Assembly (NCBI GenBank): GCA_023248955.1
Contig: JAHFDP010000012.1
Coordinates: 1,583 to 65,582 of the forward strand
Length of the DNA: 64,000 nucleotides
Direction of reading: 5' to 3'
Source of the DNA: Deltaproteobacteria bacterium
GTDB taxonomy: Bacteria; Myxococcota; Myxococcia; Myxococcales; JAHFDP01
A program made the translations under genes and the position numbers. The notes under the pieces were generated by a model. It saw only the letters and a program-made list of their open reading frames with translations. It was not told where the DNA came from and did not search any database. How positions within the stretch are numbered: position 1 is the first letter of the stretch; every line of letters begins with the position of its first letter. Positions 1 through 64,000 of this stretch are shown piece by piece.

Positions 1-132
1 CGACTTGGTCAGGTGGTGACCATCTTCGACTTGCCAGTTTTGTAGCTCGGGGAGGAGCTTCGCGATCTCGGCGGCGGAGAGTGGCGGAACACCGCCGCGG
101 CAGGGAATGCAGGTTTTCTCAGAGAGCGACAT
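1..132 (-). CDS. phhB: Pterin-4-alpha-carbinolamine dehydratase, N-terminal part (runs off the window edge)
   Basis: Not in ORF track. Manual translation from ATG at 132: [44 protein letters not shown], the typical CxPCxGG N-terminus of PCD/PhhB. Starts just after the DUF1338 stop. Confidence 0.85.
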
Positions 133-134
133 CG

Positions 135-941
135 TTAGGCTCGCACGTTGGTGGATTCGAAAATGCGGTCGGCGTTTTTTTCCACGAACCCGTCGTAGAG
201 TTTTTCCGTCGAGGGATCGGTGTAGCGCTTCGCAAATTCGTAATAGCAACTCGGAATGACGCGGCGCGTGTCGGCGAAGGCGACCTCCACGCGGCTCGCC
301 ACCGTCGACGACTGTTCGAGCAACACCGCCGCGGATCCCTTCACTTCGCCGCCGGAGGTGTTGAGCGCAAAGCCCTGCGTCTTGAGCCAGGCATTGAGAT
401 CGGCGACTTGCGAAAATGTCTTCAAGGCATTGAACGACACCGTGAAGTGATTCACGCGCACGCCGAATGCCACGAGCCACGCACCGTATTCGGACTCGGC
501 GAGGAGCCGTTCGTACGTCGCGTAATCGATGGAGCGCCACGTCGGCAGCCGCGCGAAGAAATCGAACGCGCCGACGGTGGAACCATCAACTTCGGAAACG
601 AGCCCACGTACCGTCTCCTGGAACGCGGACGAAAACGCGCGCGTCCGTAATTGCGAAACGAAGAGCCGCGGATAGTTTCCGCTCGGATGGCTAAACGAAA
701 TCGCGTCGAGCTTCTTGTCCTCGAAAGCGTAGCGACCGCTCTCGCGGTAGCCGAGTGCGACGAAGGGCGCAGCCAGCGCCTCCATCTGAATGGGCGCCAG
801 ATCGAACGTACGCAGTGCGACGTGATCGTTGACCACACGTTCACCGCGCGCTTCGAAAAGCGAGCGAATGCGCTTCGCGTCGGGCGTGGTCATTGAATAA
901 TCGGACCAGAAGTATTCGAACACTTCGTCGAGCGTTTTCAC
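135..941 (-). CDS. DUF1338 family protein, probable 2-oxoadipate dioxygenase/decarboxylase (HglS-like)
   Basis: [15 protein letters not shown] and CYYEFA motifs (His/His/Glu metal ligands); LLEQSST and DRIFEST are typical of DUF1338. Confidence 0.85.
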
Positions 942-1561
942 ATTTCCTCCAGGAGCACCGCGCGCACCGGCGACGCATCGGCACCTTCTAGACGAAGCGG
1001 CAAGGCTACGAGCGTATAGCGGCCCGGCGGAACGTGCGCGAGCACAAGCCCCTCGAGAACGGACAAACCATGGCGCCGAACGGCGTTGTGGCTCTCGAGA
1101 ATCTTGTCTTCGAAGAGATCGATCGATGGCGTATCGATGCCAACCAGGAGTGATCGGTTGTCATACAAGTGATCAATCAACGCGGCGGAGAGCGCGGCGA
1201 AGTCAGTGGTGAAGCGATCGGGATCCGGAAAGGTTCCCGTCTTGAAGAGCACGCGTGGTGCTGCAATAGACGCCATTAGATCATGCGGATGAATTCGCGC
1301 GCCACGCGTCGCCGCGACTTCAATCACCTGACACGGACCGAGATAGGGCGTAAGCGACCGCGCGCCGATGTCCGCACCGGACCGGTCGTAGTGCTTTGGC
1401 GCGTCGGCATGCGCACCCAGATGCAACGTCGTTCGAATTGCGCCGAGGTTGACGCTCGCGCCGTCCGCCATCCTCCACGTTTCTTCGAGCGCGAACGCGA
1501 CGTCGCCAGGCCAGACGCCGAGGCGCGGAGAAACGGCGGGAGAAATATCGATGATGCGCAA
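938..1561 (-). CDS. kynB: Kynurenine formamidase (cyclase family)
   Basis: VWPGD, HLGAHADAP (HxGxHxDxP), GIDTPSID, LEGL and DASPVRA motifs; 4-bp overlap with the downstream gene. Confidence 0.88.
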   Translation of the reverse strand: MRIIDISPAVSPRLGVWPGDVAFALEETWRMADGASVNLGAIRTTLHLGAHADAPKHYDRSGADIGARSLTPYLGPCQVIEVAATRGARIHPHDLMASIAAPRVLFKTGTFPDPDRFTTDFAALSAALIDHLYDNRSLLVGIDTPSIDLFEDKILESHNAVRRHGLSVLEGLVLAHVPPGRYTLVALPLRLEGADASPVRAVLLEEM

Positions 1562-1564
1562 ACG

Positions 1565-2983
1565 CTACTCCGCCGCCGCGATCACTTTGAATTCCACCGC
1601 AATCGGCGTGGGCAGGGCCTTGATGGCGACGGTCGTTCGCGTGGCACCGACACCGGCGAAGTGCTCGCCATAGACGCGATTGAACGTGGCGAAATCGCGA
1701 TCCATGTCGATCAAGTAGACCGTCACGTCGATCACGCGCGCCAACGACGAGCCCGACGCTTCGAGAATCGTCTTCACGTTTTCGATGACCGCGCGCGTCT
1801 GTAATGCAACGTCATACTTTTGTGATCGCCCTTCGGAATCGTGCACTGGACCGCCGGGAATCGAATCCGTTTTCGGATCACGTGGACCGATTCCCGAGAG
1901 GAAAAGCAGACCGCCGACGCGACGCGCGTGCGGATAGGCGCCGACTGGACGCGGCGCGGCGGCGACGGAAATGGCGTCGCTCACGACCGTGGATCCCCGG
2001 GTCAAGCCCGGGGATGACGAATGCGTGACTGAGGACGACGAATGAGTGACCGGGGAGGACGAATGAGTGGCTGCACCTGACGAATTGCCCGTCAGCACGC
2101 CGCGATCGCCTGCGAACACTTCCGCATCCGCCTCATCGAACTCCTGGGCCGCAGCTGCGCGATCAGTCGGTGTGAGCCCAACCACCGCCGCACCCGTTCC
2201 CCAAATCGGTTGGTACGCAAACGCGCGACCTTCGTAACGGTTGTGCTGCCCCATCAGTGCCGCGAGCCACCAGATCGCTTTCAGCTTCTGATCACCGAAC
2301 GCTTGCGCCGAAAATTCACGCGCCAGCTGCGACACATCCTCGAGCCGTCCTTCCCCCAAAAGCTCCACAAGCTTTCGATTCCACTCGTCGTCTTTGCGCG
2401 ACGACACGTGATCCTTCGCTGGATCGATCTCCTCGGTGAAGAGCCGATTCGAAAGTGCAGTCACACTGACTGCAATGGCGCGCTTTCCACTCGATCGCAG
2501 CGCGTCAGACGCTGCCTTGCCAAGCACCAGCGTCTCCGCACGATCCGCGTACATGTTGCACGAGACGATGCAGGCCGGCAGCCGGTTGTCGGGATTGAGC
2601 AACTTGAGAGCGACCACGGATCCGGTGTCGATGGGAAACCCGCGGTACGCCACGGTACGCGTGTGCAAGCCGCGCGCGCGCGCCGCCTTTGCGTAGGCCT
2701 CCGCGTAGTCGGCGTCGATCCGAAAACGGTACGGAATCTCTCCGAGCTCGTGCCACTCCGGATCAACGTGCGTCCACTCCGGCGCGGGATCCGCTTGCAC
2801 TTGGTGGCCGATCACGCTGAGCCACTGCGTGCTGTAAATCAGCAGCAGATCCGCTTCGGCCGCCTCGATCTCCTCGCGCACTTTTTCAAAGGCATCGCGA
2901 ATCGTTTGCCACGCTGGCGATCGCTCCGGCGCCAGCAACGGATGCGGCATACCTGGAACGATATATCCGGCCACGATCGTCAT
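1565..2983 (-). CDS. 2-aminophenol 1,6-dioxygenase alpha subunit fused to a RidA-family 2-aminomuconate deaminase
   Basis: Start MTIVAGYIVPGMPHP at 2983 (ATGA overlap with the beta-subunit stop); LIYSTQWL and HVDPEW resemble AmnA/CnbCa. C-terminal ~135 aa (PVGAYPHARRVGGLLFLSGIGPR...RTTVAIKALPTPIAVEFK) is RidA/YjgF type. Confidence 0.85.
   Translation of the reverse strand: MTIVAGYIVPGMPHPLLAPERSPAWQTIRDAFEKVREEIEAAEADLLLIYSTQWLSVIGHQVQADPAPEWTHVDPEWHELGEIPYRFRIDADYAEAYAKAARARGLHTRTVAYRGFPIDTGSVVALKLLNPDNRLPACIVSCNMYADRAETLVLGKAASDALRSSGKRAIAVSVTALSNRLFTEEIDPAKDHVSSRKDDEWNRKLVELLGEGRLEDVSQLAREFSAQAFGDQKLKAIWWLAALMGQHNRYEGRAFAYQPIWGTGAAVVGLTPTDRAAAAQEFDEADAEVFAGDRGVLTGNSSGAATHSSSPVTHSSSSVTHSSSPGLTRGSTVVSDAISVAAAPRPVGAYPHARRVGGLLFLSGIGPRDPKTDSIPGGPVHDSEGRSQKYDVALQTRAVIENVKTILEASGSSLARVIDVTVYLIDMDRDFATFNRVYGEHFAGVGATRTTVAIKALPTPIAVEFKVIAAAE
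1988..2020. repeat. REP-like palindrome inside the coding linker
   Basis: cgtggatccccgggtcaagcccggggatgacga is identical to 61220-61252; encodes SSPGLTRGST in frame. Confidence 0.85.
2016..2078. repeat. Three imperfect 21-bp tandem repeats (THSSS-containing peptide units)
   Basis: Units beginning gacgaatg at 2016, 2037 and 2058. Confidence 0.75.
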
Positions 2984-3876
2984 GGCGCGCTCCGCTTCGG
3001 ATCCCATTCGACAACGGCATTGCCAGTCCCGATCACGGTTCCGTACGCATGAACCTGTGCCGGATAGGTGGGCATGCCGAGCGCGGACAAAAGCCACGTC
3101 AGCGCACCCGACTTCGCTTCGCTCTCGGTCTGATCAAGGAAATCGGGCAGCTCGTCCATCAGCTCGCGCGTCTTGCCATGGCGCATCAGTTCCAAAACGC
3201 GCATGTCCCAGAGGTATTGCCCGTGGTGATAGATGTGTTCCTTCGACATGTCCTCGGGCGGATCTGGCTCGACGGTGAAGTGGCGATGCGACAGCGAGCA
3301 GGACGCGAGGAGCACCGCGCGACGGCCGCTCTTCTCGACCGCGCGTCGTGTGGCCTCGCCGAGCAATGCCATCTGTTCGTTGCCCACTTCGTTGCTGAAA
3401 TAAAAATAGGCGCCGTTCGAGGAGAGTCCCACGATCGGTTTGTTCCACGAGGGGTTGGCTAGATGGCACGCAGTGAGCGTTCCGTAGTCCACGCGAAAAT
3501 GGGGGTTGCGCATCATCTTCGCGGTGAGGCCGGCGTGGCGCGCTTCGTCGTGAATCGCTTCGGCCAGCGCCACGTCGACGTCGAGCTTGTAGTCGTAGCG
3601 AAAGAGGTTCGGAAAAATCGGATCGACCGAGCGGCTCTCGAAATGCGGCACGCCGAGAATGTGGTGGCCGACGTGCGTGCGCCAATGCGGTGAATGGACG
3701 ATGAGGACATCGAATTCTTTCGTGGCGAGGCTTTGGCGGAGTCGCTCGTAGCCCCAGCGCAAAACGTCCCAGCCGCCCTCGGAGCGCGGTTCGTTTTGTG
3801 GCGGATTTTCTCCGTACACGAGATGCGGCGGATGCGGCGCGAGCGCGCCGAGAACAATTGAACCGCCTCCGCTCAC
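2980..3876 (-). CDS. amnB: 2-aminophenol 1,6-dioxygenase beta (catalytic) subunit
   Basis: APHPPHLVYGENPPQNEPRSEGGW, HSPHW, SVDPIFPNLFRY, FRVDYGT, LSHRHF and YGTVIGTGNAV closely match the AmnB/CnbCb sequence as I recall it. Confidence 0.93.
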   Translation of the reverse strand: MSGGGSIVLGALAPHPPHLVYGENPPQNEPRSEGGWDVLRWGYERLRQSLATKEFDVLIVHSPHWRTHVGHHILGVPHFESRSVDPIFPNLFRYDYKLDVDVALAEAIHDEARHAGLTAKMMRNPHFRVDYGTLTACHLANPSWNKPIVGLSSNGAYFYFSNEVGNEQMALLGEATRRAVEKSGRRAVLLASCSLSHRHFTVEPDPPEDMSKEHIYHHGQYLWDMRVLELMRHGKTRELMDELPDFLDQTESEAKSGALTWLLSALGMPTYPAQVHAYGTVIGTGNAVVEWDPKRSAP

Positions 3877-3902
3877 GTATTGCCTCCGATCACCTTTGTA
3901 TT

Positions 3903-4130
3903 CACAGAGGTTGTGAAGAAATCCTCACAACCTCTGTGTTTTGAAGGGTCGGGCCGCCGCCCGCCCCTCTGCGCCGAGTGAATCGGCGCATGTACGGCGC
4001 TCAATGATAGCGCCGTCGGCCCACGTGGTTGCGCTGGAAGCGCTCGGTCGGACCCCGGGCTCACCCCACCCGCCGCCACGGCTTTCGCCGCGTCGCTGTG
4101 AGCGAAGGATGAACAATTCACAGGCTCACA
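3903..4130. mobile_element. Putative MITE-like structured insertion between amnC and amnB
   Basis: Ends gaggttgtgaa (3907-3917) and ttcacaggctc (4117-4127) form a 9/11 inverted repeat; perfect 14-bp hairpin 3903-3916/3925-3938; further hairpins at 3970-3990 and 3994-4016. Confidence 0.5.
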
Positions 4131-5565
4131 CCTTCACGCAAACATTTTTCGATTCACTAAAAAATTCGAGCGAATGCACTCCGCCTTCGCGGCCGACTCC
4201 ACTGTCTTTCACGCCGCCAAAGGGCACGCGCAGATCCCGAAGCAGCCAGGTGTTCACCCACACGGTTCCGGTTTCCAACGCCGCGGCGACACGATGCGCG
4301 CGCGAAAGATCGCGCGTCCAGAGCGACGCCGAGAGTCCGTAGCGAACGCCGTTGGCAATCTCGAGCGCTTCGGTTTCGCCTTCGAACGGATGGACTGTCG
4401 CCACCGGACCGAAAATCTCCTGCGTGGCCGTGCGGCTCTTCGTTGAAAGTCCGGCGATGATCGTTGGCTCGAGAAACGCGCCACGATCAAACGGCGGCGC
4501 GAGCGAAGGACGCTTACCACCACAAAGAATCGTCCCGCCTTCGGACTTCGCGAGCGTCAAGTAACCCTCGACTTTGTCACGATGCGCCGCTGAAACCAGT
4601 GCGCCCAGCGTCGTCTCCGGGGAGCGCGGATCGCCAACACGCATGGCGCGCACGCGAACGACGAGCGCTTCCACGAAGCGATCGTAAATCGATCGATCGA
4701 TCAAGATTCTCGATCCACAGAGACAAATCTGGCCCTGATTCAGAAAAGCCGCGCGCGCCGCACCTTCCACCGCCGCGTCGAAATCGCAATCCGCAAAAAT
4801 GAGCGTGGCGTTCTTCCCGCCGAGCTCGAGCGAGAGCTTCTTGAACAACGGTGCCGCGGCGTGCGCTACCCGCGCGCCGGTAGCCGTGCCGCCGGTGAAT
4901 GAAACCGCCGCGACGTCGCGATGCTCGATGAGCGCCTGACCAGCCTCGGCGCCGAATCCATGAACGAGGTTGAACACCCCAGCAGGCGCCCCGACCTCTT
5001 TGAAAATCTCCGCCAACACGGACGCCGTGAGCGGCGTAAGCTCGCTGGGCTTGGCCACCACGGCATTGCCCATCACCAGCGCTGGCGCGGCTTTCCACGA
5101 CAAAAGATAGAGTGGCAAATTCCATGGCGTAATGAGCGCAACAACGCCAAGCGGTCGCCGCAGTGTGTAGTTGAGCGCGCCGTCCATCTCGTGCGCGGCG
5201 GTGGACGTGTGGCGCGCGGCGCCGGCGAAGAAACGGAAGTTGGCCACGGCACGCGGAATGTCGAGCGTGGCCGCGAGCTTCACGGGCTTGCCAGTGTCGA
5301 GCGATTCCAGCTGGGCGAGTTCGTCGGCACGCGCGGCGATTCGGGAGGCAACGGCGTCGCAGAGATCGGCGCGTTCGGCGACGGTTGTGCGCGCCCACGA
5401 AGCGGAAGCTTTGCGCGCCGCGGCGACGGCGTGATCAACATCCGCCGCGTTCGAACGTGGAATCTTGGCGATGCACTCGCCCGTCGCCGGCGCGATGTCG
5501 TCGAGGTAAACGCCCGACGCGGGTGGAACGAAGGCGTTGCTAATGAAGTTCGCCTTCGACGTCAT
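4126..5565 (-). CDS. amnC: 2-aminomuconic semialdehyde dehydrogenase (ALDH8/HMSD type)
   Basis: ITPWNLPLYLLSWK, SFTGGT, LELGGKN, NQGQICLCGSR, EIFGPV and WLLRDLRVPFGG; start taken at MTSKANF. Confidence 0.9.
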   Translation of the reverse strand: MTSKANFISNAFVPPASGVYLDDIAPATGECIAKIPRSNAADVDHAVAAARKASASWARTTVAERADLCDAVASRIAARADELAQLESLDTGKPVKLAATLDIPRAVANFRFFAGAARHTSTAAHEMDGALNYTLRRPLGVVALITPWNLPLYLLSWKAAPALVMGNAVVAKPSELTPLTASVLAEIFKEVGAPAGVFNLVHGFGAEAGQALIEHRDVAAVSFTGGTATGARVAHAAAPLFKKLSLELGGKNATLIFADCDFDAAVEGAARAAFLNQGQICLCGSRILIDRSIYDRFVEALVVRVRAMRVGDPRSPETTLGALVSAAHRDKVEGYLTLAKSEGGTILCGGKRPSLAPPFDRGAFLEPTIIAGLSTKSRTATQEIFGPVATVHPFEGETEALEIANGVRYGLSASLWTRDLSRAHRVAAALETGTVWVNTWLLRDLRVPFGGVKDSGVGREGGVHSLEFFSESKNVCVKV

Positions 5566-5611
5566 GGGCGGGCTCCCATCGGGGTGCACATAACCTGGAC
5601 TCACTTTCGGT

Positions 5612-5687
5612 CCCCCCAACCTAGCCCTCCCCCGCAAAGGGGGGAGGGGATACTTCAGGAGGGGACACTTCAGGAGGGGCCGCTTCA
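5612..5687. repeat. REP-like C/G-rich palindrome plus 3 x 15-bp tandem repeat forming the 3' end of the asparaginase-like gene
   Basis: ccctcccccgcaaaggggggaggg hairpin; ggagggg-NNN-cttca units at 5643, 5658 and 5673 (PPEVS/PEAA peptide repeats). Confidence 0.65.
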
Positions 5688-6766
5688 GGGTAGGGGGAAA
5701 TCGTTTTATTCCACTGAATATATCGGTCCCGATCTGGATCCCATTCGTCCCAGGTCGGAATCGTCTCCAACTTTCCCAACAGCACCTCCGGCACCAGCCC
5801 CGGCACGATGAACGCCTTCTGCCGATGCAGCGGATAGGGATTGCGCAGATCGAATCCGAGCACGCCCAGCACCGACCGGGCGATGGTCCAGCTGGCGCGC
5901 GCGTTCCAGCCGTGCGCGATCTTGATCACCACGCCAAGCCCCTCGGGAAAATCGGGATGCACGACGGAGAGCCCGAGCAACCCGTCCGCGCCCTCTTTCG
6001 CGAGGACGCGGCCTTCGCACGCTTTGAGAATCGTGCTGTCGAGACGGTTGAAGCCGCCCACAAGATCGGGATGGCGCATCATCGCTTCCCAGATCCAGTC
6101 GTCGTCGCGGTGCGCCGAGAGCGACGCGAAGAGCACCGCCAGCTCCGAAACCGTGTTCGAGGCCGTCGGCAATCCACAACCATCGCGCGCGATCCTAAGC
6201 GGAGTCCAATCCGCGCCCAACTGACCCCGTATTACATCCAATAGCGATTGAAATACACGGTGACTCGGCAACGTATAGCCCGCGCGCGACCAGCCAAGCA
6301 GCCGGCAGCCGAGCAGAATCGCGGCATGCTCGCCCGAGCAGCAGTGGTACCAGCGCCGCGGGCGCCGCACCTGCCTACCAAATTGCACCAGCGGAACGTC
6401 GAGCGGCGTCTGCATGAGCCCGCGCTCCGACTCGGCGAGCAGCGACTGTGCCGCGGCCACATGTTCGACGTCGCCGTTATGGCTCGAACAAGCGATAGCC
6501 TTCTGCCGCCAATCGGTGACCGGCGCCAGTGCCTCCGCAAACACCTTCATCATAAGCGGCTTCATCATGCTGCGGCCGTAGCAGAGAACGTTTCCGCCGA
6601 AGGAGTGAATGAGCTTGCCGCCGTTGGCCCAGGCCACCGCGCCGTGAACCGTGGTCTCCGAAATATCGTTGCGCCGGTAGTCGACGAGCGGCTCCCACTC
6701 GACGTCGCGTCCAGTGGGAATTCCCGGCGCGCGGACGCCGAGCGGGCTTGCCGGATACAGACTCAT
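5621..6766 (-). CDS. Asparaginase II (Rhizobium etli-type, class 3) family hydrolase
   Basis: RSMMKP (RSxxK), SSHNG, CCSGEH (family motif NCSGKH), DGCGLP, AKEGADG. Confidence 0.85.
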   Translation of the reverse strand: MSLYPASPLGVRAPGIPTGRDVEWEPLVDYRRNDISETTVHGAVAWANGGKLIHSFGGNVLCYGRSMMKPLMMKVFAEALAPVTDWRQKAIACSSHNGDVEHVAAAQSLLAESERGLMQTPLDVPLVQFGRQVRRPRRWYHCCSGEHAAILLGCRLLGWSRAGYTLPSHRVFQSLLDVIRGQLGADWTPLRIARDGCGLPTASNTVSELAVLFASLSAHRDDDWIWEAMMRHPDLVGGFNRLDSTILKACEGRVLAKEGADGLLGLSVVHPDFPEGLGVVIKIAHGWNARASWTIARSVLGVLGFDLRNPYPLHRQKAFIVPGLVPEVLLGKLETIPTWDEWDPDRDRYIQWNKTISPYPEAAPPEVSPPEVSPPPFAGEG

Positions 6767-7983
6767 AACGCCGTCCCGAGCCGCGGCACCACGCGTTCGG
6801 TGAATGCCGTCATGTTGCGAATCACGCGCGCGTTGTCGTGGTTGAAAAAATCGAACCAGAGCATCAAGCGATCGTCGGGATGAAAACGCGCTCGAAGTTG
6901 CGCCGCGATTTCGTCAGCGTCACCAATCACCGCGTTGTCGGCGGCCTCGTCGACTTTTTTCGGATCGAGCGTTCCCTCGAGTGCGGTCCAATAAGCCGAA
7001 AGCGCGGCGCGCGCTTCCACGCGAGCAGCCGCGCGACGCGCCTCGACCGAAAGATCATGTTCTTCGTTGAGGAACACCAGCACCGTGCGCGGCATGTTGC
7101 TGCGTCGCCACGGGCCGCCGGAGGGATGATAAGTGCGCGTCAGCCGTCGATGCGTGTCCTCGATGATCTCGGGCTTGGTGATGGAGAGATTGAAAATCCC
7201 CACCGGACCAATCGCCTGCACTTCTTCTTGAAGCCGCGGATCGTGCGAACCCAGCATCGGGACAACCAGTTCGCGTCGAAAATCTTGCGGAATGATTTTC
7301 AATTTTTCGAACGACCAGCGGCGCGGCACTTCGATCGCCGCGCTGCTCGAGCCAGCGGCTTCTTGCACGCGCGCCCAATCGGCGTCGCTGCGAAAATCGG
7401 CGCGCGACAATTTCGTCGGACGCACGTTTTCGCTCGACAGCGTGTCGCCACGGACGAGCCGCAAGAAAACTTCCGCGGCCTCGGCGAAAATTTTTCCTTT
7501 GAGGGCTGGCCAAGCGGCTTCTTCCACGGCGCTGCGCGGAACGATACCCGAAGCGCGGTTGATGAAATCGAAGCGTCCCGCCGCGATGCCGACGTGAATG
7601 CGCCGTCGCTCGACCGGATCGAGTCCGTGCAACGCCGTGAAGGCTGCCACACGTTCCGCTGCCGCGACCGGACCACCGTTGCAGAGAATGTTCATCACCG
7701 CTGAGCCGGTTTCGATACGGCGCGTGCGACGAAACACCTGATGCGAGAGCTGCAAGAAATCAACGTTGAGACCGACCTCACCCTGCCAGCTGGGAATCAC
7801 CGGATGCGCGTGCGACTTCTGCACTTCGCTGGAAAGGTGCGACTCGGCAATCCAGGCCACGCCGTAACCGAGCGCGTCGGCCGCTTCGACCTGCGCGAAG
7901 AAGTTGCGAAACATCTCCGCTTCGCTCGGCAGGTAACCGGCGACCGGCGTCTGGCTGATGGAGAAAAAGACGTTGAAGTTCAC
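6763..7983 (-). CDS. Luciferase-like (LLM class) flavin-dependent monooxygenase
   Basis: QVEAADALGYGVAWIAESH, TRRIETGSAV, AAAERVA and FTERVVP are typical of LLM TIM barrels; 4-bp overlap with the asparaginase-like gene. Confidence 0.82.
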   Translation of the reverse strand: MNFNVFFSISQTPVAGYLPSEAEMFRNFFAQVEAADALGYGVAWIAESHLSSEVQKSHAHPVIPSWQGEVGLNVDFLQLSHQVFRRTRRIETGSAVMNILCNGGPVAAAERVAAFTALHGLDPVERRRIHVGIAAGRFDFINRASGIVPRSAVEEAAWPALKGKIFAEAAEVFLRLVRGDTLSSENVRPTKLSRADFRSDADWARVQEAAGSSSAAIEVPRRWSFEKLKIIPQDFRRELVVPMLGSHDPRLQEEVQAIGPVGIFNLSITKPEIIEDTHRRLTRTYHPSGGPWRRSNMPRTVLVFLNEEHDLSVEARRAAARVEARAALSAYWTALEGTLDPKKVDEAADNAVIGDADEIAAQLRARFHPDDRLMLWFDFFNHDNARVIRNMTAFTERVVPRLGTAL

Positions 7984-7993
7984 GTATTACATC

Positions 7994-8785
7994 CTATATA
8001 CTTTGTAATCTTCCGCCGTCGACCGCCAGGCTCTGCCCGCGAATGAACGACGCCGCCGGCGAAACCAAGAACGCGATAGCCGCTGCGATCTCTTCGGGTC
8101 GCGCCAGTCGTGCTTCCGGAACCGCCGCGATCCATCCCGCTTCGATCTCCGCGATCGATCGACCCGTGCGCTTGGCCGTAAATTCGCCGAGCTCCGTGAG
8201 CCGCTCGGTCGCCGTGTAACCGGGCAAAATGTTGTTGATGGTCACGCCCGGAGGCAGCTCGCGCGCCAGCGTCTTCGACCAACCCGCCATGGCGGCACGC
8301 ACCGTGTTGCCGACTCCGACACCAGCGATCGGCTCGCGCATCGAGGTGGAAAGTACATTCACGATACGCCCGAAACCGGCGGCGCGCATGCCCGGAACGG
8401 TTGCGCGCACGAGCAGATGCGCGGAGAGGAGCACGCCGCCAAAGCCCTTCTGCAAATCAGCTTCGGTGACGTCGAGTAGACTCTTCGGCGCTGGACCACC
8501 GTTGTTGTTGACGAGCACGTGAACGGGGCCGTGATCGCGCACCAGGGCGTCCACCGCGCTCTGCAACGCGGTGCGATCATCGAGATCGATCGCCAAGTAG
8601 CGCGCATCGCTCGCACCGGCGACGCGCAACTGCGGCAACAATTTTTCGAGCGCATCGCGGCGCCGCGCGAGCACCGTCACCTGCGCGCCAAGCGAAGCAA
8701 TGGCAAGTGCAGCCGCTCGTCCGATACCCGCGCTCGCACCAGTCACCAGTGCGTGTCGCGATTTCAGTTGGAGATCGAGACCCAT
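7994..8785 (-). CDS. SDR family oxidoreductase (atypical active site)
   Basis: VTGASAGIG, LVNNNGGP, GNTVR in place of YxxxK, NNILPG, LAVDGG; start at MGLDLQL. Confidence 0.85.
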   Translation of the reverse strand: MGLDLQLKSRHALVTGASAGIGRAAALAIASLGAQVTVLARRRDALEKLLPQLRVAGASDARYLAIDLDDRTALQSAVDALVRDHGPVHVLVNNNGGPAPKSLLDVTEADLQKGFGGVLLSAHLLVRATVPGMRAAGFGRIVNVLSTSMREPIAGVGVGNTVRAAMAGWSKTLARELPPGVTINNILPGYTATERLTELGEFTAKRTGRSIAEIEAGWIAAVPEARLARPEEIAAAIAFLVSPAASFIRGQSLAVDGGRLQSI

Positions 8786-8825
8786 GGCGCTCGTGAATAA
8801 CTCAGGCGGCGCCTCTTGGCGAGCG

Positions 8826-8844
8826 TCCGGCGGCACGCGCCGGA
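8826..8844 (-). promoter_or_regulatory. SECIS-like hairpin for the second UGA
   Basis: TCCGGCG-CGTGC-CGCCGGA starts 11 nt downstream of the UGA; same CGUG loop start as the first hairpin. Confidence 0.65.
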
Positions 8845-8846
8845 AG

Positions 8847-9071
8847 TCAGACGGTTCAAGTCTTTCCGTCCCAACCGATCGTGACCTGCCCATTGCGCAC
8901 GATGACTGGCGCACACCGCTCGCCCCCGTTGAGCTTCTTCATCGTCGCGAACGCGACGCGATCGCGATGCACGTCGAAGTAGCGAATCGTCGCCGATTTT
9001 CCGAGCGCCTCACGGGCGCGTGTCGTGTGCGGTCAAGTATCCGTTCCATAGATCAAAATTTCGTCGGCCAT
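8847..9071 (-). CDS. Glutaredoxin-like selenoprotein with two Sec residues (UXX-star type)
   Basis: Manual translation MADEILIYGTDT-U-PHTTRAREALGKSATIRYFDVHRDRVAFATMKKLNGGERCAPVIVRNGQVTIGWDGKT-U-TV*; GGAG RBS upstream; TGA at 9035-9033 and 8858-8856. Confidence 0.88.
9005..9019 (-). promoter_or_regulatory. SECIS-like hairpin for the first UGA
   Basis: GCGCC-CGTGA-GGCGC starts 13 nt downstream of the UGA; GU in the loop. Confidence 0.6.
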
Positions 9072-9792
9072 GGACGACTCCTAGCGAATTCGGAACCGCA
9101 ATGAACCTACCCAGCCCGTGCAGGCAGTCGCAAGCCTTTGCGTGATGGACCTCGCGCGCCCGTGTCCACTCTTCGCGCGCCGCTTGCCACAACTTCACCG
9201 CACCGCGAACGCTCGGTCCGTCGCCCGCACGAAATTCCAAACCGGCTTCGTCGCCTGCCGTCCAAGCGACGCGCGCAATCGCGGGACCGTCGATCCACTG
9301 TTTTCGCGGGAACGGCGCGAGCTCCAACCGATCGCCCACCCGTCCATTCGCGCCCGCAAGCAGCGCGCCGCTGATGCCCACATCGAGGAGCCGTGCGATT
9401 TTCGCTGGACGATCGCCGCACCGAATCCTCACCAGCTGATTGGTGGCGATGCGCCGATGGCGACGACCGGCGGTTCCCTCCGGCAAGCTCCAATGCTCGA
9501 GAAAATACGTCGCCGAAAAAGTGAGCCACGTCCCGTTCGTCGACTTCCGCTCTTTGGCGAGCGCGTTTCCGCGCAAGATGGTCCGCTGCTCCGTGCTACG
9601 GCAGGCGATCTCCAAAATGACCGGAGCGCCCTTCGCGACACTCATTGTTGGGTCGGGAAAAAAGAGCAGGGCGCGCTGATCCTCCAATAGGAAATGCCGC
9701 AAAATCTGAGCTGGCGAATCGAATTGGTAACGCAACAGCGTTACGCCGCGCGGTGAGGTTTTTTCCGTGGCCAGTGCGCGTGAAGCGGACAT
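9010..9792 (-). CDS. PilZ-domain protein
   Basis: RRHRR (RxxxR) and DVGISG (DxSxxG-like) motifs; ARVAW...GLEF; start uncertain. Confidence 0.65.
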   Translation of the reverse strand: MSASRALATEKTSPRGVTLLRYQFDSPAQILRHFLLEDQRALLFFPDPTMSVAKGAPVILEIACRSTEQRTILRGNALAKERKSTNGTWLTFSATYFLEHWSLPEGTAGRRHRRIATNQLVRIRCGDRPAKIARLLDVGISGALLAGANGRVGDRLELAPFPRKQWIDGPAIARVAWTAGDEAGLEFRAGDGPSVRGAVKLWQAAREEWTRAREVHHAKACDCLHGLGRFIAVPNSLGVVHGRRNFDLWNGYLTAHDTRP

Positions 9793-9939
9793 TGTTACCG
9801 GATCTCCCGCCACACATGACGTTGTGCGGCACCGAGATCAGCAACTTGCAAACCTCACGCCAGGCCGCTTCGCGCGTACCGTGCGCTACGTATGCGTCAA
9901 AATGATGATTGCCTGAAAAAAATGTTTTAACGCAACCGG

Positions 9940-12774
9940 TCAAGAACTTTTTTGCGCATCCATCAGCTGCTTCAGCACAAACGGCAAAATGCCGCCGCTC
10001 TTGAAGTACTCCACCTCAATCGGCGTATCGATGCGCACGGTGACCGGCACCTTTTGCGTGCTGCCGGCGTGACGGTTGATCACCAGCGTGGCGTCCTGCA
10101 GCGGTTTCAGCATAGGCACCATCAAATCGAACGTCTCCGTTCCGTCGAGCTTGAGCAACGTTGCGTCCACGCCCTCCTGGAACTGGCAGGGCAACACGCC
10201 CATGCCAACCAGGTTGCTGCGATGAATGCGCTCGAACGATTTGGCGACGACCGCGCGCACGCCGAGCAACCGCGTTCCTTTGGCTGCCCAATCGCGCGAG
10301 CTGCCGGTGCCATACTCCGCACCGGCCAGCACAACCAGCGGCGTGTGCGTCTTCTCGTACTCCATTGCCGCGTCGTAAATCGACATCCGCTTGCCGCTCG
10401 GCTGGTGCACAGTGACACTGCCCTCGACGCCCGGCACGAGCAGATTTTTGATGCGCACGTTGGCGAACGTTCCGCGCACCATCACGTCGTGATTGCCGCG
10501 GCGCGCGCCGTAGCTGTTGAAGTCCTCCGCCGGAACGCCGCGCTCACGCAGATGCACACCAGCCGCCGAGGAGGCTTTGATGTTGCCCGCTGGGCTGATG
10601 TGGTCGGTGGTCACCGAATCGCCGAACACCGCCAGCGCGCGCGCACCGTGAATGTTACCAACCGTCGGCGCGCCGCCGCTCTCGAAAAACGGCGGTTCGC
10701 GAATGTAAGTCGACTCCAAATCCCACGCGTAGAGATGTCCGCTCGGCGCGGGAATGGCGTTCCACAACGTGCTCTCGCGCGTGAGATCGCGGTAATTTTC
10801 GCAGTACGACGCCGGGTCCATCGCGGCATCGGTGAGCGCGGCCACCTCGGCGGTGGTGGGCCAGATGTCGCGGAGAAAAACCGGCTTTCCATCTTTGCCG
10901 AGGCCGATCGAATCATGCGCCAGATCAATGTCCACGCGGCCCGCCAGCGCGAAGGCCACGACGAGCGGAGGGCTCATCAAAAAATTTGCTTTGATGCTTT
11001 GATGCACGCGCGCTTCGAAGTTGCGATTTCCCGAGAGCACGCTCGCCGCGACGACATCATGCTCGCCGAGAATTTTTTCGATGCGCGCGTCGAGCGGGCC
11101 GGAGTTGCCGATGCAGGTCGTGCAGCCGTAACCGACCAGATTGAACCCAAGTTGATCGAGATACGGCATCAAGCCAGTCTTCTCGAGGTAGGTCGTCACC
11201 ACGCGCGATCCCGGCGCGAGCGACGTCTTCACTGTCGGCTTCACCGTGAGTCCGCGCTCGACGGCTTTCTTGGCGACCAAGCCCGCGGCCAACATCACGC
11301 CCGGGTTCGACGTGTTGGTGCAGCTGGTGATTGCGGCGATCAACACGTCTCCGTGTGACAGCGCGATGCCGCGCGTCTTCGCTTCCGAGGCCATCGCGCT
11401 GACGTAATCGGGCGTGGGACGGTTGTTGACCATCTCGCCTTCCGTCTGTGGATTGACGCCGCGCGCTTTGGCGCTCTCGAGTCCGCCCGCGTCCTGCGAT
11501 CCGCCGCCCTTCACGGAACCGTTGGCGTGCTCAGCCCCGTCGTGAAAGCGCTGCCCGATCTCTTCTTTCGCTTTGCCGTAACCGTCGGGCGCGGGCTTTT
11601 GCAGCAGCTCGAGGAACTTCTCCTTCAGCCGTGGCAACTCGATGCGATCCTGCGGCCGCTTCGGCCCGGCCACGCTGGGCCTCACTTCTCCGAGATCCAA
11701 CTCCACAACCTGCGTGTAGTCGCAGTCTCCTTTAGATGGGATCCCATACATTTGTTGTACTTTGTAATACGCCCGCACCAACTCCACCTGTTCGGTGCTG
11801 CGGCCGCTGGCCGCCAGGTAGCGGCAGGTGAGGTTGTCGACCGGGAAGAAGCCGACCGTCGCTCCGTACTCTGGCGCCATGTTGGCGATGGTGGCGCGCT
11901 CCGGCACAGGCAAGCTCGCCGCACCTTCACCGAAAAATTCGACCAGCTTTCCGACCACTTTGGCTTTGCGCAAAATCTCGGTGACCGTGAGCACCAGATC
12001 CGTCGCGGTCACGCCCTCGGTAAGCGCGCCTTTTAAATGAAACCCCACGACGTCGGGCATCAGCGTGTAGACCGGCTGACCCAGCATGGCCGCCTCGGCT
12101 TCGATTCCACCGACGCCCCAACCGACGATGCCGAGCCCGTTGATCATGGTGGTGTGCGAGTCGGTACCCACCAGCGTGTCGGGATAAGCGACGCCGTTTT
12201 TTTCGAAAATCCCCTGCGCCAAAAATTCCAAATTCACCTGGTGCACGATGCCCACGCCCGGCGGCACGATCTTCAGACGCTCGAAGGCCTGCATGCCCCA
12301 TTTCAGAAATTCGTAGCGCGCGCGGTTGCGACGGAACTCGATACCCATGTTGAGCTGCAACGCATCGGGACTGCGCGCGTAGTCGACCTGCACCGAGTGA
12401 TCGATGACCAGATCGACGGGAACGATCGGCTCTATTTTCAGTGGATCCTTGCCGGCGCGCTTCGCCGCGGCGCGCATGGCCGCGAGATCAACGATGAGCG
12501 GCACCCCCGTAAAATCCTGGAGAAGCACGCGCGAAACCACGAACGGCACTTCCGCGGTGCGCTTGGCGTTGGGCTGCCAACCGGCGAGCGCGCGAACATC
12601 CACTTCGCGAACACGCTGCCCATCGCAATTGCGCACCAGCGATTCCAACATCACGCGCAGCGAAACGGGAAGCCGAGAAATCTTGCCGAATCCACGCTGC
12701 TCGAGTTTGGGCAGCGAATGAAATTTCAGCTCGCGGTTCCCCGCGCGAAAGGTGTCCAGCACGTCGAGCGTCAT
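9940..12774 (-). CDS. acnA: Aconitate hydratase A
   Basis: [56 protein letters not shown]. Confidence 0.97.
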
Positions 12775-12854
12775 GGAAATTCCTCCTGGTGAGACGAACA
12801 GTAGACTTGGTCCGCCTCCGATGGCTAAATACGCTCCCCTGGAGGCGAACTACA

Positions 12855-13190
12855 ATGGCTTATATCGTCGCGGAACCGTGTGTGAAGTGTAAGTACACCG
12901 ACTGCGTTTCGGTGTGCCCGGTGGACTGTTTTTACGAGGGCGCTAACTTCCTGGTCATCCATCCAGAAGAGTGCATCGACTGCGGCGCCTGTGTTCCCGA
13001 ATGCCCGACGTTGGCCATTTTTGCCGAGGATGATCTCCCGGAAAAATGGAAAGAGTGGACGGCCCTCAACGCGGATTACGCGACGAAGTGGCCCAACATC
13101 AACGCCAAGAAAGACGCGCTGCCCGAGGCCGACAAATGGAAAGCGGTTGAGAATAAGAAGGATCAGTTCGATCCGAATCCGGGCGGATAG
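12855..13190 (+). CDS. fdxA: Ferredoxin (FdxA type, two Fe-S clusters)
   Basis: [18 protein letters not shown] and [12 protein letters not shown]; GGAGG RBS before ATG 12855. Confidence 0.92.
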
Positions 13191-13193
13191 CGT

Positions 13194-13946
13194 TCATTTC
13201 GCGGCCAACTTCTCGTCGATTCCACACGCACGCGCCACGTCGTCGCGAAACGCCAGCCAGCGCGAAAGCGCTTCGCTGAGTGCTTTTTCAACCATGGGTT
13301 CGGTTTCCGTCGTCACGTAGCCGAGCACCATTTCCCACGCATCCGTGCGATGTCCGCCTTCCACGAGCTTGTGTACGCGCACCAGCTCCAACGCCGTGGG
13401 CGCAACGCCGTGAAAGCGCGCCAGCGGATGTCGAAGAATCGCCTTCGTGATCTCCCCGGCCGCGGCGGGTTTGTGCTGCGCGGCGAGCTCGCGACGCTCG
13501 TTGGCGCTTCCCTCGACAAACAGCGTGAGCGCCGCCGCACCCACGATCCAGGGCGTCGACCAACTCGCGCGATCCAAAAACGCGCGGTAAGCCGCCGCCG
13601 ATGGAAGCAGCGTCACGTTCTCGAATTGCGCGCGCGAAAATCCGCAGCCTTCCATCATGCGCAAGAAGAGCTCGGGATGCGGCGCGGATTTGCTGATGCC
13701 GCCGGTCTGCTCTTCGTAAATATTTTCTGCCAACGCGGCGCACACCGACGCCGGCGGCGCATGGCCCAGCACGCGCGCCAGCATCACCGGAAAGTCGCGG
13801 ACGTAGACGGCCCACTCCTGCTGAAAATGCGGCAAGAGGTTCGGCAACGGCACGCGGCCATTGGCAAACGCCGGCCAGGCCCAGTGGTTTTTTTTCTCGA
13901 GGACAACGAGCAAACGCTCGCGCAAAGCATCTTTGGAATCGATCAC
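13194..13946 (-). CDS. Heme-oxygenase-like (PqqC/CADD/TenA) iron-binding redox protein
   Basis: ENIYEEQTG...HPELF, FVEGS and HKLVEGGH motifs; GTG start inferred at 13946. Confidence 0.7.
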   Translation of the reverse strand: MIDSKDALRERLLVVLEKKNHWAWPAFANGRVPLPNLLPHFQQEWAVYVRDFPVMLARVLGHAPPASVCAALAENIYEEQTGGISKSAPHPELFLRMMEGCGFSRAQFENVTLLPSAAAYRAFLDRASWSTPWIVGAAALTLFVEGSANERRELAAQHKPAAAGEITKAILRHPLARFHGVAPTALELVRVHKLVEGGHRTDAWEMVLGYVTTETEPMVEKALSEALSRWLAFRDDVARACGIDEKLAAK

Positions 13947-13975
13947 GGACCGAATTGTACCAGCTACCCGGCGCG

Positions 13976-14737
13976 CTATCCGCGCAGTTTGTAACCGCTG
14001 CGGAGGAGTTGCAGCGCCAGCGCCAGCGAGGCGGCACACAACACACCGAGCAAGAGCAGCCCGATCTCCGGACGCGAATCCGCGATGCCCAGCATGGCGA
14101 AACGCACGCTGTCCACGAGATAAAAAATCGGATTGGCCAACGTCAGGCGGCGCAGCGCGGTGGGCAGCATGGAGACCGACGTGAACACGCCACCGAGAAA
14201 CGTCAGCGGTGTGATGACGAAAGTGGGAACGAAGTTGACCTGCTCGAACTTGTCCGCCCAGATCGCCACGCACAAGCCCATGGCGCCGAAGGCGATCGAA
14301 ATCAACAAAAGATCAAGAAGGAGCAAGAGTGGGTGGGCCACCGCGAAGCCGGTAAAAATCGCCGCCACCAGCCAGGTCAGCGCGCCGACCAACAGCGCGC
14401 GCACCACGGCAGCGCCGAGAAAGCCGGCCAGCACCTCGGCGTAGGACAGCGGCGTGACGAGCAGATCGATCAACGTGCCCTGCATCTTCATCATGAAGAG
14501 CGACGACGCCGTGTTGAGAAACGCGTTGGAGATCACCCCAAGCGTGATCAGTCCGGGAACCAGAAAGCGGCTGTAGGGAACGCCCTGGATGTCGTGCAGC
14601 CGGCCGCCGATCGAGTAGCCAAACACGATGAAGTAGAGCGCGGTGGTGATGAGCGGCGAGAGCAGCGTCTGACCGGCCACCCGCATGAAGCGGAGGACTT
14701 CCTTCTCGAAGAGCGTGCGCAAGCCGCGACTGATCAC
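13976..14737 (-). CDS. ABC-2 type transporter permease (YadH-like)
   Basis: KEVLRF...QTLLSP, FLVPGLI, PLTFLGGVF, NPIFYLVD. Confidence 0.9.
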   Translation of the reverse strand: MISRGLRTLFEKEVLRFMRVAGQTLLSPLITTALYFIVFGYSIGGRLHDIQGVPYSRFLVPGLITLGVISNAFLNTASSLFMMKMQGTLIDLLVTPLSYAEVLAGFLGAAVVRALLVGALTWLVAAIFTGFAVAHPLLLLLDLLLISIAFGAMGLCVAIWADKFEQVNFVPTFVITPLTFLGGVFTSVSMLPTALRRLTLANPIFYLVDSVRFAMLGIADSRPEIGLLLLGVLCAASLALALQLLRSGYKLRG

Positions 14738-15654
14738 GCGGCGGCGCCTTGGTGCAGGAGCGACACGAAAATATCTTCCAAACGCGCGCGGTGTGTTTCC
14801 ACATCGCGCACCGCAACCCCCGCCGCGGCAACGGCGGCCAGCGCGCGACCTAGATCCTCGCCCGGCGGCGCGGTGATCGACAACGAGAGTCCGTTCGCCG
14901 CGAGTTGCGCGCCGATTGTGCGCAACGATTCCGGCAGCGTCACAAGTCGCGCGGTGAGCGAGATGGTCAGCGTCTTTTCACTGTAGCGGCGCAACAGATC
15001 CTCCTTGCGCTCGGTGAGCAAGAGCTTCCCATGATCGACGATGGCGATTCGCTCGGCCAGCTCTTCAGCCTCCTCGAGGTAGTGCGTGGTGAGGACGATG
15101 GACGTGCCGCGCGCTTGCAAGGTGCGCACATAGCGCCACAACGATTGGCGCATCTCCACGTCGACGCCGGCAGTCGGCTCATCGAGGAAGAGCACCTGCG
15201 GCGCGTGGACCAGCGCCTTGCCGATCAGCAACCGCCGCTTCATTCCACCCGAGAGCGTGCGGCTGCCGGCGTCACGCTTGGTCCAGAGATCGAGCGCTTG
15301 CAAAATCTCCGCGAGCCGATCTTCGGTGAGCCGCACGCCGAAGTAGCCGGCCTGAAAACGAAGCGCTTCGGAGACGGTGAAAAAAGGATCGAAGTTGATC
15401 TCTTGCGGCACCAGTCCCACCGCGCGCCGCGTGAAGCGGTAGTCGTCAATCACGTCGTGGCCCAACACCCGCGCGCTTCCGGAGGTGGGCCGCGTGAGCC
15501 CCGCCACGATGTTGATGAGCGTGGTTTTGCCCGCGCCGTTGGGACCGAGCAGCGCGAAGATCTCGCCGCGCTGAACGTCGAGATCGACGTGGTCGAGCGC
15601 GACGGTGGAGCCATAGCGCTTGGTGAGCCCGCGAATGGTGAGTACTGCCTCCAT
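14734..15654 (-). CDS. ABC transporter ATP-binding protein (YadG-like)
   Basis: GPNGAGKTT, LSGGMKRR, LDEPTAGVD, TTHYLEEAE. Confidence 0.92.
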   Translation of the reverse strand: MEAVLTIRGLTKRYGSTVALDHVDLDVQRGEIFALLGPNGAGKTTLINIVAGLTRPTSGSARVLGHDVIDDYRFTRRAVGLVPQEINFDPFFTVSEALRFQAGYFGVRLTEDRLAEILQALDLWTKRDAGSRTLSGGMKRRLLIGKALVHAPQVLFLDEPTAGVDVEMRQSLWRYVRTLQARGTSIVLTTHYLEEAEELAERIAIVDHGKLLLTERKEDLLRRYSEKTLTISLTARLVTLPESLRTIGAQLAANGLSLSITAPPGEDLGRALAAVAAAGVAVRDVETHRARLEDIFVSLLHQGAAA

Positions 15655-15655
15655 G

Positions 15656-16357
15656 TCAGCGTTGTAGCTTCGTCGCCAATGTCGCGGCGAATTGCGGACC
15701 CTTGCCTTCGGCCTCATGCTTTAAAAAAACAAAAACGTCTTTCGTAAATCCCGCGTCGCGAATTCGCGTGGCCCACGTCTCGAGCGCGGCCTCGTCGTAA
15801 TCGGCGCGGCGCAAACGGAAATAGCCGTGCGCCGCGGTACGCACCACCGGCGTTGCTAGTTCTTCACTTTCAGCGATGCACAGCGCGGCGCCAGCATCCG
15901 AGAGCGCGCGGTAGATCGCTTCGTCGAACCAGGAGGCGTGTCGAAATTCGAAAGCGGCCGCCACGTCGCGCGGAAGTTGCGCCAAAAAGTCCGTCAGTAC
16001 GGGAAGGTCTTTTCGTACGTACGGCGGAAGTTGAAACAAGATCGGCCCACGCTTCTCGCCGAGCGTGCGCGTGACCTCGCAAAAGGACGTCAAAAGATCG
16101 CCCGCCTCGCGCAACCGCTGCTGATGCGTGATGCGCTGCCACGCCTTCAACGCGAATCGAAACGTCGGCGGCGTCTGCGTGGCCCAGCCTTCGAACGTCT
16201 TGACGCTGGGCTTTCGGTAGAACGTGTAGTTGATCTCGACGGTCGGAAAATGCGCCGCGTAAAAGCCAAGCATCTTTTTCGCGGAAAGTTTCTCCGGATA
16301 GAAGCGGCCCTTCCACGCGTCGTAGTTGTAGCCCGAGGTGCCGAGCAGCGCGTGCAT
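15656..16357 (-). CDS. DUF72 (YecE-like) protein
   Basis: GTSGYNY..W.GRFYP, VEINYTFYR, FQLPP, FEFRHASW. Confidence 0.9.
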   Translation of the reverse strand: MHALLGTSGYNYDAWKGRFYPEKLSAKKMLGFYAAHFPTVEINYTFYRKPSVKTFEGWATQTPPTFRFALKAWQRITHQQRLREAGDLLTSFCEVTRTLGEKRGPILFQLPPYVRKDLPVLTDFLAQLPRDVAAAFEFRHASWFDEAIYRALSDAGAALCIAESEELATPVVRTAAHGYFRLRRADYDEAALETWATRIRDAGFTKDVFVFLKHEAEGKGPQFAATLATKLQR

Positions 16358-16359
16358 GG

Positions 16360-17277
16360 CTACGGCTCAGCCCCGAGCAGATAGGCCATCGCGCTGGGAA
16401 AGCGCTGCTCCCAAGCCCATTCGTTGTGCTCGTGCCCTTCGCCGACGACGTAGTGAACCGTGGCGCCGAGATCGCGGTAGAGCTTGGCCAGCGCGGAGGT
16501 GTTGATCATGTCGTCGAACATCTCGTTGTCCTGATTCTGTGAATCGCCGCTGTCGACGTAAACGCGCGACAACTTTTTCGCGGCATCCGGCGTGCCGCGG
16601 ACGAGATACACAATCGACTTATGGTCATAATAGGTCATCGGCGAAACCACGCCGATCAGGCCGAAGACCTCGGGATACCAGGCACCAGCAACCGCGGAAA
16701 TATAACCACCGGCCGACGAACCCATCATCGCGGTATGGGCGGGATCGGTCAGCAGCCGTCCCGCGAGGCCGCGTTCGATCTCCGGCTTGAGCTCCTTGAC
16801 GATGGCTTCCAAATAGCGATCGCCGTGGCCGCCACTCTGCGGCAACGTGTACTCGGCGACGCGCTGCGCACCCTGGTGATCGATCAGCACGTAAACGGCC
16901 TCGCGAATCGAACCATCTTGCGCGCCCTGATTCGCGGCGCGATCGACGTGCCATCCGTGGCCAAACGTGGCCATGTGATCGTCGAGCAATTCGCGCCCGT
17001 CGTGCATGTAAACCACCGGGTAACGCTTGTCGGGCTGCTCATCGAACGATCGCGGAAGAAGAACGCGGATGGTCCGCTTGTTGTTCGTGGCGTGGAAATG
17101 CCAATCAGAAATCGTCTCCATCCGCCCGAAACGATTTCGCGGCGCGACGTGCCCCGGCTTCGGCTGAAGAAGGGTCGGATGGTCCGGCCGAATGACCAGC
17201 CGATTCCAGTGGGCAGGAACCGCGGAGGAGCTCGCGGCGAAGAGAAGAACGCTTGTCACGACAACGCGCCGGGGCAT
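16360..17277 (-). CDS. Secreted alpha/beta-hydrolase (putative esterase)
   Basis: YPVVYMHDG, GSSAGG nucleophile elbow, EHNEWAW; N-terminal signal-like segment. Confidence 0.8.
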   Translation of the reverse strand: MPRRVVVTSVLLFAASSSAVPAHWNRLVIRPDHPTLLQPKPGHVAPRNRFGRMETISDWHFHATNNKRTIRVLLPRSFDEQPDKRYPVVYMHDGRELLDDHMATFGHGWHVDRAANQGAQDGSIREAVYVLIDHQGAQRVAEYTLPQSGGHGDRYLEAIVKELKPEIERGLAGRLLTDPAHTAMMGSSAGGYISAVAGAWYPEVFGLIGVVSPMTYYDHKSIVYLVRGTPDAAKKLSRVYVDSGDSQNQDNEMFDDMINTSALAKLYRDLGATVHYVVGEGHEHNEWAWEQRFPSAMAYLLGAEP

Positions 17278-17346
17278 GATCGGTGATTAGAAAGTGCGCC
17301 GCCATCCGTCAAACTGGAGCGGCGCGGAGCGCGGGAAAGTCGACAC

Positions 17347-17484
17347 TCAAAGATGCGCTTCGGCGCGCGGCGCGGCGGTCGCTGCTTGCGGAATCCAAAC
17401 GCGGAACGCACTGCCCACGCCGGGTTCGCTCGTCACTTCCAACGTTCCACCGTGGGCCTCGACCAGTCCCTTACCAAGGTGAAG
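17347..17484 (-). pseudogene. C-terminal fragment of a histidine kinase ATPase domain
   Basis: LVEAHGGTLEVTSEPGVGSAFRVWIP is the HATPase_c tail; the rest of the kinase is absent and the upstream part of the listed ORF lies over tRNA-Sec. Confidence 0.65.
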
Positions 17485-17529
17485 GGCGGGCGACTGGACG
17501 TTGAAAACGGACCTGTTACCTTCCGCCGC

Positions 17530-17629
17530 GGTAGCGCGTCCGGTGCTGGTGCCCGGCTCGGTCTTCAAAACCGATGGCACGTTCTTCAAAAGCGCGTTCG
17601 GGCGGTTCGATTCCGCTGCGCTACCGCCA
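17530..17629 (+). tRNA. selC: tRNA-Sec (anticodon TCA)
   Basis: 8-bp acceptor GGTAGCGC/GCGCTACC + G-CCA; D-loop TGGT; anticodon arm TCGGT-CT-TCA-AA-ACCGA (TCA at 17565-17567); long variable arm; T arm GGCGG-TTCGATT-CCGCT. Confidence 0.93.
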
Positions 17630-17635
17630 CGCTAT

Positions 17636-18985
17636 TCAATGGATTAAGCGCGCGGGCTGCAACTTGAGATAGACGAACGCGCCGAGCGGAACGCGCGTTC
17701 CATACTCGACCGCCAGCGCTTTGGGGACGACGCCCACATTGAGCCGCACGCCGATTGCCGGAACGATTGGCGAGCCAACGTCGATACGATGCAAGAAACC
17801 AAGCGTCGCGTTGAACACACGAAAGACGCGCGCGGGATTCCCCGGCACCACCAGATCGCCGCCGGATTTTTCCACGTACTCCAAGCGAAGGTAGGGAACG
17901 TCGAGCCCGCCCAGATCGAAATTTCCCTCGAGCAGGGCGCTGTCCAAGGCACCGATGGGCTCGAGGTTGCGGCCCCACACCGCCGTCGCGTCGAGCGTGC
18001 CATCCTCGAACAGCGGCGCGCTCCAGAGTGCCGATGCCGTCAGGCGACCGAAGTTCTCGCCGGGCGCCAACGCCTCGGGGCTGCGCAGGAACGCATACGA
18101 AACCTGCATACTCGTATGCAACGTAGGATTGCCCGAGAGCCGCAGTGCATAGGAATCGAGCGGACCGAAATCGAAGTCCCAGCGGTTTTCGTCGGGCTCG
18201 CGGCCGTTGAAAAGCGAGGCCTCCAGCTTGAGCGCGCGCGTCAAGAAGCCAGCGGTGAACACGCCGAAGGAGACGTGCGTGGAATCCTGCCAGTGGTGAC
18301 CGATGGGCGGCAACGGATCGTTCATCGCGGACGCGCGATGCATGAACGCGGGCGGACCAATGGCGGGCTCGCCGGCCGGCGCGGCGTAGAGCTCGAGGCC
18401 GATCGACTCACCGAGCGGATGGCGGTAACGCGCGGCGACTTCCATGAAGAGATCGTGCGGATGCTGCACGTCGTGCAACGGCACGCCGCCGTAGGTTTCG
18501 CCACTCTGCAAAAGGAGCGGAACGCCTGCACCACCCGCCGTCAGCGGCTCGGCGGAGAGCATCGTGCGCAGCGAAATTTCACCGCCCGCGAAATCGTGCG
18601 CGGCCATGCCCATCAGCCAATTCGTGGAGACGCCGCGGCTGTCCCCGCGCGGACCGGACTGCTCGTCGAAGCCCAAAGAAAGCGCGCCGTGCAGCATCAA
18701 CATCCATTGGCCGGCCGTCCAATGCGCGGCGTAAACGGGTGTGGCATCCGGCATCCAACTGGTGCCGGATCCTTCGCGGCCATGTGGAAAACGCCACCAA
18801 GTCGATTCGCTAGCATCCTCGTGGTGGTGATGCGCCGGTGCGGCGGCGAGCGTCATTCCACAGCGCGGACAAACGCCCGGTTCATCCGCGCGAATGTCCG
18901 GATGCATCGGACAGACGTAAGCGGCGGCTTCCTCCGCGAGCGCCACGGTTGGCTGCACCACGAGGCAAACGACGCTGATTCGCAT
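17636..18985 (-). CDS. Exported protein with a heavy-metal-binding domain and a probable outer-membrane beta-barrel
   Basis: Signal peptide, YVCPMHP...PGVCPRCGMTL, HHHHE; then GSGTSW, QHPHDLFME, HHWQDSTH, FNGREPDE; start uncertain. Confidence 0.7.
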   Translation of the reverse strand: MRISVVCLVVQPTVALAEEAAAYVCPMHPDIRADEPGVCPRCGMTLAAAPAHHHHEDASESTWWRFPHGREGSGTSWMPDATPVYAAHWTAGQWMLMLHGALSLGFDEQSGPRGDSRGVSTNWLMGMAAHDFAGGEISLRTMLSAEPLTAGGAGVPLLLQSGETYGGVPLHDVQHPHDLFMEVAARYRHPLGESIGLELYAAPAGEPAIGPPAFMHRASAMNDPLPPIGHHWQDSTHVSFGVFTAGFLTRALKLEASLFNGREPDENRWDFDFGPLDSYALRLSGNPTLHTSMQVSYAFLRSPEALAPGENFGRLTASALWSAPLFEDGTLDATAVWGRNLEPIGALDSALLEGNFDLGGLDVPYLRLEYVEKSGGDLVVPGNPARVFRVFNATLGFLHRIDVGSPIVPAIGVRLNVGVVPKALAVEYGTRVPLGAFVYLKLQPARLIH

Positions 18986-19142
18986 CGCCAGGACAAACGC
19001 GGTGCGGGCCAACCGGTGACCGCGCGCAACTCGACGCACAATGAATTCAGCGAGCATGCGCGATTCTGCCACTCTCTATCGACAACGGCCAAGCGTTCGC
19101 GTGGGAGATGCGTGGAACGTTCCGCCGCAGTAAAAAGAGGCC

Positions 19143-19388
19143 ATGCCCGTCTCGAAACGAAGAGAGAAGAGTTCGAAGAAACGCCGCGAACCAGAAAACG
19201 TGGCGCCCGGATTGCCGGAGACAGCCACGCCCCAGAGCAGTGGAGGACTGCTCAGCGGGTTGCGTGGCGGATTTCAACGCACAGCGGGCGGCAAAGAAGA
19301 ATCGCTGGGATCGAAGATTTTGACGTGGGTGTTGTTTGCCGCCGCCGCCGCGATGCTCTTGAAGAGGTTCGGATTTTGGAGACGATAA
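19143..19388 (+). CDS. Small membrane protein
   Basis: AGAGG RBS, basic N-terminus, one C-terminal hydrophobic helix. Confidence 0.55.
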   Translation: MPVSKRREKSSKKRREPENVAPGLPETATPQSSGGLLSGLRGGFQRTAGGKEESLGSKILTWVLFAAAAAMLLKRFGFWRR

Positions 19389-19436
19389 CGTAAACCGCGA
19401 GACGGAAGGCGCGCTTTTTCACGCCCACCGCTCCGG

Positions 19437-21338
<1,902 letters not shown>

Positions 21339-21620
21339 TTTGGTATTCCCTCTCAGGCCGCCAACGTAAGCACATGACACGACCTGTCAAATCAGAATTT
21401 ACGCCCACGCTTGACGTTTAGCGGCGGACAGTTTGGATGCGAACTGCGATGCGCACTTTGCGTTATTAGGGTGGCAGGGGAGCGGTCGAAAAGCCTGGAA
21501 CCGGACAAGGAAATACCTTAGGTTATGATGTGTTGTACCAGTTGACGCACCGAGACGTGCATCGGCCTTAACCTTGCAGGCAAATAGGTAGAGCCACCGC
21601 TCACCGAGGAGAAGTCAAGC

Positions 21621-22703
21621 ATGGTGCGAACGCCCACGTTAAGAGCGGTCCGAGAAGAGCGAGTCGCCGTGTTGCTCAACGCGCAAGCGCGGAGCGTCAC
21701 CGACGCCGTTCGGACTGACCTGGCGCGGTTCGTTCCACCCGAGGATTTGTACTATTCGCGTACCTTCCGCGAAGCGCAGTCCATCGCCCGCGATGTGCTC
21801 GACAAGAGCTACGACACGGTCTTGACGGGTGGCGGCGATGGGACGTTCTGCGGTTTTGCCAATCCCATTCTCGACCTGGTATCGGAAGCCGCGAGCCAGG
21901 CACGGGTGGCTGGAGGCACGGTCGCGCGAGGAACCTCGAGACTTTCGGCGCCCAGGTTCGGCGCGCTTCGGCTCGGCACCGGGAACGCGCTGGCCAGCTT
22001 CTGCGGCGCTTCTTCCAGGCGAACCGGCGTGATCGAGGACATCCTGCGCACCTGCGCCGGAGATACGCCACGCACCATCGACCTGCACCTCGTGGAAGTC
22101 GATGGCAAGCGGGCGCCCTTCGCGGGGCTCGGTTTCGACGCACAGGTCTTGAACGACTACATGCGCGTGAAAGGAGCCCTCAAACTTTCGGCGCTGAAGA
22201 AACTCGCGGCGACGCCTGCCGGTTACGTCTGGAGCGGCATCATGCACACGGCGCCGCGGATGCTGCTCAAACGGGACGCCGAGGTCGAGATCGTCAACGA
22301 GGGCGCGCCTGCGATGCAGATTGGTCCTGACGGTCGCGACCTTGGACGCCCCATTGGGACGGGCGAAATTCTCTTCCGCGGAAAAGTATCGATCGCCGCC
22401 GCCGGCACCGTGCCCTGCTACGGCTTTGGTTATCAGATTTTCCCGCACGCGCTGAAATCGCCTGGCCGCTTTCAGCTGCGGCTCTCGGCCATGGGCGTGT
22501 TCTCCGCGGTGCGCCACATCCCGACGGTCTGGCGCGGCCAGACGCCGGAGGGCGTGCTCGACTTCCACTGCGAGCGCGTGCGCATGCGCTTCTCGCGGCC
22601 GATGCCGTTGCAGGTTGGCGGCGACGCGGAGGGTTACCGCGACGAGGTGGTCATCGGCATGGCGCGCGAAGCCGCACGGCTGGTGGATTTTCGGCGGGTG
22701 TAG
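21621..22703 (+). CDS. Diacylglycerol/lipid kinase family protein
   Basis: GGGDGT, LGTGNA, GLGFDA, QVGGD. Confidence 0.85.
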   Translation: MVRTPTLRAVREERVAVLLNAQARSVTDAVRTDLARFVPPEDLYYSRTFREAQSIARDVLDKSYDTVLTGGGDGTFCGFANPILDLVSEAASQARVAGGTVARGTSRLSAPRFGALRLGTGNALASFCGASSRRTGVIEDILRTCAGDTPRTIDLHLVEVDGKRAPFAGLGFDAQVLNDYMRVKGALKLSALKKLAATPAGYVWSGIMHTAPRMLLKRDAEVEIVNEGAPAMQIGPDGRDLGRPIGTGEILFRGKVSIAAAGTVPCYGFGYQIFPHALKSPGRFQLRLSAMGVFSAVRHIPTVWRGQTPEGVLDFHCERVRMRFSRPMPLQVGGDAEGYRDEVVIGMAREAARLVDFRRV

Positions 22704-22709
22704 CAACCG

Positions 22710-23969
22710 CTACATGTGCTTCACGATCGCTTCGCCGAACCCCGAGCAGGTCACTTCCGTCACGCCGCCCTGCCCTTCGGCCTTCATGAGACGCGCGAAG
22801 TCGTAGGTCACGGTCTTCGCCGCGATGGCGCCGTCCATGCCTTTGAGGATCAGCTCCGCCGCAGCGTCCCAGCCGAGGTGACGCAACATCATTTCGCCCG
22901 ACAGGATCACGGAGCCGGGGTTCACCTTGTCCTGGTTCGCATACTTCGGCGCGGTGCCGTGCGTGGCTTCGAAAACCGCGTGGCCCGTGAGGTAGTTGAT
23001 GTTGCCGCCCGGCGCGATGCCGATGCCGCCGACCTGCGCCGCCAGTGCGTCGGAGAGGTAGTCACCGTTGAGGTTCGTGGTGGCGATCACATCGAACTCC
23101 TCGGGCCGCGTGAGCACCTGCTGCAGCGTGATGTCGGCGATGGCGTCCTTCACGAGCACCTGCCCCGCCGGCGCCTTACCGCCACAGTCGTCCCAGCCGA
23201 TGGCGCGGCCCGCGTATTCGCGCTTCACGAGTGCATAGGCCCAGTCGCGAAAGCCGCCCTCGGTGAACTTCATGATGTTGCCCTTGTGCACCAGCGTGAC
23301 GCTCTTGCGCTTGGCCGTCAGCGCGAAATCGATCGCCGCGCGCACCAGCCGTTCGGTGCCTTCAATCGACACCGGCTTGATGCCGATGCCGCTGGTTTCC
23401 GGAAACCGAATCTTTTTAACGCCCATTTCGCTCTGCAAAAAGGCGATGATTTTTTTTGCTTCGGCGCTCTGCGCGGCCCACTCGATACCGGCGTAAATGT
23501 CCTCGGTGTTCTCGCGGAAGATCACCATGTCGACCAGCTCCGGCCGCTTCACCGGCGACGGGACGCCCTTGAAGTAGCGCACTGGCCGCAGGCAGACGAA
23601 GAGATCGAGCTTCTGGCGAAGGGCAACGTTGAGCGAGCTAATGCCACCGCCGATGGGCGTGGTGAGCGGGCCTTTGATGCCGACCAAGTACTCGCGAAAC
23701 GCCGCGACGGTCTCGTCAGGGAGCCAGTTGTCGAAAAGTTTTTTCGATTTTTCGCCGGCGTAGACTTCCATCCAGGCGATCTTTTTCTCGCCGCGGTAGG
23801 CCTTCTCCACAGCGGCATCGAGCACGCGCTGCGAAGCGCGCCAAATGTCTGGACCCGTGCCGTCGCCTTCAATGAAAGCCAGAATCGGCCGGTTGGGGAC
23901 GTGGATCTTACCCCCACTCAATGTAATCTTTTCACCACCCTGCGGAACAATTGGTTGGGGAGTCGGCAT
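22710..23969 (-). CDS. icd: NADP-dependent isocitrate dehydrogenase
   Basis: [46 protein letters not shown]. Confidence 0.97.
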
Positions 23970-24336
23970 TGGCGAAGTCCTTTCGTGGAATGGCGGCGAT
24001 CTACCAGGAGCACGCGTGTCCAGTCCACTTGGAGTGCCGGTAAGCCAATCGGGAAAAATCTTCCCTCTGGAGGCGTGCTGGCTCGGATTTCGCAGAGCAG
24101 GAGCACCAGTTCGGCCTCAACGAACTGGGCGACGTCACTTACGACTACAACGACGTCGCGAATGGTACGGCCGACGCGACGCTCACTTCGAAGTTAAATC
24201 GAACGTGACCGAATTTCGACTCAAAATGCTGGAGACACGTTTGAACGACTACCACTGCGAACTCATGGCGACGCGTCGAGAGCTTGCCACGGTGAGAAAT
24301 AAGCTCATGCTACGGGAACTGCTCGGTCAAATTTAA

Positions 24337-25158
24337 CTACGTCTTCACCCGCCGCGCCTGCAGCGCGTCCAACGCGGTTTGCGTCATGCTCCGCTCGCCG
24401 AGCTTCCGCCCCGGCGACACCGTTTCGCCGTGGTAATCGCTGCCCGCGGTGGCCACGAGACCCAGCTCCGCGGCCCAGCGCGCATAGGCGGCGGCCTGCG
24501 ACGGAACGTGATCCGCGTGGTTCGCTTCCACCCCCGCGAGTCCCAACTCCGCCAGCGCGCCGAGCTCGGCCCGCGACACCTTCGACACACCCGGGTGCGC
24601 GATGGTCGCTGTTCCGCCGGCGATACGGCACAGCTCGATCGCCTCCCCGGCGCTCATGCGCTGACGTTCGACGTAGCCCGGTTTTCCAAATCCGAGAAAG
24701 CGATCGAAGGCATCCTTGACGCTCACCGCCGCGCCACGCTGCACGAGAACCCGCGCGAGATGCGGCCGCCCAATCGACGCTTCACCCGCCACCGCCAGCA
24801 CCGCTTCCATGGTGACCGCGATTCCGGTGGCAGCAAGCTGCGCCACCATCCGCTCCATGCGCGTGCGCCGTTCCTTCTTCATGACGGTTTGCAAGCCCAA
24901 GAGGTGCGGCGATGCCGGATCCAAAAAGTGGCCGAGCACATGAATTTCGCGACCGTTGAGATCGGCGGAAATCTCGATCCCCGGAACGAGCCGCACGCCA
25001 TGCTCGAGCGCCGCCGCCTGCGCTGCCGCAAGGCCTTGAACGGTGTCGTGATCGGTGACCGCCAGCGTCTTCACACCGGCCGCAGCGGCGCGCCGCAACA
25101 GTTCGGCCGGCGCATGTTCTCCGTCGGAGGCCGTGGTGTGGCTGTGCAAGTCGATCAT
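24337..25158 (-). CDS. PHP-domain phosphoesterase (YciV/TrpH-like)
   Basis: DLHSHTTASDG, VTDHDT, GRPHLA, AHP, GSDYHG. Confidence 0.9.
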   Translation of the reverse strand: MIDLHSHTTASDGEHAPAELLRRAAAAGVKTLAVTDHDTVQGLAAAQAAALEHGVRLVPGIEISADLNGREIHVLGHFLDPASPHLLGLQTVMKKERRTRMERMVAQLAATGIAVTMEAVLAVAGEASIGRPHLARVLVQRGAAVSVKDAFDRFLGFGKPGYVERQRMSAGEAIELCRIAGGTATIAHPGVSKVSRAELGALAELGLAGVEANHADHVPSQAAAYARWAAELGLVATAGSDYHGETVSPGRKLGERSMTQTALDALQARRVKT

Positions 25159-25187
25159 CGTCGCCGAGTGTAGTAGCTTTTTATCCG

Positions 25188-25643
25188 ATGCAGCAGGTCC
25201 TCAAAATCTCGCGCAAGATCGACTACGCGCTGCGGGCGGCCATTCACCTGGCCGGGCTTCCCGAAGGCGAATTGGTGTCGCACAAGGACCTTGCTGAACG
25301 GCTCACCATGCCCGCCGACTTCACCGCCAAGATCATGAAGACCCTGGCCGAGCGCGGCATCGTGCAAGCGGTGCGCGGCGCTCATGGCGGATTTCGACTC
25401 GCGCGAGCCGCCAGCGACATCTCGATGCTCGACGTGATCGAAGCCGTGGAAGGCCCCGTGGTACTCAATGTATGCCTAGGGTCCAAAGGCGACTGCGCGG
25501 TCTCCGACGGCTGTGGCATGTACGACGTGTGGCGCTTGGCGCAGGCGCGGATGGTCGACGTGTACCGCGCGGCGACACTGGCCACGCTAGCCAGAACCGA
25601 CAAGCCGATGTCGTTGGTGGAGCTGTCGGTCCCGCACGGTTAG
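25188..25643 (+). CDS. Rrf2 family transcriptional regulator
   Basis: DYALRA, RGAHGGFRLAR, DVIEAVEG, three Cys (C-x6-C-x5-C). Confidence 0.9.
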   Translation: MQQVLKISRKIDYALRAAIHLAGLPEGELVSHKDLAERLTMPADFTAKIMKTLAERGIVQAVRGAHGGFRLARAASDISMLDVIEAVEGPVVLNVCLGSKGDCAVSDGCGMYDVWRLAQARMVDVYRAATLATLARTDKPMSLVELSVPHG

Positions 25644-25693
25644 AGCGAAACGCTAAAACCCTCTTTGGTCGCGGCGCGAAGCGCTACCACAGG

Positions 25694-27454
25694 CTACTGC
25701 GCCACCGGCACGGTGCCCGCGGTGTCCGACGAGCCGAACTGATCGCTCACCGTCATCGAGACGCGATACGGACCCGGGACATCCGGTGTCAGCGTCACCT
25801 TTGTCCCGCTCGCCGACGAGAGCTGCGCGGTCGAGCCTTGCGGCTGGGACTTGAGCGTCCACGCGTAGGTCAGCGTGTCGGTGGACTCCGGATCCGTGGA
25901 GCTGGAAGCATCGAGCGTCCAAACCGATCCGACCTTGTTCGCCCCCGTCACCGTGACACTGGCCACCGGCGGAAAGTTGGGATCATCACTTGACTTAATG
26001 TCAATCGTGGCTTCGCCGCCATTGGCCGCGGCGAGCGGATCGTCGCAGGCCACACCGAGCTTGGCCGGGTCGTCGCGCATCAGCACGTTGTCATCGAAAC
26101 GGAGCACCACCGAGGCATTTTGGCCCGAAGCGATGGTCAGCGGTGCCGGCGGCGCCGTCTTGATCGCGTAGCCGCCGCCCGGATTCCACGCCAATTCGAT
26201 TTTCGAAATATGCAGATCGGCATTGCCGGCATTGGCGATTTGGACCGTGCGCTCCGTGCCTTTGGCGCCCGTTACCACCGTGCCGAAATCGATCGGCGAC
26301 GGTGTCACCGCGAGCTGCGGATAAGCGCCGCCGTAGCAGGTCACCGTGCCCGTTTCACCATCGGAGGCCGTCACCGTGGCGACGGCTTTCGACGCGCCGC
26401 CCTTGGGCGCATAGGTCACGGACACGGTCCGGGTCGTTCCCGGCGTCAGCGTAAACGGCGGCGCACCACCCTGCACCACCAGCGTCCATCCGTCGGCGTG
26501 ATCGAGTGCCACCGTGCTCACCGTGAGATCGGCCGTTCCATTGTTCTGCACGACAAACGTGTGCGTCGCGGGCGTGCTCTGCGTGGCGTCGTAAAACGCC
26601 AGCGTGAAGGGATCGACGGTAAGTGACGGCGCATCGGCTTGCGCAAGCAACCCAAGCGTGAGCTCCGGATTCACCGGATCGTCCGTCAAAATGTGCAGCG
26701 AGACATTGGGCAGCGCGTTCTTGCCCGCGGGGCTCTGGAACGAAACCGTCAGGGGCGTCGACGCGCCACCCGAAAGCGTCATCGCGCCGGCGGGCGCCGT
26801 GATGGTGAAAAGCGAAGCGTCGGAAGCCGCGCCGCCAATTCCGACCACCAACTTCAACTCGCGAATGTGCAATTGACCGCAACCCTTGTTGATGAGCTGC
26901 GCGGTTCGGAGGACGGCGGCGCTGCCCGACACGATTTTCAGTTCGGCGTTGGGATCGCCAGGCGCATGGTTGAAATCGAGAAAGTTGCAATCGGTCTGCC
27001 CCTGACCGTTGTCGCAAAGCGCGTGAACCTCGCGACGTGCCTGATCGATGGTGCGGCCATTGAGCGGCGGCGAGAAGGCGGAGACGTTGAAACGCGCGGT
27101 GGCCACATTCGGATCGTCGGTGTCGAGGAGAAGGCGCGTGAGCAGATGGCCGTCGCCGTTGCCCGTTGCCGAGAGCGAAATCACGCCGTCGCCGCCGGCG
27201 GGCAAGCTCGTCGGTGTGGCCAGAATGCGAAACGACTTGGGCGCACCGTCCTCAAGACGCGGCGTGGCGAAGTCGAGCGGAGACCCGCCGATGTTGCTGA
27301 CTTTCGTGTCGAGCGTCAGCGTGTCCCCCGGACAAATGTCGGGGAAGGCGATGAGGCGATCAGCGAAAAGTTGCGGCGGACGCTGCGAAACTTTGGTGCC
27401 GCCACAGTTGCAAGCGGACAAAAGCAGACATGACAAAATGATAAGTCGGTGCAT
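25694..27454 (-). CDS. Lipoprotein with tandem Ig-like (ASPM/choice-of-anchor D) domains and a C-terminal PKD-like domain
   Basis: LLLSAC lipobox; repeated NxGxxxL motifs; LDASSSTDPE...LTYAW. Confidence 0.7.
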   Translation of the reverse strand: MHRLIILSCLLLSACNCGGTKVSQRPPQLFADRLIAFPDICPGDTLTLDTKVSNIGGSPLDFATPRLEDGAPKSFRILATPTSLPAGGDGVISLSATGNGDGHLLTRLLLDTDDPNVATARFNVSAFSPPLNGRTIDQARREVHALCDNGQGQTDCNFLDFNHAPGDPNAELKIVSGSAAVLRTAQLINKGCGQLHIRELKLVVGIGGAASDASLFTITAPAGAMTLSGGASTPLTVSFQSPAGKNALPNVSLHILTDDPVNPELTLGLLAQADAPSLTVDPFTLAFYDATQSTPATHTFVVQNNGTADLTVSTVALDHADGWTLVVQGGAPPFTLTPGTTRTVSVTYAPKGGASKAVATVTASDGETGTVTCYGGAYPQLAVTPSPIDFGTVVTGAKGTERTVQIANAGNADLHISKIELAWNPGGGYAIKTAPPAPLTIASGQNASVVLRFDDNVLMRDDPAKLGVACDDPLAAANGGEATIDIKSSDDPNFPPVASVTVTGANKVGSVWTLDASSSTDPESTDTLTYAWTLKSQPQGSTAQLSSASGTKVTLTPDVPGPYRVSMTVSDQFGSSDTAGTVPVAQ

Positions 27455-27466
27455 GGTCCGAGGAAA

Positions 27467-27676
27467 TTAGCACGCCCAGTTACGCCAGCAATCCTCGCAG
27501 AGCTCGCCCTTGCTTTCGGCACGCACGGTGCGTTCCACATCCTTGCCGCATCCCGCGCAGCGCGAGCGCGCACCGGTCCCGAAAATTCCCGCCGCGCGCG
27601 CCATGCCGCGCAGCAGGTAGAGCACCGCGCCGACGGCAATCGTTGCAACAACGATGAAAGCGAGGAGACGCGACAT
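27467..27676 (-). CDS. Small membrane protein with a Zn-ribbon-like tail
   Basis: N-terminal TM helix, CAGC...CEDC; abuts the cvpA-like gene. Confidence 0.5.
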   Translation of the reverse strand: MSRLLAFIVVATIAVGAVLYLLRGMARAAGIFGTGARSRCAGCGKDVERTVRAESKGELCEDCWRNWAC

Positions 27677-28398
27677 TACGGTTTCTTCATCGGTGGCGAA
27701 GGCGCTGCATCAGGATCGGCGAACTTCCGCGCCAGCGCTGGGTCCGCAATCAATTCGCGCACACGCGGATCGCCCAGCAGCGTTAGCAAATCGGCGCCGG
27801 CGCTCTGAATCGCGGGGTCCGCGGCCACGGCTTTCAGCCGCGGATCCGCCGCCAGCAACATCGATTCGACATCGTCTTTGTGTGGCGCATTTGGATTCTT
27901 GATCAGCTCGGAAATTTTGCTCAAGCGGTCCAGCGAACGCAGGTGAAAAAGCTGTAGCGCATTGAATCGTCGCGCGAAGCCGGCCGCTTTCGAACCCGGC
28001 GCGGAGAAGGTCCAGCCGTGCGCGGGATTGTCAAAAAAAACGAGCGTCGACAGCACAACCCAAGCGAGCAACGCGCCTTTGGAGAAGCCCAAAAATGCAC
28101 CGAGCGCGCGATCGAAAGTCCCCGCGGTGGTCTCCTTGAAACGACGGCGCAAAAGAAAAGCGAGGAGATGGCCGAAGGCGTAGGTCAGGGTGAAAACCGC
28201 GGCGGTGGCCATCACTACCGCCAGGCCCTTGTGGACCGAAGGGCCCATCATTCGCCCGATGGCCGGCCCCAGGGCCTTCGACACCAGCAGGCCCGCCCCA
28301 ATGGAAACGAGGTGCAGCATCTGCCACAGCGCGCCCGAAGATCTTCCGAAGAGCGCGAAGACGATCAAGAGGCCCAAGATAAAAAGATCGAGCGTCAC
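27676..28398 (-). CDS. CvpA (colicin V production) family membrane protein
   Basis: LDLFIL N-terminus, DRALGAFLGFSKG motif. Confidence 0.8.
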   Translation of the reverse strand: MTLDLFILGLLIVFALFGRSSGALWQMLHLVSIGAGLLVSKALGPAIGRMMGPSVHKGLAVVMATAAVFTLTYAFGHLLAFLLRRRFKETTAGTFDRALGAFLGFSKGALLAWVVLSTLVFFDNPAHGWTFSAPGSKAAGFARRFNALQLFHLRSLDRLSKISELIKNPNAPHKDDVESMLLAADPRLKAVAADPAIQSAGADLLTLLGDPRVRELIADPALARKFADPDAAPSPPMKKP

Positions 28399-28934
28399 TT
28401 CGCGCCTTTCTGCAGGGCCGCGATCTCCGTGAGCTTCGCCGTGAACGCCGCGTTGGATGGTTCGTAGGCCAGCGCCAATTTCAAATTTCGCTCGGCGGAC
28501 GAGACATTTCCACGCTGCAAATCAACGAGCGCGGCGGCAAAAAATTTCCGGCCGTTGGGCGTTTTCCCGAACTCCGCGTCCTGCGCAGCCTTCCGCTCCA
28601 GCTCGCTCTCCTCGGTGAAACGAATTTTTTTGGCGCGCGCGGGACCGGCCACGTCCGCGGCATATTTGGCGCGCTTCACCTCATCGCGCAGCACCACGTA
28701 GGCCTCGGTCACCCGCTTGTAGATTCGCCCGATGGCCGCCTTCAACTCAGCATCCGCGAGCCCGTGAAATTGATCGGGATGGTAGCGGCGAGACGCCCCG
28801 TAAAACGCGCGCTTCAGATCGGCGGCGGTGGCCGTCGGCGCGACTTTGAGCACCTGAAAATAGTCGAGCTCGTCAAGCGATTGCGCCATCGCTTGAACGT
28901 CGATGTTGAAGGAAAAGTCGATCACGGCAGGCAT
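28395..28934 (-). CDS. J-domain protein with a C-terminal TPR-like helix
   Basis: DYFQVLKV...YHPD...EAYVVLRD. Confidence 0.85.
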   Translation of the reverse strand: MPAVIDFSFNIDVQAMAQSLDELDYFQVLKVAPTATAADLKRAFYGASRRYHPDQFHGLADAELKAAIGRIYKRVTEAYVVLRDEVKRAKYAADVAGPARAKKIRFTEESELERKAAQDAEFGKTPNGRKFFAAALVDLQRGNVSSAERNLKLALAYEPSNAAFTAKLTEIAALQKGAK

Positions 28935-28940
28935 GCGGGC

Positions 28941-30578
28941 TTAGGACGAAATGTCAACTTCAAGATCGTTCTCCACCGCCGGCAACTCGGGCGCGTGTCC
29001 GGCGAGCTGCACGTCCTTCGCCCGCGCAGTCATGGCCTCGAGATCCTGCGCGGAGAGCCCGCTGGAAAGATTGAGCGTGGTCGACGTCGACTGCCCCGTC
29101 TCCTTGTCGCGCGCGCTGACGTTGACGATACCGTTGGTGTCGATCTCAAACCTCACTTCGATCTTCACCTCGCCGCGGTAGGCCGCGCGAAAGCCAGAAA
29201 AATCGAATTCACCGAGCAGCGTGCACGCCGCGGCTTTGCTGTTCTCGCCCTGGTAGACACGGATCTTCACGTGGTCTTGGCCATCGCGGCTGGTTGTGAA
29301 AGCTTTGGATCGCTCGATGGGAATCGGCGTATTTTTGTCAATAATCTTTTCAGTGTATCCGCCCACCGTGCCGATGCGCAACGTCAGCGGCGTCACGTCC
29401 AGCAGATAGTGATCGCTCTTGGAATTCACCAACGACTGACCCTGAATGGCTGCGCCGATGGCGACCACCTCGTCTGGATCGACCTCGGCCATGGGCTCTT
29501 TGCCGAAGTAGTGCTTCACGCTTGAACGGATGATAGGCAACCGTGTTGGCCCGCCGACCAGCACCACCGCGTCGAGATCCGCCGCGGTCATCCGCACCGA
29601 TTGCAGTGCCTCGTCGCAGACTTTGAAGGTCCGCTGCACCAGGTCCATGGTCATCTGGTTGAAGAGCTGCTCGGGCAACGTGGCGGTCAAATCCAAAACT
29701 TGGCCCGCAGGATTTTGGCAGATACCGGGCACGTGGACCTTCGCGGCGCCATCGCGGCCAACGTCGATCTTCGCTTTCTCGCCGGCTTCTTTGAGCATCT
29801 GCAGACAAAATTTATTGAGCCGCAAATCGATGCCGTGTTGCGCCACGAACTGCTCGGCCAACCAGGTCATGATTCGCTCGTCGAAATCGTCGCCGCCCAG
29901 ATACGTGTCGCCTGCCGTCGAGAGCACTTCGAACACGTCTTTGCCGATCTCCAAAATCGAAATGTCGAAGGTGCCGCCGCCGAGATCGTAGACAGCAATG
30001 CGCTGCGAAACATCGCGCCCAAACCCGAACGCCAGCGCCGCGGCGGTGGGCTCGTTCAAGATGCGCAGCACCTCGAGACCAGCGATGCGACCCGCGTCCT
30101 TGGTGGCCTGGCGCTGGTTGTCGTTGAAAAACGCCGGCACCGTGACCACGGCTTTGGTCACCGGGCGGCCGAGTGACGTCTCCACCATCGACTTCAATTC
30201 CTTGAGCACCAGCGCACTGATTTCCGGCAGCGAATAGAGCTGCTCGCGCACCTGAATGCGCACCGCGCTGTTCTCGCCCTCGACGATTCGGTAGGGCATC
30301 AGCGCTTGCGCTTTTTTCACTTCGTCGGAAAAGTAGAAGCGGCCGATGAGTCGTTTGGCGCTGTAGACCGTACTCTCGGCATTCGTGATGACGTTGCGCT
30401 TGGCCGCGTTGCCGACGAGGACCGTGCCGTCTTCCAGAAAGCTCACGACGGAGGCGTGTGTTCGCTCTCCCCACTCATTGGCCACGACCATCGGCCGACC
30501 GTCTTTTAGGATCGCGACGCAGCTGTAACTGGTGCCGAGATCGATGCCGATGGCAATGGGATCGGAGTCGTCGCTCAA
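28941..30578 (-). CDS. Hsp70 family protein (DnaK paralogue lacking the lid)
   Basis: [31 protein letters not shown]; ends shortly after the substrate-binding beta domain; TTG start inferred. Confidence 0.9.
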
Positions 30579-30671
30579 AGTGTGCCAATTGTACACCAAG
30601 GCGTTCTGTTGCCCCGATGTTGCGTCGCCGCTTGCGCGCCGTTCAATGAGCTACATAATCAAACAAAGACC

Positions 30672-31454
30672 ATGGCCAACTTTCTCGCCCTCCTTCAAAC
30701 CGACGCCGCACTCTTGCAGTGCCAGCTGGCGCGTCTCGCGGTCGACTCGCCGCTCGCTGCCATACCGGATGCACCGGTTGGCGTCGGATATTTTCAGAGT
30801 AACGATGTCCTCCTTCGCAAACGGCCGTTCGCTGGTCCGTCGCCTTTTTCGCTCGCGCGCGATGTCAGCAGCGAATGCTTGGTGGTGGCTACGGGCGCCG
30901 CGTCCGCCGGCGCTTACAGCGAGGAGTCGACTTCGCCGTTTCGGTTTCGGCATTGGCTCTGGGCGTACGCCGGCGCGCACGAAGCAGTGGCCGACGTGCA
31001 GCCCACACTCCTCGCTTCGCTTCCCGATCATCTCCAGCGACAGCTCGCCGGATCGTCCGCCGCGGAAGCGCTTTTCCTCTCGTTTCTAGAAGCGCTGCGT
31101 GGCGGCGGACAACCTACCGATGATCTGGAACTCGATCTCCCCGGCGCCGCAAAAGCACTCGGCAGCACGCTCGAGAAAGTCAGCTCGCCTCTGGCCGTCT
31201 GCGCCACCAATGGACGCGCTCTCTTGGCGGCGGGCCGTGGCGTTCCGCTCTCCTACACCCTCTTGGAAGGACTTCTTCCCTGCCCCGTTCATGGGCTCGA
31301 CGAACGGGCCGCGGATCTGCGTGACAACGTCCGCGCGCATCGAATGGCCAAGGCCGTGGCGCTCACAAGTCGAGCGGCGGAAGGATCTTGGATCGCGGTA
31401 CCGGACGGGCGCGTGGTGACGATTTCGCGCATGCTGCAAGTAGCCGTGCTGTAA
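30672..31454 (+). CDS. Class II glutamine amidotransferase-like protein
   Basis: GVGYF, SPFRFRHWLWAYAG, GSSAAEALF (EgtC/YafJ-like); no N-terminal Cys. Confidence 0.65.
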   Translation: MANFLALLQTDAALLQCQLARLAVDSPLAAIPDAPVGVGYFQSNDVLLRKRPFAGPSPFSLARDVSSECLVVATGAASAGAYSEESTSPFRFRHWLWAYAGAHEAVADVQPTLLASLPDHLQRQLAGSSAAEALFLSFLEALRGGGQPTDDLELDLPGAAKALGSTLEKVSSPLAVCATNGRALLAAGRGVPLSYTLLEGLLPCPVHGLDERAADLRDNVRAHRMAKAVALTSRAAEGSWIAVPDGRVVTISRMLQVAVL

Positions 31455-31474
31455 TACAAACATCCTACAACCGA

Positions 31475-32209
31475 TCATCCGTAAAAAGAGGCCTCCAGGA
31501 AGGCCAAGAAAACATTGCTCGTCCCGTGAACAAGCGCGGCGCCGGCAACTGTTCCGGTGCGACCGCGTATCCATCCGAAGAGAAGGGCTGGGAAGAAAAC
31601 GCCCAACCGCCACGGCGCCGGCTCCAAAAGATGACCGACCGCGAAGAGCGCCGCGGTGACGAAGAAAGCGCGGCCCATCGGCACACCGAGAAATCGCACG
31701 GCGCGCGCGCCAGGCGGCCAACCGCGCTCGAGAAGCGTCTGCATGTACCCGCGGTAAAAAAATTCTTCCGCGACCGCCACGGCGGCGTTGCCCGCGCACA
31801 GCTCTAGAAACTTTTCGGGAAGGCGCAGCGAGAAGGCATGCGGCGTCCCATACGGCGCCAACAGCGCGGCGAGCGTTGGTGGAAGCCGCGGCAGCGACCA
31901 GGCGAACGCGGAAAAAGCAACGGCAAAGAGCGGAAAAATAATCGCCATCACGATCAACGCATGCGCCAAATCGCGCGGCCATCGAGCGAGCGAGAGTCCA
32001 TAGTCGGCATGGACTTCGCCGCGGCGACGAAAATAAAATTCCGGTCCGTAGAGAAACGCGGCCACGGCGACGGCACCGGTGAGTGCACCCGCAGGAGGAA
32101 TCACCCGCGCGAGAACGAATTTGAAGAGCGCGATGCCACCTAAGCAAATCACCCACAGTGAAATCGATTCGCGGAGCGCGGCGGGACCAGTGGGGCGCGA
32201 TTGGTTCAC
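31475..32209 (-). CDS. CPBP/Abi (type II CAAX) intramembrane glutamic protease, myxosortase-like
   Basis: EEFFYRGY, FAVGH and HGTSN motifs; multiple TM helices; GTG start inferred. Confidence 0.85.
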   Translation of the reverse strand: MNQSRPTGPAALRESISLWVICLGGIALFKFVLARVIPPAGALTGAVAVAAFLYGPEFYFRRRGEVHADYGLSLARWPRDLAHALIVMAIIFPLFAVAFSAFAWSLPRLPPTLAALLAPYGTPHAFSLRLPEKFLELCAGNAAVAVAEEFFYRGYMQTLLERGWPPGARAVRFLGVPMGRAFFVTAALFAVGHLLEPAPWRLGVFFPALLFGWIRGRTGTVAGAALVHGTSNVFLAFLEASFYG

Positions 32210-32255
32210 GAAGTTTCGCAGCGTAACGCATTCCCGTGCTAGTCGTTTACTCACC

Positions 32256-33056
32256 ATGCGAACAACCACCCTTGCCACGATCCTCCTCTGTGCCGCTTGC
32301 AACATCGACACGAGCTCGCTCACCGCCACCCGCTATTTGGCGGCCACGATCGTCGATTCACCCGCGGTCACCATCGGTGGCAGCACGCAGCCTGGCGCCG
32401 CGGCGTTCACGGCCTACTTCGGCGACATCGACGTGACCAAAGGCGTTGCCGCGGATGCGCTCACGCCGCGCCCTGGCGCCCTCATGACGCTGACCTGGAA
32501 GTCCGCGAACGGCACCGACAACAGCGTCAACATCGCCGACAATGGCGGCGGCGCCTATGGCGTGACGTCAGCAAACAGCAAGTTGGCCGTCGAGCAGACC
32601 AAGTACACGCTGACCATTACTTTCTCAGGCAGCACCTACACAGCGACGGTGACGCCGGGCGCGCCGGTGCAGATGACCAACTTCTCGGCGCAGCCAGTTC
32701 TCGCGTGGAAGAAGACGGACGATTTCGCGGCGATTCGCGCGGACGGTGGCGGCTCCAGCAATCCGCCGGCGTTTTTGACCGTGGGTAAAATCAACACCGC
32801 CGATCCGACCAACAGCTCGAACATCACGTTCACTACGGTGCCACGCGATGCCGCTTCGCTCTTGCAGTTCGTGGTGGACGACAGCGCGTTTCACAAGTCG
32901 CCGGTGACCGCGCCCGCGGCGCAAGCGTTTCCGACGGCGGGGCCGTATGCGGTGCTGCTGTCGGCGGCGGTGAAGGGAAACACCGGGTCGAATCTTTTCG
33001 TCGGCAGCCTCTTCATGGCCACGTCCAGCTCGGCGGGTGCGTTGAACGTGCAGTAA
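32256..33056 (+). CDS. Putative lipoprotein
   Basis: MRTTTLATILLCAAC lipobox; beta-rich, Thr/Ser/Gly-rich body. Confidence 0.65.
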   Translation: MRTTTLATILLCAACNIDTSSLTATRYLAATIVDSPAVTIGGSTQPGAAAFTAYFGDIDVTKGVAADALTPRPGALMTLTWKSANGTDNSVNIADNGGGAYGVTSANSKLAVEQTKYTLTITFSGSTYTATVTPGAPVQMTNFSAQPVLAWKKTDDFAAIRADGGGSSNPPAFLTVGKINTADPTNSSNITFTTVPRDAASLLQFVVDDSAFHKSPVTAPAAQAFPTAGPYAVLLSAAVKGNTGSNLFVGSLFMATSSSAGALNVQ

Positions 33057-33058
33057 GC

Positions 33059-35503
33059 GTGCAGCCGCTCCCAATCGATCCCCTTCTTCCGGAGATCGTT
33101 GCGCGTGTGCGCGAATCGTCCGCGTTGGTACTGGAAGCCGAGCCTGGCGCTGGAAAAACCACACGCGTGCCTCGCGCGTTGCTCGACGGGGGACTCCTCG
33201 CGCGTGGCGAAGTCCTGGTGCTCGAACCGCGCCGTTTGGCCGCGCGACTCGCCGCCCGCCGCGTGGCCGAAGAGCTCGGCGAAAAAGTTGGCGAGACCGC
33301 CGGTTACCAAGTTCGCTTCGAGGACGTCTCGAGCAAAGCCACGCGGATTCGCTTTGTCACCGACGGCGTGCTGACGCGCCGGCTTCTGCGCGATCCCGAT
33401 CTCGCCGGCGTGACGGCCGTGATCGCCGACGAATTTCACGAGCGGCGTCTCGAGAGCGATGTCTGTTTGGCGCTCCTGGCGCGTCTCCAAAAAACGACGC
33501 GGCCCGATCTCAAACTCATCGTCATGTCGGCCACGCTCGACGCCACGCCGGTGCAGGCCTATCTCGGCGCGAAGGCAATGCGCGCACCGGGACGACGTTT
33601 CGAGGTGGCGCTCGACTACGCCACGCAACTCGACACGCGGCCTTTGCACACACAAATCGCCAACGCAGTCACGCGGCTCGCCGAAGGAAACGGACACATC
33701 CTGGTGTTTCTCCCTGGTGCGGGCGAAATTCGACGCGCGCTGGAGTCGTGCGAAGCGATCGCAAAAAAATACGATCTCGCGCTCTTGCCGCTCCACGGCG
33801 ATCTTTCGCCCGAGGCGCAGGACCGCGTGGTGAAGCGTGACTCGCAGCGCAAAGTCATTCTCTCCACCAACGTGGCCGAAAGCTCGGTCACCATCGACGG
33901 CGTCGGCGCGGTGGTGGACAGCGGACTGGCGCGCGTGGCGGCTTGCGCGGTCTGGTCGGGCCTGACGAGTCTGCGCGTGCAGCGCGTCAGCAAAGCTTCA
34001 GCCACGCAGCGCGCGGGCCGCGCGGGTCGCACGCAAGTGGGGCGCTGCTTGCGCCTCTACACGCTGCACGATTTCCAGACCCGACCGGATCACGAAGAGC
34101 CAGAAATTCGCCGGCTCGATCTCGCGCAGACCGCGCTGGAGCTACATGCTGAAGGGATCGACCCACGCACGCTGGCTTGGTTTGAAGCACCGAGCCGTGT
34201 TGCGCTCGATGTCGCCGAAACGCTGCTCGTTGCACTCGGCGCGATCGACGTAACGCGCGGCGTGACCAGCCTCGGTCGGCGCATGCTGCGCTTGCCACTT
34301 CATCCGCGGCTCTCTCGCCTGGTGCTGGAAGCCGAGACGCGCGGCGCCGGACGTGAGGGTGCGCTGCTTGCGGCGCTGCTCAGTGAACGCGCGCACACGG
34401 GCGATCCCTTCGCGGTGGGCCGTCGCGCGACGATGGTGACCGCGGACTCCGATCCGATCGAGCTGATGGAGGCGCATCTCGCCGATCCGCGCAACGGCAC
34501 CGTGGATCGCGTGCACCGGCAGATCGTGCGCAACGTCACTGCATCGACGGCCCGCGGGCCCGCCGTGGACGCGGCTTTGCGCATGGCGCTGCTCGCTGCC
34601 TTCCCCGATCGCGTGGCGCGCCGTCGCACCGTTTCCGGAAGTCGTGCGCCTTCGCGTGAGTTCGTCTTTGCGCGCGGTGGCGGCGCGCAGCTCGCGGAAA
34701 CATCGGCGGTGCGCGACGCCGAATTTCTAGTGGCCGTTGATGCACAAGAGGAGCCGCGTGGCGTGCTGGTGCGATCGGCCAGCGCCATCGATCCCGACTG
34801 GCTGCTCGACATCGTTCCGTCGGGCGTCGAGGAGAAAAACGAGCTTTTGTGGAACGAACGGCTTGCGCGCGTGGAGGCGGTGTCGCGCGTGATGTTCGGA
34901 AATCTCGTTCTCGACGAGCGTCAAACAACGCCCGAACCCAAAGCTGCGGCACGGCTGCTCTTCGAGCGGGCCCGGAGCGATCTGGCGCACGTGCTCGGCG
35001 ATCGTGCCAACCTCGATCGATTCGTCTTGCGCGTGAACTTCGTCGCCATCCACTTGGCTGAAGTAGGAATTGAGCCGTTTTCCCCCACGGCGATCGAGAA
35101 CGCCCTTGCTGCGGCATGTCTTGGACACACGCGCTTCGACGAGTTGAACGCCGAAGCGATCGAAGCGCATCTGCGCGGAAAAATCACGCCGCGACAATTG
35201 GCGCAGCTCGACGAGCTCGCGCCCGAGCAGGTCACCTTGGCGGCAGGACGGCGCGTTCGCGTGACTTACGAATCGAACCAGCCGCCGTGGGTCGCGTCCC
35301 GCCTCCAGGATTTTTTCGGAATGGCGCGTGGACCTGCCATCGCCAAAGGGCGCGTCCCACTGGTTCTGCACCTACTGGCGCCCAATCAGCGGCCGGTGCA
35401 GGTGACCACGGATCTGGCGGGATTTTGGATCAAGCACTACCCGGCGCTGCGCAAGGAGTTGATGCGGCGTTATCCGCGGCATGCTTGGCCGGAGAAGCCG
35501 TGA
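33059..35503 (+). CDS. hrpB: ATP-dependent RNA helicase HrpB
   Basis: GAGKTT, DEFHER, MSAT, QRAGRAGR, RLQDFFG, RYPRHAWP. Confidence 0.95.
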   Translation: MQPLPIDPLLPEIVARVRESSALVLEAEPGAGKTTRVPRALLDGGLLARGEVLVLEPRRLAARLAARRVAEELGEKVGETAGYQVRFEDVSSKATRIRFVTDGVLTRRLLRDPDLAGVTAVIADEFHERRLESDVCLALLARLQKTTRPDLKLIVMSATLDATPVQAYLGAKAMRAPGRRFEVALDYATQLDTRPLHTQIANAVTRLAEGNGHILVFLPGAGEIRRALESCEAIAKKYDLALLPLHGDLSPEAQDRVVKRDSQRKVILSTNVAESSVTIDGVGAVVDSGLARVAACAVWSGLTSLRVQRVSKASATQRAGRAGRTQVGRCLRLYTLHDFQTRPDHEEPEIRRLDLAQTALELHAEGIDPRTLAWFEAPSRVALDVAETLLVALGAIDVTRGVTSLGRRMLRLPLHPRLSRLVLEAETRGAGREGALLAALLSERAHTGDPFAVGRRATMVTADSDPIELMEAHLADPRNGTVDRVHRQIVRNVTASTARGPAVDAALRMALLAAFPDRVARRRTVSGSRAPSREFVFARGGGAQLAETSAVRDAEFLVAVDAQEEPRGVLVRSASAIDPDWLLDIVPSGVEEKNELLWNERLARVEAVSRVMFGNLVLDERQTTPEPKAAARLLFERARSDLAHVLGDRANLDRFVLRVNFVAIHLAEVGIEPFSPTAIENALAAACLGHTRFDELNAEAIEAHLRGKITPRQLAQLDELAPEQVTLAAGRRVRVTYESNQPPWVASRLQDFFGMARGPAIAKGRVPLVLHLLAPNQRPVQVTTDLAGFWIKHYPALRKELMRRYPRHAWPEKP

Positions 35504-35902
35504 TCAATCTCGAATCCAGTCCTCGATAGCGACTCCTGGAATACGCGCGTAGTGTCGCCGATTCCCAGTAACGACGACCGCGCGCTGAGCCACCGCGATC
35601 GCGCCGATAAAAAGATCGGCGTCGGCCAGACGCTGCCCCTGGCGCTCGAGAAGCGCCTTGGCCTCTCCGAAGATCTGGACCGAAATCTCGTCAAATCCGA
35701 AGACCGGTAGCGTCGCCAGAAACCCCGTCACCAGCGCTCGATTCCTTTCGACGTCTCTGGACTTTGCGGCACCGTAATAAAGTTCCGCGGCCGTGATCCA
35801 GGTTGTCCCCACATCGTCCGCCGTCGCAGCCCGACGTCCGATGACCGTTTCGTTGCCGCGTAAAATGGCGATGCACGTATCGGTGTCAAGGAGCCTCACC
35901 AA
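35504..35902 (-). CDS. vapC: VapC-type PIN domain toxin
   Basis: LLDTDTCI, AELYYG, DLFIGA, VTGNRRHY. Confidence 0.9.
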   Translation of the reverse strand: MVRLLDTDTCIAILRGNETVIGRRAATADDVGTTWITAAELYYGAAKSRDVERNRALVTGFLATLPVFGFDEISVQIFGEAKALLERQGQRLADADLFIGAIAVAQRAVVVTGNRRHYARIPGVAIEDWIRD

Positions 35903-36177
35903 TCGACCTCACGTCCGGAGCTGCGCCGTTTCATGAGCCGCTTGGTTTCGGTCGCGAGGTCCGTGTCCGATTTCCACTTTCCAGCGAGCTTGCGCCAGGC
36001 CGCTAGCTGCGTCTTCACGTGCGCAGGCGGCGAGGCTCCCTGAACCCCACGGGCCCGGAGCGCAGCATCCATGAGATGGAGGATCTCCTGCGTAAGGCTT
36101 CGGCGATCATTCAACGCCGCTTGACGCAAACCACGGAGAAGAACGTCCGGCATGTTTTTGAGTGTGAGCGAAGACAT
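35896..36177 (-). CDS. Ribbon-helix-helix antitoxin (FitA/VapB-like)
   Basis: MSSLTLKNMPD...RRSLTQEI; GGAGG RBS; overlaps the toxin start. Confidence 0.8.
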   Translation of the reverse strand: MSSLTLKNMPDVLLRGLRQAALNDRRSLTQEILHLMDAALRARGVQGASPPAHVKTQLAAWRKLAGKWKSDTDLATETKRLMKRRSSGREVDW

Positions 36178-36189
36178 GGGCACCTCCGT

Positions 36190-36217
36190 GGAACCTTGAT
36201 GCAACCATTATGGTTCC
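36190..36217. promoter_or_regulatory. Possible antitoxin operator palindrome
   Basis: aaccat-t-atggtt (36203-36215) within ggaacc...ggttcc, just upstream of the TA operon. Confidence 0.35.
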
Positions 36218-36323
36218 GACGCCGCCTTTCTGTCTACCCCACTCCAAGGGTCGACACTGCTGCCTCAAGCCAACAAGCGTGGCGCCCGCTAATTTTGCAA
36301 CTGTTTAGTGGTAAACTCTGCTC

Positions 36324-39197
36324 GTGCCGCAACCCTTCGCCGAGCGCCTCTTCGAAGTGGCGCTACGCATCCGCCCCGCCGAACAGCGACGCGTAGGGAT
36401 GATGGCGCTCTACTCGTCCTGCGCTATCGGAGCCGTCGTGGTCAGCCGATCCGTGCGCGACGCTCTTTTTCTCGCGCACCGGCCCATCAGCGAGCTGGCT
36501 TGGATGTACGTTTTGGCGTCTCTCGGCGTAGCCGTCGCGAGCTACGGCTACGCGCGCGTCGCTGACCGCATCCGCCGCTCCACGCTCAACGCCGCCTGCG
36601 CCGTGATGGGCGCGATCGCCACGCTTCTGATGCTGTGGGTAGTCTCGCTCGACGAGCACGGCAGCGCCGGCATGAGTTGGGTCTACGCGGTGCTCTATAT
36701 CTTCGTCGAAGTCCTCGGCTCGGTAATCGTGATCCAGTTCTGGACCATGTGCTCCGACCTCTTCAACCCGCGCGAAGCCAAACGCGTCTTCGGACTCATC
36801 GGCGCCGGCGGGACGCTCGCCAACGTGATCTTCGGCTTCGCCATCAAGAGCTTCATCAAGCACGGCCACCACGCGCAGACGCTACTCTACTTCTGCGCGA
36901 TTCTCCTGGTGGCCGTGGCGCTCATCGCCGACGCTGCCGGCAAGCTCTCCGTGGCCGCGCAGCCCGTCAGCGCCGCGCGCCCGCGCAAGGGAATCCGCAT
37001 CGCCCGCGAAGGTCTCTCGGTGCTCGCGTCGCCCCATCTCATCAACGTGGCCGCCATCGCCGGGCTCTCCGCGGCCGCCGTCACCATCATCGACTTCCAA
37101 TTCAAGATCGCCGCCAAGGAATCATTTTCGCAAGATCAGCTGGCCGGATTTTTCGGCAACTTCTACGGCATCTGCGGCGGCATCGCGCTGGCGGTGCAAA
37201 TCTGGCTCACCGGTCGCGTGCTCGAGAAATACGGCATCCTCGCCTCACTGCTGCCGCTGCCCGCCGGCCTTGCGCTGGGCGCCACCACCGGTCTCTTTCA
37301 TCCCGGTTTGATGGCCACGACGTTGTCCAAAGGATCGGACACCATCTTTCGCTACACCATGAACGACGCCTCGATGCAGCTGCTCTACCTGCCCGTTCCC
37401 GCGCAGGTGCGTGGCCGCGCCAAGGCCTTCATCGACGGGATTTTGAAGCCGCTTTCGGTCACCGCGGCCGGCCTCATTCTGCTGGCCTACAAAAAATCGG
37501 AGAACGCCGGCAATCCCGTTCCGCTCACCATCACGGGCCTGCTTCTGGTCACCGGATGGATCGTGCTCCTCGTGCGGGCGCGCGGCGAATATGTCTCGAG
37601 CCTCTTGCACACGCTCGAACGACGCCACCTCGATCTCGAAGCCACCACCGTTGGGCCCACAGGAGAGGGAACTTTGCAAGCACTCTCCTCGGCGCTGGAT
37701 TCAGCGAGCAGCGCCACCATCCTGCACGCCCTCGATCTTTGCCGAAGGGCCACCGGCCGCGATTATGGTCCGCGCGTGACGAAGCTGATCGAACACGCCG
37801 ATCCCGACGTGCGCGCGGCCGCACTGCACTACATCGCCGATCGCGCCGATCGCCGCGCGGTGGCGCAGGTGCGCGCACATCTTTACGATGACGATCCGCG
37901 AGCGCAGGGCGCGGCGGTGCTGGCGCTGTGCGCGTTGGAGCAAGACGCCGCGCTTCCGGAAGTAAAGGGCTTCATGGAGTCAAAATCGCCAACGGTGCGC
38001 GCCGCTACCGTGGTGGGGCTGGTGCGCCACGGTGGGCTCGACGGAATTCTGGCCGCGGCCGAGACGCTCAAAGCGCTGCTGGTCGCTACACCCGTAAGCG
38101 AGCGTGCGCGCGCGGCGGATCTGCTCGGGCAGATCGGCGTCCGCACTTTTTATCGGCCGCTCTTGGCGATGCTGGTGGATCCCGAAGTGGAAGTCCGCCG
38201 CAAGGCCATCGGAGCCGCGGCGAAACTCCATCCGCCCGAGCTCATCCCCTCCCTGCTTCAGTCGATGCGCTACCGCGAAACAGCGCTCGAGGCGACCGTC
38301 GCGCTGGCCAGCTATGGGACGGGCATCGAGAGCGCGCTGCAGACGGTGCTCATCGATCCCACCGCCGATCTTCCGATGCGGCGTGGCGCCGCGATGGTCC
38401 TCGGACGACTCGGTACGCAAGACGCCGCGCTGGCGTTGGTCAAGGGACTCTCCGCGACCCAACCCGAGGTTCGGTCCAAAGTCGCGGCCTCGCTGGCTCG
38501 CCTGGTGCGACGCAACCGGCAAATCGCCATCGATCGTCTGCAGGTCGCCGCGGCGATCACCGGCGAGCTGAAGGGAGCCCGCAACGCACTCGTGGCCGCC
38601 CGTACGTTGGGGCTTCCGACACCCGCACCAAACGCGCGACCGCAAGCGCGAACCGTCGCCGATCTTTTGGGACAGGCCTTGGCCGAGGAACGCGATCGCG
38701 CGGTCGAGCGGGCCCTCGCGATCGTGGCCGTGCTGGTTCCTGACGCGGGTTTGGATGTGGTCTCCGAAGGACTGCGTTCTGAGAACACCGCGCGGCGCGC
38801 CAATGCGGTCGAGGTGCTCGACAACACCGTTCCTGAGCAGTGGAAGCCAGAGCTCTTGATGCTGCTCGAAGAGAGTCGCAAAGGAGCCTCCGCCATCACC
38901 AGCGGCGAACGCACACGCACCGAGGTGTTGGCTGAGCTTCTCGCGAAAGACGGTTGGGTCGGCGCCTGCGCAGCGGCACTGGTCGGCACCGATCGTTTGC
39001 CGCTCGCGCCCGAACTGGAAGCCGCGCTTGGTGCCCACACCCCTTCCCTTCGCGAAGCGGCCGCCGTCGCGCTTCACCGCGTCGATCCGCGACGGGCGCG
39101 CGCCGCCATTGCACCCCTCTACGACGACGAAGTCAGCTCAGTTCGGCGCACGGCCTTGGCTCTCCAACCGAAGGCCGGCTCTGCAGCCTCGGGGTAA
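36324..39197 (+). CDS. Npt/TLC-like nucleotide transporter domain fused to HEAT repeats
   Basis: VRDALFL, QFWT...FNPREAKRVFG, IDFQF, LYLPVP...RAKAFIDG; followed by HEAT-like repeats. Confidence 0.8.
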   Translation: MPQPFAERLFEVALRIRPAEQRRVGMMALYSSCAIGAVVVSRSVRDALFLAHRPISELAWMYVLASLGVAVASYGYARVADRIRRSTLNAACAVMGAIATLLMLWVVSLDEHGSAGMSWVYAVLYIFVEVLGSVIVIQFWTMCSDLFNPREAKRVFGLIGAGGTLANVIFGFAIKSFIKHGHHAQTLLYFCAILLVAVALIADAAGKLSVAAQPVSAARPRKGIRIAREGLSVLASPHLINVAAIAGLSAAAVTIIDFQFKIAAKESFSQDQLAGFFGNFYGICGGIALAVQIWLTGRVLEKYGILASLLPLPAGLALGATTGLFHPGLMATTLSKGSDTIFRYTMNDASMQLLYLPVPAQVRGRAKAFIDGILKPLSVTAAGLILLAYKKSENAGNPVPLTITGLLLVTGWIVLLVRARGEYVSSLLHTLERRHLDLEATTVGPTGEGTLQALSSALDSASSATILHALDLCRRATGRDYGPRVTKLIEHADPDVRAAALHYIADRADRRAVAQVRAHLYDDDPRAQGAAVLALCALEQDAALPEVKGFMESKSPTVRAATVVGLVRHGGLDGILAAAETLKALLVATPVSERARAADLLGQIGVRTFYRPLLAMLVDPEVEVRRKAIGAAAKLHPPELIPSLLQSMRYRETALEATVALASYGTGIESALQTVLIDPTADLPMRRGAAMVLGRLGTQDAALALVKGLSATQPEVRSKVAASLARLVRRNRQIAIDRLQVAAAITGELKGARNALVAARTLGLPTPAPNARPQARTVADLLGQALAEERDRAVERALAIVAVLVPDAGLDVVSEGLRSENTARRANAVEVLDNTVPEQWKPELLMLLEESRKGASAITSGERTRTEVLAELLAKDGWVGACAAALVGTDRLPLAPELEAALGAHTPSLREAAAVALHRVDPRRARAAIAPLYDDEVSSVRRTALALQPKAGSAASG

Positions 39198-39202
39198 ATC
39201 AC

Positions 39203-39619
39203 GTGACGACCATCGTAGAAAAAGTGCTCTTCCTGAAATCGATCGATCTCTTCGGCAGCCTGCCCGGCGAAGACCTAGCGCAGATCGCCGAGATCGCCGA
39301 AGAGGTCGACGCTGAGCCGGGCGATCCGATCATCGTGGAAGGCGAAATGGGTGACTCGCTCTACCTGGTGCTCGAAGGCAAGGTCCGCGTGCACAAAGGC
39401 GAGAAAACGCTGGTGGAGCTGGGCGAGCGACAGGTCGTCGGCGAGATGGCGGTGCTCGACTCCGAACCGCGCAGCGCCAGCGTGACAGCGGCGACACCCA
39501 CGCGGCTTCTGCGCATCGGGCGTGAAGATTTCCGCGACATCATGGCGGAGCGCAGCGAGATCGCCGCGGGCGTCGTGACGACCTTGTCGAGAAGACTGCG
39601 CGAAGCAAACAAGAAGTAA
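39203..39619 (+). CDS. Cyclic nucleotide-binding domain protein
   Basis: VEKVLFLKSIDLF, EGEMGDSLY, GEMAVLDSEPRSASV; GTG start. Confidence 0.9.
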   Translation: MTTIVEKVLFLKSIDLFGSLPGEDLAQIAEIAEEVDAEPGDPIIVEGEMGDSLYLVLEGKVRVHKGEKTLVELGERQVVGEMAVLDSEPRSASVTAATPTRLLRIGREDFRDIMAERSEIAAGVVTTLSRRLREANKK

Positions 39620-39623
39620 CGGC

Positions 39624-40061
39624 CTACCCGAGATGCCGCTCCAACACGGTGGCCAGCCCTGGCACAGCGGCCTGCACATGCTTCTGGGCGCTCGGCCGCA
39701 GCTTGTAGTAGGCCTGCCGCAGCGTTGGATTCACCGATGGCCGCTCGGCCCGCGCATCCGTCACGCCAAGCAGCGCCTGCACCACTTCGCCCTCGTGCGC
39801 GCCAAAGTAGATCGCAATCCTCTCCCCCGCCCGACCAGCCAAGATCGGCTCCAACTTCGCCGCAAATTCCGGCAGCAGGTGATTCACCGCGTCGGCCACC
39901 AAGCCTGGCTTGAGCGCCTTGGCCATGGTGAACGCGGCCTTCACGCCGAAACCAGCGAGCCCACTTTTGGTCGCAACTTCTGCGTCCACTAGGCGCGCGG
40001 TATCCTCGACTAGGCGGCGACGCGATTCGGGCTGGGCGATGATCTCGGTGAGCGTGGGCAT
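39624..40061 (-). CDS. Conserved hypothetical protein (DUF6918-like)
   Basis: EVATKSGLAG, LLPEF, ALLGVTDARA, YYKLRPSA. Confidence 0.65.
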   Translation of the reverse strand: MPTLTEIIAQPESRRRLVEDTARLVDAEVATKSGLAGFGVKAAFTMAKALKPGLVADAVNHLLPEFAAKLEPILAGRAGERIAIYFGAHEGEVVQALLGVTDARAERPSVNPTLRQAYYKLRPSAQKHVQAAVPGLATVLERHLG

Positions 40062-40188
40062 CGCGACATTGTGGCGCGAAACGCTGTTCGCAGGCGAGAC
40101 AAAACGACAGTTAGCAGCCACCGCGCGCCATCACCGCGGGCGCTCCCGCTTGACGCCAGGCGGCACGTCCGATGCAATACGCAACCTT

Positions 40189-40629
40189 ATGCGAATCCTT
40201 CCGTCACTCTCCCTCTGTGTCTTGGCCACCGCTTGCGGCCCGAAGCTCATCCCCAACACGCAGATCGCCGACACGCCCGAGACGCACGCGGTGCTCGAAC
40301 TGGTCGGTCGCTACCGCACCGCCGTCGAGGCGCGAAACCCTGAAGGACTCCTTGCGGTGGTGAGTCACAACTACTTCGACAAGAACCTCGACTACACCGC
40401 GCTCGCCGGAGAGCTCCCGAAAAAGTTCGCGCTAGTGAAAATCGACAAGCTCGATCTCGAGGTGAAAAACGTCACCGTGAAGAACGACGAAGCGTTGGTC
40501 GACGTCTACTACATCGAGCACTACCTCCTGGCGCTGCCCTCGGGTGAAACGTGGCAACAGCGTTCCGACGACAGCCGCTTCACGCTGCGCCGCGAAGAGG
40601 GCGCCTGGAAAATCGTCGCGGGATTGTAG
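40189..40629 (+). CDS. Lipoprotein with an NTF2-like fold
   Basis: LATAC lipobox; C-terminal LRREEGAWKIVAG. Confidence 0.7.
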   Translation: MRILPSLSLCVLATACGPKLIPNTQIADTPETHAVLELVGRYRTAVEARNPEGLLAVVSHNYFDKNLDYTALAGELPKKFALVKIDKLDLEVKNVTVKNDEALVDVYYIEHYLLALPSGETWQQRSDDSRFTLRREEGAWKIVAGL

Positions 40630-41598
40630 TTGGGCGTCCGCACGCCGCTGGATTTCGAGGAGCTCGCCGCTCTGGCGCGCTCTTTCGGTGTAGCGCCGCT
40701 GGTGTCCGCACATGGCCTGGCGGCGGGATCGATCAACACGCTCTACGAGCTACAGACCGAGGGCGATCGCTACGTTCTGCGCATCGCGGAAGGCGGCCGC
40801 ACCAAGGCCGAAGTCGCTTTCGAGCTGGCGCTCCTCGGCTACTTGGCCAGTGCCCACTTCCCGGTTGCACCCGCCGCGCCTGGCGTTCTCACCGTCCGCG
40901 GAAAGCCGGCGATCCTCTTTCACTACGTCGCGGGAGAAGAGGTTCCCCTCGAGGGCGTCACACCGACGCGGCTTCTCGAACTGGGAACGAAACTCGGACG
41001 TTTGCACGAACTCAGCGACGGCTTTTCGCAACGGCTGGCGAACCGCTACGGTCCCGCCTTCCTCGACGGCGCGATCACGGCCCTCGAACACCACCCGCGC
41101 GCGGATGCGGAAGTCCGCGCGATTATCCCCTTGCTGCGCGACGAAAAGGACGCGTGGCAGCAACTGTCAGCGCTACCGCTCGGTGCAATCCACGCCGATC
41201 TCTTCCGCGACAACGTCCGCTTTTTGGGCGACCGCATCGCGGCCATTCTCGACTGGGAGATGGCTTGCACCGACCTCTATGCACTCGACCTCGCCATCAC
41301 GCTCAACGATTGGACCTTCACCGCCGAGGGCCACTTCGATCCCTCGCTCGTTCGCGCGCTCGTTGCGGGCTACCAGTCGCAACGACCGCTGCGCCCCGAG
41401 GAGAAAACCGCGCTGTGGCCACTCTCCCGCGCCGCCGCCGCGCGCTACACCGCCTCCCGCCTCACCGATTTCCACCTGTCGGACCTGCCTCCCGACCGAC
41501 TTCTGCGCAAGGATTGGCGCCGTTACCGCGCGCGTCTGCTCACCCTTCGCGCGATGGGCAGTGCCGGATTCGCGACGTTGGCTTTCGGAAGTGCTTGA
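40630..41598 (+). CDS. thrB: Homoserine kinase type II
   Basis: GSINTLY, IHADLFRDN, LDWEMA, DLAITLNDW, RLTDF. Confidence 0.85.
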   Translation: MGVRTPLDFEELAALARSFGVAPLVSAHGLAAGSINTLYELQTEGDRYVLRIAEGGRTKAEVAFELALLGYLASAHFPVAPAAPGVLTVRGKPAILFHYVAGEEVPLEGVTPTRLLELGTKLGRLHELSDGFSQRLANRYGPAFLDGAITALEHHPRADAEVRAIIPLLRDEKDAWQQLSALPLGAIHADLFRDNVRFLGDRIAAILDWEMACTDLYALDLAITLNDWTFTAEGHFDPSLVRALVAGYQSQRPLRPEEKTALWPLSRAAAARYTASRLTDFHLSDLPPDRLLRKDWRRYRARLLTLRAMGSAGFATLAFGSA

Positions 41599-41689
41599 AA
41601 CTAGCGCGCCAACACAGCATGTTGAGGGCCCGGTTTTCTCTCTGCATTTCTTGACCCTGCCCACCTGGCACTGTTAATCAATTCACACC

Positions 41690-43279
41690 TTGTCGGAGCA
41701 ACCCTCCATGGCGAACACCGCAAAAGAGACGCGTTCTTCCGCGAGCGCCGCAACAGGTCCAGTGCCAGCCACCAACGAAGGAACCCACAAGTCCAAAGGC
41801 GATGCAGCCAGCACCCTGCGTGACTTGGTAATTGCCGCCGTCATTCTTGGCGCGCTCTTTGGCGTCTACTACCGTCACGTGGCGACGCAGCGCAAAGCTC
41901 ACGCGCTGGCCAAATCCGCGCAGGCCGCGATGGGCAAGGACACCACCAAAGGCTACCTGGAAGCGGAAGCGCTGCTCGACCAGGCGCTCAAAGTGGACAG
42001 CAATTACCGCGAGGCCTTGGCCTTTCAGGCGCTCACCGAAACGATCCTGTGGTCCGAGTCGGGACTCGAAGACCGCCGCGCCAAAGCCGAAGCGCTCATC
42101 GAAAAGATCACCGCCAAGGACGTTCCGCTGGCCGAGCGCTTCGCCGCGGTCGGACGCTTCGACGCCGCAACGGGCAAAGCCGCCACGGGTGAAACGCAGC
42201 TCGTGGGCACGCTCAAAGAGTCCGGCAACGTCGCCGCCGTGGTGGATGCGCTCGCCCACTGCGAGCGCGCGCTCGGCAAGCTCGCCGAGGCCAAGGTCTA
42301 TCTCAAGAAGGCCGCCGACGCTGACTGGCGCTCTCCGCGCTACGCCGCCGATCAGGCCACGGCGATGTTGGAAGGCGGTGACTTGGCAACCGCGGCGCTT
42401 CTCTTCGACAAGGCGCTCTCGGCCAACGGCGATCATCTGCGTTCGCTGGTCGGCCGCGCCCTGTCCGATATTCCGCGCGGCGAACGACTCGACCAGAGCG
42501 GCAAGGCGCTAGAGGATGTCTTGTCCCGTCCGGCGGGCGACCTAGGCGCTCCGTTGAAAGCCCGCGCCCTAGCCGCACGCGCCATGCTGAAGGCCGCGCG
42601 CGGAATCGTTTGGGCGACCGACGCCGACGCCGCCATTGCGGCAGCCCCCAACACCGCGCTTGCGCACCTCGTGAAAGGAATTCTGCAAGCGCGCGATCAC
42701 CAGGCCGCGGGCGACGCCGAGATTCACAAATCCATCGAGCTCGACGCGTTTCTGCCGACGGCCTATTTCGAAGGCGCACAGGCACTCATGGATGGTGGCT
42801 TTGCTGACAAGTCGCTGGCGCTCATGAAGGAAGCCGCGCAGCACTTGAAAGATTCGGCGCGGTACCACCTCGCCTACGGGCAGCTGATGGCCAAGAGCGG
42901 CGATGACGCGGGCGCGATCAAAGAGCTCGACAAGGCACTCACGATGGACGGCTCGAACGCCGATGCGCTCTTCGCCAAGGGCCAGGTACTCCAGTCGAAG
43001 AAGGACCTCAAGGGCGCTGCCACTTTCTACGAAAAGGCAATCACGGCGCGCGATATGTTCCCCGATGCCTACCGGCAGATGGGCAACCTCTATCTGGAAA
43101 CGAAGGATGTGAAGGGCGCGTTGGACATGTATAAAGAAGCGCTCGTGCGCTATAAGACGCAGAAGCTTCCCGCCGACCGGCTGGAGGCGTTCTTCACCGA
43201 TTTGCAGGCGCGCGTGGCAAGAGCCGGGCAAGCCAAGCTGGCGTCGCAATTCGTCGACGAGGCGCGCAAGCTCAAGTGA
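41690..43279 (+). CDS. Membrane-anchored TPR protein
   Basis: N-terminal TM helix followed by many Ala/Leu-rich TPR-like repeats; start uncertain. Confidence 0.75.
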   Translation: MSEQPSMANTAKETRSSASAATGPVPATNEGTHKSKGDAASTLRDLVIAAVILGALFGVYYRHVATQRKAHALAKSAQAAMGKDTTKGYLEAEALLDQALKVDSNYREALAFQALTETILWSESGLEDRRAKAEALIEKITAKDVPLAERFAAVGRFDAATGKAATGETQLVGTLKESGNVAAVVDALAHCERALGKLAEAKVYLKKAADADWRSPRYAADQATAMLEGGDLATAALLFDKALSANGDHLRSLVGRALSDIPRGERLDQSGKALEDVLSRPAGDLGAPLKARALAARAMLKAARGIVWATDADAAIAAAPNTALAHLVKGILQARDHQAAGDAEIHKSIELDAFLPTAYFEGAQALMDGGFADKSLALMKEAAQHLKDSARYHLAYGQLMAKSGDDAGAIKELDKALTMDGSNADALFAKGQVLQSKKDLKGAATFYEKAITARDMFPDAYRQMGNLYLETKDVKGALDMYKEALVRYKTQKLPADRLEAFFTDLQARVARAGQAKLASQFVDEARKLK

Positions 43280-43983
43280 TCAACCGCTCTGCACGCCTCC
43301 CTGGACTCGTCGCGCTCCTTGTCGCGGCGCCCGCTTTCGCTGGCGAAGGTCCGCAGATCGGTTTGCAGGTCGGCTACGGTTTCTGGAACACGCGGGCCCT
43401 TCACGACAAATTACAAGGCACGGACGCCGTCGGCAAACAACTCGCCGATCAGCTCACCGATCCGCTCAACATGGGCGACGGCGGCACTTACATCCTGCAG
43501 CTTGGCTACAACATCATGGGGCATGTGGCCGTTGAGGCGCAGGTCACCGTGCATCCCTGGTACCTGCTCGACACCTTCACCGACAGCACTGGATCGCACG
43601 CCAAGCGCGGCCTCTTCGGCGTCGGAAGCGGCATCGTGACCTGGTATCCGCTGCAGTCGCTCATGCGGCCCGATCGGACGTACGATTTTTCGCTCTACGG
43701 GGGGATTGGCTATGGGCTCTTCGGCGGCGGAAAGCCCTTCGAGCTCGGCATGGATGGGATGGTCAGCGAGTTCGGCGGAACCGCGGAAATTTACGTGCGG
43801 CCGTGGCTCTCCATCGGCATCACGCCACGACTCTACCTTTTGCAAATGCAGCGGTTCATTGTGAACTTCAACACCCGCGATTCTGGCGGAGCCATTTACG
43901 TTCCCAATGCCAGCGGCGGCTGGTTCTTCGCCACCACGGCTAGCTTCATTCTGCACCTGTCGCCGGTGCAGCAGCCGATGTAA
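43276..43983 (+). CDS. Outer-membrane beta-barrel-like protein
   Basis: Signal peptide (APAFA); amphipathic Gly/Tyr-rich strands. Confidence 0.6.
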   Translation: MINRSARLPGLVALLVAAPAFAGEGPQIGLQVGYGFWNTRALHDKLQGTDAVGKQLADQLTDPLNMGDGGTYILQLGYNIMGHVAVEAQVTVHPWYLLDTFTDSTGSHAKRGLFGVGSGIVTWYPLQSLMRPDRTYDFSLYGGIGYGLFGGGKPFELGMDGMVSEFGGTAEIYVRPWLSIGITPRLYLLQMQRFIVNFNTRDSGGAIYVPNASGGWFFATTASFILHLSPVQQPM

Positions 43984-44700
43984 TCACCGCCGTCGTGGCT
44001 TGGGCCGCGACGATGCCGGCGGATGCGCACTAAACCGCAGCCCCTCCGCGAGCGTTCGCGGGGCATCGGCCTGGCTCTCCACCAACTCCGCCACGGCGCT
44101 TCCCCGCAGCACCAGTTCGCCACGGTGATTCTCGGCCCAAAGATCCAGCTCGGCGAAGCAGAGACCATCTTCCTTGCGCAGCGCCGCGACGCGGGCCCGG
44201 CACGTCACCGTGTCGCCCGGCCAGAGCAGCTTCACGAAGCGCGCACCAAACCGCACCAAACGGCCGCGGCGTAGCCATCCCATCACCTGCTGGCTCGAGA
44301 AAGCCAGGGTCATGAGCGGCGGAGCAAGAACACCCGGGAACCCGGCCGCACGCGCGCGCTGCTCGTCGAGATGCAGCGGGTTGTAGTCGTCCACGGCCCC
44401 CGAAAAGCGCGCAATCTGCAACCGATCGATCGGCCCCCGCACCAAAAAAGGAAGCTCATCGCCGACGTGGAGATCGCAATAGTAGAACGACCTCGCCAGC
44501 GTCTGCTCGGGCTGGCGCACCGGACGGGCGATCGTCGGCATCGGCGTCAGCGATGGACGCGAAACGGCTTTCGGGGGCGGCGGCGACCGCAACGCACTCT
44601 TCTTCGGCGCGCTCCGAGCGTCCACTTTTTTGGCGGCCGTGCGCATGGGCTTGGCTGCGGACCGACTCGGTCGCGACGCCTTGGCTGTAGCGTGTTTCAT
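43984..44700 (-). CDS. MaoC family dehydratase
   Basis: FSGAVDDYNPLHLD...GFPGVLA; RFVKLLWPGD. Confidence 0.8.
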   Translation of the reverse strand: MKHATAKASRPSRSAAKPMRTAAKKVDARSAPKKSALRSPPPPKAVSRPSLTPMPTIARPVRQPEQTLARSFYYCDLHVGDELPFLVRGPIDRLQIARFSGAVDDYNPLHLDEQRARAAGFPGVLAPPLMTLAFSSQQVMGWLRRGRLVRFGARFVKLLWPGDTVTCRARVAALRKEDGLCFAELDLWAENHRGELVLRGSAVAELVESQADAPRTLAEGLRFSAHPPASSRPKPRRR

Positions 44701-45257
44701 GATGAGCTCTCCGGTGTTGTGGCGGGGCGCTGCGAGGTGCGCAGAACCAGCGTGGCGCGCGAGCGAAAAACGGTCGCACCCGCGCCGTCGCTGCCTTCGT
44801 GTTCCACAATCACGGTCTCGGCAACGCCGGAGGGCAGTGTTCGCGAGCTCACATCGGCGACACGCCCGTAAACGGTGACCGTCTCGCCAGCGAGCAGCGG
44901 CCGCGCCAGTTCGAATTGCTGCTCGGCGTGGAGCACCTGTTTGCCGTTGGTCAGCTCGGCGATGAGATCCGTTCCCGGTCGAAGTGCCGCCAAAAACGCT
45001 GGAGGCGCCACCAGCGACGCGTAGCCAGCAGCACGCGCGGCAGCCTCGTCGAAATGGATCGGATTGGTTTCGCCAACCGCCGTAGAGAAGCGTCGAATGG
45101 CGCCCTTTTCCAGCTCGCAGAAGCCCGGCGGGCTCTCGCGCCCCACGATGGACGGTGCTGGCGGAGGCCGCGGTGGTTCTGGACGCCGCAGCGGTGCGGC
45201 GACGAACTTGGGATGCGACTTCACGTGCGCCTGTGTTGAACGGCCGTTCTTTTTCAC
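44697..45257 (-). CDS. MaoC-like (HadA/FAS1-like) dehydratase subunit
   Basis: IRRFSTAVGETNPIHFD...APPAF, LHAEQQF. Confidence 0.8.
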   Translation of the reverse strand: MKKNGRSTQAHVKSHPKFVAAPLRRPEPPRPPPAPSIVGRESPPGFCELEKGAIRRFSTAVGETNPIHFDEAAARAAGYASLVAPPAFLAALRPGTDLIAELTNGKQVLHAEQQFELARPLLAGETVTVYGRVADVSSRTLPSGVAETVIVEHEGSDGAGATVFRSRATLVLRTSQRPATTPESSS

Positions 45258-45258
45258 G

Positions 45259-46278
45259 TTATCTCCCCGCCGGCAAATCCAAAACGGTCATAAGTCCCGG
45301 CGCCGCATCCCGAACCAGCGGCGCCGCATGCACCACGCTCCAGGCCGTCGCCCGATCACCCGCAACGCCGCCTTCGATACGGCACAAAATGGGCGGGTCG
45401 CCGTCGATGACGATCGCGTCGTGCGGCGCCGGCGCGCCCAAGGCGATCGTCAGCGAAAGCCGCACCACCTCGCGGCCGTCGCGAAACGCGCGGGCCACCT
45501 GATGGACGCCAGAGATGCCGCCCTTCTTCACCGCAAGCCCGCTGGCGACGCCAACATCCTCGAGGGCGAGAACGGGATCGATGTCCTCATCGACCTCATC
45601 GAGTTCCAGGCCGACGCCCAACGCCGCCAAGGCTGCCGACTCCATGAGACCAACGTGGCCGACTTCGCCACGCTCAACTGCTTCGTCAAAGGCCTCTTGT
45701 GAAAGCCCGGCGCCAGTCTTGCGTGCCAACGCCTGGCGCCTGGTTCGCGAATCGACCACCCGCTCCGCAATCACGCGATCGACTTTCCCCACCACGCCGC
45801 CGAGCGTCGCCACCAAGCGATCCAAAACGAATCCGGGGTTCACGCCGACGCCGAGCACCGCGGCCTTCTTACGGTTGGCGGCACGATCGATTTTCTCCGC
45901 CAACTGCGGATGACGAAGCCACGGATAGGCCAGCTCCTCGCACGTGGAGACCACAGCCATCCCCGCGCCGAGCGCCGCCTCGATCTGACTCACCACGTCG
46001 GTCAGACGCGATCCCGTTGCATGCAAAAGGAGCCCGCCCGACGCAAGATGAAACGCCGCAGTGAGGTCGGACGTGACGCGCAAATCTGGCGCGGGCGCAT
46101 CGAGGATTTCGGGAAGCGAACGCCCCACCAGCGACGTGTCCATATCCAGGACAGCCACCAGATCCAACTCGGGCTTCTGCTGGACGGCGCGCGCGATGTC
46201 GCGGCCGATGGCCCCAAGTCCCATGATGCAGGTCGGAATTCCCACGGAGGGCTTTATATCGTTGATTGCGTCCCCCAC
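45259..46278 (-). CDS. Dihydrodipicolinate reductase-like / 2,4-diaminopentanoate dehydrogenase family oxidoreductase
   Basis: GLGAIG, STCEELAYPW, GVNPGFVLD, GHVGL, GGVAGDRAT. Confidence 0.75.
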   Translation of the reverse strand: MGDAINDIKPSVGIPTCIMGLGAIGRDIARAVQQKPELDLVAVLDMDTSLVGRSLPEILDAPAPDLRVTSDLTAAFHLASGGLLLHATGSRLTDVVSQIEAALGAGMAVVSTCEELAYPWLRHPQLAEKIDRAANRKKAAVLGVGVNPGFVLDRLVATLGGVVGKVDRVIAERVVDSRTRRQALARKTGAGLSQEAFDEAVERGEVGHVGLMESAALAALGVGLELDEVDEDIDPVLALEDVGVASGLAVKKGGISGVHQVARAFRDGREVVRLSLTIALGAPAPHDAIVIDGDPPILCRIEGGVAGDRATAWSVVHAAPLVRDAAPGLMTVLDLPAGR

Positions 46279-46378
46279 TCAAGGAATCCAGCGCTGCAAC
46301 CGCGTGCCAGTGGTGGTTCAATGACCGCAGCCGGATGATGTCTTTGAACTTTTTGTCAATTCAGGCTAAAGTATCAAA

Positions 46379-46960
46379 ATGGATAATTTGGACGCATCCA
46401 CCCGCATCACCGACCTTGCGGGACTCCAGGCCGAGGACAAGAAGACACCACCCCAGCCGCCTGCGGAACCGCAACCGACCGACGTGGTCGCTCAATCCGA
46501 CGCCGCGTTGACTGAATTGGCTACCTTTTTCCGTTCCCTTCCCCGCGACGACCGCTTGGCCACCTCCTTGGCCGCAGGATTTTTTCTGCTGATGGCGATG
46601 CCGTGGGCAAGCACCGAAAGAGACGGCGCCACCATTGGATTTTTCACGTCCGCTTGGGCCAGCGGACTTTTCGCCGCTGGTGTGCTTGTCCTCATCTACT
46701 ACCGGCGCGTGTCGCACGCCGCCGGAAAGCAGGCGGCGATCTTGCGTTTTACGCAGCTCTTCTGTGCCTGCGCCGCTGCATCGGGGTGCCTACTCTTCGT
46801 GCGAACAACATCCGCGGTGACCTTCCTTCGCGTTGGCCATCAGGGTTACTTGGCGCCGCATGCGAGCACCGAGTGGGGTGCCTATGCGGCAACGTTGAAC
46901 GCGCTGCTCCTCGTCGCCGCCTCGGCAACGGCCATCGTCAAGGCGCGGCGGGCAGCTTAG
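46379..46960 (+). CDS. Hypothetical membrane protein
   Basis: About four hydrophobic segments; fills the gap between opposite-strand genes. Confidence 0.5.
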   Translation: MDNLDASTRITDLAGLQAEDKKTPPQPPAEPQPTDVVAQSDAALTELATFFRSLPRDDRLATSLAAGFFLLMAMPWASTERDGATIGFFTSAWASGLFAAGVLVLIYYRRVSHAAGKQAAILRFTQLFCACAAASGCLLFVRTTSAVTFLRVGHQGYLAPHASTEWGAYAATLNALLLVAASATAIVKARRAA

Positions 46961-47825
46961 CCCTTCGCGCGCCCAGCGATTCGAAGAGCTTCACCGCGTT
47001 GGGATCGCTCCAGTCACGGGCACCGACGAACTTCAAGCGCAAACGGCCCTGCCCGTCGAGGACGTAGGTTTCGGGAAATTTGTTGGTGCCATAGCGCGCA
47101 GCCAGATGGCGCGTGGGGTCGAGCAGCACGTCGTAGGAAAGTTTTGCGCCGGAGAAAAAGCCGTCGATCGCCGGCCAGCCCTCGTCGACGCTGACCGCGG
47201 CGAGCGCGAAGGTGGCCGGGTCGAGAGCGCGCGAGAGCGCGGAGAAGCTCGGCATCTCGTCGCGGCAGGGCGGACACCAGGTGGCCCAGAAGTTCACGAA
47301 GACGACCTTGCCACGATAATCAGCGAGCGTGCGCACGCCGCCGCCGCGGACCGGAAGCGTGAAAGCCAGTGCCTCGGTTGGCGGATCGATCAGATCGCCA
47401 TCGAGCGCCAGCCGGGCCCGCTCGGCCACGCCGCCAAATTCGCGCCAGAGGTTGGCACCGACCACCGCGGCCATTCCCCCGAGCGCCAGCGCTGCGAACG
47501 CCGCTTTCATCCACCGCGGCACGACCCACATTCGCGGATCGTCGGGGAGACCGGAGTAGTATTTTTTGGTCGGAGCGGCTTCCATGTCCCCCTGCCGGGA
47601 AAGCCGCCGTTCCAGCACGGCGGGATCGATCCGATGCTTGAATGCCCGACGCCCGTCGATTTCCACCACCGGGATGTCGTACTGGAAGCGTTCGAATACT
47701 GCGGGATCACGCTCGATGTCCACCTCGGTGAGATCGAAGGCGTGGCGCGTCTGCGCGGCCACGAGCACCCCGTGCGCGACGTCGCAGAGATGGCAACCCG
47801 GCTTGGTGTAGAGGGTGACACGCAT
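46938..47825 (-). CDS. Glutaredoxin-like (DUF836) domain fused to a TlpA thiol-disulfide oxidoreductase
   Basis: MRVTLYTKPGCHLC...DIPV, TM helix, then VNFWATWCPPC...FPETY; one frame, no stop. Confidence 0.8.
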   Translation of the reverse strand: MRVTLYTKPGCHLCDVAHGVLVAAQTRHAFDLTEVDIERDPAVFERFQYDIPVVEIDGRRAFKHRIDPAVLERRLSRQGDMEAAPTKKYYSGLPDDPRMWVVPRWMKAAFAALALGGMAAVVGANLWREFGGVAERARLALDGDLIDPPTEALAFTLPVRGGGVRTLADYRGKVVFVNFWATWCPPCRDEMPSFSALSRALDPATFALAAVSVDEGWPAIDGFFSGAKLSYDVLLDPTRHLAARYGTNKFPETYVLDGQGRLRLKFVGARDWSDPNAVKLFESLGARRAKLPAAP

Positions 47826-48912
47826 TGAACGGCCGGAGGGTTTATAGCGCGACAGTCGGCGACGCGGTTGGTTGTAACGGCCGCGAAGGTAGGCGAGGAG
47901 TGCTCGACGATGCGAAATCTCCTCCGCGTCACGATCGCGCTCGTGGTGGCAGCGTCGCCAGCGAGCGCCGGAAGCGTAAGGACACTGCACAAGTCCGGCG
48001 AGCCGCGGCTGCTGTTGCATGAAGACCTCGTTACGCGCGAGCCAAAATACCGGGCGCTCGAGGGGCTTCGACGGTTCAATGAAACAACGCTTTTCGGAAA
48101 GAGTGGGCCGCATTGGGACGACGTTCGGCAAGGTGAAGCGCTCGACTGCTTTTTCCTGGCAGCGCTGAGCTCGCTCGCACATGGTGATCCCGAGCGGCTT
48201 AAGGCACAGTTTGCGCGTCACGCCGACGGAACGCTCGCGCTCGACAAACAGGGGCGCGTGCAAGCGATTTTTTATCGGAAAACTGGCGCCGACAAGTACC
48301 GCGCAGATCGGGTTCCCATCACCGCGAAGCTGCCGCTCGACAACAATGGAGAACCTCTCTTCGCGAAGGCGGAGACCGGCAAACTCTGGGTGGCGGCGTT
48401 GGAGAAGGCGTACGTGCGGTGGAACGACAAGACCAACGGCAACGCCGCCAACTGGACCACTTTTGGAAAGCACGGATGGGACAGGCTCGACGGCGGCGAT
48501 CCTGCGATGGCGATGGAATCGCTGCGCGGCGGTCCAACGGCGACAGTTCTTTTCAAGCCGAGGTTGAACGAGGTTTCAAATCTCTTTGCGATCATCGCAC
48601 GCGCGCTGGCCGACCGACGCCTGGTCGTGGCCACCTCGAGCACCAGTGCGCGCGAGGCTAAACAGCGACAAGACTCCGCGCAACACGAAGGTGTCTTGTC
48701 GCCAAACATGGCGGTGATCGATTTTCCGTTTCGACCCTTTCACGCTTTCAGCGTGCTCGGCGCCTACGCGCGCGGCGAGAAAAAATACCTGCTGCTCCGC
48801 GATCCGTACGGCGATCGAGAACGCGCGGATGGATCGAAGGACCCGGTCAATCTATTCGAAATATCGATGGAGAAGTTCGTGACGCTCTTCATTGGGCTGA
48901 GCTTCGAAGAAG

Positions 48913-49881
<969 letters not shown>

Positions 49882-49894
49882 GTGCGTTCCTCGG

Positions 49895-51097
49895 CTACTC
49901 GAGCGGCGGCAGAATTTGAAAACCAGATTCGGTGCGGCGATAGACGTAAGGGTCGTGCCACGGGTAGCGCAAGTCCGCCGGCGCCGCGAGATTCGCTTCG
50001 AGCAGGCGGGACAACGATTCCGGATATTCGCCACGCTCGAGCGCGTAAATCTCCAGCGCGGATTTGAGTCGATCGAGTTGCGCGGGCATCAGCAATCGCT
50101 CCGCGGCGTGTTCGTTGACAGGCTCGCCCTCGAGCTCGAAGGGATTGTCGCGGCCGGTCAGGTTCACCGCCCAGCGCCCAGCACCCACGCCCGCCAGCAC
50201 GGCGATTGCCGCAAGCAGCGCGGACGAGAGAATTCCGCCGGCCCATGTTCGCGCATCGGCAAAAAAACCGACGCTGACCGTGTCACGCGGCCCAAGCACC
50301 GCTTGCCGCCGCGAGAGCTCCGCGCGTTTGAGAATGCCCATCTCGAGCAAGTTGAAGAGCGCTTTGCAAGTCTCGAATTCGCCGAGCCGCGACAGCTCCA
50401 CCAGACGCGAGACGGGAACCCCGCGTTCGGCCAGCTGGTACACGGTGCGCTCATGATGACCAATTGTGGTCACCTTCTCTTTCGGCGCCGGCGATTCACC
50501 GAGGTTGAAATCGAAGTCATCGGCCGGCGGCTTCTCCACCACGGGCGTTTCCGGCGGAAGTGCCATCACGCGCTCGAAGGTGAGCGTAGGCCCGGTGATT
50601 CGCTTCTTCACCATCGGCCACTCGTCAACCATCCGGAAGCCTTCCATCAGGATGGCCTCGGCGCGAAGCGGTTCGACCGCGCACTGATCGGGCGCGATCT
50701 CGCGCGGCTCGAACGCGTAAGTGCCCGCGCCCCAGGTGAAGAGGCGGTAGAGAATTTCGGTGGTCTGAAGGAGCGTCATCTCGCGCAGATGCTCTTGCGA
50801 GAGCTGCCCTGCTTCGACGAGCAGATCGCCGAGCCGCTGCATGGTGATGCGTTGCCGCGCCAGCGCGGTCTCCACCGCCTCCGGCGCCATCAGGCCCGCG
50901 CGAATCAGCGTGTTGCCCAAAAGCTCATTGGGGTTGGCGCGAGGGGACGCCCCACGCACGATGTCACCCTCGACGAAAAAGACTTCGACCTCTTCGTCCT
51001 TAGACTTGAGGTGCAACACGCCGGTTTTTTTCTGCTGGGCGATCAGCTGAAAAATATCGCCGATGCCGAAGTCCTTGAGCGTGCCTTTTAGAGCCAC
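49895..51097 (-). CDS. DUF4388 domain protein with a C-terminal GspG/pilin-like segment
   Basis: LKGTLKDFGIGDIFQLI..QKKTG; TM helix; ALEIYALERGEYP...PWHDPYVY. Confidence 0.75.
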   Translation of the reverse strand: MALKGTLKDFGIGDIFQLIAQQKKTGVLHLKSKDEEVEVFFVEGDIVRGASPRANPNELLGNTLIRAGLMAPEAVETALARQRITMQRLGDLLVEAGQLSQEHLREMTLLQTTEILYRLFTWGAGTYAFEPREIAPDQCAVEPLRAEAILMEGFRMVDEWPMVKKRITGPTLTFERVMALPPETPVVEKPPADDFDFNLGESPAPKEKVTTIGHHERTVYQLAERGVPVSRLVELSRLGEFETCKALFNLLEMGILKRAELSRRQAVLGPRDTVSVGFFADARTWAGGILSSALLAAIAVLAGVGAGRWAVNLTGRDNPFELEGEPVNEHAAERLLMPAQLDRLKSALEIYALERGEYPESLSRLLEANLAAPADLRYPWHDPYVYRRTESGFQILPPLE

Positions 51098-51104
51098 GGC
51101 GACC

Positions 51105-53084
51105 TCACCCGTTCTTTCGCTCGATCAGAAAAAGATCAAGAATGGAAAGTCCGAAAACGATCGCGAGAAGCAAGACCGATCCATCGTATCCAGCGCCGCT
51201 CAGCCGCGGAATCAGCGGCCATGCGACCACGCCGCTGCTGGCGAGCGCATGCGCCACCAGGAGCGCGGCGGTGAGCATGAAAACGAGTCCGCGTAGCGGA
51301 TAGCCGGCGAGCAGATGACCAGCGCCCGTGATCAACGCCGCGCAAGAAATGACCAGCGCACGTTGGCGACGAAACCGCTGGACGCTGGCTTCTTTGCGCG
51401 CACGCTGCACCGGATCCATCGCGCCTTTGCGCACGAAGAGATTCACGCACTGCCAACATTGTCCGCCACCCGTTCCCAGCTCGGGCTCGCAGCGTGGACA
51501 GACCGGCCGTCCGCACCGTTCGCAGCGCGTGCTCGGGAAAAGGCGGTTTTGGAACGCCCGCAAACCGAGCGCCGCAAGCGCAACACCCAACGCAATGGCC
51601 CACGAAAGCGGCGCTGAAAAAACGCCCGCGAGCTTGGTGGCGAGCTCGATCTCCAGCGCCTGGGACGGGTCGTCGGTTGCCAGGATCTCCGACCATTCGC
51701 CGATCGGAAGCGGCGCATCCGCGAGGTAGCGATTGGCTGCCGCGCCGCTCGGGGTGCTGGCATCACGGTGCTTGTCGAAGAGCGCGGGATCGTTTTTTTT
51801 CACCGCTTCGAGCTCGACATTACTGGCGTCCGCGGTCTTCATGCCGCCGCGCGCCAGGAGCGTTCCGTGGTTGAAGCGCGGTGCTAGCAATTTGCTATCA
51901 ATCGTCTGCGCCTGTGCGAAGTGATCGTCGGCGGCTTTGGCGTCGCCCAGAAAAAAGAACACGTTGCCGTAGTTGTTGTGCGCCTCGGCGCTGGTGGGCC
52001 GCTGCTCGAGCGCGGCCTTGTAAAGCGCGGCGGCTTGCGTCAGCTCACCGACGCGTTTGTAGGCACGCGCCAGAGCGAATGTCGCGGCGAACGGGGCCGA
52101 GTTCTGGTCCACGCGTTTCTGCAGACTTGCCAGCGCGGCGCGGGTCACTTCGCCCCGCTCCACCTGGTATACCTCGGCCGCGGCTCCACCCGAAGCCGAC
52201 CAACGCGCCGACATGGCGAGCACTTTGGGCGACAAGGCCAAAAGAACCAAGGCCGCGGCGGCCAGGCCCGCTTCCGTTCGCGTGGTGTAGAGAATTCCCG
52301 CCAGCAGCATCACGCAGAGCACCGGCAAGGGCCCCACCGAAAAGAGAAAGGGCAACGCCAGGAGAAGCAGCACCAGAATCGAGGTCTGCACCTCGGAAGA
52401 TCCGCGCGGAAACAGATGGTGCGCATCGTGACGCAAAAGCCCAAGCGGCCGCACAATGAGCAGCGTGAGGAAGAGAATGCACACGGCGAAAACGGCGAGG
52501 CCGAAAAGCTCCAAGGCCATGCCCGCGGCATATCGACGCTCGCGCGGATCAGCCCAGGTGCGTTGAAGCGCGCGCCAGCAAGCCGACGCCGCCGAGGAGA
52601 AATGGCGGACGCCGAGCACACGCGCTTCGCACCAGGCGGTGGCTGGCAACGAGGGCGCGAGGTCTTGGGCGAGCTTGCAACGGCGCATCGCTTCAACATT
52701 GGCGCCCGCTGCGCGCGCACCATCGGCTTCGCGCACCAGCGTGGTGGCGATCGCGATCAGGTTGTCGAATCCGAGATCGTCCTTGAGCTGCGCGACTTGC
52801 CGCTCCTCTTCCTCGAGGCGCCGCACATCGCGATCGCGAAGCAGCTCGCGGCGTTTTGACCAGTGGTCCAAAATCGCGGCGTAGCCACCGGTCGGGAAAA
52901 AGAAGGGTTTGGCGAGAGCAGAGGGCGGTGTTGGCGCGGGTGCGGGAGCCGCTCCTTTCGGCGATGCCTCGGGAACGGGTGCCGCGCCGACACCGCCGTC
53001 GGCTAGTGTCGGTGCGATTGCGGAGGCCGGCGCGGCAACGCCGGCGTCAGCGACCGCGAGAAGAAGCGCGAGAACGGCAACCAT
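51105..53084 (-). CDS. Membrane TPR protein with a Cys-rich Zn-finger-like region
   Basis: TM helices, TPR (AHNNYGNV), CERC..CPRC..CWQC. Confidence 0.7.
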   Translation of the reverse strand: MVAVLALLLAVADAGVAAPASAIAPTLADGGVGAAPVPEASPKGAAPAPAPTPPSALAKPFFFPTGGYAAILDHWSKRRELLRDRDVRRLEEEERQVAQLKDDLGFDNLIAIATTLVREADGARAAGANVEAMRRCKLAQDLAPSLPATAWCEARVLGVRHFSSAASACWRALQRTWADPRERRYAAGMALELFGLAVFAVCILFLTLLIVRPLGLLRHDAHHLFPRGSSEVQTSILVLLLLALPFLFSVGPLPVLCVMLLAGILYTTRTEAGLAAAALVLLALSPKVLAMSARWSASGGAAAEVYQVERGEVTRAALASLQKRVDQNSAPFAATFALARAYKRVGELTQAAALYKAALEQRPTSAEAHNNYGNVFFFLGDAKAADDHFAQAQTIDSKLLAPRFNHGTLLARGGMKTADASNVELEAVKKNDPALFDKHRDASTPSGAAANRYLADAPLPIGEWSEILATDDPSQALEIELATKLAGVFSAPLSWAIALGVALAALGLRAFQNRLFPSTRCERCGRPVCPRCEPELGTGGGQCWQCVNLFVRKGAMDPVQRARKEASVQRFRRQRALVISCAALITGAGHLLAGYPLRGLVFMLTAALLVAHALASSGVVAWPLIPRLSGAGYDGSVLLLAIVFGLSILDLFLIERKNG

Positions 53085-53132
53085 TCGTGGCTGAAGTCTA
53101 CTCGCCCTTCCCGCGAGCGTAAAAGATTACCT

Positions 53133-53251
53133 GTAACCGTTCAGTCCGTCATGGCCGGGCTTGACCCGGCCATCCACGAGGATTTCGATGCGCGTGGATG
53201 GCCGGCTCTTCGGCCGGCCATGACGACTGATGGGCCGGACTGAACGGATAC
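53133..53251. mobile_element. 119-bp MITE with TIRs and an 8-bp target duplication, carrying an inverted REP doublet
   Basis: TIRs gtaaccgttcagtcc / ggactgaacggatac (14/15); gattacct direct repeats at 53125-53132 and 53252-53259; palindromes at 53148-53177 and 53194-53224. Confidence 0.85.
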
Positions 53252-53280
53252 GATTACCTTAATGCTGCTAAAACGATTCG

Positions 53281-54084
53281 ATGACCACGCATGAAGATGC
53301 CGCGCGCGCGCTCGCCCGCCTTCTGACGTTGATGGACAAACTTCGCGATCCCGGCGGATGCCCGTGGGACCGGGAGCAGGATCTAAAATCGCTGCGACCG
53401 TATCTGCTGGAAGAGGCGCACGAAGTTCTCGAGGCCATCGATGCGGCCGATCCCGCGCACCACCGCGAAGAGCTCGGCGACTTACTTTTCCAGATCGTGT
53501 TTCAGAGCCGAATCGCGCGCGAGCAGGGCTGGTGGGCCTTTGCGGATGTTGCCAACGGAATCTCCGACAAGCTCGAGCGGCGCCATCCGCATGTCTTCCC
53601 CGATGCAGCAGGGGAGAAACGCACCGTGTCTGGATCGGCGGAAGTGATTCGCAATTGGGAGCAAATCAAGGCCAAAGAAAAGACCGAGCGCAAGAGCGTC
53701 CTGGAAGGCGTGCCCAAGGCGCTGCCGGCGTTGATTCGCGCCGAACGGCTGACCGAAAAAGCCGCCGCAGTTGGATTCGATTGGCCGGATCTGTCGGGGG
53801 CACGCGCGAAAGTCACCGAGGAGTTGGACGAGCTGGACGCGGCGATTGCCACAGGAGATCGCGCGCAAATGGAAGACGAGCTTGGTGATGCGCTGTTCGC
53901 GCTGTCCAACGTCGCGCGGTTTTTGAAAGTGCATCCCGAGGATGCGCTGCGAGCGGCCACGGCGAAATTCGAGCGGCGCTTCGGACACATCGAGCGTGAG
54001 TTGAAGGCGCGCGGCAAGTCACCACGAGAGTCAACGCTGGCCGAGATGGACGCCTTGTGGGACGAAGCGAAAGCCGCAGAATGA
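53281..54084 (+). CDS. mazG: Nucleoside triphosphate pyrophosphohydrolase MazG
   Basis: GCPWDREQ, EEAHE, EELGDLL, RRHPHVF, GFDW. Confidence 0.95.
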   Translation: MTTHEDAARALARLLTLMDKLRDPGGCPWDREQDLKSLRPYLLEEAHEVLEAIDAADPAHHREELGDLLFQIVFQSRIAREQGWWAFADVANGISDKLERRHPHVFPDAAGEKRTVSGSAEVIRNWEQIKAKEKTERKSVLEGVPKALPALIRAERLTEKAAAVGFDWPDLSGARAKVTEELDELDAAIATGDRAQMEDELGDALFALSNVARFLKVHPEDALRAATAKFERRFGHIERELKARGKSPRESTLAEMDALWDEAKAAE

Positions 54085-54157
54085 GCGCCGCCTTGCTTGA
54101 CACCAGGCGCCGCGGCTTGCTACCAGCCACGGTTTCCCTCGGAAGGAGCACCCTCGC

Positions 54158-54421
54158 GTGGCGAACACCAAGTCTGCTGAGAAAGCCAACCGTCAGGCCC
54201 AGAAGCACCGGGCGCGCAACCAGAGTGTCCTCTCCACGCTGCGCACGCAGATTCGCGCGGTGCGGGAAGCGGTGACCAAGAAGGACACGGCGGCGGCGGA
54301 GACGGCGCTCAAGCAGGCCACGCGGCTGCTCGACAAAGCGGCGGCCAAGGGCGTGATTCACTCGCGCAATGCTTCGCGCCACGTGGCGCGGCTCACGAAG
54401 ACGGTTCGCAAGACCGCGTAA
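54158..54421 (+). CDS. rpsT: 30S ribosomal protein S20
   Basis: ANTKSAEK...RN...LDKAAAKGVIHSRNASR. Confidence 0.95.
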   Translation: MANTKSAEKANRQAQKHRARNQSVLSTLRTQIRAVREAVTKKDTAAAETALKQATRLLDKAAAKGVIHSRNASRHVARLTKTVRKTA

Positions 54422-54432
54422 CGCTGTTCTCG

Positions 54433-54921
54433 TTAGCGCTGCATTCGTTCCAGCGCACGTTCCATCAGGCTCCGCGCCAGGCGTTGCAAGGCCGCGCGGC
54501 GCGATGCTTCGCTTCCCAAGATATCGACGCCCGGGAGGTAGTCTTCGCTGCCGGTAACGTCGTCGGCGAAGAGCACCCTACCCTCCTGCTCAACGCGCAC
54601 TTTGATGCGCGCTGTAACCACGAATGCGCCGACGCGTGTTCCAGCACCGAGCGCGGAGCCACCGCCGCTGACACTGAATACCGTTCCGAAGACGCGCGGG
54701 GCGTGGCCATCGTCGGCGGCGAGTCGGCCGCGGCCCACCAAGGCTTCGCGCAGCGCGCCAGTGAAGAGGGCACCGAGTTGTGCTTCACTGGTGGCGTTCT
54801 CGAATATTGGAACCGCTAGCGCGCTGGCCTCGCCCGGGAGCCGACCGCCGCCCGCGGAAAAACCGTAGCCACACGCGGTTAGGGCTGTAAGACCAACGAA
54901 TCTTATTGTATTACACAACAA
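54433..54921 (-). CDS. lptE: LPS assembly lipoprotein LptE
   Basis: LTACGY lipobox, VPIFENAT; canonical position downstream of leuS. Confidence 0.75.
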   Translation of the reverse strand: MLCNTIRFVGLTALTACGYGFSAGGGRLPGEASALAVPIFENATSEAQLGALFTGALREALVGRGRLAADDGHAPRVFGTVFSVSGGGSALGAGTRVGAFVVTARIKVRVEQEGRVLFADDVTGSEDYLPGVDILGSEASRRAALQRLARSLMERALERMQR

Positions 54922-57367
54922 AACTCACCAGCCGCTTCGGCACGAAGATGAATTTCTTCACGGGTTTTCCGGTGAGGTGCGCAGCCACTGCCTGTTCCGC
55001 AGCGGCGCGAACTTCCGCTTCCGCCGCTCCAGCGGGAACGTTGGCTTGCCCACGGACTTTGCCGTTCACCTGCACGGCGTAGGTGATCGTCTCGTCGGCC
55101 ACCAACGCGGGATCAACCGCAGGCCAGGCAAACGTCGCCAGTTCTTCGGTGCGGCCCAGTTGCTGCCACGCTTCCGCGCAAAAGTGCGGCGCAAACGGCG
55201 ACAGCATCACGGCGAGGAGCTCCAACGCCTCTTGCCGTGCAACGCGGGCGGCATCGTCCGCAGGTGACATTTTGTAAAGTGCGTTGACGAGCTCCATCAC
55301 CGCGGCAATCGCTGTGTTGAAGCCCAACGACTCGAGACCAGAAGAAACGCGCTTCAACGCGCGATGCGCTTCGCGACGAAATTCGTCGGCCTTAGCGGGG
55401 ATCGCGTCAGGCGGCGCGCCACCTTCGACTTGCGCGCGCACCAGCCGCCACACGCGCTGAAGAAACCGGGCCTGTCCTTCGATCTGTTCGTCGGACCAAT
55501 CCATGTCCTTCTCGGGCGGCCCCGCGAAGAGAATAAAAAGCCGCGCCACGTCCGCGCCATGTCGCGCGATGATCTCGCGCGGGCTGACCACGTTCCCCTT
55601 CGACTTGGACATCTTCTCGCCATCGCGGCCCTTGACGATGCCCTGCGTGACCAGGCGCCGCGCGGGTTCGCGCTCGGAACAGAGCCCGAGGTCGGCCATC
55701 ACCTTCGTCCAAAAACGAAAGTAGAGCAGATGCAGGACCGCGTGCTCCGGGCCGCCGATGTACACATCGATGGGCAGATAGCGATCGGCATCGGCGCGCG
55801 CGAAGGGCCGCGTGGCCTCGTGCGGCGAGAGGTAACGCGCGAAGTACCAAGAGGAGTCGATGAAGGTATCCATCGTCTCCGGCTCGCGCGTGGCGGGACC
55901 GCCGCACTTTGGACACGTCGTGGCCATCCACGCTTTCACTTTGGCCAGCGGCGGTTCGCCCTTCCCGGTCAGGACCTCGCGCACATCGATGTGCGGCAAC
56001 TCGACGGGCAACTTGTCCTCGGGAACCGGAATGCCGCGACGCTCGGGATCGCAGCGTTCGCAGTAGACGATCGGAATCGGCGTGCCCCAGTAACGTTGGC
56101 GCGAAAAGCCCCAGTCGCGCAGATGCCATGTGACGGCGGTTTCGCCAAGACCGCGGCGCGCCGCTTCCGCGGTGATGGCCACACGCGCTTCGGCCGAAGA
56201 CTTCCCCGTGAAGGCGCCGGAATTCACGAGCACACCGTCATCGGTGAAAGCAGCGTCGCCCTTCCAGGCGCCAGCCCCCGAATCAACGACTTGACTAATT
56301 GTCAAGTCATACTTTTTCGCAAATTCAAAGTCGCGCTGGTCGTGCGCGGGGACACTCATCACCGCGCCCGTCCCGTAACCGCTCAGCACGAAGTTCGCGA
56401 GCCAAACCGGAACCGATTCGCCGGCCAGCGGATTCACCGCCTGCGCGCCCGTAAAGACGCCTTCCTTCTCGAGCCGCCCCGCCAGACGATCTTCGCGATT
56501 CGAGGCCGCTACTTTTGTTTGAAACGCACGCACCGCCGCATGTTGCGCCGACGTGGCCAGCTTTAGCGCCAGCGGATGATCCGGTGCCAAGACCACGTAG
56601 GTCGCACCGAAAAGGGTGTCCGCGCGCGTGGTGAAGACACGAATTTTCTCCGCGCTGCCGACCACGGCAAAATCGAGAAACGCGCCCTCCGAGCGGCCCA
56701 GCCAATTCTTTTGCATGCTGACCACGCGCTCGGGCCACTGCAAGTCGGACAATCCACCAAGTAATGCATCCGAATACTTTGTAATACGAAAGGCCCACTC
56801 CGGAATTTCGCGCTCTTCCACGCGCGATCCGCAACGCCAGCAGGCGCCGTCTTCCACCTGCTCGTTGGCCAACACCGTGTTGCAGCTCGGGCACCAATTC
56901 ACTTTCGCGCGGCGCCGGTAGACGAGATCTTTCTCCAGCATCTTGACGAAGAACCACTGGTTCCAGCGGTAGTACTCGGGCTTGTAGGTCGCGATTTCGC
57001 GCGTCCAGTCGTAGGAGAAGCCGAGCGCGACGCAATCTTTTTTGAAGCTCTCGATGTTGGCCGGCGTCCGCTCGCTCGGATGGCGACCGTCTTTGATGGC
57101 GGCGTTTTCCGCGGGAAGTCCGAAGGAGTCCCAGCCCATCGGGTGCAACACGTCGAAGCCGCGCATGCGGCCGTAGCGCGCGAGGACATCGCCCAGCGTG
57201 TAGCAGCGCACGTGGCCCATGTGCATTTCGCCCGAGGGGTACGGGAGCATTTCGAGCACGTAGAGTTTTTTGGCGTCCGCGCGCGCGCCGGCGTGGAAGA
57301 GGCCGCAGGACTTCCAGTGGGTCTGCCATTTTGGTTCGACGGCGCTGGCTTCGTAACGTTCGTTCAT
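54911..57367 (-). CDS. leuS: Leucine--tRNA ligase
   Basis: PYPSGEMHMGH, KMSKSKGN, QVNGK; real start MNERYEA at 57367 (the listed ORF is over-extended). Confidence 0.97.
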   Translation of the reverse strand: MNERYEASAVEPKWQTHWKSCGLFHAGARADAKKLYVLEMLPYPSGEMHMGHVRCYTLGDVLARYGRMRGFDVLHPMGWDSFGLPAENAAIKDGRHPSERTPANIESFKKDCVALGFSYDWTREIATYKPEYYRWNQWFFVKMLEKDLVYRRRAKVNWCPSCNTVLANEQVEDGACWRCGSRVEEREIPEWAFRITKYSDALLGGLSDLQWPERVVSMQKNWLGRSEGAFLDFAVVGSAEKIRVFTTRADTLFGATYVVLAPDHPLALKLATSAQHAAVRAFQTKVAASNREDRLAGRLEKEGVFTGAQAVNPLAGESVPVWLANFVLSGYGTGAVMSVPAHDQRDFEFAKKYDLTISQVVDSGAGAWKGDAAFTDDGVLVNSGAFTGKSSAEARVAITAEAARRGLGETAVTWHLRDWGFSRQRYWGTPIPIVYCERCDPERRGIPVPEDKLPVELPHIDVREVLTGKGEPPLAKVKAWMATTCPKCGGPATREPETMDTFIDSSWYFARYLSPHEATRPFARADADRYLPIDVYIGGPEHAVLHLLYFRFWTKVMADLGLCSEREPARRLVTQGIVKGRDGEKMSKSKGNVVSPREIIARHGADVARLFILFAGPPEKDMDWSDEQIEGQARFLQRVWRLVRAQVEGGAPPDAIPAKADEFRREAHRALKRVSSGLESLGFNTAIAAVMELVNALYKMSPADDAARVARQEALELLAVMLSPFAPHFCAEAWQQLGRTEELATFAWPAVDPALVADETITYAVQVNGKVRGQANVPAGAAEAEVRAAAEQAVAAHLTGKPVKKFIFVPKRLVSFVV

Positions 57368-58716
57368 GACCGTCGCTCCAAAATCGCGCGATCGATCTCG
57401 GCGACCTTCGCCTGCTCCGCCAGCCAATACGCGAGCTCGATCTGCGCATCGAGCTCGCGCACACTCCGCCCCTGCTGCTCCACCCACGTAAAGTACTTCT
57501 GGTTGTGCCACCGTCGCCGAACATCGCGCGTGCCTTCGAGATGTTTGTCGGGCCGCGCGCGGTGGAAAATCTCCAAGCGGCGCAGCGCCACGTCGCGCGT
57601 CTGCTTGCCTTCGCGCTCGGTCAGCCGCGCCAGCACGCTCGGGTAGCGATCGAATCCATCGGTGGCCACCGTGACCACGTTGTCGCCTTCGTGCAGGCCG
57701 AGACGATGCGCGGTCTTGATGGCGCCGATCACATTGCAGATGCCGCTCATCCCGAACACGCCCGGCAGCGCGCGCGCGGTCGATTCGGGAACGCCGGCGT
57801 CGACGAGTGCTTCGGTGCCCTCTTGGAAAAGCTGCAAGCCACGCAGCGTGTCCGCATCGTCGATACAAAAGAGCCAGTCGGTGGCCATCACATTGTGAAT
57901 CCAGGTCACGTGTTTGTCGCCGATGCCCTCGATGGCGTGCGCGCCGTAGCCGCAGTTGTAAAGCGTCGGGCACTGCATCGGTTCCAAGGCGACCGTGGCC
58001 GCCTCGGGAAAGAGTTGCTTCACGCGATCGCCGGCGGCAATCGTTCCCGCTGATCCCATCGCGCTCACGAACGCCGCCACGCGACCATTGCCGACACCAC
58101 GCGCCGCTTGCGCCACGGCCACTCCGGTCACCGCGTAGTGAAAACGGTAGTTGCCGAATTCCGAAAACTGCTCGAGCACGCGGTTCTTCGGATCGCCGCG
58201 CAGCTCTCGCACTTTGTCGAAGATCTCCTTGACGTTCGATTCGGAGCCAGGCGTCTTCACCACCTGTCCACCGTAGGCGGCGATTTTTTCGAAGCGCTCG
58301 GCGCTCATCTCTTCGGGCAGCACCACGAGCGATCGATATCCCAGGCGGGGTCCGACCCACGCGCCGCCGATGCCGTAGTTTCCCGTCGAAGGAAAAACGA
58401 GCGTGTGATCGCCCGGGCGCACTTCACCGGCGAGTTGCTTCTCCATCAGCACCGAATAACCGGGGCCGACTTTGTGCGCGCCAGTGGGAAAGTGGCGGCC
58501 AGAGAGCACGATGACGTTGGCGGACACGCCGGTCAGCGCGCGCGGCAAGACCAGCGCGTCCACGTCGCCGCTGGGCCCGCGCCAATTTATATTGAAAAGA
58601 TTATCGACCGAAAGCGGCGAACGCCGGGCGGCGATCGCACGATCGCGAAGCGCCGCGGACAAGCGCGTGGGATCCGCCATCTCGGCGAACGTGGGTCCGT
58701 ATTGCAAAGTATTCAT
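57364..58716 (-). CDS. PLP-dependent fold-type II (cysteine synthase-like) enzyme
   Basis: FPTGAHKV, STGNYG, MGSAGT, IEGIGDK; ATGA overlap with leuS. Confidence 0.8.
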   Translation of the reverse strand: MNTLQYGPTFAEMADPTRLSAALRDRAIAARRSPLSVDNLFNINWRGPSGDVDALVLPRALTGVSANVIVLSGRHFPTGAHKVGPGYSVLMEKQLAGEVRPGDHTLVFPSTGNYGIGGAWVGPRLGYRSLVVLPEEMSAERFEKIAAYGGQVVKTPGSESNVKEIFDKVRELRGDPKNRVLEQFSEFGNYRFHYAVTGVAVAQAARGVGNGRVAAFVSAMGSAGTIAAGDRVKQLFPEAATVALEPMQCPTLYNCGYGAHAIEGIGDKHVTWIHNVMATDWLFCIDDADTLRGLQLFQEGTEALVDAGVPESTARALPGVFGMSGICNVIGAIKTAHRLGLHEGDNVVTVATDGFDRYPSVLARLTEREGKQTRDVALRRLEIFHRARPDKHLEGTRDVRRRWHNQKYFTWVEQQGRSVRELDAQIELAYWLAEQAKVAEIDRAILERRS

Positions 58717-58736
58717 TTGTATTACACCCGATCGTT

Positions 58737-61118
58737 TTAGAAAGAGTTGCCGATCGTGAATTGAAACACGTAGGCCTCGTCCTGCGGCCGGCGCGTCAGG
58801 AACGGAATGCCCCACTCGAAGCGCAACGGCCCGACCGGCGAGAACCAGCGCAGACCGAACCCGAAGTCGTGCAACATGCCAAAAATGTAGCCGGGCTTCT
58901 GACTGCCCAAGTAAAGAAAGTTTTCGTTCTCCGCGTAGGCGTTGCCCATGTCATAGAAGGCGACGCCGCGAATCCCCAGCTGCGCCGCAATCGGAAATTC
59001 CACTTCGAATTGGAAGAGCAGTTCCTTATTTCCGCCAATCGGAAAATCGACCAGCGCCGAGTTGGGATCGAGCTGCGCGCCAACGCGCACGGAGGGAGCC
59101 ACCGTCAACAAATTGTAGCCACGCAGCGAGTTCACGCCACCTTGGAAGAAGCGCTCGCTGATGGGAATCGTCGGCCGATTCGGATCGGTGGAGACGAGGT
59201 AGCTCAAGGTGCCGTTGAGCTTGAACACCATCCCGAGCGGCAACGGAAAGTAGCGCCGCTCGACCAGCTTGTAGCGCGAGAAGAGATTTTGGCTGAGCGT
59301 GAAGGGCGTGGCGTATTCGGCCGACGCGCTCTCCACGTGCCCGCGCGTCGGGAAGAGACGGTTGTCGCGCTTGTCCCAGTTGAACGAGAAGCGGACCGAC
59401 GAGGTAATTCCAGAAGCGAAAAAGTCCGCCAAGATGGGGCTGGTGCCGATGGTCGGCGTGACCTGCACCGTCTCCAGGGTATAGGCGCCAAAGACGCGGA
59501 AATCTTCGAAGAGCTCGTAACCGAAGGTGAGCGTCCCGCCTTTCGCGCCGCGCGTGAAGCCGGGATAAAAAAGTTCGGTACGGTAAGCGTCGACCGAGAG
59601 CGTCCACTTGGTGTCGAGGAAATAGGGCTCGAGGAACGACACCTGGAAGAGCTGCCGCAGCGACGAAATCTGCAAGTTGAAACTGCCGGTGATGCCCCAA
59701 CCGAAGAGGTTGTCCTGCGCAATTTGCGCGGTGCCGATGAACTGCTCGACATTGGAAAACCCAAATCCGACTTGGAACGTGCCAGTCGGTTTTTCTTTGA
59801 CCGTCACGACGAGCGTCATCTTGTCGTCGGTGGTGCCGCGCTTTTGCTCGATGTCGACCGATTCAAAATAGCCGAGCGCGGTCACGCGCTGCTTGGACAA
59901 GTTGATACCGGTGCCGGAATAGAGCTCGCCCTCGTACACGCGCATTTCGCGACGCAACACTTTGTCGCGTGTACGATCGTTTCCGGCGAATTCGATTTTT
60001 TCGATGGTGACTTTGGCGCCGCGCTGAATGTCGAACACGAGGTCGAGTTTGCGCTCGGCCGGATGCAGCGCCGTCTCGGGCGAAACGTTGACGTAAGCGT
60101 AGCCCTCGTCTTTGTAAAGATCGCCGAGCATCTGGAGATCGTGCTGAAGTTTCGTGCGCGAGAAGCGATCGTTACCGCGCGTTTGCAGCAGCGCGAAGAG
60201 TTCCTCTTTCGGACGCGAAAGATCACCAGCAAAATCGATTTTCCCGAGATCGAACGGCTCGCCCTCCTCGAGCGGAATGGTGATGAAAAGCAATCGCTTG
60301 TCGGGCGACATCGACAGCACTGGCTTACCGACGTGAATGTTGATGTAGCCGCGATCGTAGTAGACGCCCTGAATCACCATCAGGTCGCGCTGAAAAATCT
60401 CTTCGCGGTAGTTGCCAGCGGAGGTGAGAAACGACAGGAAGCTGCCCTCCTGCGTCTGCATCACGGCCTTAAGATCCGCCGGCGACACGGCCTGCGCGCC
60501 GAGGAAACGAATCTCTTTGACCATCACCTTGGCGTGTTCGTTGACGACGAACACCACCTCGACCTGGTTGTCCGCCTTCGGATCCGCGCGGAACGTCACG
60601 TCGGCCAAGTAGAAGCCCTTGTCGACATATTTGGCCTGAATCTTCGCCGCGGTTTTGCGCGCCGACTCTTCGTTGAAAATCTGGAATGCTTTGACCTCGA
60701 ATTCGTCCTTGAGATCTTCTTTCGAGAGTTCGTCGTTGCCCTCGATGCGAACTTCGCGCACGGACGGTTTTTCCGTCAGCACGATCACCAATCGAACACC
60801 CTCGGATTCAGTCTCTTGGTCGATCTGCACATCCGAAAAGAAACCCATTTTCCAGAGCGCGCGTACGTCCAATTGGAGTTGTTTGGTGTCGAGCGGCTGG
60901 CCTACCTGCGTGCCGATTTGCGCCTTCACCGCTTCGGTTTCCACGCGGCGATTTCCCTGAATAGTGATGGCGAGAACCTTCGGAGCCGACGGCGATTCCT
61001 CGGGCGTCGCCGCGCGCAGGTCCGTCGGTGACGGCAAGACGCCCGGTGAAAGGCTCGACGTCTCGGCGAAAGCCAATCCGCTGACGAGAAGTGCCGCGAG
61101 GGGGAGGATAGCGCGCAT
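58737..61118 (-). CDS. bamA: Outer membrane protein assembly factor BamA
   Basis: POTRA repeats (GNRRV, GNDRTRDKVLRRE), LRGY, SPVGPLRF, C-terminal Phe; start MRAILPL. Confidence 0.95.
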   Translation of the reverse strand: MRAILPLAALLVSGLAFAETSSLSPGVLPSPTDLRAATPEESPSAPKVLAITIQGNRRVETEAVKAQIGTQVGQPLDTKQLQLDVRALWKMGFFSDVQIDQETESEGVRLVIVLTEKPSVREVRIEGNDELSKEDLKDEFEVKAFQIFNEESARKTAAKIQAKYVDKGFYLADVTFRADPKADNQVEVVFVVNEHAKVMVKEIRFLGAQAVSPADLKAVMQTQEGSFLSFLTSAGNYREEIFQRDLMVIQGVYYDRGYINIHVGKPVLSMSPDKRLLFITIPLEEGEPFDLGKIDFAGDLSRPKEELFALLQTRGNDRFSRTKLQHDLQMLGDLYKDEGYAYVNVSPETALHPAERKLDLVFDIQRGAKVTIEKIEFAGNDRTRDKVLRREMRVYEGELYSGTGINLSKQRVTALGYFESVDIEQKRGTTDDKMTLVVTVKEKPTGTFQVGFGFSNVEQFIGTAQIAQDNLFGWGITGSFNLQISSLRQLFQVSFLEPYFLDTKWTLSVDAYRTELFYPGFTRGAKGGTLTFGYELFEDFRVFGAYTLETVQVTPTIGTSPILADFFASGITSSVRFSFNWDKRDNRLFPTRGHVESASAEYATPFTLSQNLFSRYKLVERRYFPLPLGMVFKLNGTLSYLVSTDPNRPTIPISERFFQGGVNSLRGYNLLTVAPSVRVGAQLDPNSALVDFPIGGNKELLFQFEVEFPIAAQLGIRGVAFYDMGNAYAENENFLYLGSQKPGYIFGMLHDFGFGLRWFSPVGPLRFEWGIPFLTRRPQDEAYVFQFTIGNSF

Positions 61119-61175
61119 AAGAAAAGGCGCCGAAACTAGCTCGAAGAGGGCGGTACTACAACGGCAAACGATTGA

Positions 61176-61252
61176 GTAATCATTCAGTCTGTCATGGCCG
61201 GGCTTGACCCGGCCATCCACGTGGATCCCCGGGTCAAGCCCGGGGATGACGA
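61176..61252. repeat. Second REP doublet, preceded by a degenerate copy of the MITE left end
   Basis: 61191-61220 is identical to 53148-53177; 61220-61252 is identical to 1988-2020; gtaatcattcagtct matches the left TIR at 12/15. Confidence 0.8.
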
Positions 61253-61276
61253 GCTGCCACGGGGATAACGAACGAA

Positions 61277-61946
61277 TCACTCGAGGATCTGCCCGTCGGC
61301 CAGCCGCAAGCGGCGCGGGAGGCGATTGGCGAGGCGTTCATTGTGGGTGACCACGATCGCGGCGATGCCGAGTTTTTCGTTCATCGTGGACAGCAATTGA
61401 TGGATGCCCTCACCCGTTGCTTCGTCGAGATTTCCGGTCGGCTCGTCGGCCAACAGTAACCGCGGACGCAGCACCAACGCACGCGCCAGCGCCACGCGCT
61501 GTTGCTCGCCGCCGGAGAGCTCACCCGGTCGGTGCAACATCCGATCAGCAAGTCCGACGGCCACCAGCAGCTCCTCCGCGCGCGCGCTGGCTTCGCCGCG
61601 TTTCATGCGCTGCACCAGCGCGGGCATCATCACGTTTTCGAGCGCGCTGAATTCGGGGAGCAGGTAGTGAAATTGAAAGACGAATCCAATGGTGCGGTTG
61701 CGAAAATCCGCCAGCTCGCTCTCGCCGATACTGAAAATATCGCTGCCAAAGAAGCGCACTTCACCGGCGCTCGGTGCGTCGAGCGTCCCCACCACGTGCA
61801 GAAACGTGCTTTTGCCCACGCCGGAAGGACCGACCAGCGAGCACATCTCACCGGCGCGCAGAGCGAACGTGGCGCCGCGCAGCACGTGAATCTCTTTTTC
61901 GCCAAGGAAATAACTTTTGTGCAGGCCGTGCACTTCCAGCAACGCT

Positions 61947-61954
<8 letters not shown>
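61277..61954 (-). CDS. lolD: Lipoprotein-releasing ABC transporter ATPase
   Basis: [35 protein letters not shown]. Confidence 0.92.

Positions 61955-64000
<2,046 letters not shown>

What the first reader, a model, noticed from the sequence alone, without database searches (positions are those of the whole stretch)
135..8785. Candidate new tryptophan/kynurenine catabolic pathway via 2-aminophenol, without kynureninase
Seen: eight co-oriented, mostly overlapping genes (SDR, LLM monooxygenase, asparaginase-II-like, AmnC, AmnB, AmnA-RidA, KynB, DUF1338). Established: KynB makes kynurenine; AmnAB/AmnC/RidA-type deaminase convert 2-aminophenol to 4-oxalocrotonate and are mainly known from nitrobenzene/aminophenol degraders; some LLM enzymes are Baeyer-Villiger monooxygenases (diketocamphane monooxygenases); HglS converts 2-oxoadipate to D-2-hydroxyglutarate. 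No kynureninase, kynurenine 3-monooxygenase, 3-hydroxyanthranilate dioxygenase or ACMS decarboxylase is in the window. Inference: the two unexplained genes fill the gap exactly. Baeyer-Villiger oxidation of the kynurenine aryl ketone gives the 2-aminophenyl beta-ester of aspartate, or N4-(2-hydroxyphenyl)asparagine after an O->N acyl shift. This is an asparagine analogue that an asparaginase-fold enzyme could cleave to aspartate + 2-aminophenol. Ring cleavage, deamination, SDR reduction and HglS would complete the route. This would also give aminophenol dioxygenases a natural substrate source. I do not know of a description of this route but cannot check the literature.
Basis: partly seen in the sequence, partly recalled or inferred. 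Interest (0 to 1): 0.95.

Follow-up and report, generated by a model that had tools for sequence, protein, structure and literature searches.

The report
Kynureninase-free tryptophan breakdown via 2-aminophenol
This operon, conserved in many mostly uncultured bacterial groups, appears to break down tryptophan by a route not yet described, in which a flavin oxygenase and an asparaginase-like hydrolase turn kynurenine into aspartate and 2-aminophenol in place of the usual kynureninase step.

Summary
Eight co-oriented genes lie on the minus strand at 135-8785: atypical SDR, divergent LLM, class-3-asparaginase-like hydrolase (AsnII), AmnC, AmnB, AmnA-RidA fusion, KynB-like formamidase and short DUF1338.

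- **Synteny.** SDR-LLM-AsnII-AmnC-AmnB-AmnA/RidA-KynB recurs in MAGs labelled Planctomycetota, Myxococcota, Acidobacteriota and others. All 7 genes are present in 29 of 80 loci. Tryptophan 2,3-dioxygenase (TDO) lies beside the cluster in 27 of 80.
- **Phyletic profile, own phylum (301 genomes).** LLM is found in 12. The AsnII and AmnB orthologues are found in the same 12 plus one incomplete genome. All 13 have TDO and none has kynureninase, which 108 of the 301 carry.
- **Across phyla.** In 50 LLM-bearing genomes, TDO is in 50, AmnB in 50 and kynureninase in 0.
- **Divergent LLM clade (34-44% identity).** An AsnII-like gene still follows LLM. In 14 loci it is fused in frame to KynB, and a convergent TDO follows in 13 of these.
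- **Enzymes.** AmnB is close to solved 2-aminophenol 1,6-dioxygenases (E 3e-121). AsnII keeps the asparaginase nucleophile and the Arg that binds the substrate carboxylate.

The Baeyer-Villiger-plus-amidase link from kynurenine to 2-aminophenol is the best reading (about 0.6), but no biochemistry supports it yet. DUF1338 is accessory. The SDR probably acts late in the pathway. Nine searches of the held library found no description of this route.

The parts
7994..8785 (-). Atypical SDR (263 aa), first gene of the operon. It is probably a late-pathway NAD(P)H reductase; this role is inferred.
   Evidence: - Pfam adh_short_C2, 138 bits.
- The nearest solved structures are uncharacterised SDRs 5va8, 5idx and 1o5i.
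- (S/G)159-N160-x-x-R163 replaces Y-x-x-x-K; N160 and R163 are invariant in 25 orthologues.
- An SDR lies upstream of LLM in 57 of 72 loci that have room for it.
- No SDR match in any of the 46 loci of the divergent clade.
6763..7983 (-). Divergent luciferase-like (LLM) flavin-dependent oxygenase, 406 aa. Proposed (N-formyl)kynurenine Baeyer-Villiger monooxygenase.
   Evidence: - PF00296, 35.9 bits, residues 5-182 only.
- No PDB hit by phmmer; a profile reaches only E 2.2e-4 to 8cbb.
- Only 317 representatives at E<=1e-3 among 1.84 billion proteins.
- 4376 proteins at E<=1e-20, all with generic names.
- At least 544 genomic relatives.
5621..6766 (-). Class-3-asparaginase-fold Ser-Lys hydrolase, 381 aa. 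Proposed hydrolase of N4-(2-hydroxyphenyl)asparagine or the beta-aspartyl aryl ester, releasing L-Asp and 2-aminophenol.
   Evidence: - PF06089, 172 bits.
- ReAIV/ReAV structures, E 2e-18.
- R65-S66-x-x-K69, S95, C143, H147, D195-G196-C197 and K257 are kept. E146 stands in place of the zinc ligand Lys138.
- 71-79% identical across phyla.
4126..5637 (-). AmnC-like 2-aminomuconate-6-semialdehyde dehydrogenase.
   Evidence: - PF00171, 575 bits.
- TIGR03216, 615.5 bits, below the cut-off of 693.25.
- Present in 40 of 46 long loci.
3904..3937 (.). REP-like perfect 13-bp-stem hairpin in the 249-nt AmnC-AmnB spacer. It is a repeated element and not part of the pathway.
   Evidence: Sequence read. Complete hairpins are also on contigs C13, C47, C73 and C84, with half-copies on C50 and C64. 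A weak Rfam ftsZ-DE match (27 bits against a gathering score of 72) is not significant.
2980..3876 (-). AmnB: catalytic beta subunit of 2-aminophenol 1,6-dioxygenase.
   Evidence: - 3vsg_B, E 3e-121.
- 8ihg_A, E 3.6e-119.
- 7txy_B, E 2e-107.
All three alignments cover the full length.
1565..2983 (-). AmnA (non-catalytic alpha subunit) fused through a Ser/Thr/His-rich linker to a RidA-family 2-aminomuconate deaminase domain.
   Evidence: - 7txy_A, E 4.2e-60, for residues 3-270.
- 6izh (2-aminomuconate deaminase), E 1.3e-25, for residues 339-469.
- Pfam LigB + Ribonuc_L-PSP.
- A match over at least half of the fused protein in 33 of 46 long loci.
- RidA is a separate ORF in L037, L054 and L080 and in L119.
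938..1561 (-). KynB-like arylformamidase (kynurenine formamidase).
   Evidence: - 4cog, E 2.8e-50.
- TIGR03035, 201.2 bits, below the cut-off of 223.05.
- Present in 30 of 46 long loci.
- Fused to AsnII in 14 metagenome loci.
135..941 (-). Short DUF1338/HGLS-family protein, 268 aa. An accessory gene, not a conserved member of the module.
   Evidence: - PF07063, 104 bits.
- 3lho, E 5.8e-76; HglS 6w1k, E 3.2e-28.
- Found in only 3 of the 13 cluster genomes of the phylum sample.
1..132 (-). 5' part of a pterin-4a-carbinolamine dehydratase gene. It follows the operon and is not conserved with it.
   Evidence: PF01329, 107.5 bits, on the full gene read from the contig. tblastn found it in none of the 80 related loci.

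Best explanation
The operon encodes a kynureninase-independent route for tryptophan catabolism. Steps marked "shown" rest on family assignment; the rest are inferred.

1. **TDO (shown by family).** In this genome it is unlinked, on contig C11; elsewhere it is often adjacent. It opens tryptophan to N-formylkynurenine.
2. **KynB-like formamidase (shown by family).** It removes formate, either here or after step 4.
3. **Divergent LLM (inferred).** Using reduced FMN and O2, its flavin peroxide attacks the aryl ketone of kynurenine and inserts oxygen between the ring and the carbonyl (Baeyer-Villiger, aryl migration). The product is the 2-aminophenyl beta-ester of aspartate, which can rearrange by O-to-N acyl shift to N4-(2-hydroxyphenyl)-L-asparagine.
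4. **Class-3-asparaginase-fold hydrolase (inferred).** It keeps the Ser nucleophile, both Ser-Lys tandems and the Arg that holds the substrate alpha-carboxylate. It cleaves the product of step 3 to L-aspartate and 2-aminophenol.
5. **AmnAB (strongly supported by similarity).** It cleaves 2-aminophenol to 2-aminomuconate semialdehyde.
6. **AmnC, then the RidA domain fused to AmnA (by similarity).** AmnC oxidises the semialdehyde to 2-aminomuconate, and the RidA domain deaminates that to 4-oxalocrotonate.
7. **Atypical SDR (weak inference).** It most likely reduces this unsaturated 2-oxo-diacid.

DUF1338 is an occasional add-on.
For: 1. **Synteny across phyla.**
   - At least 544 genomic relatives of the LLM exist; the best 80 loci are 60-73% identical.
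   - Of 46 loci with at least 8 kb downstream of LLM: AsnII in 40, AmnC in 40, AmnB in 35, AmnA/RidA in 33, KynB in 30.
   - An SDR lies upstream in 57 of 72 loci with room.
   - All seven genes are present in 29 of 80 loci.
   - TDO is in 27 of 80 loci, 18 of them co-oriented within 2.5 kb upstream.

2. **Phyletic profile in one 301-genome sample of the own phylum.**
   - LLM: 12.
   - AsnII orthologue (E<=4e-179): the same 12 plus G122, which is 74% complete. The next best matches are only about E 1e-25.
   - AmnB: the same 13.
   - TDO: 191, including all 13.
   - Kynureninase: 108, none of the 13.

3. **Across phyla, 50 LLM-bearing genomes.**
   - TDO: 50 of 50.
   - AmnB: 50 of 50.
   - Kynureninase over the cut-off: 0 of 50.

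4. **Distant LLM clade (34-44% identity, 46 metagenome loci).**
   - An AsnII-like gene is in 41 loci, directly downstream and co-oriented in 39.
   - In 14 loci it is fused in frame to a KynB domain. Pfam confirms PF06089 + PF04199.
   - A convergent TDO follows in 13 of those 14.
   - L119 carries AmnB-AmnA-RidA-AmnC-PF01557-x-LLM-AsnII~KynB-x-TDO in one cluster.

5. **Enzyme identities.**
   - AmnB is close to solved 2-aminophenol and 2-amino-5-chlorophenol dioxygenases (E 3e-121).
   - The RidA domain's best PDB hit is 2-aminomuconate deaminase.
   - KynB matches kynurenine formamidase at E 2.8e-50.

6. **AsnII active site.**
   - It keeps Arg47, Ser48, Lys51, Ser80, Cys135, Cys189 and Lys263 of ReAV.
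   - The roles of these residues are taken from passages of PMC12292245. Arg47 holds the alpha-carboxylate of L-Asn.
   - They are conserved in all 43 sequences of three clades.
   - The substrate should therefore carry an Asn/Asp-like head, which is what a Baeyer-Villiger product of kynurenine has.

7. **Cofactor.**
   - No F420 biosynthesis genes were found.
   - A generic flavin reductase is present.
   - The LLM is therefore probably FMN-dependent.

8. **Chemistry (recalled, not tested).**
   - Some LLM enzymes use flavin peroxide as a nucleophile on carbonyls (diketocamphane monooxygenases, RutA).
   - Electron-rich aryl groups migrate well.
   - o-Aminophenyl esters undergo O-to-N acyl shift.
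Against:
- The LLM shows no specific similarity to any characterised Baeyer-Villiger LLM, so the reaction type rests on pathway logic alone.
- No flavin reductase is conserved in the cluster.
- One locus of the distant clade (L094) has room for AsnII but lacks it. A ferritin-like and a LodA-like gene follow the LLM there.
- In part of that clade the LLM-AsnII pair stands among housekeeping genes, with no TDO, KynB or Amn gene nearby.
- KynB scores below its equivalog cut-off.
- KMO and ACMSD were not searched in the genome. The 3-HAO search had no positive control.
- MAGs are incomplete, so an absence in any single genome is weak. Related genomes are not independent samples.
Confidence: 0.6

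Rival explanations
1. Same pathway, different order. The LLM oxidises N-formylkynurenine. The asparaginase-like enzyme acts as an esterase on the 2-formamidophenyl beta-aspartyl ester. The KynB-like enzyme then deformylates 2-formamidophenol to 2-aminophenol.
For: - AsnII and KynB are fused in frame in 14 loci. Fusions often join consecutive steps (general knowledge).
- KynB scores 201.2, below the arylformamidase equivalog cut-off of 223.05.
- KynB sits after the amn genes in the operon.
Against: - The KynB-like protein is close to solved kynurenine formamidases (E 2.8e-50).
- A formylated amine makes the aryl group a poorer migrating group (recalled chemistry).
- Conservation of an amidase fold is more easily explained by an anilide substrate, which needs the free amine.
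Confidence: 0.2
2. The LLM is a ring hydroxylase, a functional analogue of kynurenine 3-monooxygenase. The AmnAB-like dioxygenase cleaves 3-hydroxykynurenine directly (or 3-hydroxyanthranilate), and the asparaginase-like enzyme removes the side chain later.
For: - 3-Hydroxykynurenine is itself an o-aminophenol.
- The cluster-bearing genomes lack kynureninase.
Against: - AmnB aligns end to end at E 3e-121 with dioxygenases solved with small aminophenols.
- Removing the acyl side chain needs C-C cleavage, which a Ser-Lys amidohydrolase with an Asn-type site is not expected to do.
- No ACMS-decarboxylase-like gene is conserved in the cluster.
Confidence: 0.05
3. Baeyer-Villiger oxidation with alkyl migration gives O-anthraniloyl-serine, which is hydrolysed to anthranilate plus serine. 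This would be a kynureninase bypass, with AmnAB serving something else.
For: - In part of the distant clade the LLM-AsnII pair, with or without KynB and TDO, occurs with no Amn gene nearby.
Against: - AmnB co-occurs with the LLM in 50 of 50 genomes and in all 12 LLM-bearing genomes of the phylum sample.
- No anthranilate-degrading gene is conserved in the cluster.
- The hydrolase keeps the Asn/Asp-binding Arg.
Confidence: 0.04
4. The module degrades an environmental aminophenol precursor, for example an aryl amide or a benzoxazinoid-type compound. Its link to tryptophan is incidental.
For: - amn and cnb genes are best known from degraders of nitroaromatics (PDB molecule names).
- In this genome TDO is unlinked.
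Against: - TDO lies in 27 of 80 loci and in 50 of 50 genomes.
- KynB is in the operon, and is fused to AsnII with TDO alongside in a distant clade.
- The carriers are diverse environmental MAGs rather than enrichment isolates.
Confidence: 0.04
5. The atypical SDR is the NAD(P)H:flavin reductase partner of the LLM, rather than a late-pathway reductase. This rival concerns the SDR step only.
For: - SDR and LLM are adjacent in most main-clade loci (57 of 72).
- The SDR lacks the catalytic Tyr and Lys.
- SDR-fold flavin reductases exist (recalled: biliverdin reductase B).
Against: - None of the 46 loci of the distant LLM clade has an SDR match, so the LLM does not need it.
- In L119, which has no SDR match, a PF01557 4-oxalocrotonate-decarboxylase/hydratase-family gene follows AmnC.
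- The own genome has a PF01613 flavin reductase and no DmpG-type aldolase.
Confidence: 0.25

Closest known systems
2-Aminophenol meta-cleavage pathway (amn / cnb genes; solved AmnAB and CnbCaCb, PDB 3vsg, 8ihg, 7txy; AmnD-type deaminase 6izh)
   Same: The AmnB, AmnA, AmnC and RidA-type deaminase are clear homologues. The steps from 2-aminophenol to 4-oxalocrotonate should be the same.
   Different: - Here AmnA is fused to the deaminase.
- The classical downstream decarboxylase, hydratase and aldolase genes are missing from the operon. No DmpG-type aldolase is in the genome.
- The module is joined to TDO, KynB, an LLM and an asparaginase-like hydrolase, instead of nitroarene-reducing upper pathways.
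Bacterial kynurenine (anthranilate) pathway: KynA/TDO, KynB, KynU
   Same: It has the same first two enzymes, TDO and KynB.
   Different: Kynureninase was not found in any of the 63 cluster-bearing genomes examined. Kynurenine is proposed to be split oxidatively into aspartate and 2-aminophenol, not hydrolytically into alanine and anthranilate.
4-Hydroxyacetophenone catabolism (aryl-ketone Baeyer-Villiger monooxygenase, then esterase, then hydroquinone ring cleavage).
   Same: The logic is the same: aryl ketone, oxygen insertion, hydrolysis to a phenol, ring-cleaving dioxygenase, semialdehyde dehydrogenase, reductase.
   Different: That oxygenase is an FAD/NADPH single-component enzyme of another fold, and its substrate is not an amino acid. 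Here the oxygenase is an LLM TIM-barrel enzyme and the hydrolase has an asparaginase fold.
LLM enzymes that attack carbonyls with flavin peroxide (diketocamphane monooxygenases; RutA). The function is recalled. For PMC8706424 only the title in a search listing was seen.
   Same: Same superfamily (PF00296), and the same proposed type of nucleophilic flavin-peroxide chemistry.
   Different: There is no specific sequence similarity. No PDB hit by phmmer, and a profile reaches only E 2.2e-4 to a LuxA-like chain. The family is isolated, with 317 representatives among 1.84 billion proteins.
Class 3 L-asparaginases ReAIV and ReAV of Rhizobium etli (PDB 8cly, 7os3; passages of PMC12292245)
   Same: Same fold family (PF06089). 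It has the Ser48-Lys51 and Ser80-Lys263 tandems, Arg47, Cys135 and Cys189.
   Different: - Identity is low; the match to ReAIV is E 2e-18.
- In the main clade the zinc ligand Lys138 is Glu, in at least 90% of 33 sequences.
- The orthologue occurs only with LLM and AmnB.
- The proposed substrate is an N4-aryl asparagine or aryl ester, not asparagine.
ARO bacterial microcompartment locus of Actinobacteria (PMC10470539, passages read)
   Same: It contains a 2-aminophenol dioxygenase (7txy) and AmnC. Its authors state that 2-aminophenol must be supplied by an unknown upper pathway.
   Different: The words luciferase, asparaginase, kynurenine and tryptophan do not occur in that paper's main text. 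Whether ARO-bearing genomes carry the LLM-AsnII pair could not be checked here. One LLM homologue (51% identity) comes from a Micromonosporaceae isolate.

Membership tests
2-aminophenol 1,6-dioxygenase (AmnAB / CnbC) | Beta subunit closely similar over its full length to solved AmnB/CnbCb | tested here: met
   3vsg_B, E 3e-121, residues 5-295 of 298. 8ihg_A, E 3.6e-119.
2-aminophenol 1,6-dioxygenase (AmnAB / CnbC) | A paralogous non-catalytic alpha subunit encoded next to beta | tested here: met
   The adjacent gene matches 7txy_A at E 4.2e-60 and 3vsg_A at E 2e-51. It overlaps AmnB by 4 nt.
2-aminophenol 1,6-dioxygenase (AmnAB / CnbC) | Preference for 2-aminophenol as substrate | not testable with these tools
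   Needs an enzyme assay.
Arylformamidase KynB (TIGR03035) | Score over the NCBIfam equivalog cut-off | tested here: not met
   201.2 bits against a cut-off of 223.05.
Arylformamidase KynB (TIGR03035) | Similarity to solved kynurenine formamidases, and co-occurrence with TDO | tested here: met
   4cog, E 2.8e-50. TDO is in the own genome, in 50 of 50 cluster-bearing genomes and in 27 of 80 loci.
Class 3 L-asparaginase (PF06089, ReAV type) | Pfam model over the cut-off; Arg47, Ser48-Lys51 and Ser80-Lys263 present | tested here: met
   172 bits. R65, S66, K69 and S95 are invariant and K257 nearly invariant in 33 orthologues. They are kept in all 43 sequences of three clades.
Class 3 L-asparaginase (PF06089, ReAV type) | Zinc site Cys135-Lys138-Cys189 | tested here: not met
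   Both Cys are kept, but Lys138 is Glu146 (CSGEH) in the main clade. The distant clades keep Lys.
Class 3 L-asparaginase (PF06089, ReAV type) | Hydrolyses free L-asparagine | not testable with these tools
   Needs an assay. The strict co-occurrence with LLM and AmnB argues for a different substrate.
Luciferase-like monooxygenase superfamily (PF00296) | Pfam model over the cut-off | tested here: met
   35.9 bits against 27.9, N-terminal half only. Distant family members reach 56-57 bits over most of the model.
LLM-type (type II) Baeyer-Villiger monooxygenases | Specific relatedness to a characterised member, or demonstrated oxygen insertion next to a ketone | tested here: not met
   No PDB chain at E<=0.01. 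A profile gives only generic LuxA-like matches. The activity is not testable here, so it may work like one without being a family member.
Classical SDR | Gly-rich NAD(P)-binding motif | tested here: met
   TGASAGIGR at the N-terminus. G16, S18, G20 and G22 are invariant.
Classical SDR | Catalytic Tyr-x-x-x-Lys | tested here: not met
   It aligns as G/S159-N160-T-V/I-R163 against Y-x-x-x-K of 9fe6. N160 and R163 are invariant in 25 orthologues.
HglS / DUF1338 (PF07063) | Pfam model over the cut-off; similarity to solved HglS | tested here: met
   103.8 bits. 6w1k, E 3.2e-28, but it is much closer to the uncharacterised 3lho (E 5.8e-76).
HglS / DUF1338 (PF07063) | Belongs to the conserved pathway module | tested here: not met
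   Found in 3 of the 13 cluster-bearing genomes of the phylum sample, and in 1 of 46 long loci at the 45% identity filter.
RidA-type 2-aminomuconate deaminase | RidA fold, with the best solved relative being a 2-aminomuconate deaminase | tested here: met
   PF01042, 81 bits. 6izh, E 1.3e-25, is the top RidA-family hit.

The most novel reading that the evidence does not exclude
A widespread and so far undescribed branch of the kynurenine pathway. A flavin-dependent LLM enzyme performs a Baeyer-Villiger oxidation on kynurenine (or N-formylkynurenine). A class-3-asparaginase-fold hydrolase then releases L-aspartate and 2-aminophenol. This would make tryptophan the natural source of substrate for AmnAB-type 2-aminophenol dioxygenases in many mostly uncultured bacterial phyla, and it replaces kynureninase entirely.
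Probability: 0.6. Interest if true: 0.88.

Novelty: new variant of a known kind. Interest (0 to 1): 0.85.

Why it matters
If true, it would matter in five ways.

- **A new route.** It adds a new route to the catabolism of a proteinogenic amino acid, with two enzyme activities not described before: a kynurenine Baeyer-Villiger monooxygenase of the LLM fold, and an aryl-asparagine or aryl-aspartate hydrolase of the class 3 asparaginase fold.
- **A natural role for 2-aminophenol dioxygenases.** These enzymes are known mainly from degraders of man-made nitroaromatics. The ARO-microcompartment paper states that the upper pathway feeding 2-aminophenol is unknown (PMC10470539, passages).
- **A gap in genome annotation.** It explains how many environmental bacteria that have TDO but no kynureninase can use tryptophan. 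This affects metabolic reconstruction of Planctomycetota-, Myxococcota- and Acidobacteriota-labelled MAGs.
- **Directly testable.** Two recombinant enzymes and LC-MS would settle it.
- **Biocatalysis.** It offers a new catalyst for aryl-ketone oxidation of amino acids.

Tried and rejected
- **Structure prediction and fold search of the LLM.** No structural statement is made.
- **Expression.** No RNA holder was listed for the operon, and read laying was not used. The only strong DNA holder may be the source sample.
- **ESM Atlas**. It gave only generic LLM or hypothetical clusters and holds no structure model.
- **Rfam**. Only a sub-threshold ftsZ-DE match in the AmnC-AmnB spacer.
- **Promoter and terminator scan**. 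No more sites than in shuffled sequence.
- **F420 dependence of the LLM.** Rejected for this genome: no F420 ligase, and no CofH over the cut-off.
- **DUF1338/HglS as a pathway step.** Rejected as a general feature.
- **PCD as part of the operon.** Rejected; it is in none of the 80 loci.
- **SDR as an obligatory LLM partner.** Made unlikely.
- **First metagenome scan** with P0022 found nothing.
- **P0012.** This 1501-aa protein with LLM, GATase and ApbE domains was not followed up. It may be a read-through gene call.
- **Literature.** Nine searches found no paper describing kynurenine conversion to 2-aminophenol or this gene cluster. Subscription journals are not covered. Supplements are closed; Fig. 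S2 of PMC10470539 may list further ARO-locus genes that I could not see.
- **Not tested:** KMO and ACMSD in the genome, and whether ARO-BMC genomes hold the LLM-AsnII pair.
- **Phylum name.** The tool does not name the phylum of G000 and I did not establish it.
- **Unpublished genome.** The 301-genome sample includes G196, flagged as unpublished. It enters only the tallies. It is listed among the TDO matches and among none of the LLM, AsnII or AmnB matches.

Full report
**What is there.** The window is contig C40:1583-65582 of a 3.83-Mb assembly in 116 contigs that is 95.57% complete. On the minus strand, from 8785 down to 135, lie eight genes:

1. An SDR.
2. A luciferase-like (LLM) protein that barely passes Pfam (35.9 bits).
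3. An Asparaginase_II-family protein (AsnII).
4. An aldehyde dehydrogenase nearest to 2-hydroxymuconic-semialdehyde dehydrogenases (AmnC).
5. A LigB-family protein (AmnB).
6. A second LigB-family protein fused to a RidA domain (AmnA-RidA).
7. A cyclase-family KynB-like protein.
8. A short DUF1338.

The gene junctions are overlaps of 4-17 nt or gaps of 3-10 nt. The exception is a 249-nt AmnC-AmnB spacer that holds a repeated hairpin element. Downstream are a pterin-4a-carbinolamine dehydratase and a deoxyhypusine-synthase-like gene, and then the contig ends. Upstream are an ORF with no family match and aconitase.

**Identity of the known parts.**
- AmnB aligns end to end with solved 2-amino-5-chlorophenol and 2-aminophenol 1,6-dioxygenase beta subunits (E 3e-121 and 3.6e-119).
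- Its neighbour matches the alpha subunits (E 4e-60). The C-terminal domain of that neighbour has 2-aminomuconate deaminase as its best solved relative (E 1.3e-25).
- The KynB-like protein matches solved kynurenine formamidases (E 2.8e-50), although it scores below NCBI's equivalog cut-off (201 against 223).
- The genome has a TDO on contig C11 and nothing resembling kynureninase (21 bits against a cut-off of 246).

**The two unexplained genes are a conserved pair tied to TDO, KynB and AmnAB.**

*Synteny.* A scan of one genome per species with the LLM found at least 544 relatives. The best 80 are 60-73% identical. All are MAGs, labelled by their depositors as Planctomycetota, Myxococcota or Deltaproteobacteria, Bdellovibrionales, Holophagae or Acidobacteria, Latescibacterota, Eisenbacteria and Krumholzibacteriia. 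A number carry implausible labels such as Enterobacterales.

| Gene | Loci with the gene, of 46 with at least 8 kb downstream of the LLM |
|---|---|
| AsnII | 40 |
| AmnC | 40 |
| AmnB | 35 |
| AmnA/RidA | 33 |
| KynB | 30 |

- An SDR precedes the LLM in 57 of 72 loci with room.
- 29 of the 80 loci hold all seven genes.
- The commonest additional neighbour is TDO. One search found it in 24 loci and Pfam confirmed it. By tblastn it is in 27 of 80 loci, 18 of them co-oriented just upstream.

*Phyletic profile.* All counts below come from the same 301-genome sample of the window's own phylum.

| Gene | Genomes of 301 | Among the 13 cluster genomes |
|---|---|---|
| LLM | 12 | 12 |
| AsnII orthologue (69-78% identity) | 13 | 13 |
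| AmnB | 13 | 13 |
| TDO | 191 | 13 |
| Kynureninase | 108 | 0 |

The thirteenth genome, G122, is only 74% complete. Below the AsnII orthologues there is a gap down to generic family members at about E 1e-25.

Across phyla, 50 LLM-bearing genomes have TDO in 50, AmnB in 50 and kynureninase over the cut-off in 0. Related genomes are not independent, but the pattern holds in five families of one phylum and in MAGs carrying many different phylum labels.

**Independent confirmation from a distant clade.** A metagenome scan with a 45%-identical LLM returned 46 loci whose LLMs are 34-44% identical to the window's.
- An AsnII-like gene is present in 41 loci, directly downstream and co-oriented in 39.
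- Four of the five loci without it have less than 500 nt downstream of the LLM.
- One, L094, has a ferritin-like and a LodA-like gene there instead.
- In 14 loci the AsnII-like gene is fused in frame to a KynB domain. Pfam confirms PF06089 + PF04199 in L111 and L119. A convergent TDO follows in 13 of the 14.
- L119 holds AmnB, AmnA, a separate RidA, AmnC, a PF01557 (4-oxalocrotonate decarboxylase/hydratase family) gene, the LLM, the AsnII~KynB fusion and TDO in one cluster.
- In the remaining part of this clade the LLM-AsnII pair stands alone among housekeeping genes.

**Why the pair most likely converts kynurenine to 2-aminophenol.**
- TDO and KynB make kynurenine. AmnAB needs a free o-aminophenol.
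- The conserved module contains nothing else that could bridge the two. Kynureninase was not found in any of the 63 cluster-bearing genomes examined (the 13 of the phylum sample and the 50 across phyla).
- Going from an aryl ketone to a phenol needs oxygen insertion next to the carbonyl and then hydrolysis.
- The LLM superfamily includes enzymes that do exactly this with flavin peroxide (recalled).
- The hydrolase keeps all residues shown by mutagenesis to be essential in the R. etli asparaginase ReAV. These include Ser48 and Arg47, and Arg47 holds the alpha-carboxylate of L-asparagine (passages of PMC12292245).
- The Baeyer-Villiger product of kynurenine is an aspartate beta-aryl ester. After an O-to-N shift it becomes an N4-aryl asparagine. 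In either form it has the asparagine-like head that such a site should bind.
- The main clade replaces the zinc ligand Lys138 by Glu, which would fit a changed leaving-group pocket; that reading is speculative.
- The LLM is probably FMN-dependent. The genome shows no F420 pathway and has a generic flavin reductase.
- None of this is direct evidence for the chemistry. The LLM has no detectable specific relationship to any characterised enzyme.

**The tail of the pathway.**
- DUF1338 is not conserved with the module. It is in 3 of the 13 cluster genomes, while many kynureninase-bearing genomes have a distant DUF1338.
- The SDR lacks the Tyr-x-x-x-Lys catalytic motif and has an invariant Asn and Arg instead.
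- None of the 46 distant-clade loci has an SDR match. In L119 a PF01557 enzyme follows AmnC.
- The own genome lacks a DmpG-type aldolase.
- I therefore favour a role for the SDR after the deaminase, for example reduction of 4-oxalocrotonate towards 2-oxoadipate. A role as flavin reductase for the LLM remains possible (about 0.25).

**Order of steps.** The AsnII~KynB fusion leaves open that the LLM acts on N-formylkynurenine and that deformylation comes last (a rival at about 0.2).

**Novelty.** Nine full-text searches found no description of this route or cluster. Database names for the LLM are generic. A 2023 paper on an actinobacterial 2-aminophenol microcompartment states that the upper pathway supplying 2-aminophenol is unknown (PMC10470539, passages). 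A 2026 preprint on 2-aminomuconate reductase was read as abstract only and concerns eukaryotes. The library does not hold most subscription journals, so prior publication cannot be excluded.

**Verdict.** This is a real, strongly conserved and widely distributed module. Its best reading is a new kynureninase-free branch of tryptophan catabolism through 2-aminophenol. The two key reactions are inferred and are directly testable.

Noticed in passing
window 3877-4125 (hairpin about 3904-3937): The 249-nt AmnC-AmnB spacer holds a perfect 13-bp-stem hairpin. Complete copies recur on contigs C13, C47, C73 and C84, with half-copies on C50 and C64. It looks like a REP-like repeated element. In related loci this spacer is mostly under 60 nt.
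   Followed up: partly
L111:11176-12723, L119:11194-12834 and 12 further metagenome loci: In-frame fusion of an Asparaginase_II-like domain to a KynB/cyclase domain. It lies directly after a divergent LLM gene and before a convergent TDO.
   Followed up: yes
window 7994-8785: The SDR belongs to a subfamily that has (S/G)-N-x-x-R in place of the catalytic Y-x-x-x-K. The subfamily includes the uncharacterised structures 5va8, 5idx and 1o5i.
   Followed up: partly
window 1565-2983 (linker about residues 290-335 of the protein): AmnA is joined to the RidA domain by a low-complexity Ser/Thr/His-rich linker that contains the near-repeat SSSPVTHSSSSVTHSSSP.
   Followed up: no
protein P0012 (1501 aa): A predicted protein that joins an LLM N-terminal part with GATase and ApbE (flavin transferase) domains. 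It may be a read-through gene call. GMP synthase lies upstream of the LLM in L111 and L119.
   Followed up: no
L094:7217-11232: This is the one LLM locus with room but no AsnII-like gene. The LLM is followed by a ferritin-like (PF12902) protein and a weakly LodA-like protein, which suggests a different partner chemistry in that lineage.
   Followed up: partly
window 13194-14273 (-): A Haem_oxygenas_2 'iron-containing redox enzyme' family gene (PF14518, 67 bits) lies near an ABC ATPase, a DUF72 gene and an esterase. It is unrelated to the finding.
   Followed up: no
window 1-132 and G000:C40:1388-1714: A pterin-4a-carbinolamine dehydratase gene starts 3 nt after the DUF1338 stop codon. It is not found in any of the 80 related loci.
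   Followed up: yes
protein P0006: An LLM homologue (51% identity) comes from an isolate named Micromonosporaceae bacterium Da 78-11. This is the same family in which the ARO 2-aminophenol microcompartment was described. It is a possible culturable test organism, but its gene neighbourhood could not be read here.
   Followed up: no

Follow-up and report, generated by a model that had tools for sequence, protein, structure and literature searches.

Gene Organization of the Operon

The window, i.e., the whole stretch of DNA analyzed here (64,000 nucleotides of contig JAHFDP010000012.1, from a bacterium of the order Myxococcales), carries an operon on the minus strand whose products are listed below in the direction of transcription.

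7994..8785, minus: short-chain dehydrogenase/reductase (SDR) lacking the catalytic Tyr, 263 aa; candidate NAD(P)H-dependent C=C reductase forming 2-oxoadipate
6763..7983, minus: luciferase-like monooxygenase-fold protein (LLM), 406 aa; Pfam Bac_luciferase 35.9 bits (cut-off 27.9)
5621..6766, minus: Asparaginase_II homolog (class 3, Rhizobium etli type), 381 aa; Pfam PF06089 172 bits
4126..5637, minus: 2-aminomuconate-6-semialdehyde dehydrogenase (AMSDH), an AmnC/AMSDH-like aldehyde dehydrogenase (ALDH), from PDB matches
3873..4121, minus: 82-aa ORF of no family
2980..3876, minus: 2-aminophenol 1,6-dioxygenase, beta (catalytic, LigB-type) subunit; 3VSG_B, E 3e-121; 8IHG_A, E 4e-119
1565..3097, minus: 2-aminophenol 1,6-dioxygenase, alpha subunit with a fused RidA domain
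938..1561, minus: kynurenine formamidase (KynB, cyclase family); PDB 4COG, E 3e-50
135..941, minus: DUF1338/HglS-family protein, short form of 268 aa; Pfam HGLS 103.8 bits (cut-off 25)

The genes are tightly packed, with 10 bp between the SDR and LLM genes and overlaps of 4 bp in several gene pairs. The HglS gene is the last gene of the same operon as the SDR gene; its GTG start codon overlaps the stop codon of the KynB gene (shared GTGA), and GGAGG lies upstream of it. The open reading frame that holds the SDR spans 7994-8914 on the minus strand, and its N-terminal extension overlaps a selenoprotein gene upstream. Because homologs start at the ATG at 8785, the SDR gene was set to 7994-8785, in agreement with a preliminary description of this DNA. 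Note that we do not claim a SECIS element in the selenoprotein gene, as the hairpin following its first in-frame TGA was no more stable than shuffled sequences (z = 0.28).

The SDR belongs to the classical SDR superfamily, having the TGxxxGxG cofactor motif (as TGASAGIG) and Pfam scores above cut-off (adh_short, 126.3 bits against 26.6; adh_short_C2, 138.4 bits). No NCBIfam equivalog reached its cut-off in an NCBIfam search: the best model was NF006212 (175 bits, cut-off 339), and the protein scored below the cut-off of every FabG model (NF009466, 146.8 against 222; TIGR01830, 121.7 against 297.75). Source annotations label many of the listed homologs as '3-oxoacyl-ACP reductase'.

The two LigB-type dioxygenase subunits are homologous to solved enzymes, indicating a 2-aminophenol 1,6-dioxygenase (AmnAB/CnbC). 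Residues 40-308 of the alpha subunit fusion match PDB 7TXY_A (E 3e-60), and homologs align from residue ~40, so that the true start of the fusion is probably near 2980. The best solved relative of the RidA domain (residues 377-507) is the 2-aminomuconate deaminase PDB 6IZH (E 1.5e-25); many RidA matches were obtained in the PDB search, and the TIGR00004 score was 92 bits, below the cut-off of 106.25. The fusion is also kept in loci L028 and L031, and a PIN-domain gene takes the place of the 82-aa ORF in L028. The top seven PDB matches of the ALDH are all AMSDH, with E values from 6e-155 (7BZV) to 8e-148; its nearest NCBIfam equivalog, TIGR03216 (hydroxymuconic semialdehyde dehydrogenase), gave 615 bits against a cut-off of 693. 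KynB scored 201 bits with TIGR03035, below the cut-off of 223.

Replacement of the Catalytic Tyr and Lys in the SDR

The preliminary description had read GNTVR in place of the catalytic YxxxK, and the alignments confirm it: within the stretch NVLSTSMREPIAGVGVGNTVRAAMAGWSK, residues G159-N160-T161-V162-R163 stand at the YxxxK position. Thus, of the catalytic tetrad Asn-Ser-Tyr-Lys, Ser146 is kept, Tyr is replaced by Gly159 and Lys by Arg163; the cofactor motif is retained. N160 and R163 were invariant in an alignment of 25 SDR sequences. In a larger set of 102 aligned rows (101 locus sequences plus the window, L018 being the window's own copy), the Lys position was Arg in 102 of 102, and Tyr occurred in none, its place being taken by Ser or Gly. 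Most relatives have Ser where the window SDR has Gly159. These invariances indicate that the motif change is a clade trait and not an error.

The [SG]-N-x-x-R motif is universal within the clade, and a quick tree supports the clade with an SH-aLRT value of 96%. In the same tree, the window SDR fell in a clade of 13 rows (99% support) whose members with enough flanking sequence share the operon with the luciferase-like monooxygenase. Note that this 'SNxxR' clade is defined in the present analysis, by the motif together with the co-localization or co-occurrence of the clade with AMSDH and the RidA deaminase, and is not a published family; the window SDR belongs to it. A search of 60 genomes from this order gave no ortholog of the SDR (44% identity at best), so the gene context was taken from other phyla and from metagenomes.

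Co-Occurrence of the SDR Clade with AMSDH and RidA

Among 80 metagenome loci picked by similarity to the SDR, an AMSDH ortholog (at least 45% identity) was found near the SDR in 42, at a distance of at most 137 bp in 20 of these. When the loci were limited to the 33 having at least 3 kb on each side, 22 carried the ortholog. Note that the locus counts rest on tblastn; greedy ORF calling chose antisense ORFs in high-GC loci (21 without a called SDR). Other neighbor families in the metagenome loci were 3-HAO (14), ACMSD-like (14), kynureninase (12), KMO-like (10) and TDO (10). A single-protein scan of genome contigs for the SDR gave at least 17 loci, 10 of which were useful. Luteibacter and Dyella carry a bare SDR-AMSDH-RidA trio. 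Across several phyla, the SDR clade co-localizes with AMSDH (AmnC-like) and RidA/2-aminomuconate deaminase genes, and the gene order varies (SDR-ALDH-RidA, RidA-ALDH-SDR and ALDH-RidA-...-SDR).

The distribution was further counted in 301 Bacteroidota genomes with AMSDH and HAAO as markers. ACMSD was dropped as a marker, its first query having matched 10 of the 301 genomes because a second ACMSD type of ~26% identity is commoner. Both the SDR and AMSDH were present in 47 genomes, the SDR only in 10, AMSDH only in 1, and neither in 243; that is, 47 of the 48 AMSDH-bearing genomes have the SDR. On the other hand, where HAAO occurs without AMSDH, meaning the upper pathway alone, the SDR was found in just 3 of 23 genomes. 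The clade therefore tracks AMSDH and not the upper kynurenine pathway, although kinship among the counted genomes means that a Fisher p-value for the association overstates the case. DmpH/DmpE-like genes were found in 4 of the 301 genomes and in none of the 47 with both the SDR and AMSDH; the sole genome with AMSDH and no SDR carries two of them. The links of the clade to amnC and RidA, and to the absence of the decarboxylase branch, both put forward as checks in the preliminary description, thus came out in its favor.

The association has exceptions. An AMSDH ortholog was absent from 10 of the 57 SDR-bearing Bacteroidota genomes, and 7 SDR-bearing genomes have neither HAAO nor AMSDH. A search of three SDR-bearing genomes (G064, G128 and G063) gave no clear ortholog of AMSDH, ACMSD or the deaminase; in G064 and G128 the SDR adjoins upper-pathway genes. 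G280 has the SDR beside upper-pathway genes as well, with ACMSD present and AMSDH and deaminase orthologs not found. In G177, an ALDH of 51% identity adjoins HAAO, yet neither the SDR nor a Dmp-like gene is present. Finally, three relatives within this order carry an SDR of a sister clade (SNGLR/SSGLR motif) as the last gene of an AMSDH-RidA-HAAO-ACMSD-KYNU-KMO operon. A divergent DmpH-like gene (TIGR03218, 237 bits, below the cut-off of 350) adjoins this operon, indicating that the SDR and a decarboxylase-like gene are not always exclusive.

We also considered the SDR as a stand-in for the formamidase missing from Bacteroidota clusters. This was rejected, given that the NAD(P)-binding motifs are intact and that KynB coexists with the SDR in the window.

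Absence of the Decarboxylase Branch and Presence of an HglS-Family Gene

In this genome, of which the assembly is 95.57% complete, no match was found to PF01557 (FAA_hydrolase, the family of 4-oxalocrotonate decarboxylase and hydratase) or to PF07836 (DmpG-type aldolase), and a DmpH-like query gave no significant tblastn match (best E, 1.5). The lack of a 4-oxalocrotonate decarboxylase, hydratase and aldolase, noted earlier for this DNA, therefore applies to the window and to the genome at that completeness: FAA_hydrolase-family and DmpG-type genes of that branch are missing from both.

The HglS-like gene that had been placed at 135-941 is borne out by its Pfam score. Its product matches PDB 3LHO (E 6e-76) and the hydroxyglutarate synthase 6W1K (E 3e-28), and its DH-x3-R, NH and E-F-A elements, including the YEFAKR stretch, align with 6W1K. 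It thus has the features of PF07063 proteins, namely the His-His-Glu metal triad and an Arg four residues past the first His, as mapped through the plant homolog 6W1K and not through P. putida HglS. There is no NCBIfam model for HglS/DUF1338. HglS, characterized in lysine catabolism, is described as active on 2-oxoadipate alone among the 2-oxo acids tested, with the specificity tied to Arg74 (PMC7286885).

The gene was adjacent in none of 10 related operons of the same phylum (5 of which include 3 kb or more on the far side of the formamidase gene), nor in L028, the sole metagenome operon reaching past the formamidase gene. PF07063 was absent from all five searched genomes with a related operon and was present in 2 of the 47 Bacteroidota genomes with both the SDR and AMSDH. 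HglS is therefore not a general partner of such operons, and the link is seen in this genome only. Recruitment of HglS to tryptophan catabolism, as suggested in the preliminary description, gains from the specificity residues and from the operon position with its GTGA overlap, within the limit of this one genome. An FAD-oxidase_C protein (217 bits) is encoded elsewhere in the genome.

Proposed Lower Pathway and Alternative Readings

The computed context, i.e., gene order, protein families, the conserved motif change, co-localization, phyletic pattern and the missing alternative branch, tips the balance slightly in favor of a role for the SDR in the lower tryptophan/2-aminophenol pathway, as an 'ene' reductase that uses NAD(P)H to reduce a C=C bond. 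The co-occurrence and the missing alternative branch support a reductive lower branch to 2-oxoadipate, for whose formation the SDR appears to be the best candidate. Specifically, the 2-aminophenol 1,6-dioxygenase would open the ring, AMSDH would oxidize the semialdehyde to 2-aminomuconate, and the RidA domain would deaminate the latter to 2-oxohex-3-enedioate (4-oxalocrotonate; tautomer, 2-hydroxymuconate). In the next step, this alpha,beta-unsaturated 2-oxo acid would receive a hydride at C4 through the SDR and a proton at C3, giving 2-oxoadipate; this reduction would stand in for the customary decarboxylase-hydratase-aldolase branch. The missing catalytic Tyr is consistent with an enzyme that has to leave the 2-oxo group unreduced, and the enolate or a carboxylate may be held by Asn160 and Arg163, both invariant. 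In this genome, an HglS-type Fe(II) oxygenase would convert 2-oxoadipate to D-2-hydroxyglutarate, which the FAD-linked oxidase encoded elsewhere could oxidize to 2-oxoglutarate. In this scheme, we infer the substrate, product and cofactor of the SDR, whether it acts before or after RidA, and where HglS obtains its substrate.

The two steps after AMSDH might also run in the reversed order, the SDR reducing 2-aminomuconate and RidA hydrolyzing the resulting enamine/2-iminoadipate to 2-oxoadipate and ammonia, or with an unsaturated 2-amino acid as the product. RidA proteins are imine/enamine deaminases by family, such hydrolysis is canonical RidA chemistry, and the SDR is conserved together with AMSDH and RidA in varying gene orders. 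Furthermore, human ASPDH is reported to reduce 2-aminomuconate with NAD(P)H (bioRxiv 10.64898/2026.06.05.730449). However, the best solved relative of the RidA domain, 6IZH, is a bona fide deaminase acting directly on 2-aminomuconate, and the same preprint describes spontaneous deamination of this compound, so that the oxo acid would form anyway. The preliminary description, which had proposed a C=C reductase acting on oxalocrotonate or 2-aminomuconate, had already left the latter open; the reductase part of its proposal is favored by the context, and the sequence holds nothing that tells these substrates, or the two orders, apart. We regard the reversed order as unlikely, though worth keeping in mind.

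The exceptions above bear on a further reading, in which the SDR serves another step, either reducing 2-oxopent-4-enoate after decarboxylation or acting protectively as an NAD(P)H-dependent reductase of quinone-imines, the autoxidation products of 2-aminophenol, 3-hydroxykynurenine or 3-hydroxyanthranilate. The DmpH-like neighbor of the sister clade, the SDR genes beside KYNU, HAAO or KMO without a recognizable lower branch in G064, G128 and G280, and the seven genomes without HAAO and AMSDH would all suit it. Such a role is nevertheless distinctly unlikely in our view: the SDR tracks AMSDH far better than HAAO alone, the Luteibacter/Dyella trio has no aminophenol-forming enzyme, and a decarboxylase that would produce 2-oxopent-4-enoate was not found in this genome. 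A view of the SDR as a FabG-like ketoreductase of the ordinary kind, or as an inactive relic, which merely neighbors the operon, with HglS belonging to lysine catabolism and unrelated to it, would agree with the '3-oxoacyl-ACP reductase' annotations, with generic SDR and FabG models as the best NCBIfam matches, and with an HglS adjacency unique to this genome. Yet all FabG models stay below cut-off, the co-localization and phyletic pattern span several phyla, and replacement of Tyr and Lys throughout a conserved clade with intact cofactor motifs argues against decay; the HglS start also overlaps the KynB stop. This last reading thus seems highly improbable, and reduction of the 2-oxo-enoate by the SDR remains the one we prefer.

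A Possible Upper Route without Kynureninase

A kynureninase, HAAO, ACMSD or KMO ortholog was not found in this genome, where TDO and KynB are present; TDO is adjacent in loci L047 and L049. Wherever this operon type was met, in metagenome loci and in 10 of 100 other genomes surveyed from the phylum, the LLM gene is accompanied by the asparaginase gene. The LLM gave no sequence match in the PDB. It was placed by fold search alone, which does not tell the subfamily: its AF2 model (pLDDT 82.7) gave Foldseek matches to RslO1 (7BIP, E 2e-13), luciferases, SsuD and the type II BVMO 4UWM. The asparaginase homolog aligns with PDB 8CLY (E 2e-18) at SxxK, SHNG, DGC and K-x-GA-[DE]-G, with CSGKH changed to CSGEH.

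We infer that the LLM could be a kynurenine Baeyer-Villiger-type oxygenase and the asparaginase homolog a hydrolase releasing aspartate and 2-aminophenol, by which the operon probably makes 2-aminophenol from kynurenine. TDO (encoded elsewhere in the genome) and KynB would make kynurenine, and the LLM would insert oxygen beside the aryl ketone in Baeyer-Villiger fashion to give the beta-aspartyl 2-aminophenyl ester, possibly followed by a shift to N4-(2-hydroxyphenyl)asparagine. The class-3 asparaginase homolog would hydrolyze the LLM product to L-aspartate and 2-aminophenol. AmnBA, AMSDH and the RidA deaminase would carry 2-aminophenol to 2-oxohex-3-enedioate, on which the SDR and then HglS would follow. 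That the whole operon is a kynureninase-free route from tryptophan to 2-oxoglutarate is a tentative proposal, possible but short of probable. A literature search combining kynurenine, Baeyer-Villiger and 2-aminophenol found no such route; if true, it would bring two enzymes with new functions and fill a reduction step that has long been without a gene.

Significance

In textbooks, tryptophan catabolism ends with the formation of 2-oxoadipate from 2-aminomuconate or from the product of its deamination. To our knowledge, this step has had no gene for decades, and in the literature searched we found no bacterial gene assigned to 2-oxoadipate formation. A 2026 preprint assigns a different enzyme and a different product in animals (bioRxiv 10.64898/2026.06.05.730449). 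If the SDR replaces the decarboxylase branch, bacterial tryptophan catabolism would be closed to central metabolism, and a new SDR-fold reductase for 2-oxo-enoate diacids would be at hand. Furthermore, the '3-oxoacyl-ACP reductase' label on many homologs would be corrected, and metabolic models would change for marine and soil Bacteroidota as well as for other phyla. To this, the window adds what appears to be an operon-encoded member of a 2-oxoadipate-specific enzyme family (HglS) straight after the pathway.

Comparison with Known Systems

The closest solved relatives of the window SDR are the Burkholderia structural-genomics SDRs 5VA8, 5IDX and 5VPS (E 2e-41 to 4e-39), which share the replacement at the YxxxK position as S-N-G-A-R. 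Their motif is of the sister-group type (SNG/A-x-R), as opposed to SNT-x-R. All three are deposited solely as 'Short-chain dehydrogenase/reductase SDR'.

AerF of Microcystis aeruginosa (PDB 6JH7, E 1.3e-30) and BacG/YwfH of Bacillus subtilis (3U49, E 5e-28) have the same fold and size as the window SDR, to which they are no closer than ordinary ketoreductases. BacG/YwfH is an SDR-fold NADPH-dependent C=C reductase. AerF is described as such an enzyme as well (PMC13256417; PMC10143770), so SDRs are able to reduce C=C bonds in conjugation with a carbonyl. Their substrates are cyclohexenyl-pyruvate-type intermediates of secondary metabolism, whereas that proposed for the window SDR is a C6 dicarboxylic 2-oxo-enoate. 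[quoted passage not shown] The isopiperitenone reductase among them resembles the window SDR in that its catalytic Tyr is replaced, which there goes with ene reduction; it is, however, a plant enzyme with a monoterpene substrate and a Glu replacement, whereas the window clade has Ser/Gly together with Asn and Arg.

The DmpH/AmnE/NbaG decarboxylase-hydratase-aldolase branch shares the intermediate 2-oxohex-3-enedioate, downstream of AMSDH and a deaminase. This branch belongs to the meta-cleavage, 2-aminophenol and bacterial kynurenine pathways. It yields pyruvate and acetaldehyde, in contrast to the 2-oxoadipate proposed here, and it is absent from this genome; in Bacteroidota, its distribution almost complements that of the SDR. 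Human ASPDH, as described in the preprint, acts NAD(P)H-dependently directly after AMSDH in tryptophan catabolism and fills the same gap as the proposed SDR. However, its fold is unrelated to the SDR fold and it converts 2-aminomuconate to L-2-aminohex-3-enedioate with no ammonia released; it is presented there as the metazoan solution, fungi using a deaminase (bioRxiv 10.64898/2026.06.05.730449).

As for the last gene of the operon, the window DUF1338 protein has the Pfam family and the H-x3-R, His and Glu positions of HglS (P. putida; plant 6W1K; E. coli YdcJ). It differs in being a short form closest to the uncharacterized 3LHO, and in lying in a tryptophan operon as opposed to a lysine context.

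Organization of the operon

The minus strand of the window from 135 to 8785 was occupied by a single tightly packed operon, in which neighbouring genes overlapped or were separated by gaps of 3 to 10 bp. Its genes, in transcription order, were as follows.

Genes of the operon (all on the minus strand)
7994-8785: short-chain reductase (SDR), first gene
6763-7983: luciferase-like monooxygenase-fold protein (LLM), second gene
5621-6766: Asparaginase_II homolog, third gene
4126-5637: aldehyde dehydrogenase, probable 2-aminomuconate-6-semialdehyde dehydrogenase (AMSDH), fourth gene; the seven best solved-structure matches are all AMSDH
3873-4121: 82-aa ORF, fifth gene; no Pfam or NCBIfam family match
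2980-3876: LigB-type protein, 2-aminophenol 1,6-dioxygenase beta (3VSG_B, E 3e-121)
1565-3097: LigB-type protein, 2-aminophenol 1,6-dioxygenase alpha plus RidA domain (7TXY_A, E 3e-60)
938-1561: cyclase-family formamidase, KynB (kynurenine formamidase 4COG, E 3e-50)
135-941: DUF1338/HGLS protein, last gene

The RidA domain of 1565-3097 had 2-aminomuconate deaminase 6IZH as its top solved-structure match (E 1.5e-25). The same fusion was found in two comparison loci, L028 and L031, and it may not be universal, since the tblastn match was shorter in several loci of the phylum.

Several neighbouring genes were also recorded. A PIN-domain gene occupied the place of the 82-aa ORF in L028, a TPR protein lay between SDR and LLM in other loci, and a Formyl_trans_N-domain gene (~240 aa) stood directly upstream of the SDR in four loci with the LLM architecture (L040, L055, L059 and L077). 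ORF 9010-9813 (minus strand, 267 aa) had no Pfam or NCBIfam family match. To the left of the window, downstream of HglS, bases about 1391-1710 of contig C40 (minus strand) appeared by eye, from their translation, to encode a pterin-4a-carbinolamine dehydratase-like protein.

Just upstream of the SDR, a small glutaredoxin-like gene (8847-9071, minus strand) is interrupted in frame by two TGA codons: one falls where a CxxC-like motif has its first Cys, and the other lies three codons ahead of the terminal stop (U-T-V-stop). The gene scored 75 bits against NCBIfam NF041114, "UXX-star selenoprotein family 1", whose cut-off is 72, and a tRNA-Sec gene was located in the same window (17530-17629, plus strand). 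The hairpin after the first TGA was no better than shuffled sequence. Note that table-11 ORF callers miss this gene.

Sequence characteristics of the SDR

The listed ORF, 7994-8914, comprises the SDR and an N-terminal extension that overlaps the upstream selenoprotein gene, whose frame makes the SDR ORF appear longer. SDR homologs begin at ATG 8785, giving 263 aa, in agreement with the extent of 7994-8785 in the preliminary description. The cofactor motif TGASAGIG and Ser146 were kept, and the reported lack of the catalytic YxxxK was borne out by G159-N160-T161-V162-R163 at that position. N160 and R163 were invariant in an alignment of 25 homologs. In 102 aligned rows (101 locus sequences, the window's own copy among them, plus the window sequence), Arg occupied the Lys position in all 102 and Tyr was found in none; 100 rows had S at the first motif position, the two with G were both the window, and G was also present in several of the closest database homologs. 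The replacement of YxxxK is a clade character. A quick tree grouped the SNT-x-R sequences into a 90-row clade (96% SH-aLRT), and the window SDR belonged to a 13-row subclade (99% support) containing all seven LLM-architecture rows, window included. The other six rows of the subclade had no pathway gene in the available sequence, in some cases from missing flank.

The best solved relatives were three Burkholderia structural-genomics SDRs with S-N-G-A-R at the YxxxK place. Every NCBIfam equivalog score was below its cut-off, FabG models included, and the source name of the homologs derives from FabG models. An Arg after strand beta2 marks NADPH preference; R41, in LARR after this strand, was invariant in the aligned homologs, suggesting NADPH as the cofactor.

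Absence of the decarboxylase branch from the genome

The preliminary description had noted the absence of a decarboxylase, hydratase and aldolase, and we looked for a complete branch elsewhere in the genome, whose assembly is 95.57% complete. The FAA_hydrolase family, which includes 4-oxalocrotonate decarboxylase and 2-oxopent-4-enoate hydratase, had zero candidates in this genome, as did the DmpG communication domain of the aldolase, and a DmpH-like query from a relative gave no significant tblastn match. As far as this assembly shows, the usual lower pathway is missing, so this refuting condition of the preliminary description left the reductive reading standing.

Neighbourhoods and phyletic distribution of the SDR

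Relatives of the same order had no SDR ortholog (best identity 44%). In 80 metagenome loci fetched by SDR similarity, an AMSDH ortholog (at least 45% identity) was present in 42, deaminase-type RidA in 20 and LLM in 13. Of the 33 loci with flanks of 3 kb or more in both directions, 22 had AMSDH, and in 20 of all 42 AMSDH-bearing loci no more than 137 bp separated AMSDH from the SDR. Neighbour clusters, whose representatives were scanned against Pfam, contained 3-hydroxyanthranilate dioxygenase and ACMSD-like amidohydrolase (14 loci each), kynureninase (12), and KMO-like flavoprotein and tryptophan 2,3-dioxygenase (10 each). Three architectures recurred: the window type, SDR-LLM-asparaginase-AMSDH-dioxygenase-RidA-KynB; SDR-AMSDH-RidA, as a bare trio in Luteibacter and Dyella; and full kynurenine operons in Bacteroidota, e.g., TDO-SDR-AMSDH-RidA-HAAO-ACMSD-KYNU-KMO. 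A caffeoyl-CoA-type O-methyltransferase (Pfam Methyltransf_3) regularly closed KYNU-KMO-RidA-AMSDH-SDR-(HAAO)-ACMSD operons (L068, L072, L078, L080, L085, L093 and L097); several of these loci are from marine or seawater assemblies.

The distribution was then quantified in one even set of 301 Bacteroidota genomes, with thresholds placed at clear identity gaps (SDR, at least 47%; AMSDH, at least 55%).

Distribution of SDR and AMSDH in 301 Bacteroidota genomes
SDR and AMSDH: 47
SDR only: 10
AMSDH only: 1
Neither: 243

HAAO was present in all 48 AMSDH-bearing genomes. Another 23 genomes had HAAO without AMSDH, a combination that represents the upper pathway alone, such as is used for NAD synthesis, and only 3 of them carried the SDR. 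Four of the 301 genomes carried DmpH/DmpE-like genes (decarboxylase/hydratase branch), and all 47 with both SDR and AMSDH lacked them. Two such genes occur in G172, the one genome that has AMSDH but no SDR; G114, which also has no SDR, carries one at a distance of ~1.4 kb from HAAO, within a single contig. Five further SDR-bearing genomes from other groups (Luteibacter, Dyella, two Cyclobacteriaceae and a Krumholzibacteriia MAG) gave no DmpH-like match. Based on the distribution in Bacteroidota, the SDR tracks the lower branch, and its distribution is close to complementary with that of the decarboxylase branch; since the sampled genomes are related, a Fisher p-value on these counts is not a true probability. 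The proposed co-occurrence of the SDR clade with AMSDH and RidA held; for AMSDH, the SDR was present in 47 of 48 AMSDH-bearing Bacteroidota.

A possible kynureninase-independent upper half

The genome has TDO and KynB; on the other hand, kynureninase (21 bits vs a cut-off of 246), HAAO, Amidohydro_2/ACMSD and a KMO ortholog were not found in it. The operon dioxygenase is nonetheless closely related to genuine 2-aminophenol dioxygenases. LLM and the asparaginase homolog (5621-7983, minus strand) were always paired between SDR and AMSDH, also in L028, L031, L055, L074, L077 and L139-L148. The LLM structure model (pLDDT 82.7) matched monooxygenase RslO1, luciferases, SsuD and a type II Baeyer-Villiger monooxygenase in Foldseek, and the class-3 asparaginase homolog matched 8CLY (E 2e-18) with the Ser-Lys motifs aligned. 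Kynurenine would be oxygenated next to the aryl ketone to a beta-aspartyl aryl ester or anilide, whose hydrolysis would yield aspartate and 2-aminophenol. The LLM/asparaginase pairing, together with the presence of TDO and KynB and the absence of kynureninase, KMO, HAAO and ACMSD, suggests, from gene content and chemistry, such a kynureninase-independent route. A literature search on kynurenine, Baeyer-Villiger and 2-aminophenol found no relevant description.

The HglS gene

The HglS-like gene reported at 135-941 begins with a GTG overlapping the formamidase stop (GTGA), with GGAGG upstream. Its 268-aa product is near uncharacterised 3LHO (E 6e-76) and matched plant hydroxyglutarate synthase 6W1K (E 3e-28) with DH-x3-R, NH and E-F-A aligned, supporting the family assignment. 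PMC7286885 describes the His-His-Glu triad and Arg74 of HglS as conserved catalytic and specificity residues, activity on 2-oxoadipate only among the 2-oxo acids tested, and the same reaction for E. coli and plant homologs. A FAD-oxidase_C protein encoded in the genome could be the oxidant of D-2-hydroxyglutarate.

The window-type operon occurred in 10 of 100 other genomes of the phylum searched, and HglS was at none of these 10 loci, five of which extend at least 3 kb beyond KynB. PF07063 had no match in all five searched phylum genomes with this operon, and HglS was absent from L028. Only 2 of the 47 Bacteroidota with SDR and AMSDH had the family, not near the SDR. The link of HglS to the operon is local to this genome, and therefore the product must be removed in some other way in the remaining SDR carriers.

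Proposed reaction of the SDR

Within this operon, which is predicted to make 2-oxohex-3-enedioate and ends with a 2-oxoadipate-family enzyme, the SDR is the sole candidate for an NAD(P)H-dependent step. The simplest chemistry would be conjugate reduction, with hydride transfer onto C4 and protonation of C3 giving 2-oxoadipate. The SDR very probably works in the lower branch. Alternatively, it may reduce 2-aminomuconate before RidA acts on the imine; this reversed order likewise gives 2-oxoadipate, which is the probable product whichever order applies. We put forward C=C reduction of 2-oxohex-3-enedioate as the best explanation with modest confidence.

Each computational test proposed supported the reductive branch, and the initial observation on SDR and HglS is confirmed; there were, however, exceptions. 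AMSDH was absent from 10 of the 57 SDR-bearing Bacteroidota genomes: G064, G128 and G063 yielded no clear AMSDH, ACMSD or deaminase ortholog, although in the first two the SDR neighbours HAAO and/or kynureninase; in G280, where the SDR adjoins HAAO, KYNU and KMO, ACMSD is present but no AMSDH or deaminase ortholog. In G177, a 51%-identical aldehyde dehydrogenase adjoins HAAO without the SDR or Dmp-like genes. Furthermore, three members of the window's order with genomes of 5-9 Mb (G049, G005 and G012; L131-L133) have a sister SDR (37-38% identity; SNGLR or SSGLR) as the last gene of an AMSDH-RidA-HAAO-ACMSD-KYNU-KMO operon (seven genes with the SDR). The divergent gene beside it had 2-oxo-3-hexenedioate decarboxylase as its best NCBIfam match (TIGR03218, 237 bits, below the cut-off of 350). 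DmpH-like genes occurred in 3 of 135 loci examined, all from this sister clade. The expected absence of the decarboxylase branch from SDR carriers held for the 47 Bacteroidota, and a sister SDR can stand beside a decarboxylase-like gene.

No bacterial gene for the reduction step came up in our literature search, and the only paper on a "2-aminomuconate reductase" that it yielded was a 2026 ASPDH preprint (bioRxiv 10.64898/2026.06.05.730449). The SDR was no more similar to the C=C-reducing SDRs AerF and BacG than to ordinary ketoreductases. Precedent for C=C reduction by SDRs is provided by AerF (PDB 6JH7; PMC13256417; PMC10143770) and by Mentha SDRs, in which a catalytic Tyr/Glu swap toggles keto- versus ene-reduction (PMC4988501).

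Follow-up and report, generated by a model that had tools for sequence, protein, structure and literature searches.

The locus and its reading frame

On the minus strand of the window (the whole stretch of 64,000 nucleotides of DNA that was analysed) lies a gene of 74 codons that does not appear in the ordinary ORF listing. It occupies 8847..9071, the terminating TGA included, and was delineated on the basis of a translation in which TGA is read as selenocysteine (Sec, U), an HMM match, the predicted fold and GC3. An earlier note had proposed that two TGA codons hide the gene from the ORF track, and this was borne out: both lie in frame between 9071 and 8847, and the frame is not listed as an ORF. 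The span of 8826-9071 given by that note represents the coding sequence plus the second of the two hairpins described below. From the ATG at 9071-9069 the product reads MADEILIYGTDT-U-PHTTRAREALGKSATIRYFDVHRDRVAFATMKKLNGGERCAPVIVRNGQVTIGWDGKT-U-TV, after which a TGA follows at 8849-8847. Direct reading further reveals a Shine-Dalgarno-like AGGAG (9078..9082, minus strand), separated from the ATG by a spacer of 6 nt. GC3 peaks in the selenoprotein frame (0.71), and the values for the neighbouring genes range from 0.68 to 0.78.

The first UGA (9033..9035, minus strand) is codon 13 and translates to Sec13 within the context T-U-P-H-T. The second (8856..8858) is codon 72; Sec72 is the third-last residue and is followed by ACC GTC, which gives the tail the layout TGA ACC GTC TGA at 8858-8847. 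The third TGA (8847..8849) is taken to be the true stop on account of its fixed position in 36 of 36 family genes (see below). Two SECIS-like hairpins accompany the UGA codons, both on the minus strand. Hairpin 1 (9005..9019; GCGCC / CGUGA / GGCGC) is situated within the coding sequence, 13 nt past UGA no. 1, and hairpin 2 (8826..8844; UCCGGCG / CGUGC / CGCCGGA) lies wholly 3' of the stop, which is 2 nt ahead of it, and 11 nt past UGA no. 2. The distances thus agree with the 11-13 nt that had been noted earlier for these GC-rich hairpins with a CGUG loop, and in both cases the loop starts 18 nt after the UGA.

A 267-residue ORF at 9010-9813 on the same strand has a gene-like GC3 (0.68) and yielded only a sub-threshold match to PilZ (E 0.036). 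This ORF extends by 62 nt into the 5' end of the selenoprotein gene, in a different frame, and terminates at a stop codon inside the loop of hairpin 1.

The genome to which the window belongs is 95.6% complete. It encodes selA (TIGR00474, 512.3 bits), selB (TIGR00475, 311.5 bits) and selD (TIGR00476, 384.3 bits, with one in-frame TGA), all above the curated cut-offs. A tRNA-Sec with anticodon UCA is present in the window itself, at 17530..17629 on the plus strand (ARAGORN; Rfam RF01852, 70.2 bits against a gathering score of 47), where the earlier note had also placed one. With selA, selB, selD and tRNA-Sec the Sec-decoding trait of the host is complete. The selD gene (contig C45) is itself a selenoprotein gene and carries a hairpin (GGCGCAG / GUC / CUGCGCC) about 26 nt past its TGA, the loop of which is unlike CGUGN. 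The tRNA-Sec is adjoined by a gene for a 478-residue protein (17636-19072, minus strand) with a heavy-metal-binding domain (PF19335).

Family membership and predicted fold

Scored with each U replaced by C, the 74 residues matched the NCBIfam model NF041114 ('UXX-star selenoprotein family 1') from position 1 to 70 of its 70 positions, with 78.9 bits against a cut-off of 72 (E 2.5e-22), which supports the UXX-star type to which the gene had been assigned before. The pass is a narrow one, since in a six-frame search of the genome with the same model, in which stop codons are not scored as residues, the gene reached only 67.1 bits and stayed under the cut-off of 72. The parent model NF041212 gave 64.3 bits (cut-off 66) and the Pfam model Glutaredoxin (PF00462) 29.3 bits (cut-off 22.9). 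TIGR02181, which describes the classical dithiol glutaredoxin Grx3, gave 25.3 bits against a cut-off of 90; the C-P-Y-C motif is missing and a Thr is found at the second Cys. Two weak glutaredoxin-like matches to the parent model that are free of TGA occur in the same genome, both below the cut-off: one on another contig (C109:18507-18716; 40.9 bits) and one at about 47688-47819 of the window (C40:49270-49401; 21.5 bits).

An AlphaFold2 model obtained with 17 aligned sequences (mean pLDDT 85.3) contains the succession of elements E-H-E-H-E-E and no third helix. The best structural matches of this model in Foldseek were glutaredoxins (TM 0.69-0.74), and the best sequence matches in a profile search against solved structures were small glutaredoxins and NrdH (E-values 2e-7 to 1e-5). 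The predicted fold is of the minimal glutaredoxin/NrdH type (beta1-alpha1-beta2-alpha2-beta3-beta4), with the usual C-terminal helix missing, and in the model the short U-T-V tail with Sec72 appears to stand in for this last helix. The redox motif is U13-P-H-T16, of which T16 is invariant across the 17 aligned sequences; the motif therefore is one without a resolving Cys. The residues C-A-P-V-I-V take up positions 53-58. The elements on which the gene had been recognized originally, being a product of 74 residues with U-P-H-T, APVIV and U-T-V-stop, can all be read in the translation, and the proposed glutaredoxin fold is supported by both PF00462 and the AlphaFold2 model.

Conservation of the two UGA codons and of the tail

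Searches with a cut-off on the match recovered the gene in 15 genomes of 60 relatives within the same order, and in 34 of the 301 genomes (the window's own included) of a sample of the phylum. Most of the matches in the latter sample came from a single family, in which 28 of 40 genomes had one, and every match over the cut-off contained at least one TGA. The comparison described here is based on 36 genes, namely 35 from relatives of the same phylum and the one in the window; these are kin and the counts over the 36 genes are thus non-independent. The first redox position (codon 13) is specified by TGA in 20 genes, by TGC in 14 and by TGT in 2. At the C-terminal position TGA was found in 36/36 and a Cys codon never. 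Homologs with Cys or Sec at both UGA positions, by which the earlier note had proposed to judge its reading, are thus what was recovered.

The layout of the tail is equally strict. A stop codon is present exactly two codons past the C-terminal TGA in all 36 genes (TGA-NNN-NNN-stop), and the second codon of the tail encodes Val or Ile in each of them (GTC 20, GTG 14, ATC 2). The first codon is variable, with synonymous variants (GGC/GGG/GGA/GGT and CAT/CAC) among those that occur. In contrast to the tail, the distance from the stop to the hairpin is not fixed and ranges from about 0 to 9 nt. The fixed length and the synonymous variation are as expected of a tail that is translated. The stop codon itself is TGA in 28 genes, TAG in 8 and TAA in none; the occurrence of TAG implies that translation ends at this position, and the third TGA had rightly been put forward as a true stop. 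Stop usage among 1247 long ORFs of the window's own genome (TGA 477, TAG 430 and TAA 340) is fairly even for a GC-rich genome.

The two UGA positions (the first as TGA or as a Cys codon), the tail and a hairpin past the stop recur in 35 out of 35 relatives of the same phylum. The two-Sec layout, the tail and the post-stop hairpin are also shared by two further genes at around 50% identity, the records of which bear the names of other phyla.

The two hairpins

Considered by itself, the window sequence offers weak evidence for the hairpins, which is not beyond chance. The fold energies of the two are unremarkable (z-scores of -0.36 and, for hairpin 2, -0.57), and a stem as long as that of hairpin 2 was obtained in 41 of 1000 dinucleotide shuffles. 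Among the 1247 long ORFs of the genome, 3.2% are followed, at the corresponding position past the stop, by a stem of 7 bp or more, and 0.64% by such a stem with GT in the loop. It is the comparison across relatives, and not the window sequence alone, that lifts the case far beyond chance.

Just past the stop, all 36 genes show a perfect stem that is 6 bp or longer. It starts 8 to 18 nt past the Sec UGA, most commonly at 10 or 11 nt, while the loop starts 16-18 nt past the UGA in 27/36 and reads GGUC in 24/36. A MAFFT alignment of 17 cores of this second hairpin misaligned three sequences with a CGUGN loop, and the pairs were therefore counted by a script. The 36 genes yielded 18 distinct six-pair cores, in which 108 of 108 cells are canonical and more than one type of pair occurs at all six positions, a count that is biased towards paired cells because the best hairpin was taken for each sequence. 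By this count, hairpin 2 is conserved with compensatory changes. A scan for promoters and terminators detected neither a promoter-like site nor a terminator at hairpin 2 of the window. Many relatives carry the hairpin in the narrow interval that separates two convergent genes, and there it could also act in transcription termination.

The support for hairpin 1 is of a different kind. The sequence GCC-CGU-G is present at +18 from codon 13 in 19 of the 20 genes that have Sec at this position and in none of the 16 that have Cys, and CGT makes up 6.1% of the Arg codons (46/759) in 15 neighbouring genes. A stem with 4 or more pairs, ending directly ahead of GCCCGTG, was found in 15/20 Sec forms versus 4/16 Cys forms. 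The contiguous stem at the fixed position is only 3 bp long in 5 of the 20 Sec forms, the 3' arm is placed differently in different lineages, and RNAalifold gave no useful consensus (-1.13 kcal/mol) on the 11 Sec-form regions to which it was applied (the final set has 20). Support for the first SECIS would accordingly lie in a conserved motif at a fixed distance rather than in a shared fold, and a constraint at the RNA level at +18 is apparent only where codon 13 is UGA. Of the two SECIS-like elements that had been suggested, the second is thereby backed by its presence in 36/36 genes and its compensatory changes, and the first by the GCCCGTG motif, not by an RNAalifold consensus.

Gene neighbourhood

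Downstream of the selenoprotein gene lies a cluster of eight genes on the same strand (window 135-8785, minus strand). The first is an SDR gene (7994-8785), which starts at 8785 and is separated from the selenoprotein gene by a gap of 61 nt (8786-8846) in which the scan detected no terminator-like site. It is followed by genes for a luciferase-like oxygenase, an asparaginase-II-like protein, an aldehyde dehydrogenase, two LigB-type proteins, a cyclase and an HGLS-family protein, in that order; one of the two LigB-type dioxygenase genes is fused to a RidA/L-PSP domain. The combination of a LigB pair, an aldehyde dehydrogenase and RidA resembles 2-aminophenol-type meta-cleavage clusters, and the label 'catabolic operon', which the earlier note had attached to the cluster, is a reasonable one.

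The position of the gene, 61 bp upstream of this cluster and on the same strand, is as had been described. The implied link to the cluster was not recovered elsewhere: a tblastn search with five of the window neighbours found no homologue in any of 37 relatives' loci, and the association with the operon therefore appears peculiar to this genome. A Pfam scan of relatives' loci covered 123 ORFs from 12 of 16 loci (the near-duplicates L018, L019, L020 and L026 were omitted). Within the loci scanned no conserved operon partner was present. What many relatives have instead is a response-regulator/GGDEF gene in divergent orientation, together with a TPR gene that converges from the opposite strand.

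It could be imagined that a ring-cleavage operon took in the redoxin gene at its head, with the redoxin as its dedicated reductant that would, for instance, re-reduce the oxidised Fe of the extradiol dioxygenase. Small ferredoxins re-reduce the oxidised Fe of the extradiol dioxygenase in some meta-cleavage operons. We nevertheless consider such a recruitment improbable. If true, it would provide the UXX-star family with its first concrete physiological partner, and the invariance of the tail Sec (36/36), as opposed to the replacement of the first Sec by Cys (16/36), would mark the tail selenol as the group that touches the substrate.

Decoding, function and alternative readings

Based on the above, the gene is very probably genuine and translated: it would encode a protein of UXX-star family 1 with 74 residues, two of them Sec, and have a separate hairpin for each UGA. 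Bacteria insert Sec with the help of SelB, which, loaded with Sec-tRNA, recognises a hairpin placed at a defined spacing 3' of the UGA. Given this established mechanism and the anatomy of the gene, each UGA would be recoded by SelB and Sec-tRNA(Sec) docked on its own hairpin, the first of which would operate from within the coding sequence and the second from entirely past the stop. As hairpin 2 is located wholly beyond it, the stop sits within the UGA-to-hairpin spacer of about 11 nt, an arrangement that would relieve hairpin 2 of any need to encode protein. Between the third UGA and hairpin 2 there are only 2 nt, presumably too few for SelB-directed recoding, so that this UGA would terminate translation. 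Two UGA codons that are 9 nt apart would in this way be read differently, one as Sec and the other as stop, apparently by spacing alone.

With respect to function, Sec13 (Cys in part of the relatives) and Sec72 may constitute a redox-active pair, which would be a diselenide in the Sec forms and a selenenylsulfide in the Cys forms, with the tail Sec facing the substrate. We favour this pair because the motif has no resolving Cys and because the tail, to judge by the layout of glutaredoxin structures, would emerge from the sheet, at beta4, beside the active site. The proposal is tentative, and we would put its chances at slightly under even. The fact that the tail Sec was never replaced by Cys in the sequences examined points to a chemistry that requires selenium.

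The same invariance (36/36) also fits a different role, in which the two Sec residues bind a soft metal or metalloid (candidates being Hg, As, Cu and selenium itself) and the protein is a chaperone or scavenger instead of an oxidoreductase. The UXX-star Sec residues have indeed been suggested as possible metal-binding ligands in the part of a 2026 review that concerns them (PMC13188914), and next to its cis-Pro loop the window copy carries an additional Cys, Cys53, that is found in 0 of 16 aligned relatives. Against this, no metal-resistance genes flank the gene, either here or in the relatives' loci examined. Moreover, redox selenoproteins are usually marked by just such an interchange of Sec and Cys where the redox motif begins. 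We therefore regard metal binding as the less likely of the two roles, with perhaps one chance in a few.

A further possibility concerns the extent of the protein. Only UGA no. 1 would then be Sec, UGA no. 2 would be a real stop that ends a protein of 71 residues, and the hairpin behind it would be a terminator or a stem that stabilises the mRNA. Such a reading would comply with the normal placement of bacterial SECIS elements within the coding sequence, as given in the relevant passages of PMC13188914, with the location of the hairpin in a short gap between convergent genes in several relatives, and with the lack of significance of the window hairpin when taken alone. It leaves unexplained, however, why the TGA-NNN-NNN-stop is of fixed length in 36/36, with Val or Ile kept despite synonymous change, when the spacer behind it varies in length. 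A terminator would also have no need for the GGUC loop that is kept in 24/36, no T run follows the stem, the distance between UGA and hairpin is constant across three different gene neighbourhoods, and the curated NCBIfam model covers the tail (profile 1-70 of 70). Considering these points, a 71-residue product is very improbable. Finally, the view that the TGA codons are nonsense codons, in a glutaredoxin pseudogene in decay or in a frame that is open by chance, deserves next to no credence: standard ORF calling does miss the gene and no RNA run is listed among the public runs that contain the stretch, the sole one being a DNA run from which this assembly may derive, but both TGA positions are kept in 35 relatives of the same phylum and in two genes from other phyla (as TGA or a Cys codon at the first), a strong AGGAG stands 6 nt ahead of the ATG, the codon-position GC bias is like that of the neighbouring genes, the fold is predicted with confidence and the Sec machinery is intact.

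Comparison with known systems

The reading of a two-Sec member of UXX-star family 1 can be compared with what has been reported on such proteins. In the 2026 review (PMC13188914) the family goes by the name 'Distant Grx-like protein 1' and is listed with two Sec and a UxxT motif, with reference to Zhang & Gladyshev 2008, and UXX-star family 2 is listed with one Sec; for other UXX-star families the review refers to Haft & Tolstoy 2025. The same passages describe the function of such selenoproteins as uncharacterised, in line with the earlier statement that no function has been established, and place bacterial SECIS elements within coding regions. The main-text passages of Zhang & Gladyshev 2008 (PMC2398784) do not describe the family by name, and in a full-text literature search the term 'UXX-star' was found only in the review. 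Haft & Tolstoy 2025 may already treat the tail and the post-stop SECIS.

The window gene would thus be a new and divergent member of a selenoprotein family that has already been catalogued, and the established knowledge of this family is not changed by it. Its practical value is one of annotation: gene callers skip such genes and the selenoproteome of the lineage is undercounted as a result. The comparative set provides what looks like a clean natural example of a bacterial SECIS that is wholly past the stop, and as far as the alignments go the family constitutes a natural exception to the rule that these elements reside within the coding region.

With the other members of UXX-star family 1 (NF041114) the protein shares the full-length HMM match, the Sec/Cys-x-x-T motif, the cis-Pro, the G-x-U-x-[VI]-stop tail and a hairpin for each UGA. 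Within the present set it is the most divergent copy, with an identity of 37-49% to 16 relatives. It differs from them in the extra Cys53, in its gene neighbourhood, in the CGUGN sequence of both loops, where GGUC is commoner elsewhere, and in its tail, which reads D-G-K-T-U-T-V and has an insertion of one residue before the tail Sec relative to the family consensus G-G-S/T-U-G-V. The UXX-star families 2 and 3 and the HUGP/GUXX-star fusion have the glutaredoxin-like domain and the U-X-X-stop ending in common with it, yet the protein scored far under the cut-offs of the respective models (NF041211, 45.4 against 100 bits; NF047338, 40.3 against 97; NF045501, 29.1 against 325). Proteins of the YruB/NrdH type (TIGR02196; 7c10/7c12 cGrx1, 3ic4 and 1h75 NrdH) are of the same fold and size. 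They possess a CxxC dithiol and a C-terminal helix, whereas the window protein has a Thr at the second Cys and a three-residue Sec tail, and it reached 31.1 bits with TIGR02196 (YruB) against a cut-off of 88.55.

The closest parallel to the tail is offered by animal thioredoxin reductase, which has a C-terminal Gly-Cys-Sec-Gly redox centre, and of which the mammalian enzyme has been expressed in E. coli with an engineered SECIS past the stop codon. The likeness is one of mechanism only. In both cases a Sec would be carried at most three residues from the C-terminus on a flexible tail, and in the engineered E. coli construct, as proposed for the window gene, the recoding hairpin lies past the stop and the stop lies inside the UGA-to-hairpin spacer. 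The folds, on the other hand, are unrelated, and the partner Cys of thioredoxin reductase is adjacent to the Sec, whereas the presumed partner in the window protein is 59 residues away.
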